64,000 nt of DNA, taken from assembly GCF_963921235.1 (NCBI RefSeq), contig NC_086108.1, forward strand, positions 82,896,001 to 82,960,000, written 5' to 3'. The position numbers and the translations under genes were made by a program. Positions 1 to 64,000 of this stretch are shown in pieces. The notes under the pieces were generated by a model that was not told where the DNA came from, searched no databases, and saw nothing but the letters and a program-made list of their open reading frames with translations. The stretch comes from Mobula hypostoma (Eukaryota). Every line of letters begins with the position of its first letter. The first letter of the stretch is position 1.

Positions 1-2273
1 CCTGATTCTGATAATAATGTTGATGTTGATAGTTTAATGTCCACTATTTAATTAATCATGTTTAGAATTGTTGGCAACTGATTCTATTAAGATTTGAAAG
101 TTTATTCATTGTAGTTAGCAGAAATGTTAATAAATGAATATAGGACAATATTGTTAAAATAAATCATAATATGAAAGATTCAAACTACTTATGTTGGTAC
201 AAGAGTTGAGATATTAATCTCCTGAAGGCACTTACTTTAAATTTATTACGTTTATAACTTAGAGCATCATTGATTACATGGCAGAGAGAAGAGAAATAGT
301 ACGAATAAGAGTTGAAAATTTTCAGAAGAGGTCTGTGCGAAAACTGGCTTTTCTAAAATAATATTTTGCTTTTAAAAACAACCAAATGCATTTACATAGC
401 ACCTTTAACATAGCAACATATTAAGATACTTTAGAGGAGCCTAATTATGCTCAAATTGATCGATTCAAGACAAAACATAGATAAATAGATAAGCAAATGC
501 TTGATCAAAGCACTACATTCTACATTTGCAAATTTTATGAATAAAGCCCATAAAAAAATTCTGGTCGAGGCAATGCTCTCTCAGACCCTCCAATTATGAC
601 GCAAAGATCCTTGCTTGCTCTTCCATCCTCAGGACCACCTAACTCTGCTCTCCACATACCATTATGCTGCATTGGCACATATTGGCTATTAAATTGAATA
701 GCTTTCTTTTTTTTTTGCAGCAGAACTCCCTCCAGTAAAATCCCAGCTATTTGAAGAGATATTCATATAACAAACACATTTTTATGAGCAAAGATCATAA
801 AAATGCTGGGAGGAGTTGCTTTTTAAGCAACAACCTCTCATTCATGAACACATATGTAAATGACCATGCTCAAACGTATGCTTACGCAAGCTAACATGCA
901 TACACGAATCTCCCCAGTAATGTAAAGTGCTATTGCTCTAGCCTTATGGCACTACCTCTTAGTAACACTGCAACATTATTATTTTCTCAACCATCATTAC
1001 TAGCGATTTCAGAAGGTGACTAACTCATTAACTTTTCACACTAACAGGCAGAGCAGAGGTTTTGCGGTTCCTGGTGATCTGAATGTTGCAGTTAAATATA
1101 CACTATGCAGATGCCTTCAATCCAGAATATCACGGTACAATGTACTTACCTTCATCCTACCTGATCAAAGACTTTTTTGGTTTTAAGTGAAATCACAGTG
1201 ACTAGGATTTGCATGCTACCCATGATTGATAAGTTGTCACAATCAACAGCTTTTCCTTAAAAATATGCCTTTGCTCTTTAAAATTTCAAGAAGGATTCAT
1301 TGGTAGTAACAAGATTTTGCAGAATATTACTTCTGTCTCTGAACTTACCCTAATGTTATTCTAGGATATGGCAAAAACCACACTGTTATCATCACTCTTA
1401 TTAGCTGCTATTTCCTTAGCCATCAAAAATTCTGTAAAATAGATTGGCTTCTTGAACACGCACTCAAGAGTTTCACATTAGTCATAAAACCAATATATAA
1501 GCCCTTGTTTTGTGATACACTGTGATATTGGAGTTGCATCATATATCAGCCGTAAAATTTGCTGCCAGATTCCATGTATCTAGAACTAGCTATTTAAACA
1601 ATGTCATGGAGATCTGGAAATTCAGTGGTCATAGTTGAATTTCCATTTCACTCTACCTTCAACTAAGCATCTACCCATCAAGACAACATTTCACACAAAC
1701 CTCTAATAATACTCTCTTGGTATTTTGCCCGTGGAAGCAGATGGTTAAAGAACCGGGATTTTTAAAATATATTTCCTGGAGTTTCTTTTTGCATTTTAAA
1801 GGAGGTTCTGAAGCATTTTGCTCTGTACATTTGCTGGTTTTTGCCATTGCAGTTTTCCACTTGTAAATTTATTTTCCTCTTCTGCTAAAACTTTGCTTAA
1901 TTATTCCTAGTTGCTATTGACTTTTATCCACTGCCTCAAGCAAACAAAGCAGTTAGTAGAAGAGAGAGTGGGCTGAGATCACAAGTTTACATTTCCTGAC
2001 CCGAGAAATAATGACAAGAGCTGACGTCTGCCACATTCATCCAATTTGAGATCAGAGAAAGTGGATTTGACTTGGGACCACAATTACGCACTTTGAGAAT
2101 ACAGGGGCTAATTATGACTTGGGTCCCCAAAAGACTTGAGTATAATCTTTTAACATTGGCCACATTGCCCAGTCTGGTGAACACCTGAGGCACACCTGAC
2201 GCGGCAGGTAGAGAGTGACTCTTTCTGTGATTCTTCCTTTGAAGTCATCGGCAAGTGTTCCCATCAGGCACAT

Positions 2274-2287
2274 CTAGACACGTTCAC
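2274..2287 (-). CDS. Candidate last exon coding part of an unidentified host gene (phase 1: (G)ERV*), followed by a repeat-poor AT-rich putative 3'UTR toward position 1
   Basis: Minus-strand acceptor TTTTTACGTAG|GTGAACGTGTCTAG; positions 1-2300 are nearly repeat-free; minus-strand AATAAA motifs occur (e.g. near 100). The pyrimidine tract is weak. Confidence 0.25.
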
Positions 2288-2584
2288 CTACGTAAAAATT
2301 CATTGCAGATTTTCATTTCCTTTCCTATACAAATATTTGCCTCCAGATAAATGTGTTGACTTTTACTCAATATTCTAGCTGAATCATGCCATGGGCCTAT
2401 TCGGCAATAACTAGAGCAGCTTCAAACTCAATCATTGTTTCAAGGGAGGGACAAAGCTTCTGGTTGGTCCAAGAATGATGTACATAAAAATGGAAACCAA
2501 GACAAGGTCTTCTTTAGTCAAGTATTGATTGCTGCCAGCTTTACAGTCAGGACCTGGTACAGCAATCCCCATGGCATAACCCAC

Positions 2585-2860
2585 AAAGCAGTTCTTTTGA
2601 CCATAAGGATTAGGGGCCAAATTAGGCTATTTGGCCTATCAAGTCTACCCCACCATTCAATCATGGCCGATTTATTTCCCTCTCAGTTCCATTCTCCTGT
2701 CTTCTCCCTGTAACCTTTGATGCCCTGACTAATCAAGAACCCATCCACTCCCACTTTAAATATATCCAAAGCTGTCTGTGGCAATAAATTCCACAGATTC
2801 ACCACTCTTTGGCTGAAAAAATTCTACCTCATCTCTACTCTGAAGAGGCGTCCTTCTATA
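2585..2860 (-). mobile_element. CR1 LINE 3' end fragment
   Basis: Reverse complement of the CR1 ORF2 C-terminus/3'UTR seen elsewhere in the window (TTAGGC..TTTGGCC..CCACCATTCAATCATGGC; AAATTCCACAGATTCACCACTCT). Confidence 0.75.
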
Positions 2861-4039
2861 TCATTTACAAGGTGGTTGAAAGTGAAGCCTAATGAGGATT
2901 GGCACGTACTCTTGTAAACCTGGAGAGAGGCAACAGGCAGAATCACCCCTTCACAGCATTTAAATTAGGGCATTATTGCAAAGGGAAGCTCAACCAACAC
3001 TTCAACTGCATGTTACGTTGGTACTGGAATGTGTGGCGACACGTGTGGGCTGCCATCAGCGCATGCTTAGGTTTTGTTGGTTGTTAACACAAAATACGCA
3101 TTTCACTATGTTTTGATGTAAATGGGATAAATACATGAATCTGAATCAGAGTAGGATGATGATGGACAGTACAACTCTGCTGCCTTTTATTCTTCATCTC
3201 ACTTTGAGCAGCCTCCGCCAGCACGCGCACTATCTTTTCATTAAGAAACCCATGTGCGCACAGGGAGAACTGACAGCACTGGAGTTCAGGATCGAGCCTG
3301 GGCTACTCGAGCTGACAGGCAGCAACACTGTCTGTTCGTCAACCGGATAAAATATATTGTGGAGGAGAGTGGGAGGGAAGAGGGTGAAATTTGCCCGAGT
3401 CCATACATTGAAATCTGAGCAAGCATAGATCTTTTATCAGTCATTTAACTACCTAGGCAAATAAAAAACATGAGGTGATCACTTTGTCTTCTATGTTAAC
3501 AGTGCAAGTAAGCAATGTGACACTTTTCTGGATGCTTTATAATGTTGCTGCCCTTAGCAACCAAGGCAGGTAATTCTCAAAGCACCTGACTTAGGCAGCT
3601 GACAGAATGCCTATAAAACTGCCTGGCCATTTGAGAAGGCATCCGTTATTTATAGTAGACAAAGAGCATTTTTAGAAATGCTATATCTGAAATGTACAAC
3701 TGTTTAACCTCACTAGTAGCCGCTATTTAGCAGATTCCCAACAAATTGCGGTACACATAGAGAAACTTGCCCTCTGCGTTGTGTGCTGAATAAGTGGTGT
3801 AGTAATGTGGGTGTGCTGAGGTCTGTCTCTAAAATTCAGTTCAATCAAAAGCATGAGCACAATAGGTCACCTCCTGTGCTGTAACAGTTCAAGACATTTC
3901 AGAAGCAGTGTTCAATGCACGTACACGTATAGTCCAGGTAAGCACATGGCATGAACATTGGATATTCTATGTATGTCAGAAATATTTTCTACTGATAAAA
4001 AGCACACACCCTGTAAATAGTGCAGGCCAAGTAACCATA

Positions 4040-4247
4040 GTCCCGCTTGGTGGGTGGGGGTGGGGGGGGGGCGCAATAATATCAGCGCCGGACTTAGGAG
4101 TGAAGGTTCCCGAGTTCGATTCCAAGTCAGGTTGAGCGTCGAGCTAGCAGCTCGGCCTTATAAAACCAAGAATAGCTTGCTATGGAAACACCGTCATGAT
4201 GGTGTCCCGATAACTCCACTGCCGAGTTAAGGGCTATTCTTTTTCTT
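4040..4247 (+). mobile_element. tRNA-derived SINE with TSD
   Basis: B-box GTTCGATTCC; TTC-rich tail; 12-bp target-site duplication CAAGTAACCATA at 4028-4039 and 4248-4259; related copy at 8046-8268. Confidence 0.8.
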
Positions 4248-5027
4248 CAAGTAACCATAAGCCATACAGCATATGTAAACAACTTCAGACAAATATTTGC
4301 AGTGTGTCATATTTGTAATCAGCATCAAAAACATTTGCAGTGTGTCATATTAACTACAGAAAAGCCCAAAACAAACAAATGACTGCCGACGCTGGAACTG
4401 TGAAACTGCAGAAACTGAAAAACACTATCACACTGCATGATAGTAGTTACATGTTTAATCACTTCCAATTTCTCTCAGCACTCTACATCTCTGAGTGTAA
4501 GAAAAAAATTAAATCATGAATGTAGCAGGCTGAGCAACAATCATTTTTTAAATTCATGGGAACATTAATATCTATTTAGAAGTCTATCTCATCCTTGTAT
4601 TAAATGTTACTTTGTATTACTTTAATTACTACTAAATTTCTCACTGAAGGTTTCACACAAATGCACAATTCCATTGATCTATAATTTTTGGCAACCTTGA
4701 TTTTTATCTAAAATTTTTGACAAGGTGTCTACGTGATTTAATGTTTAGTTGAAGCAGGAATTATGTTAGAAAATATTGAGATTTGCTTTTAAGGCAAGCA
4801 ATGCAGTACTCTTCATGCATGCTGTATAATATCATTGCCCAAAGAAACCAAAGCATTTCTTCCTCCTGAGAGACTCCCAGGAGACTTCATCCAGGATAGA
4901 AGTAGAGGCCATCCACCACCTAGTGGTGAAATATGTGTCCAATAAATGCTTGGGAGGCGTATGTCACCGTGCACATTTACCATATTGACCGCATGAAATG
5001 GCATTTGGGAAATATGATAAGCATAAC

Positions 5028-5072
5028 CTTAAAGAGTATCCGTCGGTATTCCGGTGTTGACCAGCTCTGTGA
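5028..5072 (-). CDS. Candidate 45-nt exon of an unidentified host gene (phase 1: (V)TELVNTGIPTDTL*; phase 0: SQSWSTPEYRRILFK)
   Basis: Acceptor CTTTTCAG|TCACAG and possible donor AAG|GTTATG in a unique, CpG-retaining island. Confidence 0.35.
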
Positions 5073-5229
5073 CTGAAAAGTATATATATATATTATAGAT
5101 ATTCAGCTGTTAACAAATGGTATTTACAATATGATGGCTGTTGATTTTACTTATTAATTTGCACATTATGGCCATCTACTCGTTAATGCATCTGAAGTGA
5201 GTAGGCACTGAAATTATAAAGGGTCTCGG

Positions 5230-6100
5230 TGAGAAGACCTGAGTAGAGATCTGGTCTTCTTAACTAATATACCTGGGATAAAGGGAATCCAAAAATGAAT
5301 GTTTCCTGGGATGGGGCAATGGTCATGGTGGGGGGGTTGTTGCTGGGGAAAATCATTTTATGCGGAGGGATTAAGCAGACCATGTCGAGTTAGGAGGAGG
5401 GGAATTATATTGTTGTAATATATAGAATTCTTACGAGGCTTGTCATTGTCAAGGCAATAATGATCTTTCACCCTGCGGGAAAAGTCTAGAACCTAGGATG
5501 ACAGACTCAAAATGAGGAGATGGCCATTCATGACTGAGGTGAGAAAAAATAATTCTTCACTAGAATTTCCATCCAAGATGGCTGTGGAGGCCAAATGATT
5601 GATTACATTCAGGGCGGAGACTGATAGTAATTTCTGGATATTAATGTAATTATCGGTGTGGGCACGTGGCCAAGTGGTTCAGGCATTGGACTAGCGATCT
5701 GAAGGTCGTCAGTTCGAGCCCTAGCCGAGAAAGCGTGTTGTGTCCTTGAGCAAGACACTTAATCACACAGTGCTCTGCAGTGACACTGGTGCCAAGCTGT
5801 ATGGGTTCTAATGCCCTTCCCTTGGACAACATCGGTGTCGTGGAGAGGGGAGATTTGCAGCATGGGCAACTGCCGCTCTTCCATACAACCTTGCCCAAGC
5901 CTGCGCCCTGGAGAGCGAAGACTTTCCAGGTGCAGATCCATGGTCTCGCAAGACTAACGGATGCCTCTATTTATTTATTTAATGTAATCAAGGGGTAAGT
6001 GGCTACTGGAGGAAAGGACACTGAGGTAAAATTTTCACTCTGACCTCACTGAAAGGCAGATTAGGAATCAGGGGCAAAGCCTCTTTTGCATTTCTTTATT
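5230..6100 (+). mobile_element. Old CR1 3' fragment interrupted by a SINE
   Basis: Decayed ORF2 C-terminus (SRT*DDRLKMRRWPFMTEVRK) and GGCTGTGGAGGCCAA motif. Confidence 0.6.
5651..5978 (+). mobile_element. tRNA-derived SINE (second family)
   Basis: A-box TGGCCAAGTGG, B-box GTTCGAGCCC, (TTTA)n tail, TSD TTAATGTAAT at 5641-5650 and 5979-5988. Confidence 0.85.
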
Positions 6101-6169
6101 TCTTATATTTTTAAGCATCAGAAACATTGGCACATTTCCTAGATTGAAAGACAGCATAAGACAACAGTA

Positions 6170-6790
6170 AACGAGACAGAAGCACAAGAGATTCTTCAGA
6201 TGCTGGAAGTCTTGAGTAACACACACACAAAATTCTGTAGGAACTCAATGAATCAGGCAGCATCTATGGAGGGGATTAAACAGTCAACATTTCAGGCTGA
6301 AACCCTTCATCTGGATTGGAAAGCGAGGGGGCAGAAGCCAGAACTGGAAGGTCAGGGGAGGGGAAGGAGTACAAGCTCATAGGTGATAGATCATGAATCC
6401 AGGTGACGGGGTGAGGCTGGGTGAGCACATGCTTGAGGAGGTGGAGAGCTACAAAGATTAAAGGAGTGGGGTGAGGATCCGTGAGTGTGAATCTTACTGA
6501 TCTCCCATTGAAGAGGCATTTTTAACTTCTTCAGGGTAGGACTAGCTCAAAGAGAATTTACAGTGGAGCAGCAAATCATGAACACAAGAAATACTGCAGG
6601 CACTGGCAATCTTGAGCAACATCCACAAAATGCTGGAGGAACTCAGAAAGTCAAGTAGCATCTATGGAGGGGAATAAACAGTCAAAGGTTGGGGCCGAGG
6701 CGCTTAATCGGGACCGGAAAGGAAGGGGGCTGAAGGCAGAATAAGCATGTGGGGAAGGGAAGAAATACAAGCTGGCGGGTGATAATCAGA
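6170..6790 (-). mobile_element. Two tandem Penelope-like element 3'-end fragments
   Basis: Recurring CAAAAT(G/T)CTG(G/T)AGGAACTCA...GCATCTATGGAGGGGA.TAAACAGTCAA motif at ~6220 and ~6625, with decayed hammerhead cores. Confidence 0.7.
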
Positions 6791-7784
6791 CAGTATTGAG
6801 AAGATTTGCATTTAAAATGAGAAACACGGCACTTGCCCTAGATGTTGTGTAACATCGCTACCCATAGTAACTGGAGCAGTTCTTCCTCCTGAGTGACTCT
6901 AAAGAAGTTTCGTGCAGGGAAAATGTAGAGTCTATCCATCCTCTAGTCGTGAAAAGTAAGGCAAGTCAGATGAATGTTTGGAAGACATATGTCACTCTCT
7001 TAAATGCTGAAAATGCTCAGCGTGTCAGGCAATATCTGTGAAACAAGAAGCAGAGTCAATATTCCAGGTCAGAGGCCTTCAATCAAATGTGGTACATGAG
7101 AAAACAAGTTAGATGTAAGTCACAGTGATGAAGGGGACAAAGGAATAAATAGAGCTGCTAGGGTGAGCTCGTGGTTGTAATGGGGGCAAGCCAACTGATA
7201 GGCTATTGAAGGTGAAAGGTTAGAGAAAGATCATAAATAAAAGGTACATAAAAGGCGTGAAATGACAGCAGTTACTAAGAGGAAACACAAATAAAAGAAT
7301 GTAAAAGCTGTGAAATACAGGGTTGTGTGAAATGTACATAAGACCATAAGACTTGTGAGCAGAATTAGGCCATCTGGCCCACTAAGCCTGCTCCACCATT
7401 CCATCATGGCTGATTCATTTACCTTTCAACCCCATTCATCTGCCTTCTCTCCATAAACTTTCACGCCCTGACTAATCAATGTCCCGTAGATCAAATGGTG
7501 CTAATGGAGAGAAAAAAAGTTCCTTAAGTTTTGGATAGAATATCTATAATAGAACCAGTTGATTCTGAAACAACCAGAGGAAGGGAGTTACTTGACTTCT
7601 TGTGCTAGGACTCAACTACACCTATCCCACAAATTCATTCCAAACTAGGATGGTCTGAGGAACTCAGCAGCTACTCTCCAACAACATACTCACTTGCCTG
7701 GTTTAATGTGTATTTCTTCTCCCTCAACACCAGTCACTTTCTCCAGGTCAGCTCTGCAGTCATAGGCTGAGGTTACACCTGTTT

Positions 7785-7925
7785 CCTTCAGTTAGTCCCG
7801 ACGAAGGGTCTCAGCCTGAAACGTCGACTGCACCTCTTCCTACAGATGCTGCTTGGCCTGCTGAGTTCACCAGCAACTTTGATGTATGTTGCTTGAATTT
7901 CCAGCATCTGCAGAATTCCTGTTGT
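7785..7925 (+). mobile_element. Minimal Penelope-end insertion (hammerhead motif plus 3' tail only)
   Basis: TSD TTACACCTGTTT at 7773-7784 and 7926-7937; nearly identical to the ends of 11053-11838. Confidence 0.8.
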
Positions 7926-8045
7926 TTACACCTGTTTTTGTTTGGAATGTTTGGGGAAATTCTTGCTTCAGTCATACTCAGAATTATTCCCTCAAATCCT
8001 TTTCTGGTACTTCAAGGACTTCGTGGTCTTCTTACTGTGCTGATA

Positions 8046-8268
8046 GAAGATGAAGAAGAAAGCCCTTAACTCTGAGTGGAGTCATTGGGACACCATCATG
8101 ACGGCATTTTTTTTTTAGCAGGCATTCTTATTTTTACGAGACCAAGTTGCTAGCTCGATGCTCAACCCAGCACGGATGGAAAGCGTGCAAGGGAGCTGGC
8201 TGGATTCGAACTCGGGAGCCTTCGCTCCGAAGTCCAGTGCTGATGCCACTACATCACCAGCAGGCCTG
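8046..8268 (-). mobile_element. tRNA-derived SINE (same family as 4040-4247) inside an old PLE fragment
   Basis: Minus-strand B-box GTTCGAATCC; TSD CTGTGCTGATA at 8035-8045 and 8269-8279. Confidence 0.8.
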
Positions 8269-9059
8269 CTGTGCTGATACAGAACTTGAAATTGTCAAGT
8301 TCAACCCTGCTCTCCTCCAAATGTGGTCCGTTTATGACTCTTTCCTTCTCTTTTAGCATCTCTCTATCTCCATCTCAGGATTAGCAACAGACATCCATTA
8401 CAAGCCTATGGACTCCCCCAAATATTGTGCATTTCCATTACCTCCTTTCCTGCTTTTCTCATTCCATTTTTTCAACTTCCTTCATCTCTGTCAAATCGAT
8501 TCTGATGTAACTTCCTACAAGGGCATTTCTAAGATTTGTTCCTTTGTTCTGAGGCTTCCCTTCTTGATCACATTTATTTCCCATAACTCTTCTCCCATTC
8601 GCCTTAATCTGGACAGATCATGGACAGAATTACCTCTGGTCCTTACTCTCACCTCACCAGCATGAGTAGAGTAAGTGTAGACTTCTCAGATAGATCACAC
8701 CATCAATGACATTCCACCGTCAAACGCCATGAAGTACAATAAGTACTTTTTTATTCTTCCTTTCAAAGTGGTTAGTGTTTTCCCATGTTATACCAACTTC
8801 TTCCCCGCTCAAGCTATCTTTATTTCATTGCAAAAAAAAACCCATTAGAGGAACTCAGTGTGTCAGGCAGCAGCTGTGGAGGGAATTGGACAGTCAATGG
8901 TTTGGGTTGATACCATTCCTGCATCTGCTGTCTCTGTTTATCCCTTTGTGGCTCTTGGCATTTTCTTCACAACTTATCAACTGATTTATCCTTGTAAAGT
9001 CAAAAAATTTAATTCAGTTCATATTACAGCATTATCCACAATTAAGCAGAAAGGTACTC

Positions 9060-9950
9060 ACAACAGATTCAATATTGATTAAAGAGATTTCCAGTACACA
9101 AGTGTAAAGGAGAACAAAATAATTGTTACCCTAGATCCAATGTAGCACAAAAAGAAACACAATAAGATCAAGAACACAGTAAATATAAATACATAAGATA
9201 TCTTATATTCATAGATTGATTGTATGTCCATAATTTGACACTAGGCACAGGAGTGTCCAGCAGGAAATGATAAAGTAGTGGTGGTGGGTTAGTGGGTGGC
9301 GGAGTAGATTCAGCCTTATTGCTTGGGGAAACGCCCTGTTTTTGAGTCTGGTGGTCCTGGTGTGGATGCTACATAGATCTCTTTGATTGGAATGGGACAA
9401 ACAGTCCACGAGCAGGGCAGGTGGGACCCTTCACAATGTTACTCGCCTTTAACCAGCACCTTTCTCTATATATGTCCTTGATGGTGGCTAGGATAGCGAC
9501 AGTGATGTGTTAGGCAGCTTTAGCTATCTCATTGTGGTGATGAGAGCCAGCACTGTTGTTTCATCAGTGAACTTGACAATGTGATTACTCCCATTGCTTA
9601 TCACCTACCCCGGGTGCCACTCCTTCCCTTCCTCCCATAGTCCACTCTCCTCTCCGATGCGTGAAGAATGTACAGCAAAAGGCTCAGCATGTAGCACAGG
9701 TGGATGAGGGGGACACCTGTGCTGAGGATAATGGGGAGGGTGGAGTGGTTATGCATCCTGACTATCTGAGGTCTCTTCGTTAGGACATCCAACACCCAGT
9801 TGCTCAGTGGTTGCATTTAGATCAAGAGTAGGAGTTTGTTCTCCAAAGTCTGTGGGAAATTAATGTTGATTGCCAAACTGAAATCCAGAAGCAGCATTCT
9901 GACATGTGTCCTTGATTTCTCAGTGTGTCCAGGCCAGGTGCATGCTATCT
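9060..9950 (-). mobile_element. Rex1/Babar-type LINE fragments
   Basis: Minus-strand peptides NWVLDVLTKRPQIVR...STGVP and TRTTRLKNRAFPQAIRL. Confidence 0.7.
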
Positions 9951-10474
9951 GTCAGATGGGAGGGAGATAGTAAAAGTTATGCAGTTAGGATCTTGAGAGT
10001 TTTATCTGCTAATCATGAAGTGACTCACAGTTGAGAAAGGAGGATGGAGCCTCAGAACCGGGGGATGCGCAAGGTCAGATTTTGTTTTAAATCTCTCCTA
10101 CGCCAAATGAGTAGGAATGTGAACGTAAAAAGGGTACACTTTAAAATGAGGTGTGTCCTTGCAGCTTAAAGGCAGGGAGTACTGTCACGGCTGCCCTGAG
10201 ATTTCCCAGATCAATCCATGTCATTGAAGTCCAATGGCTTTCCAGATCTTACCTGCCTTTAGTGTGAAGGGGCAACCAGTGACCATCCTATTGGGCCGGT
10301 GAGGCTAGGGCAGCATGTGGGAGCTGAACACTCAGCCAAATTTGCCTTCATTTTTGACAAGTATCCTGTTTGGTCTGGAGTGAAAGCTGGAAAGGAACAA
10401 CTGAGCTCATTTAATGTGCATTCCTTGTTTAAAATCCCACCTTCCATCAGATTACATAATGCTTTTCATGAGAA

Positions 10475-10790
10475 TTTCCCCAAGGAAAGGGAATCAACAA
10501 CTAGAGGGCATAGGTTTAAGATGAGAGGGGAAAGATTTAACAGGGATTTGTGAGGCAACTTCTTCACACAGGGTGGTGCAAATATGGAATAAGCTTTCAG
10601 AGAAAGTGATTGAGGAAGACACAATATCAATACTTAAGGTAATTAGACAGGTATATGGATAAGAACGGTTTAGCAGGATACAGACCAAACACGGGCAAAT
10701 AGTGATCATCTTTGTCGGTGAGGATGAGCAAGGCTGAAAGGCTTGTCTCCACACTGTGTTATTCTGACTCTACAAGTTCTGTGTTGTGCG
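10475..10790 (+). mobile_element. CR1 3' end
   Basis: FPKERESTTRGHRFKMRGERFNRDL motif followed by the CR1 3'UTR. Confidence 0.8.
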
Positions 10791-11157
10791 TTTATTATGG
10801 TAACTGGTCACATGGGTGGGGGTGTGGTAAAAGCGAAGGGTTTAGCTATGCATTCGTGGTTTGTTCTTGGCGGTTTAGATCTATGGACTGTTAGGTGTCA
10901 TATCTTTGGTTGACAGCTTAATTATCACAACTCCTTTTAATCAGAATCAGGTTTATTATCACCAGCATGTGTCGTGAAATTTGTTAATTTAGCAGTTCAA
11001 TCCAATACGTAATATAGAAGAAAAATAAATAAATGAATTACGGTATATGTATTTAAACGCAAACAACAGGAATTCTGCAGATGCTGGAAATTCAAGCAAC
11101 ACACATCAAAGTTGCTGGTGAACGCAGCAGGCCAGGCAGCATCTGTAGGAAGAGGTG

Positions 11158-11195
11158 CAGTCGACGTTTCAGGCCGAGACCCTTCGTCAGGACTA
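11158..11195 (-). ncRNA. Minimal type I hammerhead ribozyme motif
   Basis: TAGTC-CTGACGA-AGGGTCTCGGCCT-GAAAC-GTC-GACTG: CUGANGA and GAAA core, GUC cleavage triplet, stem I AGTC/GACT, palindromic ACGT stem III typical of PLE-associated minimal hammerheads. Confidence 0.75.
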
Positions 11196-11742
11196 ACTGA
11201 AGGAAGAGTGAGTAAGGGATTTGAAAGTACGAGGGGGAGTGGGAGATCCAAAATGATAGGAGAAGACAGGAGGGGGAGGGATAGAGCCGAGAGCTGGACA
11301 GGTGATAGGCAAAAGGGGATACGAGAGGATCATGGGACAGGAGGTCCGGGAAGAAAGACAAGGGGGCGGGGGGGACCCAGAGGATGGGCAAGAGGTATAT
11401 TCAGAGGGACAGAGGGAGAAAAAGGAGTGAGAGACTTCTCTAACTTCCACTAAGGCCCCACCTCCCCCTCGTACCCCATCTGTTACTTATTTTTATACAC
11501 ACATTCTTTCTCTCACTCTCATTTTTCTCCCTCTGTCCCTCTGAATATACCCCTTGCCCATCCTCTGGGTCCCCCCCCACCCTTGTCTTTCTTCCCAGAC
11601 CTCCTGTCCCATGATCCTCTCGTATCCCCTTTTGCCAATCACCTGTCCAGCTCTTGGCTCCATCCCTCCCCCTCCTGTCTTCTCCTATCATTTTGGATCT
11701 CTCCCTCCCCCTTTCAAATCCCTTACTCACTCTTCCTTCAGT

Positions 11743-11780
11743 TAGCCCTGACGAAGGGTCTCGGCCTGAAACGTCGACTG
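11743..11780 (+). ncRNA. Minimal hammerhead ribozyme motif (one stem I mismatch)
   Basis: TAGCC-CTGACGA-AGGGTCTCGGCCT-GAAAC-GTC-GACTG. Confidence 0.7.
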
Positions 11781-13706
11781 CACCTCTTCCTACAGATGCT
11801 GCCTGGCCTGCTGCGTTCACCGGCAACTTTGATGTGTGTTACGGTATATGTATATTGGAGCAAAAACAGAAATAATATTGAAAAGGTAGTCTTCATGGAT
11901 TCAATTTCCATTTAGGAATCGATGGCTGAGGGGAAGAAGCTGTTCCTGAATCGCTGAGTGTGTGCCTTCAGGCTTCTGTACCTTCTATCTGATGGTAACA
12001 GTGAGAAAAGGGCATGCCCTGGGTGCTGGGGGTCCTTAATAATGGACACTGCCTTTCCGAGACACTACTCCTTGAAGATGTCCTAGGTCTTGGGTACTTT
12101 TTAGGCTAGTACCAAAGATGGAGCTGACTAAATTTACAACACTCTGCAGCTTCTTTTGGTCCTGTGCAGTAGCGTCCCCCCTCTCTCCCCCCCCATCTCC
12201 ACCCCTCCCCCATACCAGACAATAATGCAGCCTGTCAGAATGCTCTCCATGGTACATCTATAGAAGTTTTTGAGTGTTTTTGTTGACATACTAAATCTCT
12301 TCAAACTCCTAATGAAGTATAGTCACTGTCTTGCCTCCTTTATAGCTGCATCGATATGTTGGGACCAAGTTAGGTCCTCAGAGATCTTGACACCCAGGAA
12401 CATGAAACTACTCACTCTCTCCACTTCTGATCCCTCTATGAGGATTGGTGTGTGTTCCTTCATCTTACCCTTCCCGAAGTCCACAATCAGCTCTTTCATC
12501 TTACTGACGTTGAGTGCAATGTTTTTGCTACAACACCATTCCACTAGTTGGTATATCTCGCTCCTGTACACCATCTTGTCTCCATCTGAGATTCTACCAA
12601 CGATGGTTGTATCATCAGCAAATTTATAGATGGTATTTGAGCTATGCCTAGCCACACAGTCATGGGTATAGAGAGAGTAGAGCAGTGGGCTAAGCACACA
12701 TGCCTGAGGTGCACCAGTGTTGATCATCAGCGAGGAGGAAACGCCTAGAATGCAGAGGCATGTTTAATATTGTTAGTTTTAGTTTCATAAGTTTCATCAC
12801 TTCAAGATTGTTTGTTCTGTTGGTTGCTAATAAAGGAACAAATATATTTCTTCAACTTTTTAAATATATTATTGTATTGATCAGAGGGTGCATCACACAA
12901 AGATGACTACCCATTGGGTCGCCAGCAGTGTCATTGGTTTGTTAGAATAGCCACTACAGATATTAAGTACATGCGCTTTTACATTGCACAAGTAGACTTA
13001 CTTCTACAGTACGCTGGTTGTGGCAACAAGTGGCAAAAGTGTATTCAATTCCTTCACTGAAAATATATCAGGTGGTGGTGACAGTATTAAGTTATCCTAG
13101 AAATGATATAATACACCTTTGTCCTCGATATAAAGAAAGAAATAAGCATCCATTAACTAATGTAGCAAAATATTCGAATGGTTGACACGCAAGAAGTTGC
13201 ACAGAAGTCTGAAAGTGGTGTTTGAATTAAGTAGTTCTTTGTCTCCACCTAGTGGTGTCTATGTGCTACCAAATTAGATTGCATGTCTGCGTAGCAGTCT
13301 GGTGAACATCAACTATTAATTATTAAGTCATCTATAACTATGCAGGAAAATTATCAAGGGGAGTCAATTTGGTAAGTGATTTGGTGCAATGTGTGGAGGT
13401 GGGTGAGAAGGTCAATTATTAACATAAAATGGTTTCGCTGCATGAGAATTCTCAGTGCCCATGACATTTCCTCCTCACTGAAATTGGATAGATCTTTCTG
13501 CCCAGAGAGCCTGGGTAATCTGAGGAAAAAAAACAAAACTTGAGATGTAGAGCACGTGTCTGCTGCTGCCAACTGGAATGATGAGATTCATTATCACCTT
13601 CCTGTCCATGGACAGAGCAGCCTGGGTATGAGAGCATAATTGTCGTGCAGGATGTGGCTTCATGATAACAGCCTTGGAAAAGCTAAGCATGTGAATGTTC
13701 TGCTCA

Positions 13707-13771
13707 TCAGAAAAGTCCATTATGCAGAGGGGAATAATGAATTCTTGGTTCTGTAGTGCAGTTGTAGAGAA
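13707..13771 (-). CDS. Candidate alternative terminal exon coding part ((V)LYNCTTEPRIHYSPLHNGLF*)
   Basis: Long C/T tract ending CCCGCCCAG|TTCTCTAC, in a unique island. Confidence 0.35.
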
Positions 13772-14027
13772 CTGGGCGGGGGGGGGGGGAGGTGGAATGA
13801 AAATGTCGAAGAGGGTTAAAGGGAGACTCTTTAGGGTTGGTACAAGGCAGGGCAAGTAACAGGTTCAAACCGTCCCGAGCCACAAATTGCAGGCTAAAGT
13901 GAACTACATTGAACTCATGCCTCGTAACAAGCCCAAGAACAATTCTATTAACTCCAGGACTGAAGCCGAACCATACATAGTTCACACAGCACATAAGTAT
14001 TTAGGCTCGACATTGCCAAAGGATTAC

Positions 14028-14033
14028 CTCGCT
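14028..14033 (-). CDS. Candidate 6-nt microexon AGCGAG
   Basis: ...CCTACCTATACATAG|AGCGAG|GTAATC, preceded by ~100 nt of AG-free pyrimidine-rich sequence. Confidence 0.45.
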
Positions 14034-14719
14034 CTATGTATAGGTAGGGTCGAGATAGTGGGTGGTGATGGGGTGCGGAAGTAGATAAGAAATAATACAA
14101 ACAGAATGAAACCATTGAATCAGGATTGAATCAGGGAGCATTCTTTCCAAGACAAATGACTCTGCTGTTGATGTCAGCTCTTTAAAAAAGTAAAAGCTTC
14201 TTCTGAAGGTAAACCCCAGACTTCGTGTGAAACTTTTCTATTTACAATTAGCTTTGAAAACTCTCTGGGAATAGGTTCTTTGCAGATGGGCAAAGTATAC
14301 ATTTCTGTGCTGAGAGTCCTGACCTCCTTCAGGTTCTGGCTGTATTTATTCCAATCATCAACTGAAGGAATGTTGCTGGCAGTGTCAACATTGAGTGACC
14401 CAGTGAATCAGCACATCAACTTCAGGAGTTGTTTGAGAATCTTTACTCAGTTATGAAGCTACCCAATCTGTTCCCTTCTTTACAGTTGCACAAAAAGCAA
14501 AGACTTAAGCACATGCTCCATGATGAATGCAGTGCGATGCTTGGAGCTCCAAGCTTGCTACAGGTGGAAATGCGTATTCAAAAATAGTGATGTCATCAGA
14601 CTGGGTAAAGATCAGGATCACAAACAGGGGTGACTGATGCATTTTCAACTGGAATTGACCTCTGGCTTAAAATACTCCAGATAAAATTGATTACAATAAA
14701 ACAGGCTTCATGATCCAGG

Positions 14720-15075
14720 TTACAGGCAACTAGCCTCCGTAGTAGCGAGGACATCTTCAAGAAGCCTCAAAAAGGTGGCACCCATCACTAAGGACCCCAA
14801 CCACCCAGGACATGCCATTCTCATTGCTGCCATCGGGAAGAAGGTATAGGGGCTTGCAGGCACACACTCAGGTGATTCAGGAACAGCTTCTTCCCCTCTG
14901 CCATCTGATTTCAAAATGGACATTGAGCCCATGAACACCACCTCACTACTCATTTAACTTAACATATACATTTACTGTAAATCACACTTGTTCTATTATT
15001 GTATTGCACTGTATTGCTGCCACAAAGACAACAAATTTCACGACATATGTCAGTGATACTAAACCCGATTCTGAA
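14720..15075 (+). mobile_element. Rex1/Babar 3' end
   Basis: KDPNHPGHAILIAAI region and FRNSFFPSAI motif; AAACCCGATTCTGA tail. Confidence 0.75.
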
Positions 15076-16074
15076 CAAAACTGACTAGAAATTCACAGAA
15101 ATAAACCTTTCGGTTTGAAGAGAATAAACAGCACCACCTGGTGATAACTGTTTAGATTTTGCAGAAACATTTTCTTCCAGTTCTGGTCCCTTATACCCTC
15201 ATTGTAATGTACAACCCAATTTGTTCCCCAGTGCCTATGAATCTCACCCCAAACTAGAATGTAAGAGCAGAGTTGCTTCACTTTAATTTTAATTTTCCAG
15301 TCCTTTGCAGCAAGATGTTATCCGTCTGAACTAGGATGTAAACAGAAGTAAGCTATTTGGCTGTTCAAGTCTGTTTTGTCACTTGGTCACATCGTGTTTG
15401 ATCTTTCTCTGGCTCTACCAACCAACCTTGATTCTGTAACCCTCAATAATCTCACCTCACAAATCCCTATATCAGTTGAATTGATCCAGGCTGAACAGCT
15501 TCTTTGGGGAGCAGTTCTAGATTCCCATGAACCGCTCTGTAAAGAGGTGCTTCCTAATACCTTAAATTTACATTCCACATCTGGACGTCCCTACCAAAGG
15601 TGTACAGTGAAAAAGATAAAAATTAGCTTTACCTGTCATATGCATACTGAAGCACCCCACAAAATGAGTCAATGACCAACATAATCTGAGAATGTGCTCG
15701 GGGCAGCCCACAAGTGCTGTTATGCTTCTGGCACCAACATACTTTGATCAAAACCTAGTAATCCAATCCCATACATCCATGGAATGTGGGAGGAAACGAG
15801 AGCAGCATGCAGTGAGGGGAAAAATGCACAAACTCCTTATAGACAGCAGCAAAATTGAACTTGGGTCACTGGTGTTGCCAAGTATCGTGCCCCCTCCTAC
15901 ACTATCATTCCAGCCTTTTACGCTCCCATGCCATCCTATAACTGACTCTAAAGTCTCACGGGTAACATTTCCCTTATTTGTCCAAGGTACATCACTGGTT
16001 AAGACTGGAACTTATTATCCATGAAGAAGTAGTGGTGAGCTCTCATCTTCACAACAGGGAGATAACAGTTATTA

Positions 16075-16982
16075 GCATTGATGCTACTCTCTTCCGCATC
16101 ACCTCCATTTCCTGGAGGCCTGCGCTCACCCCATCTTACTGCCGCCTTAACAGTGCCCTTACCTACCGCTTCATCGACCTCTGCAACTTCTGCCATCTCC
16201 AAAGAGATCCCACCACTGAACTTACCTTTACCTCCCCCCAATCTCTGCACTCCCCCCATGATTCCCTTGCTCATTTGTCCCTCCCTACTAATCTCCCTCC
16301 CAGCACTTCACCCTGTACGTGGCGAAAGTGTTACACCTGCCCATTCACCCCCTCCCTCACCTTCATTCAGGACCCCAAACAATTCTTCCAGGTGAGGCAA
16401 CACTACACCTGTGAATCTGCTAGAGTCGTCTAAGGTATCCGGTGTTCTTAATGTGGTCTCCTCCGCACCATCTTAAGTTGAGGGACCGCTTCGTTCTGTC
16501 CGCCAAGAGCAGAACTTCCTGGTGGCTAAACATTTTAATTCCGATTCCCATTCTGATATGTTCCCTTGTGCCACGAGGAAGCCACCCTCAGGGTGGAGGA
16601 GCAACACCTTAAATTCCATCTGAGTAGTATTCAACCTGATAGAATAAATATCTCATTCCGGTTAAAAGAAAAATTTCCTCCTACTCCCCTCTTCTTCTAT
16701 TCTCCACTCTAGCCTCTTCCCTCTTCTCACCATCACACCCCTTCTTCTGTGCTCCAGTCTCCTCTTCTATCAGATTCCTTCTTCTGCAGTCTTTTCCTAC
16801 CCATGCTTCACCTATCATCTTCTAGCTGTCCTCCTTCCCCTCCCCTCACCTTTTTATTCTAGCATCTTTTCCCTTCCTTTCCATTCCTACAGAAGGGTCT
16901 CGACCCAATACGTTGACTGTTTGTTCATTTCCTTAGATACTGCCAGACTTGCTGAGTTCCTCCGGCATTTTGTGTATATTGC
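16075..16982 (+). mobile_element. Penelope-like element 3' part (GIY-YIG region and end repeat)
   Basis: CYTCPFT..IQDPKQFFQVRQHYTCESARVV region, pyrimidine-rich UTR and terminal motif. Confidence 0.8.
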
Positions 16983-17949
16983 TTCATTATCAATATTGTT
17001 GTGTGTCTGGGCTGATGTCTTATTTGATCATACCGAATAAAGATGGCCTTGGAGAGGATACAGAAGAGATTGCTGAAACAGCTCTAAAGATGAAGGGTTT
17101 TAGTTACTGAGAAAGGGTGAGGGTGGGGTAGAGATAGTATTGGTCTCCTTGGACAGAAGTTAAGAAGAGATATTATGGAATTGCTTATAGTAAAAAGGGA
17201 TCTAGAAAGAGAAAACATTCCTGTTGGTGGAAGGATTGAAGATCAAAGGAATAAATTTAATACGAATGACAAAGAATCAAAAGCAACATAAATAAATGAT
17301 CTGTTGGACATTGGCCAACAGGTTGATGGCGGTCAGTTTAGTCGTGACTTTAAGGGAGGAGTTGGATCACTTGGGGAAAAAACTAAAAGCCTTCAGACAG
17401 AGGGCAGGGGAGTGAGATTAATTGCATTGCTTACGCAAGGAGCCAACTCAGACTGAAGGGCAGGATAGCCCCCTTCTGTGTTGTTTACCAACATTATTTC
17501 ACAATAAGCAGCGTTATGAAAATCAATAGTTCTATACAATTCATAATTCATTGTCACCACTGCCGATCCCATTTTTTTTTTCAGATTTAATTAACTGAAT
17601 TTAAAATTTCAAGCTGCTGTGGTGGGAATTGAACTCATATCCCTTGATACTATTTCAGCCTCTGAATTAATAGCCCAGAAAATAATCACGAGGCCATTAC
17701 ATTTTGACAGAAGGAGGTGGATTTTGCAGTTGGCAGCAAGCACTGTCAGCTCAACAACGACCTCAAAACCTCCAGCTTTACCTCAGACTATCCTTGCAAT
17801 TGGAATTTGAAGACATACTGAGAACTCTCTGTGCATTTTAGAATATTCAAAAACTTCCAGGAGCAAAAGCAAAAAAAAAAACTTAAAATTAAAAGTTCAA
17901 AAGCTCAAAAATAGTTTTTAAAACTTTAGAAAATAGACCTTAAACTTTT

Positions 17950-19185
17950 GAGTCATTGAGTCATAGAGTAGTACAGTCCCTTCAGCCCAACAAATCCATA
18001 CCAACCATGGTGCCCACCCACTTGCTCCCAAGTTCCTGTGTTTGGCCCATATCCCTCTAAATCCCGCTCCTGCACGTACCTATCCAAGTGATTTTTAATG
18101 ATATGACTGCACCTACCTCAACCAATTATTGCAACTCATTCCATACACTCATCATCTTCTACTTGGAAAAGACCCCCCCTCGGGTCCCTTCTAAGTCTTT
18201 CTCCACTCACCCTAAATCTATGCCCCCTAGTTTTGGAGTCCCCTACTCTGGGGAAACAGCTGCTCCCATCCACTTTGTCTATACCCCTCATGATTTTGTA
18301 ATTTTCTACAAGGTAATCCTCATTATCCAAGGAATAACCTAGTCTGGCCAATGTACCCCTATCACTCAGACCCTTTTGCTCTGGCAAAATCCTCATGCAT
18401 CTTTGCTGCACTCTTTCCAGTTTAACTGTAGTCTTTGCTATAACAGGGTGACCAAACTGTACACAGTACTCCAAGTGTGGCCTCACCAGCAACGTACTCA
18501 ATTGCAACATTATGTCACAAAGCCTGTACTCAGTGCCCTGAATGAAGGCCAGCACTATCCTGCCTACCTGTGATGCCACATTCAATGAACTATTCACTTG
18601 TACTCCTCTGTTCCACTAAACTGACTAGTGCACTACCTTTCATAGTACAGGTTCTACACACGCTTGCCTTCCCAAAATGCATCACCTCACACTTACAGTA
18701 ACTGTACTGAATTCTATATGCCATTTCTCAGCCCACTTCCTGAAGTGATCAAGTTTCCTTGTAATCTATGATAACCTTCTTCACAACCAAACATCTCCTA
18801 ATTTTATGTCATACACAGACTTTCTGATCAAGCCTTGTGCATTCACATCCAAATCATTGACATAAATAATGTATAACAAAGCTACCAACCGTGAATCCTA
18901 TGGCACACCACAGCTCACTAGCCTCCATCCCATGAAACAACCTTCAAATGCCACCCTCTGTTTCCTGCCTGAATTTTAAATTCATCTAACCAGCTGTCAG
19001 CGGATTCCATGGGACCTAACCTTCCAGACCATCACTCCTGCCATGTAGGACCTTGTTGAAGATGCTTCAGCCCAAATAGACAACATTCACAATGCTATCT
19101 TCATTTACCTATATATAAAAAAAATTGTCAGGGATGACTTTCCCTGCAGAAAGCCATGCTCACTCCTCCAAATCAGGCTCTGAAG
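17950..19185 (-). mobile_element. CR1 LINE ORF2 3' part
   Basis: ORF 18136-18597: LVRPHLEYCVQF...LERVQ...KTRGHRFRV. Confidence 0.9.
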
Positions 19186-19770
19186 TGTTTTGAGAAGTTG
19201 GTGATGAAACATATCGATTCAGCCTGAGAAGCAACTTGGATCCGCTCCAGTTTGCCTACCAGTGCAACAGGTCCAGAGCAGATGCCATTGCATTGACTCT
19301 TCACTCAACCCTAGAACATTTGGATAGCAACAATGAATACACCACGATGTACTTTATCGACTACAGCTTGGCATTCAATACCATCATCCCCTCAAAACTA
19401 ATCAATAATCTTCAAGGCCCTGGCTTCAATTCCCCCCTGTGCATTTGGATCCTTGATTTCCTCACTTGCAGACCCAATCAGTTCGGATTGACAACATCTC
19501 CTCCGCAATCTCCTTCAGCACAGGTGCACCACAAGGCTGTGTGCTTAGCCTCCTGCTCTACTTGCTTTGCACTTATGACTGTGTGGCTAAGCACAGCTTC
19601 AATGCCATACTTAAGTTTGCTGAGGAGTCAAAGGTGGTGATGAATCAGCATATAGGGAAGAGAGATTGAAAATGTGGCTAGGTGCTGCCTAAACAGCAAC
19701 CTCTCTCTCAGTGTCAGGCAGACCGAGGAGCTAATTATTGACTTCAGGAGGAGGAAACAAAAATCAGGTT
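19185..19770 (+). mobile_element. Rex1/Babar RT fragment
   Basis: DPLQFAYQCNRSRADAI...FIDYSLAFNTI; GAPQGCVLS. Confidence 0.85.
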
Positions 19771-20552
19771 GGTGCTGGATTAAAGGAGGGGGAATTTCTA
19801 GAGTGTCTACGAGATGGCTTTTTAGAGCAGCTTATAGTTGAGCCCACTCTTAAACCCAATGTATGCTTCCCTTTTTTTTCTTGAACAGTCTCGGTTCCCT
19901 AAACATTCCCACTCTGCCTTCATCATAACAGTAACATGTTGCCCTGGATTCTTGATATTACACTCTTAAAAGTCTCTCACTTGCTATTCAGTCCTTCCCT
20001 TCAAATATGCTCACCCAATCAACCACTGCTAGATCATGCCTAATTGTCCAAAAATTAGCCCTGCTCCAGTTTAGTGCACTAATATGTGAACCGGTCCTAT
20101 CCTTTCCATCACTATCTTAAAACTGATTGAGTTATATTCACTAGAGTCAAAGTTTTCTCTGACTGCCACTTCAGTTCCCTGTCCTGCCTCATTCCCCAAG
20201 AGAAGATCATATTAAGAGAACCCATATAAACTTTTAAAAGATTTTTTCTATATTAGTAATTCTTCTAATTTTGATTTTAAATTACACACCCTCCCCTGCA
20301 GTTCTTGCTTCACTTCCATTCAAATCTGACAGAAAGGTGGTTTCTACCTCCTGGGACTTTCCTCAAATTAGTATGGCAAGTTGTGGGATGAAATTCTCAC
20401 ATATAATACAGGAACGAGCCATTAGGCTTTTTTTAATCAATGACATCTCAGTACAATGCCATCTATCTCATATGGAGTACTGTGTACAGATCTGGTTGCT
20501 ACACTAGAGGAAGGATGCCATTAGCAGGAGTGCAGAAAAGATTCAACAAGAT

Positions 20553-20949
20553 CATTATCATCACCACCACGTGTAGTGTCGTATGACATGGGTGATCACA
20601 ATCTCATGACCATGATTGTTCTTGACAAATTTCTCTGCAGAAGTAGTTTGCCATTGCCTTCTTCTGGGCAATGCCTTTGCAAGACAGGTGATCCCAGCCA
20701 TTATCAAACTCTTCAGAGATTGTCTGCCTGGCATCAGTGGTCACATAACCAGGACTTGTGATATGCACCAGCTGCTCATACAACCATCCACCACCTGCTC
20801 CTATAGCTTCACGTGACCCCGATCAAGGTGTGGGGGTGGGGGGGGGGCTAAGCAGGTGCTACACCTTGGCCAAGGGTGACCTGCAGGCTAGTGGAGGGAA
20901 GGAGCACCCTTCACTTCCTCTGGTAGAGGCGTATCTCCACACTGCGAAC
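20553..20949 (-). mobile_element. SINE-like non-autonomous retroelement inserted in a CR1 fragment (20465-21385, +)
   Basis: Flanking duplication CAACAAGA (~20545 and ~20950); ATG/ATA-repeat tail on the minus strand; CR1 motifs (MEYCVQIW; LERLGLFSL) resume on either side. Confidence 0.6.
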
Positions 20950-22999
20950 CAACAAGAAGCTGCCCGGAATAGTTTCAAGGAGAGATTGGAGAGATTGGAA
21001 AGGCTAGGTTTGTTCTCACTGGATCTTAGGAAACTGAGGGGTATCCTTAGAGGTTTATAAAATTGTGTGGGGTCATAGATATGTTTACCACAGAATGGAG
21101 GGTCTAATACTAGAGGCCACAGAATTAAGGGGAAAGGAGAGAAACTTGAAGATCAGAGGTGAAAATTCTCCCCCCACCACACACACACAGAATGGCGATG
21201 ATATGGAGCAAGTTGCCAGAAAAGGGAGAAGCAGAATCAATTAAAATGTTTAAAAGGCATTTGAACAGGTTTTTATTTAGGGAAGCAGAAGGTCTAATGT
21301 GGGCTGATGGGATTAGCATAGATTGGCATGGGTAAATTGGAGTGGGAAATCCATTTCTGTGCTAGCTATACAACTCTGTGACTCTCTGACCAATTCACCC
21401 ACCTATTTTTCTAGTAATCTGGCATACCAATCAACTTCATCCTGATTCTTCTAAACATACCTACCATGGATAATTTACATCAGCCAATTAACTCATCAAT
21501 CAGCAAGTCTTTTGGACAGGAGGATATTGGAGCACCGAAGGTTGGGATTGAACACAGGCTGCTGTGCTGGAGATCAGAATCAAACGCAGGACTACTGAAA
21601 CCAGGAGACAGCAGCACTTCCCACTGCACCTCTGTGCCTTCCTGCAGCATACCGGGTCAAGTGACCTTTCCTGTACTGAATCCATGAAGATTCTAATAAC
21701 CAAGTGTGGTCTGATGTTCAGTGCTGAATCCAGTCAGCAACTTTCAGATATGCACTTTGGAGAAATCTCCATGATATCAGTCACATAGAATAGTAACAGC
21801 AGACACTGGCAGATTCACTGTCATTGTCCTACATCATCCTGATCATTCACTCTACGGCACACAGAATCACGTACAACAAGAGGAAGCATTTAGTCCATGA
21901 AGTTTGCTTCAAGCGATCTACCCATTTAGCTCCACTCTCGTGATCCTTCTCCACATCACAAGAATTTTTGTTTTTATTTTCAAATACCCGGCCAATTCTT
22001 CACTGAATGTGAATGGAAGCTGTCTTTATTATCTATTCAGCCAAATACATTGCTGCACAAAAAAATTCTTCACAACCTTTTTTTTTACAATCAATTATCC
22101 TGAATCTGTGACCTGAGTTGCCCAACATCTCTAACATTTGAAATAGTTATTCCTTCTCCAGACATTTGCATTTTATCAGAGAGCCAAGGTTTGTGCTCAT
22201 GTAAAACTATGTCTGTGAGGAACTACTGCCTGGAGATCAGAATGCCATTTGTAATTAGGCAATGTTAAAGAATTTTCTGAGATCAAAAATGCAGTCAATG
22301 CAGTCAGATTTAAGATCTGTAGCACTAAAATTATTACATATTAAACACTGCAGACCCAAATTGTTGACTGCTTTTTTCACCTCACCATATATTACAGAAA
22401 CCAAAATAATGATAGGCCATTTTGATCTACATTACTACAGACATTCCCTTTCGTCTACACATCCTTCAACCAACTTTCTGACTAAAAACCAAGTTGTATC
22501 TCTTCCTTTTGCAGTTGTGACTGAGTCACAACTGACTATTATATTGACTATTTCTCTTTCCACAGATGCTGCCTGACCTGCTGAGTTTTTCCCAGCACTT
22601 TGTGATTTTTTTCCAGATTTGACAAAACAGATTTTTTTATTTTAACATTTATTTACATGCCTTTATTTTCATACAACAATTTTATACTATGGTGCCAATT
22701 TACATTTATCTAGCATTTTTTAACTTCCCAGAATGCTTTATGGATCATTATCAAATCATACAGGGAAATATTTAGATGCAGGAGAGTAGATTTTAATCAA
22801 TGTACACAGAACAAAGTAGTCATGCTGTACAGAGAGACTAAAGAAAGGAATTTCTTTTTTCCTCAGAGGCTTGTTGGTCCATCAACTCCATACCAACTTT
22901 CAGAGAGAGCATTCCCATCAGATGCATTCCCTCACTTACTTTCCCTTATGTGCAGTACTGCTCTCCCCTAATTCTCCTACCATCTAATCTAAGAGACAG

Positions 23000-25112
23000 A
23001 GGAGTGATTACAGGATTTCTTTGAGTCAGTAGACTGGGACATGTTCAGGTACTTATCTGTGGATCTGAATGTATGCACCAGGGTTGTAAAAGACTTTATT
23101 AAAACAGTTGCAGATGAGCGTATCCCCACTGAATCCGTCAGAGTCTTCCCCAGTCAGAAACCCTGGAAGAACAACGAGATCTAAAATTTGCCAGATCAGA
23201 GACATTCAAGTCTGGAGACTGAGAATGCTGCAAGAGGTGCAGGTATGATCTCCGGAATCCATCTCACGGGCAAAGTGGAGATTCTCGACCAAACTGGAAT
23301 CAACAAGGGATGCTGAACAGCTGTCGCAAGGATTGCACACTATAACCTCTTACAAAGTTAAATCAAATGCCATGGGGAACAGCAGAACTTCACTTGCAGA
23401 TGGGCTCAATGCCTTCTACGCTCGCTTTGGCCATTAGAACATGGAAGAACCATTGTGAACCTCCACCCCTCCTGAAGATCCTTTGATCTCAGAATCTGAA
23501 GCTAACGTGAAGGCTGCCTTCAGGAGGCAAGGGAAGCATCTGAACCAGATGGGGTACCTGGCCACAAACTAAAGACCTGTGCTGACCAACTGTCTGGTGT
23601 AGTCACTGATATCTTTAACCACTCACTTTGGCAGTGTGTGGTACCCATCTGCTTCAAGCAGGCTTCAACCATACTGGTGCCCAAGAGCATGGTGACCTGC
23701 CTCAATAACTTTCACCCAGAGTGATGAAGTGTTTTAAGAGGGTGGTGTTGAAATATATCAGCTCTTGCCTGAGCGGTGACTTGGATCCACTCCAATTTGC
23801 TGATGCAAGCAACAGATCCACAGCAGATGCCACCTCATTGGTTCTTCACACAACCCTGGAACATCTCAACAGGAAAGGTGCATACATCAGGATGCTCTTT
23901 ATCAACTACAGCTTGGCATTTAATACCATCGTCCCCATAAAACTAAACAACAAGCTCCAAGATCTTGGCCTCAATACCTCCTTGCGCATTTGGATCCTGG
24001 ATTTCCTGACTTGTAGACCCCAGTCAGTTCGGATTGGCAAAAACATCTCCTCCATGATCTCCATCAGCACAGGTGCACCACAGGGATGTGCCCCCTGCTC
24101 TACTCTCTTTACACCTTTGACTGTGTGGCTAAGTACAGCTCCAACACTGTATTGTAGTTTGCTGATGACACCACTGTTGTGGGCCTTATCAAAGGTGGTG
24201 ATGAATCAGCATCAGGAGCAAGGTTGAAAATTTGATTGAGACGTACCAGAACAACAACCTCTCACTCAGTGTCAGCAAGACCAAGGAACTGATTGTCAAC
24301 TTCAGGCGAGGGAAACCAGAGGTCCAGAAGCTCAGAGAAACCTGAGCCAGTCCTCACTGGAGGATCAGAGATGGGGAGGGTCAGCAACTTTAAATTCCTG
24401 AGTGTTACAATTTCAGAGGACCCATCCAGGATCCAGCATGTAAATGAAATTGCAAAGAAAGCACAGCAATGCCTCTTTAGACTTCCGTAGTAGTCTGCGT
24501 TGACTTGGCATGATATTAGAAACTTTGACAAACTTCTATAGATGTGCAGTGGAGAGTGTGTCGACTGGCTGCGTCATGGCCTGGTATGGAGACACCAATG
24601 TCTTCGAACTGAGAAAGCTACAAAAGGAAGAGTATTCGGCCCAGTACACAGTAAAGCACTCCCAACCATTGAGCACCTCTACATGAAGTGTTTTTGCAGG
24701 AAAGCAGCATTCAAAGATCCCCACCACCCAAGCTACGTTCTTTTCTCGCTGCTGCCATCAGGTAGAAGGTGCAAGAGCCTCAGGACTCAAGCCACCAGGT
24801 TCAAGAACAGTTACTACCCCTCAACTATCAGGCTCTTGAACAAAAGGAGATAACTACACTCATTTGCCCATCCATTGAGATGTTCCCACAGCCAATGATC
24901 TCACTTTAAGGACTCCTTATCTTATTATTGTTATTATTTATTGCTATTTATTTGTACTTGCATTTGCACAATTTGTTGTCTTTTGCACTCTACTTGATTT
25001 TTGTTCATTCTATTATAGTTACTATTGTATAGATCAGCTGAGTATGCCTGCAGGAACATTAATCTCAGGGTTGTGTGCAATGACATATATGTACACTGAT
25101 AATTAAAATTTA
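23000..25112 (+). mobile_element. Rex1/Babar LINE, 5'-truncated and frameshifted
   Basis: MKCFKRVV...DPLQFAD...MLFINYSLAFNTI...GAPQG; C-terminal TRFKNSYYPSTIRLLN. Confidence 0.9.
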
Positions 25113-25329
25113 CTTTGTATAGGAGTAATGTACAGTGGGCAATTAACCTACCCTGACCAGCACTGGGGAAGAAAACAGAAAACCAAGGGTCACAGAACAT
25201 AAATAATCCAAGGCTAGGATCAAACCCAGGAAATCAAAGTCCTGCAGCAAAAGCAACAAAACAAATACATTAATTTTTCTCACTGTCATCAAACAAAAAA
25301 AGATCAGGACATTGACTTCAGAAAGAGTA

Positions 25330-26005
25330 GTGGTACACATGCCCTTGTCCACATCAATAGTATTGATGTTGAGTTGAGAACTTCAAGTTCTTAGGTGTGA
25401 ACATCGCTAAGAGTCTGACCTGGTCCAACCACATTGATGTTACAGTCAATAAAGCTTATAAATGCTTCCACTGCCTCAGGAGGCTAAAGATATTCAGAAT
25501 GTCCCCGTTAACTCTTTCCAATTTTTACTGATGCACCATTGAAAGCATTCTCTCTGGATGCATAACAACTTGGTATGGCGACTGCTCTGCACCTGACCAC
25601 AAGAAACTACAGAGTTGTAAACACAACCCAACACATCACAGGTGCCAGCCTTCCCTCTATTCCCTCTATACCCTCTATACTTCTCACTGCCTCAGTAAGG
25701 AAGCCAGCATAATCAAAGGCCCCCACCCATCCCAGACATTCTCTCTTCTCCCCTCTCCCAAAAGGCAGAAGATATAAAAGTCTGAAAACATGTACCATCA
25801 GGCTTATTGACAGCTTGTATCTCACTGTTATCAGATTCCTGGACAGACATCTAGACCTCAGTTAAACTTGTTATGATCTTGCTCTACATTGTTTACCTGC
25901 ACTTTTTCGGTAGCTTTTACAGTTTATTCTGCATTGTTATAGTCTTACATTATTCTAGCTTAATTGGTTATGTAACGATTTGATCTGAATACATGTGCAA
26001 GCTTT
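25330..26005 (+). mobile_element. Rex1/Babar 3' fragment
   Basis: FKFLGVNI..LTWSNHID and CTIESILSGCITTWYG motifs. Confidence 0.8.
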
Positions 26006-26149
26006 TCAGCATGGCAGAATGAGTAAAGAGGAGCTCGCTGCCCATTTTCCTCCGTTTACATGACAATTTTTAGGAGAGGTCATAAAGACAAGTTCGCTCT
26101 CAAACAGGATGTTACCGAATAGCATCGTTCTAACTAGTCAGCACCGAAT

Positions 26150-27465
26150 GTGCTAATGTGTGAGATGAGCAAGCAGGGAAGCGATAGAGGCCTTGTGAGG
26201 GGAAATCCTTCCTCACTGATGTGACTGAGCTTTATTTTAAGGTAACAGATGATTGATGAAGTCAGAGCAGTAGATATTGTCTCTGCGGACTTTAGTAAGA
26301 GACCTGATAAGGTCCTACATTATAGATTGATACAGAAGGTCAAGGTAACATGGGATCCAAGGTGAACTGGTAAATTGGATCCAAGTTTGGCTTGGATGAT
26401 ATGATGTGGAAGGTAGTGGCAGAAAAATGCTTTTCTGATTGGAGATCTGTGTCCAGTGGTGTACTACAGGAATAGATGGTGGGACCTTTGTTGTAAATGA
26501 TATATATTAATAACTTGTTGGGGGTATCATTAGTAAGTTTATGGATGACCAGAAGTTAGTAGTGTCGTAGAGAGCAGGGAAAGTAGGCCAAAGTTGTAGC
26601 AAAATATAGATCAGATGGAAAGTTAGGCACAGTGTTTGCAAATGGAGTTTAATCCCAATAAATGCTAGGTGATGTACTTTGAGAAGTCAAATAAAGGTTG
26701 GACACATGCATTAAAGGGAGGTCTATGTGTTAATGGTGATGAAGTGTCTCAGCCCAAAATGTTAACTGTTTATTTCCCTCCATAGATGCTGCTCAACTTG
26801 CTGAGTCCCTCCAGCATTGTGTGTGTTGCTCTACATAAAGATGACAGGAACAGATCCTTAGTTCTGTGATGGAGGCAACACAGATGGATAGATTGATAAA
26901 GGCTGCATGTGGCAGACTTGGCTTCATAGGTCAGGGAAGAGAACATAAAATTTGGAACATTATGTTGCAACTTTTCTAAACACTGGTTAGACCGCACTTA
27001 TAGAGTATGGTGTGCAGTTGTAAATACCACACCTGAGTAACAATGCTGTTGCACTGGAGAGAGTGCTCAGAAAATTTACCAGGCTGTTGCTTTTATTGGA
27101 AGATCTTAGTTATGAGAGAAATTGATAGGGTGGGTTTGTTTTCTCTGGAGCAAAGCAGGCAACGGGGACACCTGGCAGCAATATACAAAATTGTACAAGA
27201 CGTAGATCACCAGAATCTTTTCCCCATATTAGGGGTATAAAAAAAAACAAGACAGGAATAGGGATAAATTGAGAAGAAGTTTTAAAGGGACTTAAGGAAA
27301 AAAAACTGGTTGGTCTCTGGAACCAATCCCACTTAAGCAGGTCCTTACATAGGCAGGGCACAAAAGGAAACAGAACTAGTGTGGGCAAATGGAATCAGTG
27401 TAGATGGGTAAAACAGATTGCCATTGAAGAGGTAGGCGTAATTTACATGCTACACAACTATAATG
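26150..27465 (+). mobile_element. Old CR1 ORF2 fragment with a short PLE end inserted (~26740-26830)
   Basis: AVDIVSADFSK, SGVLQ and KTLVRPHL motifs. Confidence 0.8.
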
Positions 27466-28362
27466 CTAGGATTTTGGTTATTTAAATGAGCCAATTCAGT
27501 AAAACTCTTACAAAATTCCTTATCTGGTACAGCTAGACTTATTCGTGTCATTTCCTGACCTGCACTTTGTTACATTCATACAAAATTGAGACACAATTGA
27601 TTTGTTCTCTGGGTCAGTAGCAATTTAATTATTCTTCCTGAAAGCTTTGTGACAAGTTCATGCTCCTGATACAGCCACAGATTTTTAATTTCTTCTTCCC
27701 TGTCAACTGTGGTCTCCTTCAGCGTGGAACAGAGGTGAGTGGTTTTTTTTGATGGAAGTTTAGTTGCAATGTTAGATCTGTGTTAAGAATGATTTCAAAT
27801 GTGTCATTGAGAGCAAAGCACTAAAGAAAAAACTGCTGGAATTGTTAAGATGAAAAGTATCTTTTAATATAACATTACACAAGAATAGGAAGAGAGAAAC
27901 ACAAACATGTGACCAAGTCCTCATAAATTACCTGGGGAAATTTTAAACAATGGTAACAAATTACAATTAAAATCTCATATGTATTCTCAGCACTTGGTTC
28001 ATTGAATATATGGAAACTGGTGGGAGCAATCCCAATAGTCCCATCTTTCCCATCTCTTTTCATCCTATCCTGGAGTTGGAGGCATGTCTGTGTGTGAGGG
28101 GATAGTGTGTATGTGGGAGGGGGAAGGGTGGGTTTTGCTGTTGTTGTCTTGCTTTGTTCTGTTGTTATTTTGTGTTATACTGCTGAACGTTGTAAGCATG
28201 CTATGCTGATGTCAGAATGTGTGGGCTGCCCCCAGCACATCCTTGGGTGCGTGAGTAGTTAATGTTAATGACGCATTTCACTGCATAAATCTGAAACTAA
28301 ATAAATTGGAATGTGGATTTGGATCGATTCACCCTCTCAAGCCCATCAACACCTACCTACCC

Positions 28363-28566
28363 AACAACGCACACAAAATGCTGGAGGAACTCAGCAGGCC
28401 AGGTAGCTCCTATGGAAAAGACTGAACAGTCAACGCTTACTTCATCAGGACCTGACCAAAACTTCAATTCTTTACTAATTTCCATGGATGCTGCCTGGCC
28501 TGCTGAGTTCCTCCATTGCGTGTGTGTTGTTTGGATTCCCAGCATCTGCAGATTTTCTTGTCTTTG
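28363..28566. repeat. Short palindromic PLE-end dimer
   Basis: Two inverted copies of the PLE terminal ~90 bp joined at a decayed hammerhead motif; flanking duplication AACACCTACC at 28348-28357 and 28567-28576. Confidence 0.7.
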
Positions 28567-29609
28567 AACACCTACCCGCCACCTTTTTCAGGAAAAATTT
28601 GCAATAACTAATTAGCGTACAGATTAGCAACCTTTGGGACGTACGCACCCAGAGGAAACCAAAGCCATTACAAAGAGAACATACAAGTGTCCAATTGTGG
28701 AAGTCTGGATCAACCCAGGGTGTCAGGAGCTGTCACGCAGAAGTACTACACCACTGAGCCACCAATCTACATCATAACAGTAAGAGTTTGCAGACAATTA
28801 AGATATGTATTTCTTTCCTTTATTGCCCTGTCTTTAGAATACATGACCAGGGTGTCTGGCTGGAACTATTAATACTCTAGCTAGGTCATAGATCTGGGTA
28901 CCAAAATCAAAAGTACCAGAAAGGATATAAAGAATTTAGCAAGGATAAAGAACTCTAACTTTGAAGAAAAATTGTCCTGATTTAGATTGTTGTGGCATCT
29001 ATGTACAGTAATTAGGAAGGGCTTATTTCCCTTGGCAGAGGGGCAAATTATTATACATAGATTTAAGTAATAGGCCTCAAGATTAAATAGGCGATGAAAC
29101 ACGTTTACATCGAGAGTGTGGGACCAGGAAATCACTACCCGAAAACATTGTGAGGATTGAAAATCCTAAAAGCTGAATGTTCTTACCATTCAAGGTTATG
29201 GACAGAGACCTGGAAAGTGGTAATTGCTTATTACAACACAACATTTAACAAAGCTCCTGTCTTGTAATCCACAAGTACCATTCAGCCCAGTGCGTCTATG
29301 TAGGTTCACAGCAAAGTACTGTATTCCCACTAATCCTATTCTCATTCCTCCAGTTCAGTAGCCTTGTAACTTATTCTCTACCACATGCTCATCAACTCCT
29401 TTTTGGTTCTTTTGCTAAAAATCTACACCAATGGGGAATTTACCACAGCTAGCTGATCTAGCAAAACCTATTTCCAAAATGGAGAACTCTTGTTTCTTTC
29501 ACATTGTTTTTTTCTGAATATAATTTTATAAAAGTTTGACTATTCTTCAAGGAGCGTTCTGTTATTGCCCTTAAAGAATTTGCCTTTCGTGATACTAATT
29601 GACCTACAG

Positions 29610-30460
29610 GTGAACAGCGAGGTAGACAGCATCACTGGAGGGGAATAAAAAGTCAATACTTCAGACCAAGAATGTTCATCAGGGAAAGGAAGAGGGTAGG
29701 AGCCAGAATAAAAAGGTGAGGGAGGGAGGGGAATGAGTACAAGCTGGAATCCAGGTGAGGGGGAAGGGGAGATTGAAGTAAGAAGCTGGAAAGTGATAGG
29801 TGGATGAGGCAAAGGTCTGAAGAAGGAATCTAATAGGAGAGGACAGTAGACCATGGATTAAAGGGAAGGAGGACTGGAATCAGAGGAGGGTGATGGGTGG
29901 GTGAGAAGAAAAAAGAAAGGGTGAGAGGGTAATCAGAATGGGGAATGCAAAAAGACAGAAGAAGGGAGGGGAAAGAAATTACAACATTAGAAAAATTGGT
30001 GTTCTTGCCATCAGGTTGGATGCTACTCAGAACCTGAGTTAGGTCTCATCATGGCAGTAGTGGAGGCCATGGGCAGGCATGTCTGAATGGGAATGGGAAG
30101 TCAAATTGAAATGGGAGAACCCAGCTTTTGCCACAGACAGAGCAAAGGTTCTCAACAAAGTGGCCCCCTATTTGCAACAGGTCTCACCGATGTAGAGGAA
30201 GCACTGTGAGCATTAAATGCATTAGATGACCCCAAATGACTCGAAGGTGAAATGTCACATCACCTAGAAGGACTGGTTGGTTCTGTGAATGGTGGTGAGG
30301 GAAAAGGTGTAGGGCACGAGTAGTACTTGTCACACTTGTCAGGGACAAGTGGACAAGGGAGTCATGTAGGGACTGACGCCTACAGAAAGCAGCGTGGGAA
30401 GGGGAGAGAAGAATGTGCTTAACTGTAGCATCCTGTTGGAGATGATGGACATTATGGAGA
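29610..30460 (-). mobile_element. Penelope-like element 3' part
   Basis: Reverse complement of the same GIY-YIG/UTR layout as 16075-16982. Confidence 0.75.
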
Positions 30461-30601
30461 AATCAAGATTCAAGATTTTTTAATGTCATTTCTAACACTG
30501 AAGTGCAAAGGACAGAGAAATAATTGTTACTCTCAATCTGTTGCAGTACAAAAAGATAAAGAACACAATATTAAAAAAATCATAGTAAATACATGAGATA
30601 C

Positions 30602-32120
30602 ACAACATTGAATCATAGTGGATTTAATTTGGCTTTTTTGACACTGATCAACAAGAAAGACTCATTCGTCTCAAACCGAAAATAAGTTTCTACAAATTGG
30701 TCTAAATTTAATACAATTATTAAACACAAAATAATTTATTGCATAATTACTCACCCCCTTCAAGTCAGTATTTTGTAGATGCATCTTTGCAGTAATTACA
30801 GCCTTGAGTCTGTGTGGATAGGTCTCTATCAGCTTTGCCAATCTGGACACTGTGATTTTTCCCCATTCTTTTTTACAAAACTGCTCAAGCTCTGTCAGAT
30901 TGCATGAGAATTGTGAGTGAACAGCCCTTTTCAAGTTCAGCCACAAATTCTCAATTGGATTGAGGTCTGGACTCTGATTTGGCCACTTCAGGATATTAAC
31001 TTGGTTGTCTTCAAGCCATTCCGTGGTAGCTTTGACTTTATGCATGGGGTCATCGTCTTGCTGGAAGACAAGTCTTCTCCTAAGTCATAGTTCTCTTGTA
31101 GTTCTGTATTTTGCTGCATTCATTTACCAACTACCTTCCCAAGCTTTCTAGGGCCTGCTGCAGTGAAGCATCCCCACAGCATGATATAGCCACAACCACG
31201 CTTCATGGTAGGGATGGTGTGTTTTTAATGATGTGCAGTGTTTGGCTTATGTCAAACATAGCATTCAGTTTAATGGCAAAAAAGCTCAATTTTGGTTTCA
31301 TTAGACCATAGAACCCTCTTCCAGCTAACTTCAGGGTCTTCCACATGCCTTCTGGCAAACTCTAGTCAAGATTTCGTGTGAGTTTTTTTTCCAACAGTGG
31401 CTTTTTCTTTGCCACTCTCCCATAAACTTGTGACTGGTGAAGCACCCGGGCAACAATTGTTGTACACGCAGCCTCTCCCATCTCAGCCAATGAAGCTTGT
31501 AACTCCACCAGAGTTATCATAGGTCTCTTGGTAGCCTCCCTCACAAATCCCCTTCTTGCACAATCACTCAGTTTTTGAGGACAGCTTGCTCTAGGCAGTT
31601 TTACAACTGTGCCATATTCTTTCCACTTCTTGATGATTGACTTAACTGTACTCCAAGGAATATTCAGTGACTTGGAAATCTTCTTGTATCCATCCATGAT
31701 TTATGTTTTTCAATAACCTTTTTACAGAGTTGCTCAGAGTGTTCTTTTGTCTTCATAGTGTTGCCAGGATACTGACTGATCAGCAATTGGACCTTTTAGC
31801 TACAGGTGTATTTTTATTACAATCATTAGAAACACCTTGGCTGCACACAGGTAATCTCCATTTAGCTAATTATATGACTTCTGGAACCAATTGGCTGCAC
31901 CAGTGATGATTTGGTGTGTCATATTAAAGGCAGTGAATACTTATGCAATCAATTATTTTGTGTTTTATTTTTGTGATTAATTTACATCACTTTGCAGAAA
32001 TCTATTTTCACTTTGACATGAAAGAGTCTCTTTCTGTTGATCAGTGTCAAAAAAGCCAAAATCTGCGATTCAATAAAGCATGAAAACTTCCCGGGGGCTG
32101 AAAACTTTTTATAGGCATTG
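30602..32120 (-). mobile_element. Tc1 transposon, Passport-like, decayed
   Basis: ATG at 31756 (MKTKEHSEQL); GYKKISKSLNIPWSTVKSIIKKWKEYGT; WPNQSPDLNPIENLW; long TIRs, the left one truncated at its outer end; TA at 32121-32122; inserted in a Rex1-type tail. Confidence 0.9.
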
Positions 32121-32214
32121 TATATATAGATCAATCATATGTTCGTAAAGTGATGCTAGGCACAGAAGTGTCTGTACATAAGGTGACTCTGACAGGAAAT
32201 TATAAAGTAGTGGT

Positions 32215-33240
32215 GGTGTGGTGTGCCCTTGTCAAAGAAGTAGGCTCAGAAATTGAAGTGATGTAAGAAGAGCCCAGCATCATGGTGGGTATGGAACTGA
32301 TTGAGGGGGACAAAAGTAAGGCCCTAGGTGAGGACAGAACATTCAATCTCAAAGAGGGGAAGGTCAGAAGGGATAGTGAAGTCGAGGCAGGGCTTGGACT
32401 GGGGTCAGAGGAGAGTAAAGGGTTGGAAGCATCAGCGGGGAGAGGAGGGGTGTGCTGTTCAGTGACAATGGGGTAGGAAGAAGATGGGGGTTCAGAGGAA
32501 TGAAGTGGGGGGATGAGGGGTAGAGTGAAGGTGGCTGGTAGTGGAAGAAGTCTCAGCCTGGAGGTGGTCACGGCCGAGGTCAGAGCCGGAGATGGAGATG
32601 GCCTTGGATGAGTTGGATAGCTTGGGTACCTGAGTTGGGTATTCCATCTGGGTAGCCTCCAACCTGATGGCATGAACATCAACTTCGGTTACTTACAGTA
32701 ATTTATACCTTCCTCCCTCCTTCTCTCTTTTTTCCGTTCTCCATTCTGGTTACCCTTTCACCCCTTCTCTTCTCCCCACCTGCCCATTGCCTTCCCCAAG
32801 TTCCCTTCCTCTTTCTCTTTATTCAATGGCCCACTGTCTTCTCCTGCTAGATTCCTCCTTTTTCAGTCCTTTACCTCTTCCATCTACCCCCTCCCACCCT
32901 CTTACTTCATCCCCCTTCCCCCACAGCTGATCTCACCTCCCACCTGTCAGCTTATATTCCTTCCTCTTTCCACTCCCATGCCTTCTTATTCTGGCTTCTG
33001 CCCTTTTCCTTTCTATTCCTGATAAACTGTCTCGGCTAGAAATTTCAACTGCTTGAAATGAATCAGCTCATGATAAAATGGCGGAGCAGACTCGATGGGC
33101 TAAATGGCCTACTTCTGCTCCTTTGTCTTATGGTCTTATGCTTATTCCTCACCAAAGATACTGCCCGACCTGCTGAGTTCCTCCAGCATTTTATGTGGTT
33201 TACTCAAGATTTCCAGCATCTGCAAACTGGTGTTTATGAC
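32215..33240. mobile_element. PLE fragments in inverted arrangement (ORF 5' region on minus, 3' end on plus), with a CR1 tail inserted at ~33055-33140
   Basis: Strand switch at ~32640 into GGTAGCCTCCAACCTGATGGCATGAACATC and the PLE terminal motif. Confidence 0.6.
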
Positions 33241-33582
33241 CTATAGGTGGTGCTGTGTTTCCATTCTGTTCATTTCACCGCCAAAAAAAACAGTTTAAGG
33301 CAAACAAAGATCTATGTATCGTCACCATATGTTTCCCCTAAACCTGTAGGACACTCAGTTAACTTAACTATTAATTGAAAAAATCCAATGTTTATCCTAC
33401 ATCAGAACTTGGATTAAATTCTCATTTTAATTTCTTCAATTTAACATGCTTATAGGAGCCATTGACATTTTTGATCACTGGAATCCCTTGTTGCCTAGAA
33501 ACATGATGGGCTGTTTATATCACTTCTTCCCACTAACACCATTTGCCCTGCTCCGTGCAATAAGGGCCAGGTGAGTTTTATG

Positions 33583-33725
33583 TTAGTATTTGTGCAGAAT
33601 AGTGCGTTTCTCAAGATAATATGGCTCACTATAAACCTGAATCCTACCATTACACATCAGCTCAGGAGTAGTAATGATAGCACCAGTAGCAGTACTACTG
33701 GGACATTCACTCAGAGAAAAATCAA
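33583..33725 (-). CDS. Candidate alternative terminal exon ((V)DFSLSECPSSTATGAIITTPELMCNGRIQVYSEPYYLEKRTILHKY*)
   Basis: Branch-like GCTAAT followed by CTTTAG|TTGATT; open frame in a unique island. Confidence 0.3.
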
Positions 33726-35933
33726 CTAAAGCGCTACTTGGTGAACAGTAAAGCACATTAGCAAGCATGCGTTGACGCAAGAAGGCTGACAATACGGTAA
33801 TACAGCTCTTAGATCATCATTCAACAAAACCCTCATCCCAGACATTTTTTTTAGAAATTTAGAAATTTCTCTACGATTTCTAAAGCTTGGTTGATAATTT
33901 AACTCTTATTGTACATATTGTTATGTTGACTTTATTATTTTAATGTATTTTTTTGTTGATTTTCAATAATAATTAATAAAAAAAAAGATCTAAAAATGAA
34001 AAAATGAATTCTGGTGTAAGAGCTGTACTAAACCATTCATTCTGCATTATTTTCTGATGGATATACATTTCAAAATAGGAAAATGGAAAATAAGTGCAGG
34101 CGTAGGCCACTTGGCCTTTTATACATGCTCCACCATTCAACATGATGGCCGTTGTTGTGTATTTAATATTTATTTGAGTAATCTTGTAAGCAATCTTGTT
34201 CATTACATGTTATATGTATGAATACATGAATTGCATACGTCATGATACATGCGTGCCTTGCTAAAAGTAAACACCAAGTTGGACCCGCATTTTGGACTTC
34301 TGTGTTTTCCTTTGAGTTAGTTTAATGTTTTGAAGTTACAAAATATAATGTGGTGATAAAATATTTTTAAAACAAACCCAAGAAGGCTACTAACCTGTTG
34401 AAGTGCAGCAAGATGTTCGAACTAAAACAAAACACGGCGAGTAGAAAACGCAGCCCAGCACGAGCAGAGACGGTCAAGTTAAAACAAAAGCAGTGCAAGC
34501 ACATGTTCTTCGGAAGGGAAGACATAATCAATTTATTTTAAGTCAGTAAATGGAAGAATACACAGATCCCTAAAAGTGAGTACTGGGTGATGATATTCAT
34601 AAAAAAAGGAGAAATGGCTGGCTACATTGGAAAGATAGACATATTTGATAACATAACAGGATTTTATATTCTGAGCTAATTCAACAATATTATAATGCAA
34701 GTTAAATAGTCAATGAGAAACAAGTCCCAATTTTACTGAGTGTACTCCAGCCAAGCCAGCAGAAATGAGCTTTGCTGAAATTGTCAAAGTAATGCAGGAA
34801 CATTTAGAACTGAAGCCATTATTGAGTGCAGAATGGTACAGGATTCAAAAACAGAATCATAAAAAGGGGAGTCCATATGTGACTGAATTGAATAGATTAA
34901 GCATTGTCAGTTCAGTAATGGGCTTAATGATACACTGCGAAATTATTTAGTTCGTGGAATCTTACAAGAAAACATACAAAAATGGATTGTAATTGAAGCT
35001 CACTGATATTCAAAAGAGCAGTTGAAATTGCTTCCTCTGCTACATTGACAACTGAATTGGCCCTGCTTCATGCACCCATGCTGAGCGTGTTAATTGAATC
35101 AACTTTGCCTCTAACTTCCACCCCACCCTTAAATTGACATAGTCCATATTTGACACCTCCGTCCCCTTTTTCAATCTCTCTGTCTCCGTCTGTGGAGACA
35201 AACTGTCAACTGACATCTTTTATAAAGCTACTGCCTCCCATGGTTACCTTGACTACAACTCTTCCCACCCTATCTCCTGTGAAAATGCTATTCCCTTTTC
35301 TCAGGTCCTTTGCCTCCACTGCATCTGTTCCCAAGATGTGGCTTTTCATTCCAGGGCATCAGAGACATCCTCCTTCTTTAAAGAACAGGGTTTCCCTTCC
35401 TCTACTATCGATGCAGCCCTCACCCATACCTCCTTCATTTCCCAAACATTCGTGCTCACCCCATCTTCTTGCTGCCTTAACAGTGATAGTTCCTCTTGTC
35501 ACCTACAACCCCACGAGCCTCCACAGCCAACACATCATCCATCACAACCCCTGACATCCTCATAGGAATCCTAACACTAAATATACCTTTACTACCCCAC
35601 TCTTCACTTTCTGCAGGGATCGTTCCCTCCATGAGACCCTTGTCCATTCATTCCTCCCCACTAATATCCTTCCAGCTGGCCTAAGTGCTACAACTGCCCA
35701 TACACCTCCTCCCTCACTTCCATCCAGAGCCCCAAACCGTTCTTCCAGATGAAGCAACACTTCACCTGCAAACCTGCTGGGGTCATCTATTATATCTGGT
35801 GCTCCCGATGTAGCCTCCTCCGCATTGGTGAGACCCGTCATAAATTGGGGGACTGCTTCATCTAGCACTGCCACATCATAAATCACAAGCATGACTTCCC
35901 AGTAGCCAAACAATTTAATTCTGATTCAATCTA

Positions 35934-37568
35934 CAGTTGAAGTCAGAAGTTTACATACACCTTAGCCAAGTACATTTAAACTCAATTTTTCACAATTCCT
36001 GACATTTAATCCTAGAAAACATACCCTGTCTTAAGTCAGTTAGGATCACTACTTTATTTTAAGAATAAATGTCAGAATAATAGTAGAGAGAATTATTTAT
36101 TTCAGCTTTTATTTCTTTCATCACTTTCCCAGTGGGTCAGAAGTTTACATACACTTCGTTAGTATTTGGTAGCATTGCTTTTAAATTGTTTAACTTGGGT
36201 CAAATGTTTTGGGTAGCCTTCCACAAGCTTCTCACAGTATGTTGCTGGAATTTTGTTCCATTCCTCCAGACAGAACTGGTGTAACTGGGTCAGGTTTGTA
36301 GGCCTCCTTGCTCGCACATGCTTTTTCAGTTCTGCCCACAAATTTTCTATCGGATTGAGGTCAGAAAATGATGTCAAGTCTGGTTCATCCTTGGGAGCAA
36401 TTTCCAAATGCCTGAAGGTGCCACATTTATCTGTACAAACAATAGTACGCAAGTATAAACACCATGGGACCACGCAACCATCATACCGCTCAGGAAGGAG
36501 ACGCATTCTGTCTCCTAGAGATGAACGTATTTGGGTGCGAAAAGTGCTAATCAATCCCAGAACAACAGCAAAGGACCTTGTGAAGGTGCTGGAGGAAACA
36601 GGTAGACAAGTATCTATATCCACAGTAAAACGAGTCCTATATCAACATAACCTGAAAGGCTGCTCAGCAAGGAAGAAGCCACTGCTCCAAAACAGCCATA
36701 AAAAAGCCAGACTACAGTTTGCAAGTGCACATGGGGACAAAGATCTTACTTTTTGGAGAAACGTCCTCTGGTCTGATGAAACAAAAATTGAACTGTTTGG
36801 CCATAATGACCATCGTTATGTTTGGAGGAAAAAGGGTGAAGCTTGCAAGCTGAAGAACACCATCCCAACCGTGAAGCGTGGGGGTGGCAGCATCATGTTG
36901 TGGGGGCTTTGCTGCAGGAGGGACTGGTGCACTTCACAAAACAGATGGCATCATGAAGAAGGAAAATTATGTGGATATATTGAAGCAACATCTCAAGACA
37001 TCAGCCAGGAAGTTAAAGCTCGGTCACAAATGGGTCTTCCAAATGGACAATGACCCCAAGCATACCTCCAAAGTTGTGGCAAAATTGCTTAAGGACAACA
37101 AAGTCAAGGTACTAGAGAGGCCATCACAAAGCCCTGACCTCAATCCAATAGAAAATTTGTGGGCAAAACTGAAAAAGCATGTGTGAGCAAGAAGGCCTAC
37201 AAACCTGACTCAGTTACACCAGTTCTGTCTGGAGGAATGGAACAAAATTCCAGCAGACTTACTGTGAGAAGCTTGTGGAAGGCTACCCAAAACGTTTGAC
37301 CCAAGTTAAACAATTTAAAGGCAATGCTACCAAATACTAACAAAGTGTATGTAAACTTCTGACCCACTGGGAAAGTGATGAAAGAAATAAAAACTGAAAT
37401 AAGTCATTCTCTCTACTATTGTTCTGACATTTCACATTCTTAAAATAAAGTAGTGATCCTAACTGACCTAAGACAGGGAATGTTTTCTTGGATTAAATGT
37501 CACGAATTGTGAAAAACTGAATTTAAGTGTATTTGGCTAAGGTGTATGTAAACTTCTGACTTCAACTG
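35934..37568 (+). mobile_element. Sleeping Beauty/Tss1-like Tc1 transposon, rearranged and frameshifted
   Basis: TA-CAGTTGAAGTCAGAAGTTTACATACAC termini; transposase segments WSDETKIELFG, QMDNDPKH, SPDLNPIENLW, VKQFKGNATKY. Confidence 0.95.
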
Positions 37569-37750
37569 TATGGCCTCTTCTTTTTCCAAGATGAGGCCAC
37601 CTCAAGGTGGAGGAGCATTGCCTTATATTCCAATCTAGGTACTCTCCAACCTGATGGCATGAATATTGATTTCTCTTTCCAGTGACCAAATTTCCCCCAC
37701 CCCCTTCCTCTAATCCCCACTCTGAACTTCCACTTCTCACCTGCTTATTA

Positions 37751-38330
37751 GACAATAGACAATAGGTGCAGGAGTAGGCCATTCGGCCCTTCAAGCCAGC
37801 ACCGCCATTCACTGTGATCATGGCTGATCACCCACAATCAGTATCCAGTTCCTGCCTTATCCCCATAACCTTTGATTCCGCTATCTTTAAGAGCTCTATC
37901 CATCTCTTTCTTGAAAGCATTCAGAGACTTGGCCTCCACGGCCTTCTGGGGCAGAGCATTCCATATATCCACCACTCTCTGGGTGAAAAAGTTTTTCCTC
38001 AACTCCGTTCTAAATGGCCTACCCCTTATTCTTAAACTGTGGCCTCTGGTTCTGGACTCACCCATCAGCGGGAACATGCTTCCTGCCTCCAGTGTGTCCA
38101 ATCCCTTAATAATCTTATATGTTTCAATAAGATCCCCTCTCAACCTTCTAAATTCCATTGTATACAAGCCCAGTCACTACAATCTTTGGACATATGACAG
38201 TCCCGCCATCCCAGGAATTAACCTTGTGAACCTATGCTGCACTCCCTCAATAGCAAGAATGTCCTTCCTCAAATTTGGAGACCAAAATTGCACACAGTAC
38301 TCCAGGTGTGATCGCACTAGGGCCCTGTAC
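37751..38330 (-). mobile_element. Young CR1 3' end
   Basis: ORF 37838-38167 (EFRRLRGDLIETYKII...SRTRGHSLRI); GACAATA-repeat tail. Confidence 0.9.
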
Positions 38331-39440
38331 TTCCCCCAGGGTCATTATGTACTTATTACTTCCCCCAGGGTCCTCTCCTCCTTCCCTTTCTCCTATTGTC
38401 CATTTTCCTCTCCTATTAGATTGTTTCTTCTCCAGCCCTTGCTCTTTCTCACCCACTGGGCTTCACCTTTCACCTACCAGCTATCCTTTCCCCCCCTCCC
38501 CCCACCTTTTTACTTAGGCATCGTCCCCTTTGCTTTTCAATCTAGAAGAAGGGTCTTGGACCAAATCGTCGACTGTTTAATCTTCTCCACTGATGCTGCC
38601 TGTTCTGAGTTCCTCCAGCATTTGTGTGTTTGTGTGCATTGAGCTGAAATTGCTGTTTCAATGGAAACCACTGTCAGAGATGTAATTGAGTTGCAAACAG
38701 GAACTCAATTGAGCATGAGCAAATTTGCAAAGTCTAAACAGAAACCAGTCTGGCCGAACAAATTGTGTTATTATTGTGGCAGAGGCTCACATACGCCAAA
38801 CCAATGCAGAACCTGTAGAAGATGCAACAAAGTAGGACACTTGGGCAGAAAAAACTAAATGGACTGCACAGGGAAGAGAAAAGGCTAAAAGTTGCAGTTT
38901 CAAAAAGAGCACCAAACTACATGTTGTTGATGAATATCTGATAATGGCAAGAGTGACAGCGAATTGAGAAACCTTGACATTTACAATGTGTAAACTAGCA
39001 ATAGTCAAGCAATATAGCTTACACCAGAGGTGAATGGCAAATTATTGAAAATGGAATTAGACATTGGTTCCGGTATTTCAATCATTTCACTAAATCAGTT
39101 TCAACAGCATTTCAAAGATACTAAAATGAAGACTGCAGATATCCAACTAAGAATTTGTTCTAGAGTAAAGTTAACTCCTGTGGGAATGACATTTGTAACA
39201 GTGAAATACAACAACCAACAAGCCACGTTGGTCTTGTATGTGGTGGAAACAGGAGGGCTAGCATTGTGGGGCTGTGAATGGCTGAGACAACTACAACTTG
39301 ATTGCAGATCCTTCTACCATTTGCATGCCACTTCCCCTGCAATAGAGTCAATAGAAACCAAATTACGAAAGGTACTAGATGATGCCTTAGCTGTCTCCAT
39401 GCCAAACACCATGAACCGTTGCCCAACAGAGGACAAACAG

Positions 39441-39980
39441 GTGTTGGTGCCAGCCTCTGTGCCTCTGGATGGAAAGAATATTGGACCAAGGAAGGACCCT
39501 GCTGCTCGGTGGAAGCATGGAAATGATGAAAGCAGTGGTCTGACAACAACAGTTCTTGTAGGTGACATATCTGAGCAAGCTTCTGAAATGTTAATCAGGC
39601 AGTTACTTGCAAAATGTGGCTTGGTTTTAAACTGGAAGAGAGTTCAAGGAGCTTCATAAAGTTGCAAGCAGTTGGCTTTTGTGAGTAAACAGAATAAGAA
39701 TCTACTTTGTGTGCATTAAGGTTATTGCATGAACTTCAAGTGAGAGACAAAAAGCTGCTTGTAAAAGCAGATGCAAAGACCAAAGCCCAGCTGGATGAAT
39801 GGAAGGCAAAAATGAAACAGAGGATTCATCAGATGATGTTGTGGATGAGGAAACCAAGAGGCGAGATCAGCGTAAAGGGAGCAATAGAAGGATTAATAAG
39901 AGAATACTCCAGTGAACTAAATGCACCTTTCTAAAATCAAGATGCACAAACCGGAAGAAGGAAAAGGAAGGAGAATAAAA
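39441..39980 (+). pseudogene. RBM25: Processed RBM25 fragment (RRM and following helix) inside the LTR element
   Basis: VLVP...TTTVLVGDISEQASEMLIRQLLAKCGLVLNWKRVQGAS / LRLLHELQVRDKKLLVKADAKTKAQLDEWKAK / KGAIEGLIREYSSELNAP matches the recalled RBM25 N-terminal RRM region; intronless; contains stops and frameshifts. Confidence 0.9.
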
Positions 39981-40729
39981 GGTGTCCAGGGCTGTCAGAA
40001 CCACTTCCTACAGTCTCAGAGTCAACTCCTGCAACCACCATGGAGGAGGCCCCAGAACCTGAGATAGTTTCACAGCCACAAGCCTCACCTGCCCAGTAGA
40101 GTGACCTCCCTTGTCAGGAAACACATTATCCCCCAAGAGCAAGAAACCCTCCAGAGCAATGAAATCTTTAGGCCAGAATGGGACAACCTCAAATTTATTA
40201 TGCTGTGGATGCCTGTATATAGCAGTTTTATTATATAATATATAGTGTATATAGTTGAGATGCATTCTCTATTGAGTTGGAGTTTATAGCTAAGCAGTGA
40301 GGAATGTTGTGTATTTAATATTTAACATATTTGAGCAACCTTGTGTATATATTGTTTGATTAAGCATTCTTTTTTGTTTAAATATATACAGGTTATATGT
40401 ATAAATATGTGAATTGCATACATTATCATGCTTCCATGTGATATGCACGTGCCTCATTAAAGTAAATGTGAATTTAGACCTGCATCTCAGACTCCTGTGT
40501 CTTTCTTCAAATTAGATAATATTTTGAAGTTACAAAACATTGCAACGCATCCAGGTTCGCTAATCTGTTCCAGCTTTTCCTCATGCTAGACCCAAGAACA
40601 ATATCTAATCTCTTTTTGAATATAGGTAATGATTTGTCTTCAAATGTCTTCTAGGGTAGAGAATTTTACAGGTCTACTGTTTACTGCAAGAAGAAAGATG
40701 CTTTCTGTCTCATTCTGAAATAGCATATC

Positions 40730-41163
40730 GCTCCATCTTGGGTACTAGCCTACAAAGTACCCAGGACATCTTTAGGGACCAGTGCCTCAGAAAGGCAGTA
40801 TCCATTATTAAGGACCTTCAGCACCCAGGGCATGCCCTTTTCTCACTTTTACCAACAGGTAGGAGTTACAGAAGCCTGAAGGCACACACTCAGCAATTCA
40901 GGAACAGCTTCTTCCCCTCTGCCATCCGATTCCTAAATGGACATTGAATCTTTGGACTCACTTTTTTTAATATACAGTATTCTGTTTTTGCCCTTTTTAA
41001 AATCTATTCAATATATGTAATTGATTTACTTGTTTATTTATTATTATTTTTATTTTATTTATTATTATTTTTCTCTGCTAGATTATGCACTGCATTGAAC
41101 TGCTGCTGCTAAGTTAACAAATTTCACGTCACATGCCGATGATAATAAACCTGTTTCTGATTA
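40730..41163 (+). mobile_element. Rex1/Babar 3' end
   Basis: CLRKAVSIIKDLQHPGHALFSLLPTGR..FRNSFFPSAIR; AATAAACCTG.TTCTGATT tail. Confidence 0.85.
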
Positions 41164-41617
41164 TGCTTAAACTGTTACACTGATTCTGAATTCCCCCACC
41201 ATCAAGAACATCCTTTCTGCATCTAATCTGTCTAGTTGGATTTTAGCAGGTTTCTGAGATCACTTTTCGTTCTTTTAAACTTGAGTGAAAGCAGAAACAG
41301 AAAATGTTGGAAATACTCAGCAGCTCAGTCTGCATCTGGGGGAAGAGAAACAGAGTAATTGTTTCAAGTTGGAGACACTTCCTAAGAACTAAGATTTCCA
41401 GCAAGAACCAATGCACTGGACAACGATTGCCACATCTGAATGATTGTTTATGTCCCTGGATGGTTGTGAGTGAGGAGGTGCAAGGACAAAGGTTACATCT
41501 ACTGTGGGGGCAGAACAGTGCCAAGGGTAAGGATGGGATGGATGTGGAGAGGAATACCAGGCCATCATCTCCTGCACTGTCCCAGCATTCATTATATTAG
41601 GAAACCACCCTGCCACA

Positions 41618-44600
41618 CAGTGGCATATCTAGAGTATGGCAGGTATGGCACGTGCCCTGGGCGCCACTTGAAGGAGGGGCTCCACTGAGCAGCTTCTATT
41701 AAAGTCAGACAAGCCATCTTCGTGTAGGGTTCTCAGTAATATTAGATGGACTGTTAACTGTTAATTGCTTATTACAAAATGGCTTCTCTGAAGCGTTATA
41801 ATAAAATGGATTCTTGTACTGTTAACTGCTGAGCAAGGGGTTCTCTGTAACAGCACGTTTGGGTTATAATTAGTGATAACGGAAATTGTATTCATTTGCT
41901 AGGCAATGTAAGTCATGTTATGCTATCTTGTATGTGTGTGTGGAGCTGAGGAGCATGGGCTTTTCTGGGAGGTGAGCGGAGAGGAAGGACATGCGGGGAT
42001 TGGACAGCGGTTCCAGGGCAGCGGATACCAGACCTTGGGGGTTCGGATGGTGGCCGGAGTCTCAGAAGGACATTGTGGATGGAATCGGAGGCGTGAGCTC
42101 CAACGTATTAAAATATTATGTGCACAAGACTGATAAGTTACTTATATGGCGCCTTTTCTTTTAGTTGTTGCTACTAACCCATCACTAAAACTTGCAATAA
42201 AGTATAATTCTTTACTCGCACTTGGTATACTGTTTGATATTTGTGTCATGACTGACCATTGGGTGCCTCACACTGTATCCGCACCAAAGCATTTGCACTG
42301 TTTGGCGGGGTCGACGACTATTCACCCTAGGCAACGGGAGTCAGTTGGGGGCAAAGGCGTTACACTCGGATAGTGAAAAAAGAATTTTTTTCAGATGTAT
42401 GATCTGTCTTTGATTATCATGGGTGAGAAGCACTAGGATGGCCTTATTTCAGAGCATTGTGTAAGAAGACCATGAAACGTTTCTTCACGAAGAAGAAGGA
42501 AAGTGGAGCTGAAGGACAGAAGAGACGAAAGTTGGAGGCAGAAGAAGCCAAGAAGTCGAGCAAGTTCTTCATGCCCTTCTTTGAATAGCCTGGAACAAGT
42601 AGTTCAACACGTTCCATGGAGTCGTCTGCGCCTGCTACAAGTTTGTTAGAATCCGAAGGTGGATCAAGTACAAATGCGTCACAAGCCGAGGAGGAAGTCA
42701 AGTCAGGTAAATCCGAGTATGATGAGATTAAGAGTGAGGCTGCCACAGAGAACTTGGACATGACGGGAGGGGAAGACGATGGTGGTGGTGATGATGTTGA
42801 GTTTATTGATGAGATTTTACCTGACAACACTGGATGGTGAACTGGATGGTGTCAAAGAGCCTCGAACTGTCATACCAGAAGTGATTGAACAGCATGACAT
42901 TGGACTTCTGAAGTTCGACAAGGATACTGGAAAAGCAATTCTGCCTGACACGTTGAGAACAGGAATAATAAAGCTGGGTTTGAAGTATTTCCAGAACAGT
43001 GAGGGGCCTTTCCTACCAACAAGTAACCGGTCAATGAACAAAACTTGGTTCAAGAGGAAATTGGGAAATGGTCATGGGGAGGAAGTGACTCGCTCATAGA
43101 TGGTCTATTCTCCTTCTAAAAATTCTGCATTTTGTGTCTGTTGTCTACTCTATTCCCAGTCAGACCATCAATCCTCATTGGAGCAGGAAAGTGGATTCAA
43201 CCAGTGGAAAGCACCTGAAAGGATTAGTGTTCATGAAAATGCCAAGAACCATCGGGAATGGAAAGAAATTTAGCTGGAAACAGAGGAGTTATTGACGTGG
43301 TATTTCAGTCACAGATTGAGAAGGAAAAGCAGAAGTGATGTGATATCTTGACGAGAATCCTTCACCGCATAAAATTCCTTATGACTCAGAACCTGGCTTT
43401 GCGAGGACACAGGGAGTCACTTCAGCTAGACGATGACTCCAATGTGGGAAATTTCCTTGGCTTACTGAAACTACTGGCCACCTTTGATCCTGTCATAAAA
43501 GAACACCTCACTCATTTGGAAAGTCATCCTGAATCCACATCATACCTTTCACCGGGGTGTCCAGAACGAATTCATCCACATAATGGCATCCACTGTTCAC
43601 CAGAGTTTACTGAGAAACATTCGTAAAGTCAAGTACTATGGTCTCATGTTCGACTCAACTCCTGATCAGGCACACCGTGAGCAGATGTCAGAAGTAGTGA
43701 GGGATGAGGAAGTTGATTTTGAGGAAAACAGTCTGTGTTAGAGAGTCCTTCCTTGGTTTTACCCAGATAAGCCAGAAGGATGTTGAGAGCTTGATTGAAG
43801 ACATCTTGAATCAGCTAGAGAAGGATGAAGTGGAGCTACAAGATTGTCGGTCACAGTGCTGTGACAAACCCTGCTGTGATGGCTGGACACAGAAGTGGTG
43901 TTCATCAAAGAATAAGTGAGATAAACAATCTGGCAGTGTTCGTGAATTGCGACAATCACTCACTCAGCTTGATATAGTCAAGATTTTTGGAACCACCGAA
44001 GTTCTCTACGTGTTTTACTCTCGTTCAACACAGCGCTGGGAAAGACTCAAAAACGCCGTGCCTGTGGTTGTTAAGTCAGAGTCCGAAACCAGGTGGAGTG
44101 CAAGGACAGAAGCAGTGAAGCCCATCAACAAGTACTTCAAGGAGATACTTCAAGTTCTCCAGGACATGATAGACAATGAAAACAAGACCAGTGAAGCAAG
44201 AAGTGACGCAAGGCAGCTATACAACCACGTGTTGAGTTATGATTTTCTGATTTTGCTGTGATTTTGGAACAAAGTACTCATTCACATTGACCGTATTCAA
44301 AAGAGGCTGCAGGATCCTAGCATGAACTTCCACGATGTTGCCCTGAATTTGAAAGCCCTCCGAGATCATTTTTATGATGAAAGAGAAGTGTTGGTCAGTG
44401 AGTCACTCGAAGAAGGAGTCAGTCTCTGTCAAGAATGGAATATTGAAGTTGAAAGACGTCAGAGACAAAAAAAAACGAATGGCTGATGAGAGCTCAAGAG
44501 ATGCCGGGTTAACAGCTAAGGAGGAAATGGAAAGAGTCATGAAAGGAACACTCGACCATCTTCACAGAGAAATGGACGAAAGGTTCGCTCGTTTGCACGA

Positions 44601-45247
44601 CACTGACACCAAGTTTGTGTTCCTTCTTGATGTCGAGGGACTGTGTTACGGCGCCGACAGTAATGACCGAAAGAAGAAGTGTGAAAATTTGGGCAAATTG
44701 TACAGCTCTGATGTTGATGGACAGCAGCTATATGAAGAAATTTTGGATTGCAGAATGTTGCTATCAAGGTGGGTCAACGTGAAAATTTCAAGACCTGAAG
44801 AGTTTCTTGAATTTATTGTTCAGTATGGAGATGAGAGCGTCTTCCCCAATTTTTGCATTGCTATTCATATAATGCTAACCATCGTAGTTTCCATTGCCAG
44901 CTGTGAGAGATCATCCAGCAAGTAAAAACGAATACTTCCGTATTTGAGAGCCTCCATGGGTCAAGGCAGACTCTGTGATCTTGCTCTGCTGAGCGTAGAA
45001 AGAGAAGAAACTGAAAAAACTGACTTCGATCACATCATAGACCAATTTGCATCAGTGAAAGCAAGGACGGTGCAGTTATAATTTTCATGCGGTGCCATAA
45101 TTTGTTAATTAAAAAATTAATGAGCTTGACTTGTATTTTTGAGCTCATATTATGGTAAAGTTATCTAAAAGATGGGTGTCAGCTGTTTGGATAGGGGCGC
45201 AATTTCAGTGCTTGCCATAGGCGCTATTTTCCGTAGATAAGCCCCTG
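41618..45247 (+). mobile_element. hAT DNA transposon (Tip100/ZMYM1-like transposase pseudogene, ~42472-45081)
   Basis: TIRs CAGTGGCATATCTA / CAGGGGCTTATCTA; 8-bp TSD CTGCCACA (41610-41617) vs TTGCCACA (45248-45255); motifs QNLALRGH, GNFLGLL, ETRWSAR, SIASCERS; multiple stops and frameshifts. Confidence 0.92.
41846..42364 (+). mobile_element. Possible solo LTR inside the hAT 5' region
   Basis: TGTAAC...GTTACA ends and internal AATAAA; no clean TSD (only CTC shared). Confidence 0.35.
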
Positions 45248-45779
45248 TTGCCACAATTTCTAACCTGACAATGCCTCAACTTCATAACTTCCATTTCTGT
45301 CTCTCATCCAAAATCCACAAATTGTCTTGCTAAGTCCATTACTACTGCCTGCTCTTGTCACACCAAATGTATATCTCATACCTTGTCTCCATCTCCCCCT
45401 TGTCCACTCCCTTCTCACCTACATCCAGGACACCTCACATGCTCTCCACCATTTAGACAACTTCTGATTTACTGCCCCCCCCCCCAAACATCAGCTTCAA
45501 TCATTATATACTTCCATTCCTCATCAGAAGAGTCCAAAACCCCTCTTCATCTTTCTACACTGAAGATCTAACCAGTTCCGTTCCAGTACCACTCTTATCC
45601 ACCAGGTTGAACTTGCTGTTACCATAAACAACTTCTATTTTGACTCCACCCACTTTCTACGAATCAACGCTGTAGCCATGGGCACCTGCATAGTCCCCAG
45701 CTCCACCTGTCTTTGTGATGGCTACGTGGAACAGTACTTGAGGCTGACAAGACAATGCAGCTGCACAGCGACTACGAAT

Positions 45780-46430
45780 CACTCTGAATGAAGCTGCTGA
45801 GAAAAAAGAAATCCAATAATCACTTTGCAAGACTTGTAACTGCAGCCAGCAAGATCAAAGTAATCACAAACTGGGCCTCTGCCAAGGCTGTGCACAATGG
45901 AATGCTGACAAAGGTAGCAACACAGGACCATGAACGCACACAAAGAGCTGCACTCATACACAAAGCTACCTCATTTGCTAAAGGTTTTCCAGACTACAAT
46001 CAATAAATCTTGCATGGAGTTGATCATTGTGTGGTTATTCTAAGTGATCTATTGATTGCCACAAGCAAAAAGGAAAATCTGATTTTGAACAAAATATTCA
46101 GGAGCTTATGTGAGGAAAACATGAAACGAAAGCAAAGTAAGCCTACATTTTTGCAAAAAGAGTTGCAAAGAAAGCTGCACTTCAATGGTCAATGAATGGT
46201 AAAGGAGAATGCAGAAGATGCCTCCTTTAAGGTAACACAGAACCTGGGCCATTCCTGGTGTAGTGTTACATGCGCTTCCTTCCAGATCTGGCAATGATAC
46301 TCAGACCAACTACTGAAAGAGTATGTGTAAAAGACAAACCACATATGATAAATGCAAAAAAAAAAACCCAGAATATGTGAAAGTACCCTAGTGTATTTCA
46401 ATACTGCACTCAAACCGAAGTTAGAGCAGC
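45780..46430 (+). mobile_element. Highly decayed Gypsy pol fragment
   Basis: ILHGVDHCVVILSDLLIAT..KQSKPTFLQKE resembles the Gypsy RT xLDD region. Confidence 0.5.
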
Positions 46431-46436
46431 CATCAC

Positions 46437-47380
46437 TTTGATGATTTTTATAAATTACTTGGATGAAGGAGTAGAAGGGTGGGCTACTAAGTTTGCAGAT
46501 CACACAGAGGTTGCTGGAGTTATGGATAGTATGGAGGGTTGTCACAGGCTGCAACGGGACATTGACAGGATGCAGAGCTGGACTGAGAATTGGTTTTTAG
46601 AATTCAATCAAAAGTGTAAAATGATTCACTTTGGAAGGTCAAATTTGTAGGCACAATACAGGATTAATGGTAGGATTCTTAACAGTGTGAAGGAACACAG
46701 GGATTTTGGAGTTCACACCCATAGATCCCTCAAAGTTGCAGTGCAAGTTGATAAGGTTGTTAAGAAGGCATATGGTGTGTTGGCCTTCATTAGTCAAAGG
46801 ATTTAGTTCAAGAGCCGTAAGGTAATGTCGCAGCTCCATAAAAACTGTTTAGAGCACACTTAGTACATTGTGTTCAGTTCTGCTTACCTCATTATAGGAA
46901 GGAGTTGGAAGCCTTAGAGAGTGTGCAAAGGAGATTTAGGCAGGGTGCAGCCTGGACTAGAGAACATGTTTAATTTGAGCAAGCTGGGGCTTTTGTCTTT
47001 GGAGAGAAGTAGGGTGCAAAGTGACTTTATAGAGATGTATCGGATGATAAGAGGCATATATCGAGTGGATAGCCAGAGACATTTTCCCAGGATAATAAGA
47101 GAGGGCATAATTTTGACATGTTTGGACATTAGTGTAGGGAAATGTCAGAGATAGATTTTTTACGAAGAGAATGGTGGGTGTGTGGAATGCTCTGCCAGGG
47201 CTAGTGGTAGAGGCAGATACCTTATGGGGATTTATGAAACTCTTAGGCAGGCACATGAATGATAGAAAAATAGAGGGCTACGCAGGAAGGAAGATTGATC
47301 TTAGAGTAGGTTAAATGAATGGCGCAACATTTTGGGCCAAAGGCCCTGTATTGTACTGTAATGCTTTACCTTCTATGTTC
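46437..47380 (+). mobile_element. CR1 ORF2 3' part
   Basis: IFINYLDEGVEGWATKFADHT...LQRDIDRM motifs. Confidence 0.9.
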
Positions 47381-47999
47381 TAACATGATAAATTATCTTT
47401 GCTCAATTCAAGTGCTTATAGAGTGTTTATAATCACTTCTTTGAGAGAAAAGATTTTGGGTAAACTCAGCACGCAGGAACACTTAATTTGAAAGCAACTG
47501 CAAGCAGGTTTGATTGTACATGTCCCTTTTTGACTCTGGGGAAGCTATTGGACTCCTGGGGGTTCTTGACCATTTTCAGAGTACATGCAGACTTATTTTT
47601 TTTTCTGGTTGACAGACAAAGTAGACTGAAAGAAACATAGAAGATTGAGGGTAACTACTGAAAAGACTGCAGGTGATTTGGCTTTAATTGACTTCAGGGT
47701 CATGGTTTACCTTACCCCAAAGAGTGTGGTTCTGACAACGGTCCCATGGTTTTGATCAACTCTGCTTGCAAACTTCATGAAATGGAATGATTCTCTGTTA
47801 TTGGGCTGTAAGTGGAGCAGCTAAGAGCTTAGTCAGAATAGTTAAAGCAGTGTAATTTGAACAACAGAGGATGCAGATAAGCTATAATAAAGAGAGAAAA
47901 TTCTGGAAATACTCAGTAAGGCAGGCTGCATCGGGGGGGGGGGGAGAAACAGAAGTAACATCTCAGGTTATGGAAGCTCTGAATTGTGAAACGTAACTT

Positions 48000-49520
48000 T
48001 GAGTAATAAGCAATACCACATGGATACAGGCCCTTCAAGTCCATACTGACCACATTGTTCACCGAGCTAGTACCAACCTCCTGTGTTTGGTTCATATTCC
48101 TGTGTTTGAAGGTCTCTCCTCCATGTACCTATGTAAGATACCTGCTTGTTATTTCACTCTTAAAAGCCTCTCATTTGCCATTCATTCCCAACCTTTCGAA
48201 TGGGTCACCCTACTGAATTCTGTTAGATTCTATCTAATTACCTCCCAAATTAACCCTGCTCCAGTTTAGGACCCGAACTTGCAGACGAGTCCGATCTCTT
48301 TCCATCTCTGTCTCTGGAGCAAAAGTGCTCCCTGCTGCCACCTCTTGGCGTTATTCTCCAAGAGGAAATACAGCATCATTCTGAGTATGGCCCTCTATAT
48401 ATTGACTCAGGAAACTTTCCTGGATCTATTTCACAATTTTTCACCCATCCAGATCCTTACCACTTAGTGTGGGAGATAATGTAATACCAGGGAATTTGAA
48501 ATCTCCCTCTATTACACGCCGCTATTCTTACAACCGTGTGTATTTTCTCTGCATATCTACTTCTCAAGTTCCCACTGACTATTGGGAGTCTTTAATACAG
48601 CCCCATCCTCCCCTTGTTGTTCCTAGCTTCTCGCCATGTGGCCTCACTGGATGATCCCACAAGACTGCGATCTCTTAGCACGAGTGTACTGTCTTCCCTT
48701 ATCAAACAGACCAACAACCCACCTCACTTACCTGTACCTTTGTCACTCCTGAAGTATCTGTATACTGGAACACTGAGCTGCTTGTCCTGCCCTTATCTCA
48801 GCCAGGTTTCTGTTCCAGTCCTCAGAGCCAGTTCACGTCCTGAGATCATCCGCCTGGCGTGTCGATCATTGTACATCGAGATAAATGCAGTTTGACTAAG
48901 TATTCCATTCCCTCCCTTTGCTGTGCTCCTGGCCCTCCTGGTCATTAAACTTCCTTTCACTGACTGCTACTCTATCCCATGTCTTGCTTCAGCCCAGAGA
49001 CCCATCTCCCTACCAATCTAGGGTAAATCTTTCTCTGCCCCTCTCTGGTTCAAGTGCAACCTGTTCCCCTTGTGTAAGTCACCTCCACCCCAGAAGAGAT
49101 CCCAATGGTCCAAGAACCTGAATCCCTGCTCCCTGCACCAGCTCCTCAGCCATACATTCATCTGGCTTATCTTCCTATGTCTGAACTCACTTGCACTTGG
49201 CATTGGGAGTAATCTAGAGATTACTACCCTTGAGACCTTGCTTCTTAAATTCTTACCTAACTCCCAATACTCATTCCGCAGGACCTTACCCTTTGTTCTT
49301 CCTATGATGGTTGGACCAACATGTACAATGACTTCTGGCTGTTTGTAGTCCCACACTAGAATTTTCAGCAGCTGCTCAGAATCATCCTTGACCCTGGAGC
49401 CCAGGAGGCAGCATATCATCTTGGTGTCTTTTCTTCAGCCAGAGAATCTCTTGTCTGACCCCCTAACTGTTGAGTCTCCTCACACTACTGTCCTGAATGA
49501 CTGCATACTTTTCCTCTGCA
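48000..49520 (-). mobile_element. CR1 fragments including the ORF1 SGNH-esterase-like region and the endonuclease start
   Basis: ORF 49018-49419: ICCLLGSRVKD..QPEVIVHVG..NVWLRSWCREQGFRFLDHWDLFWG. Confidence 0.8.
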
Positions 49521-49997
49521 CCTCAGAAAGAATTCAACTAAGCTCATTTTACGCCGAAGAACAGAAAAATCTGCACACTAACTGTATATCTCTTGATGAG
49601 GAGAGAAATTGTCAACATACCTGATAATTCGGGTCCAATTTTGTCAGGAATAGTGCATTCTTAATGCTTACATTTTCAGGTTCAAATTCAGGTGCAAGTT
49701 TAATAGTCATTCAACCATACATGTTTATACAGCTAGACGATAAAGTATTCCTTCAGGGCTAAAGTGTACAGTCACCTACAACAAGACATAGCACATATAG
49801 TTATGATAGCTCATAGTCATAAAAAATATTAGCACAAGTTCCTGAGTGGCATGGCCTGAAGATTGATGTTGCCCTGAAGCCACGTTTCTGCAAGAACTAG
49901 TTCGTAGCAGTTTCTCATCTCATGCTGGTTCAGCAGATGAAGGCAAATCATCATGTAAATGATTTTACATCATTTAGGGGTCTCAATTTATTTTCAC

Positions 49998-50071
49998 CTT
50001 CCACTGGCATATACAGTAAAGGCAGTATACACGGTGCACGTCGTTCTTACAATTACACCTATAAGCTGGTG
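49998..50071 (-). CDS. Candidate 74-nt cassette exon ((A)PAYRCNCKNDVHRVYCLYCICQWK)
   Basis: TTTCATTTACTTTTTAAG| acceptor and GAAG|GTGAAA donor; alternative AGs nearby; frame uncertain. Confidence 0.3.
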
Positions 50072-50159
50072 CTTAAAAAGTAAATGAAAGAGTCTATTTA
50101 ATGCTGAATCATCATTGAAGTTAGTAAGATACAAATTTGTGATTATCACTTGAATATCT

Positions 50160-50750
50160 CTCCGGTGAAATGATATCGTATTTGTAAGTAGGATGCCGTG
50201 CACAATTCTGATTTGATGGAGACCGACGTGAGAAGGCACAGAGGAACATCTGGAGAAATTTCTGAAATGCCCGGTTCGCTGCCGCTGCTACTGTGTGATT
50301 GAGAATCTCCGGGAGGAAGGCCCCAAAATCCCCGGCTTTGTATGCTGCTGGCGACCGAGGCTGGGGTCAAAGCGTTCGGCAGAGATGGTGCTCAAGTACT
50401 CGGTGTCGGAGGGCTGATCGGAGCTCGAAGTTTTCGGATGACTCAGAGTCGGACTGTGGTCGGGCATGGCAGAGAGAGTTTTCTTCCTTCTCCCGGCTGC
50501 GTGAGATATGGGACTTTCGAGAGACTTTGAACTTTTTTTGCTGTGCCATGGCCTGTTCTTCATCAAGTTATGGTATTGTTGCACTGTTGTAACTATATGT
50601 TATAATCATGTGGTTTTTGTTAGTTTTTCAGTCTTGGTCTGTCCTGTGTTTCTGTGATATCACACCGGAGGAATATTGTATCATTTCTTAATGCGTGCAT
50701 TACTAAATGACAATAAAAGAGGACTGCGTGTCCTCATAATCTAATAATCT
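50160..50750 (+). mobile_element. GC-rich non-autonomous retroelement with a LINE-like tail
   Basis: AATAAAA plus an AATCT-repeat tail; TSD AATATCT at 50153-50159 and 50751-50757; CpG-rich and non-coding. Confidence 0.65.
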
Positions 50751-51256
50751 AATATCTTCACCATAATCTACACTCATTTTACATTGAAAACAATGTCTGC
50801 CTTTCCCCATTTTTTCTGAGTTCAGAAGACCGGATGTCAGCAGTTCAGGGCACCTTGGATTCCAGGCCACACATGATATATATCTTGAGATAAGTACTTT
50901 GTCACAAATGCCTGAAGCGGGACAGATTTATGGTTGTCACAGGTGGGATTATGTAACATTGAAGCCCATTGGGCTTTACAAACTAGATGGTGACAAGAAC
51001 AGATAAAGAAAAGTAATCCTTTGTAATATTTAGCCAATCACTCTGTTTCCTTTCACTAACAGTGAAAATAGGCTGAATGTGTTTTGTCATATGCTCAGTC
51101 ATTTACTTTAAAGTGGTAGTGGAAAGAAAAGGACACAAGGATCGTGCCTTTGAAATATTTTCAGTGTTCATTTATCCAAAACTGAGCAGAAAATTAATGT
51201 GATCAAAAGCTTGTCACATGAACATTTGTGCAATCTGTAATGACTTTCTTCAAATA

Positions 51257-51822
51257 CGCTCAGTTGCCACTTAATTAGGTACCTCCTATAATCACAAAAT
51301 GGCGACTGAGTGTATGTTCGTCGTCTTCTACTGCTGTCGCCCATCCACTTCAAAATTCAAGGCGTTGTGCATTCAGAGATGCTCTTCTGCACGACACTGT
51401 TTTAACGCATGGTTCTTTGAGTTACTAACATCTTCCTGTCAGCTTCAACCAGTCTGGCCATTCTCCTCTGACCTCTCCCATTAACAAGGCATTTTTGGCC
51501 ACAGAACTGCTGTTCACTGGATGTTTGTGTTTGTTTTTGTTTTTGCACAATTCTCTGTAAACTCTAGAGACTGTTGTGCGTGATATCCCAGGAGATCAGC
51601 AGTTTCTGAGACACTCAAAACAACCCATCTGGCATCCACTGTCAATATCACTTAGATCTCATTTCTCCCCCCTTCTGATGTTTGGTCTGATCTGAACAAC
51701 AGATGATTATCTTGATTGTGTCTGCATGCTTTTATGCATTGAGTTGCTGCCACATGATTGGCTGATTAGATATTTGCATTAACATGCAGATGCACAGGTG
51801 TACCTAACGGCCACAGATTGCA
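51257..51822 (-). mobile_element. Non-autonomous Tc1 derivative (MITE)
   Basis: TA-C.CTCAGT.GCCACTT.ATTAGGTAC terminus; reverse complement of the copy at 58996-60051. Confidence 0.8.
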
Positions 51823-52342
51823 TACTTTCGTCATGGTGCCCTTGCAAATGTTCATTAATGTTTACTCCCCCTGACACTAGCAATGAAAGGGCTAAAAGAA
51901 ACCAATTAGGAGAATTTTGTGCATCCTGCCCTCCACCATTTGAGGAAATGAACTTTGGAGAGGGGGGACACAAAGAGGAGTAGGGTCAAATTGGTAAATT
52001 TACTAAGCCAGACATCATCATATTGAAAGTGTCTCCATCCATTTATGTGCAGCAACCTTGATGATTCTCAATGAACAGATCATGTTGAAGTGGATCTCTT
52101 ACTACAGTATGGCCAAATACAAATCGACTCAATCATCACACAAGTAATGAACAGTCATCAACAGTGCTACTAAGCACCACTTATTCATCAAAAACCAGTT
52201 CACTGATGATAATCAAAAAGGAAAATTGTTGAAAACACTCAGCAGGTCCGGCAACATCTGTAGAAAGGAAAACCAGATGATATTTCAGACTGAAGATCTG
52301 CTCATCAATGTATAATTTGGCAGAATCACTTGATTCCGGATA

Positions 52343-55300
52343 CACTTAGACCCCACATAACACTACCCTGCATAGCACTGATTTGTTACAATGCGGTTAT
52401 TCAATTCTTTATTGAAATTTTTAAAACTGACAAAAATTAGTACTAAACAGCACTTCAAACTTCTCAAGAACAGCCGCCATTACAGTAAACATTCAATCAG
52501 CCAATGAGAGCGCTTTACATGTGCTCTGAGCCTCTCACAGCCAATCACCTATTAGTTCATGCTCTGCCTCCCCTGTGTGTGTAAACATCCTTGCTCCTTA
52601 GCCAATTTATTCCGTTCTTTTCACCCATAACGTCTGGAAAATGTCCTGCAACTTACAGTGAGGGTAGTACATCTAAGATGTCTAGGAAAGTGTGCTTAGT
52701 GTGTATGCGCCGGTTGTACATGCAGCCTGGTACAGCCGTTCCGATCTATTGTTACTTTCTTCTTCTTACTTTATAACTTACATTATTTTTTGTATTTTTT
52801 TTCTCACGGTAACATGTCGAAGCTGCACCCTCTCTAACATACTGGTAGAGAGAGTTTTATTTGGGTTTTCTTTAGCGCTGGAAATGGTTACATCCCGACA
52901 CGCGGGACAGAAGCAAGGTCGCATTGTGTATTCCACGGACCAGCAAATACCGGCCGGCTTAGCGAACAGAGCGGCGGACACCCCTGCTGAAATCCGGAGG
53001 AAAACACACGGAGGGGGATCACAAAGCCGAGGAAAGAGGACTAGGTCGAGACAACAGAGACTTTTGGAGAAGAGGAGTTCGGTGGGTAATACCGTTCCGC
53101 CTGACCAGAAGTGCACCGAGAGCGGTAAGCGTAAGGGAGTTGGGTGCTTACTGTTCTGGCTAACAACGGATGGTGCAATCCGGGGTATATTACGATCGAG
53201 GAACGTGTTTGCAGACTGGATATTGAACCTTTTACTGCTGGACTTCAGCCACATTCCACCGTGATACAACACTTGGTGGCACGGGAGGTCGTTCCTGCCT
53301 GTGGCCATCGAACGTGCAGCTCCTCCTGTGGAGGGTCAGACACCCTGAGCCAATAGACTGGTCCTGGACTTATTTTCCATCTGGCATAGTTTGCATTTTG
53401 GTGTTTGATTGTTGGGGTTTTTTTTGTATTGCTATATTTACGCTCTATTCTTGGTTGGTGCAGCTCTAACGAAACCAAATTTCCCTCGGGATTAATAAAG
53501 TACATCCATCTATCTATCTATCTAAAAGCATTCACATGGATGTGAAACTGCAAGTGAGACAGCTTTTGGAAGCTATCGAGCGTCAGGTTGATGTTAGCGC
53601 CTCTTTGAAATTGGCTACACCAAAGATCCAAACAATTACAAAAAATGCAGACAAGATAAAAGCTTCTACAACAATGACCTCAAAGTTATCATTGATGAAG
53701 GTAATTCATTCAAGGAGCCAAAAAGTGGAAAATAGACTAAATATATGGATGGATGACCAAGCACACACAATGAAACATGCCCTTCAGCCAGCTGATAATA
53801 ATAGAAAAGGCAAGAAGCATCTTCAATCATATTCAAGAAGAAGATGAAGATATGTTGGTAACATTCACAGCCAGCAGAGGTTGGTTTGATAGATTTATTT
53901 AAACAGCTCAGTAAACTTCATATGAATATATTTCTCCAGTGAAGCGGCTAGAGCAGACTGCAAGGCAGCCCAGGGTTTTCCTGCAACGCCGAAGGTCATA
54001 ATCAAAGGAGGATTATCCTCCGGAGCTTGTCTTCAATGCGGATGAAAAGGGCCTACTTTGGAAAAGAACACCTTCTCATACTTTCATCTCCCGTGAAGAG
54101 AAACATGCATCTGGGTTCAAGGCTGCAGAGGACTGGTTAACTCTCTTGCTAGGAGGGAAAGCTAAAGGTGACTTTAAGTTAAAGCCTATGATTGTGTATC
54201 ACTCTGATATACCACGAGCAATGAAAGGCATTTTAAATTCAAGTCTATCAGTGATTTGAAAATCAAACAAGAAAGCTTGGGTGACCATTGATGCTTTCCA
54301 ACATTGGTTGGTTTCACATTTTTGTCCAGCCGTGAAGCGGTATTGTGGGGAACATGACCTTGAACCTAAAGAATTGTTTGTGGATGATAATGCCCCAGGC
54401 CACCCTAAGAATCTTGACATGCTTCATACTTGTATTCCTGTAGAAGTGTCTTACCTTCCACCCAACACTACTTCATTACTCCAACCATTGGATAAAGGAG
54501 TAATGGTGAATTTTAAAGTCTACTACCTTCGTTGCACATTCAAGCAAATTGTAAAGGAAACAAAAGGTCAAGACAAACAATCCATCAGGCAAGTTTGGAA
54601 AAATTACAATGTCATGAAAGCTGTGGACAATAATAGAGCAGACTGGGATGAAGTAACTTCAAACTGCATGAACGGAGTGTGGAAGGAGCTAAGGCCAGAA
54701 GCATGCAGCAACATCCTAGGATTTCAGGCAGAGCCAGTCATCCAAAACATCGTTAATCAGCCAATAAAGTGGGATTTGAGGATGCTAATCATGGTGATGT
54801 TGAAGAGTTATTGCATTCTTATGGTGAGAGCCTTAATAACTAAGAGCTTTGAGAATTGGCAGAGCAATGCATTCTGGGGGAATCTGTGGACATGGATGGA
54901 GAAGAGGAAACTCCAGTAATAAACCTCAGCACAAAATTCGTCAGCACCAGCATCACCATGATCACACAAATCATGGACCAGTTGACTGACGACGACCCTG
55001 ACTGAGAACGAAGCAATAAGGCAAAGAGAGGTGTTCTTGACTTGATTTCCTGCTACCTAGAACTGTTTCACGAGTGGAAACTTAAGAAAAGGCTGGCAAA
55101 TCTTGAAGCCTACTTGAAGAAGAAGCCAAAGTCAGAGGAGGACCCACATCCTGGTCCCTCCTCGAAGATGAAACCACCACCCACTTCCCTCTGCTGCTGC
55201 TGCTGTGGTGTTGCTGTTCCACTGATGTACAGGTTCGGCCTACTTACGTGTCTGTTACTCCACAAGTTACTGTGTCTACATAAGATAATATATCATATAT

Positions 55301-55416
55301 CTTGGGTTTGTTTTTTTTAAACAGGCACACATGTCCATTTATGTAATGTTATAATGACCTCACATAGCGCTCCACCTCTGAGGAACACATCCTCAGCATT
55401 AAGCAGGGTCTGTATG
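52343..55416 (+). mobile_element. Tigger/pogo DNA transposon (decayed CENP-B/DDE transposase)
   Basis: Degenerate TA-flanked TIRs; FTASRGWFDRF, VFNADEKGLLWK, DNAPGHP, YLPPNTTSLLQPLDKGV motifs. Confidence 0.88.
52691..53524 (+). mobile_element. Internally deleted Rex1/Babar element inserted in the Tigger ORF
   Basis: 5' UTR, MVTSRHAGQKQGRIVYS start, endonuclease piece (NNGWCNPGYITIEERVC..DIE), then directly the 3' end with AATAAAGT and a (TCTA)n tail. Confidence 0.75.
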
Positions 55417-55594
55417 TACCAGAAAACCCTGTTTTCTACATGGCAAATTTTGGACAAAAGCCAAAGTGACTACTCTTGATGTTGAGACAGTATTTCACTG
55501 AGTGTGAGGTAAAGGTGCCCAAGTAAAATTGAAATTAACAGAATCAAGGGTAGATGTTCTCTGACTGGTCATACCTCACACAAAGGATGTTTTC

Positions 55595-55882
55595 TTTTGC
55601 TTTTGGAGTCCAATTGGAGGTCAGAACAGAGATGAGGAGCAACTTCTTTAGGCAGAGGGTAGTGAATCTGTGGAATTCATTACTGTGAAGGGCAAACCAT
55701 TGGGTATATTTAAAGCGGAGATTGATGGGTTCTTGATTAGTAGGAGTGTCAGAGGTTACAGGGAGAAGGCAGGAGAATGGGGTCGTGAAGGATAATGAAT
55801 CAGCTATGATCAAGTGGTGGAGCAGACTCAATGGGCTGAATGGCCTAACTCTGCATCTGTACCTTATGGTACTATGGTCTCA
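55595..55882 (+). mobile_element. CR1 3' end
   Basis: RTEMRSNFFRQRVVNLWNS motif followed by the 3'UTR. Confidence 0.8.
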
Positions 55883-57996
55883 TCACATCTGCAGGCATTC
55901 TGTACCCCAGGCCTAACCACCATCAGTTGCTTCATCAGTGACTTTTGCCATAAAATCAGAGATGGAAATGCGCATTGTGAATGTGCAATGTACTCCTTCA
56001 TACACAGTTTCTCAGAGAATGATAAGAACATTGAAAGTATGTGCAACAGTTCATCAAAGCTTCTTTGACACATCTCCAGAAGTCACAACATGCAAGACAT
56101 TGAAACAAAATGGCTGCAGGAGCTGATGAATGCCAATGCCTAAACTCGTATAGCATCATTCTGATATGGAAATCAATCACTGCTGCAATCATAACCTAGA
56201 AAGTCCTTCCAAGTGGCTCCTTGACAGTGACAAAAAGGACAGCAATAATTTAAGAAGGTGGCTCTGGCGTTACTTTTTCAAGGGCAATGAAGGATGAGCA
56301 ATAAATATTGCCTTTGCCAGTAATTCCTAAAAAAAAACTATAAATAAATTTGAAGGAAATAAGATTCTCGTCCTGGAATTTTGGCAGCTATTTGAAACTA
56401 ATGTTGGCTTGTCAGATGTGGCAAATGTTGCAACGACAGGGAGGTTCTAGCCTCTCCTTGCAGCAGATAGTGGCTTATTGAGCTTTGTCTGAGGCTAGGG
56501 AGAGCGGAGATTCAAATGTCCTCCCAGTTCCCCAAGCAAACAATCTGTCATGATTAGTCTAGGTTTTCCATCTAGCCCCATGCCACAAGTCCGTCCATCC
56601 TCCCTCCCAATTTAGCTTCATACCACTAGAGCATGTGGTATCTTTTATAGTGTACTTTGAACGAAACAGAATATCAAGGAACTTCATAGAAACGCTTTTA
56701 AATAGATTCCACATTTAGCTATAAAATGAAATATTAGTCGACAGAATTAAGGGCTTTTGTCAACAAGATAGATTTTAAAAGGTCTTTTAAATGAGGAAAG
56801 TGAGGTGGTGAAAGTTGAGGAGGGAATTTTTTGCTTGGGGCATGGCAACTGAAGTTATGGTTGCCAAAGTTAAAGTAATTTAACTCTGGGAAGATCAAAG
56901 GCCAGAATTGGAGGATTAAAGAGCTGGGGAGATTACTGAGATAGAGAAATTACATGACCATGAAAGGATTTAAAAATACAGGAGAGAATTTGAAAATCAA
57001 GTCCTAGGAGCCAGTGCAGACCAGTAATAGTAGATATAATAGGTCATTCAAGTTTAAGCACGCATGTAGACAGCAGAGGTTTAAGGTGACGTCCAGTTTC
57101 CAGCAGACAGGAGTCACTACCATCATGGTCTTTTTTGCCGAGGCTTTGCTCCAGAGACAGCTATGTTAAAAGTCAGAAACACATGAAGCCACAGGTGCCT
57201 TGTGTTCTTGAACAAGTCCCATGTTAGGGAAAAAAAACTTTCCTTCTTGTGCTATAACACATCATGATATTCGGTGAAGCCTGGGATTGAGAGCGGCAGG
57301 GAGTTAGGCCCAGAACTGAGCACAAGAAAACAGGAGAGGATGCATCTATCTGCCCTGCCATTCAATATGGCCATGGTGGATCTATGCTGGCCTCAACTCC
57401 TTTTCTGTGCCTTTTCCCCATAACTTTTAATTCCTGATCTTTTAAGTCTTTGTGTATGTCCAACCATAACATATATTTGATGACCTAGCCTCCACTACCC
57501 TTAAGAGCAGACAATTCCAAGGAATTCCAGAGATTCTCTACATTCGGAGAGATGAAATTTCTATGCACCTCAGGTTTGAATGACGTGGCCCATATCTTGT
57601 AGCTACGCCCCTTTGTGATGCTTCTCTAGTGAAATCATCTCAACATATAACCTGTTAAGTCCCTAAGCATCCTATATATATAAGTCACTACTCATAAAGG
57701 AGTGGTGAGCCAAACAGAAAAGACAACCCTCTCAACCCAGAAAGAACTGACTGGACTATTGGAACCAAGGATTAGAAAAAGTGTTGCTAGAGAATTCCAT
57801 GACCTGGGATCTGTCGAGATACGTCCCTTCTAAGTAGCACCTTGCACATTATTTGACACTATTCTGCACATCTGGGTTCCTCTGTACTTCAGCATGTCAT
57901 ACACAAACCTGATTTTTTAATTTTACATTTCACTTGAATCATTTTCAATGTAGGCTGCAGGGTAGAATTTCTTACTATGTTACACAGTGGTGCTGC

Positions 57997-58220
57997 AGAG
58001 CAACACACACAACATGCTGGAGGAGCTCAGCAGGTGAGGCAGCATCTAAGGAGAGGAATAAATATTCAACATTTCAAGCTGAGACCCTTCAAGAGGACTC
58101 GATGAAGGATCTTGGCCCAGAACATCAACTGTTTATTCCTCGTCACAGATGCTGCTTGACCTGTTGAGTTCCTCCTGCGTTTTGTGTGTGTTGCCCTGGA
58201 TTTCCAGCATCAGCTGAACC
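57997..58220. repeat. Short palindromic PLE-end dimer
   Basis: Two inverted ~100-bp PLE termini joined at ~58100 (GAGACCCTTCAAGAGGACTCGATGAAGGATCTT). Confidence 0.7.
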
Positions 58221-58546
58221 ACTTTAGTTTATGATACACCATGTTCCCCTGCAGAATGGTCGTATATTTTGTATACCGATTGCTGTGAAATTAGGCTGAG
58301 TGAGATCTCCTCCCTGAACTACCAGGGTAGCTAATCAAAGAGCAGCAGACAGAAGCTTCGGATAAGGAGCTGTTCGTTCAACCACTGTTAATATTGATTG
58401 ATGTGATCCAGAAGCACAGGTTGTTCAAGCGTTTGACATTTAGCCCCAGGTTGATGGGTAATATCTGTGTACCGGTAAGTTACCAGGACATCAAGTGTGG
58501 TATGAATACAGATTTCAATTCAAATATTACAATCTCGTTTCCCTAC

Positions 58547-58609
58547 CTATTGTCTAGGGAATCTGATTGTGTAGCTGCTTGCCAAAGTACTGTCGTCTAT
58601 CTGTCAGCC
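58547..58609 (-). CDS. Candidate stop-containing exon ((G)LTDRRQYFGKQLHNQIP*)
   Basis: TTTTTCTTTTTTGCCATGAAG| acceptor (alternative CAG 9 nt downstream) and ATAG|GTAGGG donor. Confidence 0.3.
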
Positions 58610-58995
58610 CTTCATGGCAAAAAAGAAAAATCACTTGAGAATTAAGGGAATTGAAAACATGGGTTATGTTTGGTTATTAATCTTCTAGTGATAGTTTCAT
58701 CCGATGAACAACTTATTTGTGTTATTGAATGCCACACGGTTAATCCTGTGAATAAGAATCAGTTTTATTCTGTCTAATGGACAGACATTGAAATTGTATT
58801 TTACATCAATGGCATAAAGCAGAGCACACTCACTACTCACAGAAAGTCAGTTTGCTCAGGGGCCATGCAGAGAAGCATATGCTAAAGGTTACTCATCAGA
58901 ACACAAATTAAAGGATTAATCAAAATAAAATAACTACTTTGGATGAAAAGGTTTCAACATCCCTTTTCCTTGGCTCTGTCCCACAAATATAAAGA

Positions 58996-60051
58996 CACTC
59001 ATTGGCCACTTTATCAGGTACATCTGAACACCTTCTTGTTAATGCAAACATCTAATCAGCCAATCATGTGGCAGCAATTCAACACATAAATGCATGTAGA
59101 CATAGTCAAGAGGTCCAGTTGCTGTTCAGGCCAACTATCAGAATGGAGAAGTAATGAGATCTAAATGATTTTGACCGTGGAAATATTGTTGGTGCCAGGT
59201 GGAGTGGTTTGAGTATCTCAGAAACTGCTGATCTCCTGGGATTTTTACACACAACTATCTCTAGACTTTACAGAGAATGGTGCACAAAACAAAAAAAAAG
59301 TCCAATGATCAGCAGTTCAGTGGGTGAAAATGAGAGAAGTCGGAGGAGAATGGTCAGAATCAGAATCAGGTTTATTGTCACTGACATGTGTTGTGTTCAA
59401 GCTGATTTATACTTGTGTGTCAAATGCACGCCGTAGGTACTGCGTACCCTATGCCGTACCCTACGCTGTAGGGTGACGTGCACCTCCCCAAAAATATAAC
59501 TCACGCGTCATGGCGATGCACACTGCAACAACTGATTGGTCCGCTTGGTAGCATCGCATTTCCTCCTACGCATTTCCGGTTGCTTTTCTCCACCATGTCT
59601 GTACACTGATGCGAAACAAATGGTTGGAGACGATGAACCGAATCGTCAAATCTACCTGCCAACATCTGAAAATATTTGAAATGTATTTCCTCGTCCATGT
59701 CTCTCATGCAGAAACTCAACACAGTGGCACAGAAACCCCACCGCGAACTAGTGTTTTGGCGGTGAATTGCAGAGCGACGCTGACACAACTACACATGGTC
59801 GCTACGGCGTGGGGCTATGTAAAAGTATAAATCAGGCCTACAGCGTAGCCCGTATGCACAACTATAAATCAGCCTTAAGGCGGCAGTAGCTCAAATAAGC
59901 ATGCATTATAACAGTGGTGAGCAGAGGATTGTCTCTGAATGTATCACACATCAGACCTTGGAGTGGATGGGCTACACTGCAGAAGACTATGTAGTTACAC
60001 CGCTGTAATTTATTTGGTACAGATCATATGTAATAAAGTGGCTACTGAGCA
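58996..60051 (+). mobile_element. Non-autonomous Tc1 MITE interrupted by a second MITE
   Basis: CACTCATTGGCCACTTTATCAGGTAC ... TAATAAAGTGGCTACTGAG termini. Confidence 0.8.
59400..59875. mobile_element. MITE, probably PIF/Harbinger-type
   Basis: TIR GCTGATTTATACTTGTG / CACAACTATAAATCAGC; TAA on the right flank; subterminal TACG-type repeats. Confidence 0.65.
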
Positions 60052-60055
60052 TATG

Positions 60056-62030
60056 TGTGAGGAGAGTACGTGACAAGGATGGCTTGGACAGAAATGCTGG
60101 AGTGTCTGAGACAAGGATCAAGACACGGTTTCAGCCTGGATTGAGAATTTGAGCACAAAGCAAACACTGGACGAAATCATGAGCAGGCTTACAACTGAGC
60201 ACAGAATCTCATTTCAGGTGCTCCTAAAGTGCACAATCCTTGGCACCCAAAACATGACTGCCAATTAGCAGGACTGCCCTGAATCTTTAAAGAGGCTGTG
60301 CCAGCTATCCATACTCAGGGTGTCTAAACTTCAGAAGCTAGCACAGGTGTTGTACAGGACCCCCTCCCCTACGGCTGACTGCTGACGGCTTCGTCTGCTT
60401 GGAGAGATGATGGTTGTAGTCATGGATGAATCCGGATCCAAGATGTCTCTTTCGGGCACCCAGCACCTTTCCTCTGGTCCGAATCCTTCCCAGTCCATGA
60501 GATATTGCTGAACACCTCAAACAGTATGTGAGTCCAAAATTCTTCTCACAGTGAAAAGCTGCTTCCCGTCAACAAAGCTGGGTGGCGATGAGGCTGATGG
60601 TGCTGGGGCTAATGGGCTGCTGTTCACGGGATTTAACTCGGAAACGTGGTAGGGAGACTGATCTTGAGGGTCTGGAGGAGCTCCAAGGTGTAGGCCACCA
60701 GATTTACTTTCCTAAGAATCCTGAAGGGTCCAATGAACTTGGGCGCCAATTTCCTGAACTCCACTCGGAGAGGCAAATCTTGAGTCGACAGCCAGACCTG
60801 TTGCCCAGGCCACAAAACAGGTCCCTGTCTTCTCTTGTGGTTAGCCTTCACTTCAGCCTTCCAAGAAGAAGCTAACAAAATCTCCCTTGCCCTAGTCCAT
60901 CTCTCCTGCAGTACTGGACGAGTTCTCCAGCCGCAGTAAGTCCAACCTCTGCCTCCTGCTCTTGGAAGAGTGGTGGAGAATATTCAAATTGGCAGTCAAA
61001 AGGAGACATTCCATGCGCTGAATGCCCTAAAGTATTGTGGGTGCCCTCTACCCACATCAAATTGTTGCTCCACTCATTCAATCTTTCAGAGGCCAGGCAT
61101 CTGAGGGTGCATTTTATATCTTGGTTCACCAGCTCTGTCTGGCCATTGAGCTGCAGGTGAAACCCAGAGGAAAGACTCGCTGTTCCCCAATCAGTTTGCA
61201 AAACACCCTCCAGAAACGTGAAGCGAATGACGGACTGTGATCCGACACAATAACCACTGGAAAATCATGGATCCCGAAGACCTGCTACAGGACAACTGGG
61301 TCGTCTCCACCATAGATGGAAGTCTGTCAAGGTTGATGAATTTGCAGGACTTCAAAAAATGGTCCACAATTACCATGATAATGGTCTTCCCCTTGGAGGG
61401 AGGAATCCTGTGACACTCCGTGGAGATGTGAGCCTGTGGTCTTTCCGGAACAGGCAGAGGGTGAAGGAGCAGAGGTTGAGGCTGGATGCAGGGTTCCTTG
61501 TTCTGGGTGCACGCCTCATTCCAGAATGTATTGACAGACCTTCCTCACCATTTCAGGCCACCAATATCTTCTCTTAATGAACTTGAGCGTCCTGGCACTC
61601 CCTGGGGGAGATTCCATCTCAATACATGTCCCTATTGAAGAACCTGAGACCGGATGGGACTAGGAACAAACAGCTGACCCAGAGGGCCGTTCTGCAGAAT
61701 CTCCCCTTGCACCTGGGCCTTGCAAGCAAGCATGTCCATCCTCCAATGAATAGGTGCTATCACCTTGGCTTGGGGCTAAGTGGTGGTAGGCTGCTTTTCT
61801 TGTTCGGGTTCGTTGAACTGACAGGACAAGGCATCGGGCTTCTGGTTCTTAGATTCCGATCGATAGGTCAGAATGAAATTTAAATGATTAAAGGAAAGAG
61901 ACCACCTGGCCTGCCTGGAATTCAGTCTCTTGGCCTCCTGAATATAAGCCAGGTCCATCCATACCATAAAAGGTTTCTTGGCCCCCTCGAGCCAGTGACG
62001 TCACTCCTCCAGAGCCCACCTGACTGCAAT
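60056..62030 (-). mobile_element. Chromoviral Gypsy remnant (RNaseH end, integrase, chromodomain, PPT, 3' LTR ~60056-60356)
   Basis: [70 protein letters not shown] before TG. Confidence 0.9.
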
Positions 62031-62212
62031 ATCGTACAATATGTCCTTTGTACAATAATTTTGCCATACATTTTAAAAATTTTCTTTTTGCTTTTATACA
62101 AACCAAGATCTCTGTCTTACACAGAGCTGTACTAAACTATGTTGTCATAAAATCATCTGCTTCACCTTGTCTAAGGGTTCTAATAGAGAAATACTGAAGG
62201 AGAAATATGGTC

Positions 62213-62864
62213 TTTTACTTTACTTTATTGTCGCCAAACAATTGATACTAGAACGTACAATCATCACAGCGATATTTGATTCTGTGCTTCGCGCTCCCTG
62301 GAGTACAAATCGATAGTAAATAGTAAAAATGTAAATTATAAATCATAAATAGAAAATAGAAAAGGGAAAGTAAGGTAGTGCAAAAAATCCAGAGGCAGGT
62401 CCGGATATTTGGAGGGTACGGCCCAGATCCAGGTCAGGATCTGTTCAGCAGTCTTATCACGGTTGGAAAGAAGCTGTTCCCAAATCTGGACGTACGAGTC
62501 TTCAAGCTCCTGAGCCTTCTCCCAGAGAGAAGAGGGACAAAAAGTGTGTTGGCTGGGTGGGCCGTGTTCTTGATTATCCTGGCAGCACTGCTCCGACAGC
62601 GTGCGGTGTAAAGTGAGTCCAAGGATGGAAGATTGGTTTGTGTGATGTGCTGGGCTGTGTTCACGATCTTCTGCAGCTTCTACTGGTCTTGGACAGGACA
62701 ACTTCCATACCAGGTTGTGATGCACCCTAGAAGAATGCTTTCTACAGTGCATCTATAAAAATTAGTGAGGGTTTTAGGGGACTGGCCAAATTTCTTTAGT
62801 TTTCTCAGGAAGTAAAGGTGCTGGTGGGCCTTCTTGGCAGTGAACTCTGCTTGGTTCGACCAAG
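62213..62864 (-). mobile_element. Young Rex1/Babar 3' end
   Basis: ARCRSSAARIIKNTAHPANTLF...TRTSRFGNSFFPTVIRLLN; AATAAAGTAAAGTAAA tail. Confidence 0.9.
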
Positions 62865-64000
62865 TTGTTCTCTGGCAAAGATGTGAATGGTAGGTGGGAA
62901 GCCTTCAAAGGGGAAATTTTGAGAGTGCAGAGTTTGTATGTTCCTGTCAGGATTAAAGGCAAATTGAATAGGAATAAGGAACCTTGGTTCTCAAGGGATA
63001 TTGCAACTCTGATAAAGAAGAAGAGGGAGTTGTATGAAATGTATAGGAAACAGGGGGTAAATCAGGTGCTTGAGGAGTATAAGAAGTGCAAGAAAATACT
63101 TAAGAAAGAAATCAGGAGGGCTAAAAGAAGACATGAGGTTGCCTTGGCAGTCAAAGTGAAGGATAATCCAAAGAGCTTTTACAAGTATATTAAGAGCAAA
63201 AGGATTGTAAGGGATAAAATTGGTCCTCTTGAAGATCAGAGTGGTCGGCTTTGTGCGGAACCAAAGGAAATGGGGGAGATCTTAAATAGGTTTTTTGCGT
63301 CTGTATTTACTAAGGAAGCTAGCATGAAATCTATGGAATTGAGGGAATCAAGTAGTGAGACCATGGAAACTGTACAGATTGAAAAGGAGGAGGTGCTTGT
63401 TGTCTTGAGAAAAATTAAAGTGGATAAATCCTCAGGACCTGACAGAGTGTTCCCTCGGACCTTGAAGGAGACTAGTGTTGAAATTGCGGGGGCCCTGGCA
63501 GAAATATTTAAAATGTCGCTGTCTACGGGTGAAGTGCCAGAGGATTGGAGAGTGGCTCATGTTGTTCCGTTGTTTAAAAAAGAATCGAAAAGTAATCCAG
63601 GAAATTATAGGCTGGTGAGTTTAAGGTCAGTAGTAGGTAAGTTATTGGAGGGAGTACTAAGAGACAGAATCTACAAGCATTTGGATAGACAGGGGCATAT
63701 TAGGGAGAGTCAACATGGCTTTGTGCGTGGTAGGTCGTGTTTGACCAATCTGTTGGAGTTTTTCGAGGAGGTTACCAGGAAAGTGGATGAAGGGAAGGCA
63801 GTGGATATTGTCTACATGGACTTCAGTAAGGCCTTTGACAAGGTCCCGCATGGGAGGTTAGTTAGGAAAATTCAGTCGCTAGGTATACATGGAGAGGTGG
63901 TAAATTGGATTAGACATTGGCTCGATGGAAGAAGCCAGAGAGTGGTGGTAGAGAATTGCTTCTCTGAGTGGAGGCCTGTGACTAGTGGTGTGCCACAGGG
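62865..64000 (+). mobile_element. Young CR1 ORF2 (RT N-terminal half), open to the window edge
   Basis: Uninterrupted frame by manual translation: KSSGPD, PEDWRVAHVVPLFKK, QHGFVRGRSCLTNL, YMDFSKAFDKVPH, SGVPQ. Confidence 0.93.

What the first reader, a model, noticed from the sequence alone, without database searches (positions are those of the whole stretch)
34153..40544. LTR retrotransposon that has captured a spliced RBM25 mRNA segment in place of RT/RNaseH/integrase
Seen: two homologous LTRs enclose gag, a CCHC knuckle and protease. The protease frame (39030-39659) then runs directly into the RBM25 RRM, and after ~39980 the sequence returns to a typical Gypsy pol tail (HYPPRARNPP), PPT and 3' LTR. 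No RT, RNaseH or integrase core is present. Established: RBM25 is a multi-exon splicing factor, and template-switch capture of host mRNA between LTRs is known from retroviral transduction and LTR-borne retrocopies. Inference: this may be a non-autonomous family that spread a Gag-PR-RRM chimera, in which a host RNA-binding domain could have affected packaging or host splicing. This copy is decayed (stops, frameshifts, diverged LTRs, no recognisable TSD).
Basis: partly seen in the sequence, partly recalled or inferred. Interest (0 to 1): 0.85.

Follow-up and report, generated by a model that had tools for sequence, protein, structure and literature searches.

The report
Gypsy family carrying spliced RBM25 message
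This is one old, broken copy of a jumping-gene family in which the element's own copying enzymes are replaced by an intron-free piece of the host splicing-factor gene RBM25; the hybrid likely borrowed enzymes from its intact relatives to spread to an estimated few thousand places, and no sign was found that the captured piece ever did a job.

Summary
Confirmed. The element (34153-40544) is LTR-gag-CCHC-protease-[spliced RBM25]-pol tail-PPT-LTR, with an unmentioned 3.6-kb nest of other repeats splitting gag. The RBM25 piece matches five host exons at 87-92% without introns. It is a family: 285 exact spliced-junction and 142 exact protease|RBM25 matches genome-wide, extrapolating to about 2,000-6,000 copies. 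A parent Gypsy family with the same LTR, gag, protease and tail keeps RT/RNaseH/integrase. The junctions sit on 7- and 10-nt microhomologies. The first capture spanned nine exons; shared deletions later trimmed it. Column counts show gag-protease-RRM was one frame in the source elements, but copies decayed neutrally (0-fold/4-fold 1.02) and none of the best 150 has an intact frame. LTR pairs differ by about 20%; this insertion is shared with two other organisms. The mechanism is known (Tan 2016, PMC5131818); the scale is not matched in the papers read. A role for the RRM is unsupported. The scan already reported this family on other DNA of this genome.

The parts
34153..34349 (+). 5' LTR (carries internal deletions relative to the 3' LTR); end approximate
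   Evidence: 18.8% different from the 3' LTR over 192 aligned nt
34350..34360 (+). decayed primer-binding-site-like stretch (inferred from position and from other copies; the tRNA was not identified)
34614..35032 (+). gag, 5' part, broken by stops and frameshifts
   Evidence: tblastn with P0251 residues 20-147; ATG position
35033..38654 (.). nest of later insertions, not part of the family: LINE/Penelope-like pieces (labels recalled, no Pfam hit) and a Tc1/Sleeping-Beauty-like transposon at 35934-37568; flanked by a 10-nt duplication (35023-35032 / 38645-38654)
   Evidence: absent from the other copies, in which the two gag halves are contiguous
38655..39017 (+). gag 3' part with double CCHC zinc knuckle (about 38770-38850)
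   Evidence: Pfam zf-CCHC_5 E 0.0079 and zf-CCHC E 0.021, below cut-off; tblastn P0251 157-405
39018..39383 (+). aspartic protease and linker; catalytic motif altered in this copy
   Evidence: Pfam RVP E 0.0022; 1520 relatives at E<=0.001, best 46-51% identical
39384..39392 (+). 5' switch point: last 9 nt of host RBM25 exon 3 (decayed here); 7-nt microhomology with the parent pol, in frame
39393..39440 (+). RBM25 48-nt cassette exon ('exon X'), host C1:99832633-99832586
   Evidence: 92% identity; splice signals in host; same peptide in shark RBM25 P0121/P0391 and a transcript-derived protein P0392
39441..39947 (+). four further spliced RBM25 exons with the RRM (about 39546-39770); broken by a 1-nt and a 2-nt frameshift, a 22-nt deletion and stops; 3' end approximate
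   Evidence: 87-90% identity to host exons; breaks listed
39948..39981 (+). purine-rich remnant of RBM25 exons 9 and 10 left by two shared deletions; ends in the 10-nt microhomology of the 3' switch point
39982..40288 (+). parent pol C-terminal tail and 3' untranslated region
   Evidence: same tail follows integrase in parent copies
40289..40304 (+). polypurine tract (decayed)
40305..40544 (+). 3' LTR; its junction with the flank is also present in organisms B and F

Best explanation
A Gypsy LTR retrotransposon has its RT-RNaseH-integrase region replaced by spliced RBM25 exons, most likely through two template switches during reverse transcription of a co-packaged host mRNA, and the hybrid then likely spread as a non-autonomous passenger of its parent family to an estimated few thousand sites before decaying neutrally. 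Steps: (1) shown - parent and hybrid share LTR, gag, protease and tail; (2) shown - 7-nt and 10-nt identities between parent and host mRNA lie exactly at the two junctions; inferred - these guided the switches; (3) shown - about 3 kb of pol was exchanged for 1,072 nt of mRNA from the end of exon 3 to the start of exon 10, in frame at the 5' side, out of frame with the pol tail at the 3' side; (4) inferred - the hybrid kept both LTRs, PBS, PPT and a translatable gag-protease, so its RNA was packaged and copied by enzymes supplied in trans; being 40-50% shorter than the parent may have helped; (5) shown - shared deletions removed most of the purine-rich exons 8-10, and the short form became the commonest; (6) shown - hybrid and parent copies are equally old and broken. 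The RRM was most likely cargo.
For: Intron loss: five host exons in the window copy, nine in L107. Family: all 40 scored DNA matches carry the segment, 2,942 first-look candidates; 142 exact protease|RBM25 junctions; 285 exact spliced exon junctions, reversed-pattern control 0; 57 of 60 junction-picked loci have RBM25 protein matches and 0 of 60 an RT match. Parent: 366 exact matches; 17 of 20 such loci have RT matches, 1 is RBM25-type; 12 of 12 longer stretches continue into pol, 7 reach integrase, none matches RBM25 exons. Microhomology chance 0.0006 and 0.00002 per random pair of positions. 5-bp TSDs: flank identity 0.56 against 0.27 shuffled, 1 of 2000, n=9. One frame: 0 of 395 codon columns from ATG to junction have a stop in more than half of 32 copies, against 49 and 31 in the other frames; at most 18% stops in any RBM25 column. 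Neutral decay: 0-fold/4-fold ratio 1.02 (0.87-1.22) in RBM25, 79 of 89 copies kept; 0.89 (0.76-1.04) in gag-protease. Age: LTR pairs 16-24% apart in 9 true hybrid pairs, 17-21% in 5 parents, 18.8% here.
Against: The RRM-bearing 600 nt survived while the downstream 450 nt were lost in shared deletions (48 of 89 copies carry the first deletion, 7 of 89 keep the exon 7|8 junction), and no shared amino-acid change was seen inside the RRM; this would also fit selection, though the lost part is slippage-prone repeat and there were almost no shared silent changes either. In-frame stops were somewhat fewer than modelled (0.76 against 0.84-0.89 off frame; p=0.10). Trans-mobilisation and co-packaging were not observed, only inferred. 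Copy number is an extrapolation with a wide interval.
Confidence: 0.85

Rival explanations
1. The captured RRM was useful to the element: the single gag-protease-RBM25 frame would put an RNA-binding domain where RT normally sits, the element's protease would release it inside the particle, and it would help select, export or package the hybrid RNA, explaining the large expansion.
For: In-frame fusion in the source elements; the catalytic protease motif is kept in 17 of 32 hybrid rows against 2 of 6 parent rows; RRM retained with no shared amino-acid change while the RE-rich tail was deleted; hybrid-to-parent exact counts 142:366, far above the 1-9 copies of published captures read here.
Against: An in-frame junction arises by chance one time in three; no purifying signal; subfamily variants in the captured part are 4 amino-acid-changing to 1 silent; frame after the deletions is not kept consistently (the common 41/38/35-nt class keeps it, most 105-153-nt classes do not).
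Confidence: 0.12
2. The captured sequence acted as a shield at RNA level: small RNAs aimed at the element would also hit the essential RBM25 message, so the host would have tempered silencing and the hybrid would have multiplied (epigenetic conflict as proposed for maize elements).
For: Model described in 10.1101/777037 (abstract). The host gene differs from the source state at 13 of 85 four-fold sites, no less than neutral copies do (10.8%), which would fit escape from targeting.
Against: 13 of 85 is not significantly above 10.8% (p=0.13). The maize abstract reports no increase in copy number for capturing elements. The parent family, without the shield, is at least as numerous and equally old.
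Confidence: 0.07
3. An ordinary LINE-made RBM25 processed pseudogene landed in an already deleted LTR element, once, at this site.
For: The genome is rich in LINE-like repeats, and this copy is riddled with insertions.
Against: No poly(A) or duplication around the insert, mRNA truncated at both ends, both junctions on parent-host microhomologies, and the same junctions at hundreds of loci.
Confidence: 0.01
4. One copy somewhere in the genome has been domesticated as a gag-protease-RRM or RRM-only host gene.
For: Thousands of chances; some copies keep open frames of 280-380 codons across the junction.
Against: Best 150 of 5,555 candidates: top identity to shark RBM25 is 80% over the full length, longest open frame 381 aa against about 600 needed, most have stops; 2 of 72 sampled copies are unbroken over 570 nt. 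Only the best-scoring candidates were examined.
Confidence: 0.04

Closest known systems
LTR-mediated retrocopies of animals (Tan et al. 2016, Genome Res 26:1663, PMC5131818; passages; section 5)
   Same: Partial spliced mRNA replaces part of the internal ORF between two LTRs; microsimilarity at both switch points (median 6 bp there, 7 and 10 nt here); no poly(A) or TSD around the insert; secondary retroposition as a non-autonomous element.
   Different: The passages read describe single loci or a few insertion sites (18 sites for nine fly retrocopies; 5, 4, 8 and 3 cases in zebrafish, chicken, mouse, human). Here one capture gave hundreds of exactly countable and an estimated 2,000-6,000 copies, with a nested deletion series and a coexisting parent family.
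Maize Bs1 (as described in PMC5131818, passages; the original papers were not read)
   Same: Host exons captured inside an LTR element; all copies share switch points.
   Different: Bs1 joins three genes and has one to five copies; this has one donor, thousands of estimated copies, and is dead.
Crocodilian ERV captures of KIT-ligand and nectin3 (Chong et al. 2014, PMC4299795; passages)
   Same: Ancient vertebrate LTR element carrying a host mRNA, shared between species.
   Different: ERVs, six to nine copies, separate ORFs reported under purifying selection; here a Gypsy element, an in-frame polyprotein fusion replacing RT-RNaseH-integrase, neutral decay.
Vertebrate single-ORF Gypsy elements annotated 'K02A2.6-like' (P0243, Xenopus; P0251); the clade name Mag is recalled, not tested
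   Same: gag, CCHC knuckles, protease (40-51% identity), and pol tail ending in a YP-R-R-P-type motif.
   Different: They carry RT, RNaseH and integrase; the hybrid does not, its parent family does.

Membership tests
LTR-mediated retrocopy (Tan 2016) | Retrocopy flanked on both sides by the same LTR element, both LTRs present | tested here: met
LTR-mediated retrocopy (Tan 2016) | Part of the element's ORF replaced, not merely interrupted | tested here: met
   parent copies hold RT-RNaseH-integrase between the same two points
LTR-mediated retrocopy (Tan 2016) | Introns lost | tested here: met
   host exons separated by 1.1-6.1 kb introns are contiguous
LTR-mediated retrocopy (Tan 2016) | Microsimilarity at the switch points | tested here: met
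   7 nt and 10 nt; chance 0.0006 and 0.00002
LTR-mediated retrocopy (Tan 2016) | No poly(A) tail or TSD around the mRNA part | tested here: met
   junction sequences of 30 copies
LTR-mediated retrocopy (Tan 2016) | Secondary retroposition: dispersed copies share switch points and have own target sites | tested here: met
   5-bp TSD signal in 9 full-length copies, 8 of them hybrid
Autonomous Gypsy (Metaviridae) element | pol with RT, RNaseH, integrase in that order | tested here: not met
   absent from the hybrid; present in that order in the parent family
Autonomous Gypsy (Metaviridae) element | TG...CA LTRs, PPT, 4-6 bp TSD, gag with CCHC, aspartic protease | tested here: met
   TSD shown for the family, not for this copy
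Mag clade of Gypsy | Placement in an RT phylogeny | not tested
   label recalled from single-ORF layout and K02A2.6-like relatives
Domesticated retrotransposon-host chimeric gene | Intact open frame at a fixed locus | tested here: not met
   this copy is broken; none intact in the best 150 of 5,555 candidates
Domesticated retrotransposon-host chimeric gene | Purifying selection | tested here: not met
   0-fold/4-fold 1.02, pooled over copies; a single selected copy would not show
Domesticated retrotransposon-host chimeric gene | Expression of the fusion | tested here: inconclusive
   one possible RNA run laid; no listed piece bridged the protease|RBM25 junction, but most pieces were not shown
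LINE-type processed pseudogene | 3' end with poly(A), own TSD, single locus | tested here: not met

The most novel reading that the evidence does not exclude
A vertebrate Gypsy lineage swapped its RT-RNaseH-integrase for a host splicing-factor RRM in the same polyprotein frame and gained from it: the protease-released RRM (or the host-mimicking RNA that silencing could not safely target) made the hybrid RNA out-compete for particles, driving one of the largest expansions of a single captured host mRNA in a vertebrate genome, comparable in size to its own autonomous parent.
Probability: 0.15. Interest if true: 0.85.

Novelty: new variant of a known kind. Interest (0 to 1): 0.55.

Why it matters
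The capture mechanism is published, but the examples read here have one to nine copies. This family shows that one LTR-borne retrocopy can become a repeat family of its own in a vertebrate, with donor gene, parent element, both switch points and a deletion series all still readable in one genome. It gives a population-sized data set for asking whether captured host sequence helps a retrotransposon, preserves an old RBM25 splice form that includes a cassette exon seen only in cartilaginous-fish sequences among 207 proteins checked, offers orthologous insertion markers for related species, and is a practical trap: thousands of RBM25-like frames can inflate gene and pseudogene annotation and mis-map RBM25 RNA reads.

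Tried and rejected
Pfam PWI search for the host gene found two other PWI genes, read from their translations as SRRM1 and PRPF3 (names recalled), not RBM25; the gene was then found with a stretch of P0001. ESM Atlas gave no usable hit for the 78-aa piece. PDB sequence search gave nothing for the window ORF and only generic RRMs for L010. Word-based search for longer relatives of the protease found none; the profile-free library search did. No gag-RRM fusion protein from another species was seen among the 120 listed hits (judged by names, Pfam labels and coverage; best coverage 75%) or the 7 protease relatives scanned. Raw NG86 dN/dS (0.47 against host, 0.82 against column-commonest) was rejected as a selection test: the first includes host-lineage silent change, the second is biased by transitions; the base-standardised ratio replaced it. 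A gag ratio of 0.78 (0.63-0.97) in 32 rows weakened to 0.86 (0.70-1.05) with more rows and the range corrected, and to 0.97 without highly variable columns. Frame-keeping by the shared deletions was considered and not supported. Two of 11 automatic LTR pairs (L122, L126) were not LTRs and were dropped by eye from the range quoted. L004 was dropped as a near-identical duplicate of L002. No RNA holder listed; this says nothing on expression. No tRNA gene in the window. Seven paper searches listed no paper on an RBM25-bearing element; RBM25 occurs 0 times in the main text of two ray genome papers. Supplements, Repbase and Dfam were not seen and may hold this family.
Full report
Observation. The window holds two LTRs (34153-~34349, 40305-40544; 18.8% different) around gag, a double zinc knuckle, a protease, an RRM-like stretch, a pol tail and a polypurine tract. 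A full Gypsy polyprotein (P0251; RT, RNaseH and integrase domains by Pfam) matches the element only up to its residue 405, so the enzyme core is absent.

The insert is spliced RBM25. The matching region of copy L010 hits RBM25 proteins (best 66%, E 6.7e-57; best 75% to a shark protein, P0121). The host gene lies on contig C1. The window segment matches five host exons at 87-92% with introns of 1.7-4.8 kb missing; three junctions are clean, the fourth lies under a 22-nt deletion. The first is a 48-nt cassette exon with good splice signals; its peptide was found in 3 of 207 RBM25-like proteins, two named as shark and one unnamed. The host protein is 194 of 201 residues identical to the shark one, so the genome is most likely a cartilaginous fish (inference).

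It is a family. All 40 scored matches of a DNA search carried the segment, out of 2,942 first-look candidates, and 29 fetched loci showed the same order of parts, several of them interrupted or truncated. Exact patterns give 142 protease|RBM25 junctions and 285 spliced exon junctions, reversed controls 0. The exon-junction pattern is exact in 9 of 89 sampled copies (3 of 60 junction-picked, 6 of 29 similarity-picked), which extrapolates to about 2,800 copies (1,600-6,000 from the binomial interval; about 5,700 from the 60 alone); the 5' junction (2 of 29) gives about 2,100. Of the first 60 listed junction matches, all fetched, 57 had an RBM25 protein match and none an RT match. In nine full-length elements (eight hybrids, one parent) the 5-bp flanks were 0.56 identical against 0.27 when shuffled (1 of 2000): copies were integrated one by one. 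The window copy's own TSD is not recognisable.

The parent. The same protease end followed by non-RBM25 letters occurs 366 times. Of 20 such loci 17 matched RT, one was RBM25-type and two neither. Twelve longer stretches, picked among those with the commonest continuation, share LTR, gag, protease and tail with the window element; all continue into pol, seven reach integrase, none matches RBM25 exons. At the 5' junction parent and host exon 3 share TGCCACA, in the same reading frame; at the 3' junction parent tail and host exon 10 share GGAGAAGAAA, in different frames. Random position pairs reach 7 and 10 nt with probability 0.0006 and 0.00002. There is no poly(A) or duplication around the insert.

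History of the insert. Copy L107 carries the whole capture, 1,072 nt over nine exons, from the end of exon 3 to the start of exon 10 (exon numbers are my own). Most copies lost the purine-rich end: 48 of 89 show a shared first deletion and 7 of 89 keep the exon 7|8 junction. The window copy is the commonest short form. Shared deletions mean that the trimmed forms were amplified in turn.

Reading frame and selection. In 32 hybrid copies that were colinear over gag-protease (of 88 examined), none of the 395 codon columns between the start codon and the junction has a stop in more than half of the copies in the RBM25 frame, against 49 and 31 columns in the other two frames; in the RBM25 part the highest stop share is 18%. 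So the source elements read gag-protease-RBM25 as one frame. Copies differ from the column-commonest letter by 11.5% on average (7-20%), and sites where every change alters the protein diverged as fast as silent ones: ratio 1.02 (0.87-1.22) in RBM25 for 79 of 89 copies above 78% identity to the host, 0.89 (0.76-1.04) in gag-protease. Variants shared by at least a fifth of copies, CpG-like ones set aside, number five in the captured part (four amino-acid-changing, none inside the RRM) and 48 in gag-protease (17 silent). Twenty of these 48 are alleles also common in parent copies; the excess (p=0.0001) suggests that hybrids recombined repeatedly with varied autonomous partners, but the two regions were aligned by different methods. 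A protein search for a well-kept copy scored the best 150 of 5,555 candidates: at most 80% identity over the full length and no open frame above 381 residues.

Age. True LTR pairs differ by 16-24% in nine hybrids, 17-21% in five parents and 18.8% here. The host differs from the source state at 13 of 85 four-fold sites, about as much as the copies drifted, so capture and burst were close in time (inference). Sequencing runs of six labelled organisms hold at least a fifth of the stretch's words. Contigs bridging this copy's 3' LTR and its flank exist in organism B (9 differences in 373 nt) and organism F (29 in 372), and very many diverged contigs lie on the RBM25 segment in B, D and F: insertion and family predate these splits. 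No calibrated date was computed.

How it most likely worked. Reverse transcriptase in a parent particle would have switched onto a co-packaged RBM25 mRNA at the tail microhomology and back onto the element RNA at the protease microhomology. The product kept every cis signal and a translatable gag-protease, and would have been copied with enzymes from the parent family; both died out together. The fused RBM25 piece would have been translated, but nothing here shows that it mattered (confidence 0.85). Rivals: a useful RRM (0.12), a silencing shield (0.07; host silent divergence not significantly high, p=0.13), a domesticated copy (0.04), a chance pseudogene insertion (0.01).

Comparison. Tan et al. 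[quoted passage not shown] They cite maize Bs1 at one to five copies; crocodilian ERV captures have six to nine (PMC4299795, passages). Seven searches listed no paper on this family, two ray genome papers do not mention RBM25 in their main text, and the passages read from the VGP preprint report lower retrocopy counts outside mammals with repeat-overlapping candidates filtered out (PMC13320880). Supplements and repeat databases were not seen. The scan itself has reported this family before on other DNA of this genome (116 notes fit the look-up, 8 shown); my reading was recorded before that and those notes are not independent evidence.

Verdict. Real, well supported, known mechanism at unusual scale, function unshown: new variant of a known kind, interest 0.55.

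Noticed in passing
window 35934-37568: Tc1/Sleeping-Beauty-like transposon with near-perfect terminal repeats and TA flanks; a 278-aa frame hits HTH_Tnp_Tc3_2 (E 9e-22) and HTH_SB; it looks much younger than the LTR element and has a rearranged inverted piece near 36160-36370.
   Followed up: partly
G000:C1:99832633-99832586 (L041): 48-nt in-frame cassette exon of host RBM25, identical in peptide to shark RBM25 and found in only 3 of 207 RBM25-like proteins checked; shark isoforms differ by a 4-residue extension (CFTQ).
   Followed up: partly
G000:C1:99876648-99876705 and 99906402-99906504 (L045, L048): LTR fragments of the same family lie 36-66 kb upstream of the donor RBM25 gene, on the opposite strand; probably chance given the copy number.
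   Followed up: no
L002 and L004 (C91:12.60 Mb and 14.73 Mb): Two copies near-identical at both junctions although both are old, suggesting a recent segmental duplication on C91.
   Followed up: no
gag-protease alignment of 84 hybrid and 22 parent loci: Subfamily-level variation is 4.7 times denser in gag-protease than in the captured part, and 20 of 48 variants are shared with parents: possible repeated recombination with autonomous partners.
   Followed up: partly
window 35143-35925 and 37838-38173: Decayed pieces that read like a Penelope-type RT end with GIY-YIG endonuclease (+) and a CR1/L2-type 3' end (-); labels recalled, Pfam gave no hit for the two frames tested.
   Followed up: no
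L080 (G000:C2:34941175-34949706): Parent-type copy with a plain internal deletion from RT to the integrase end, a natural control for whether short derivatives without RBM25 also amplified.
   Followed up: no
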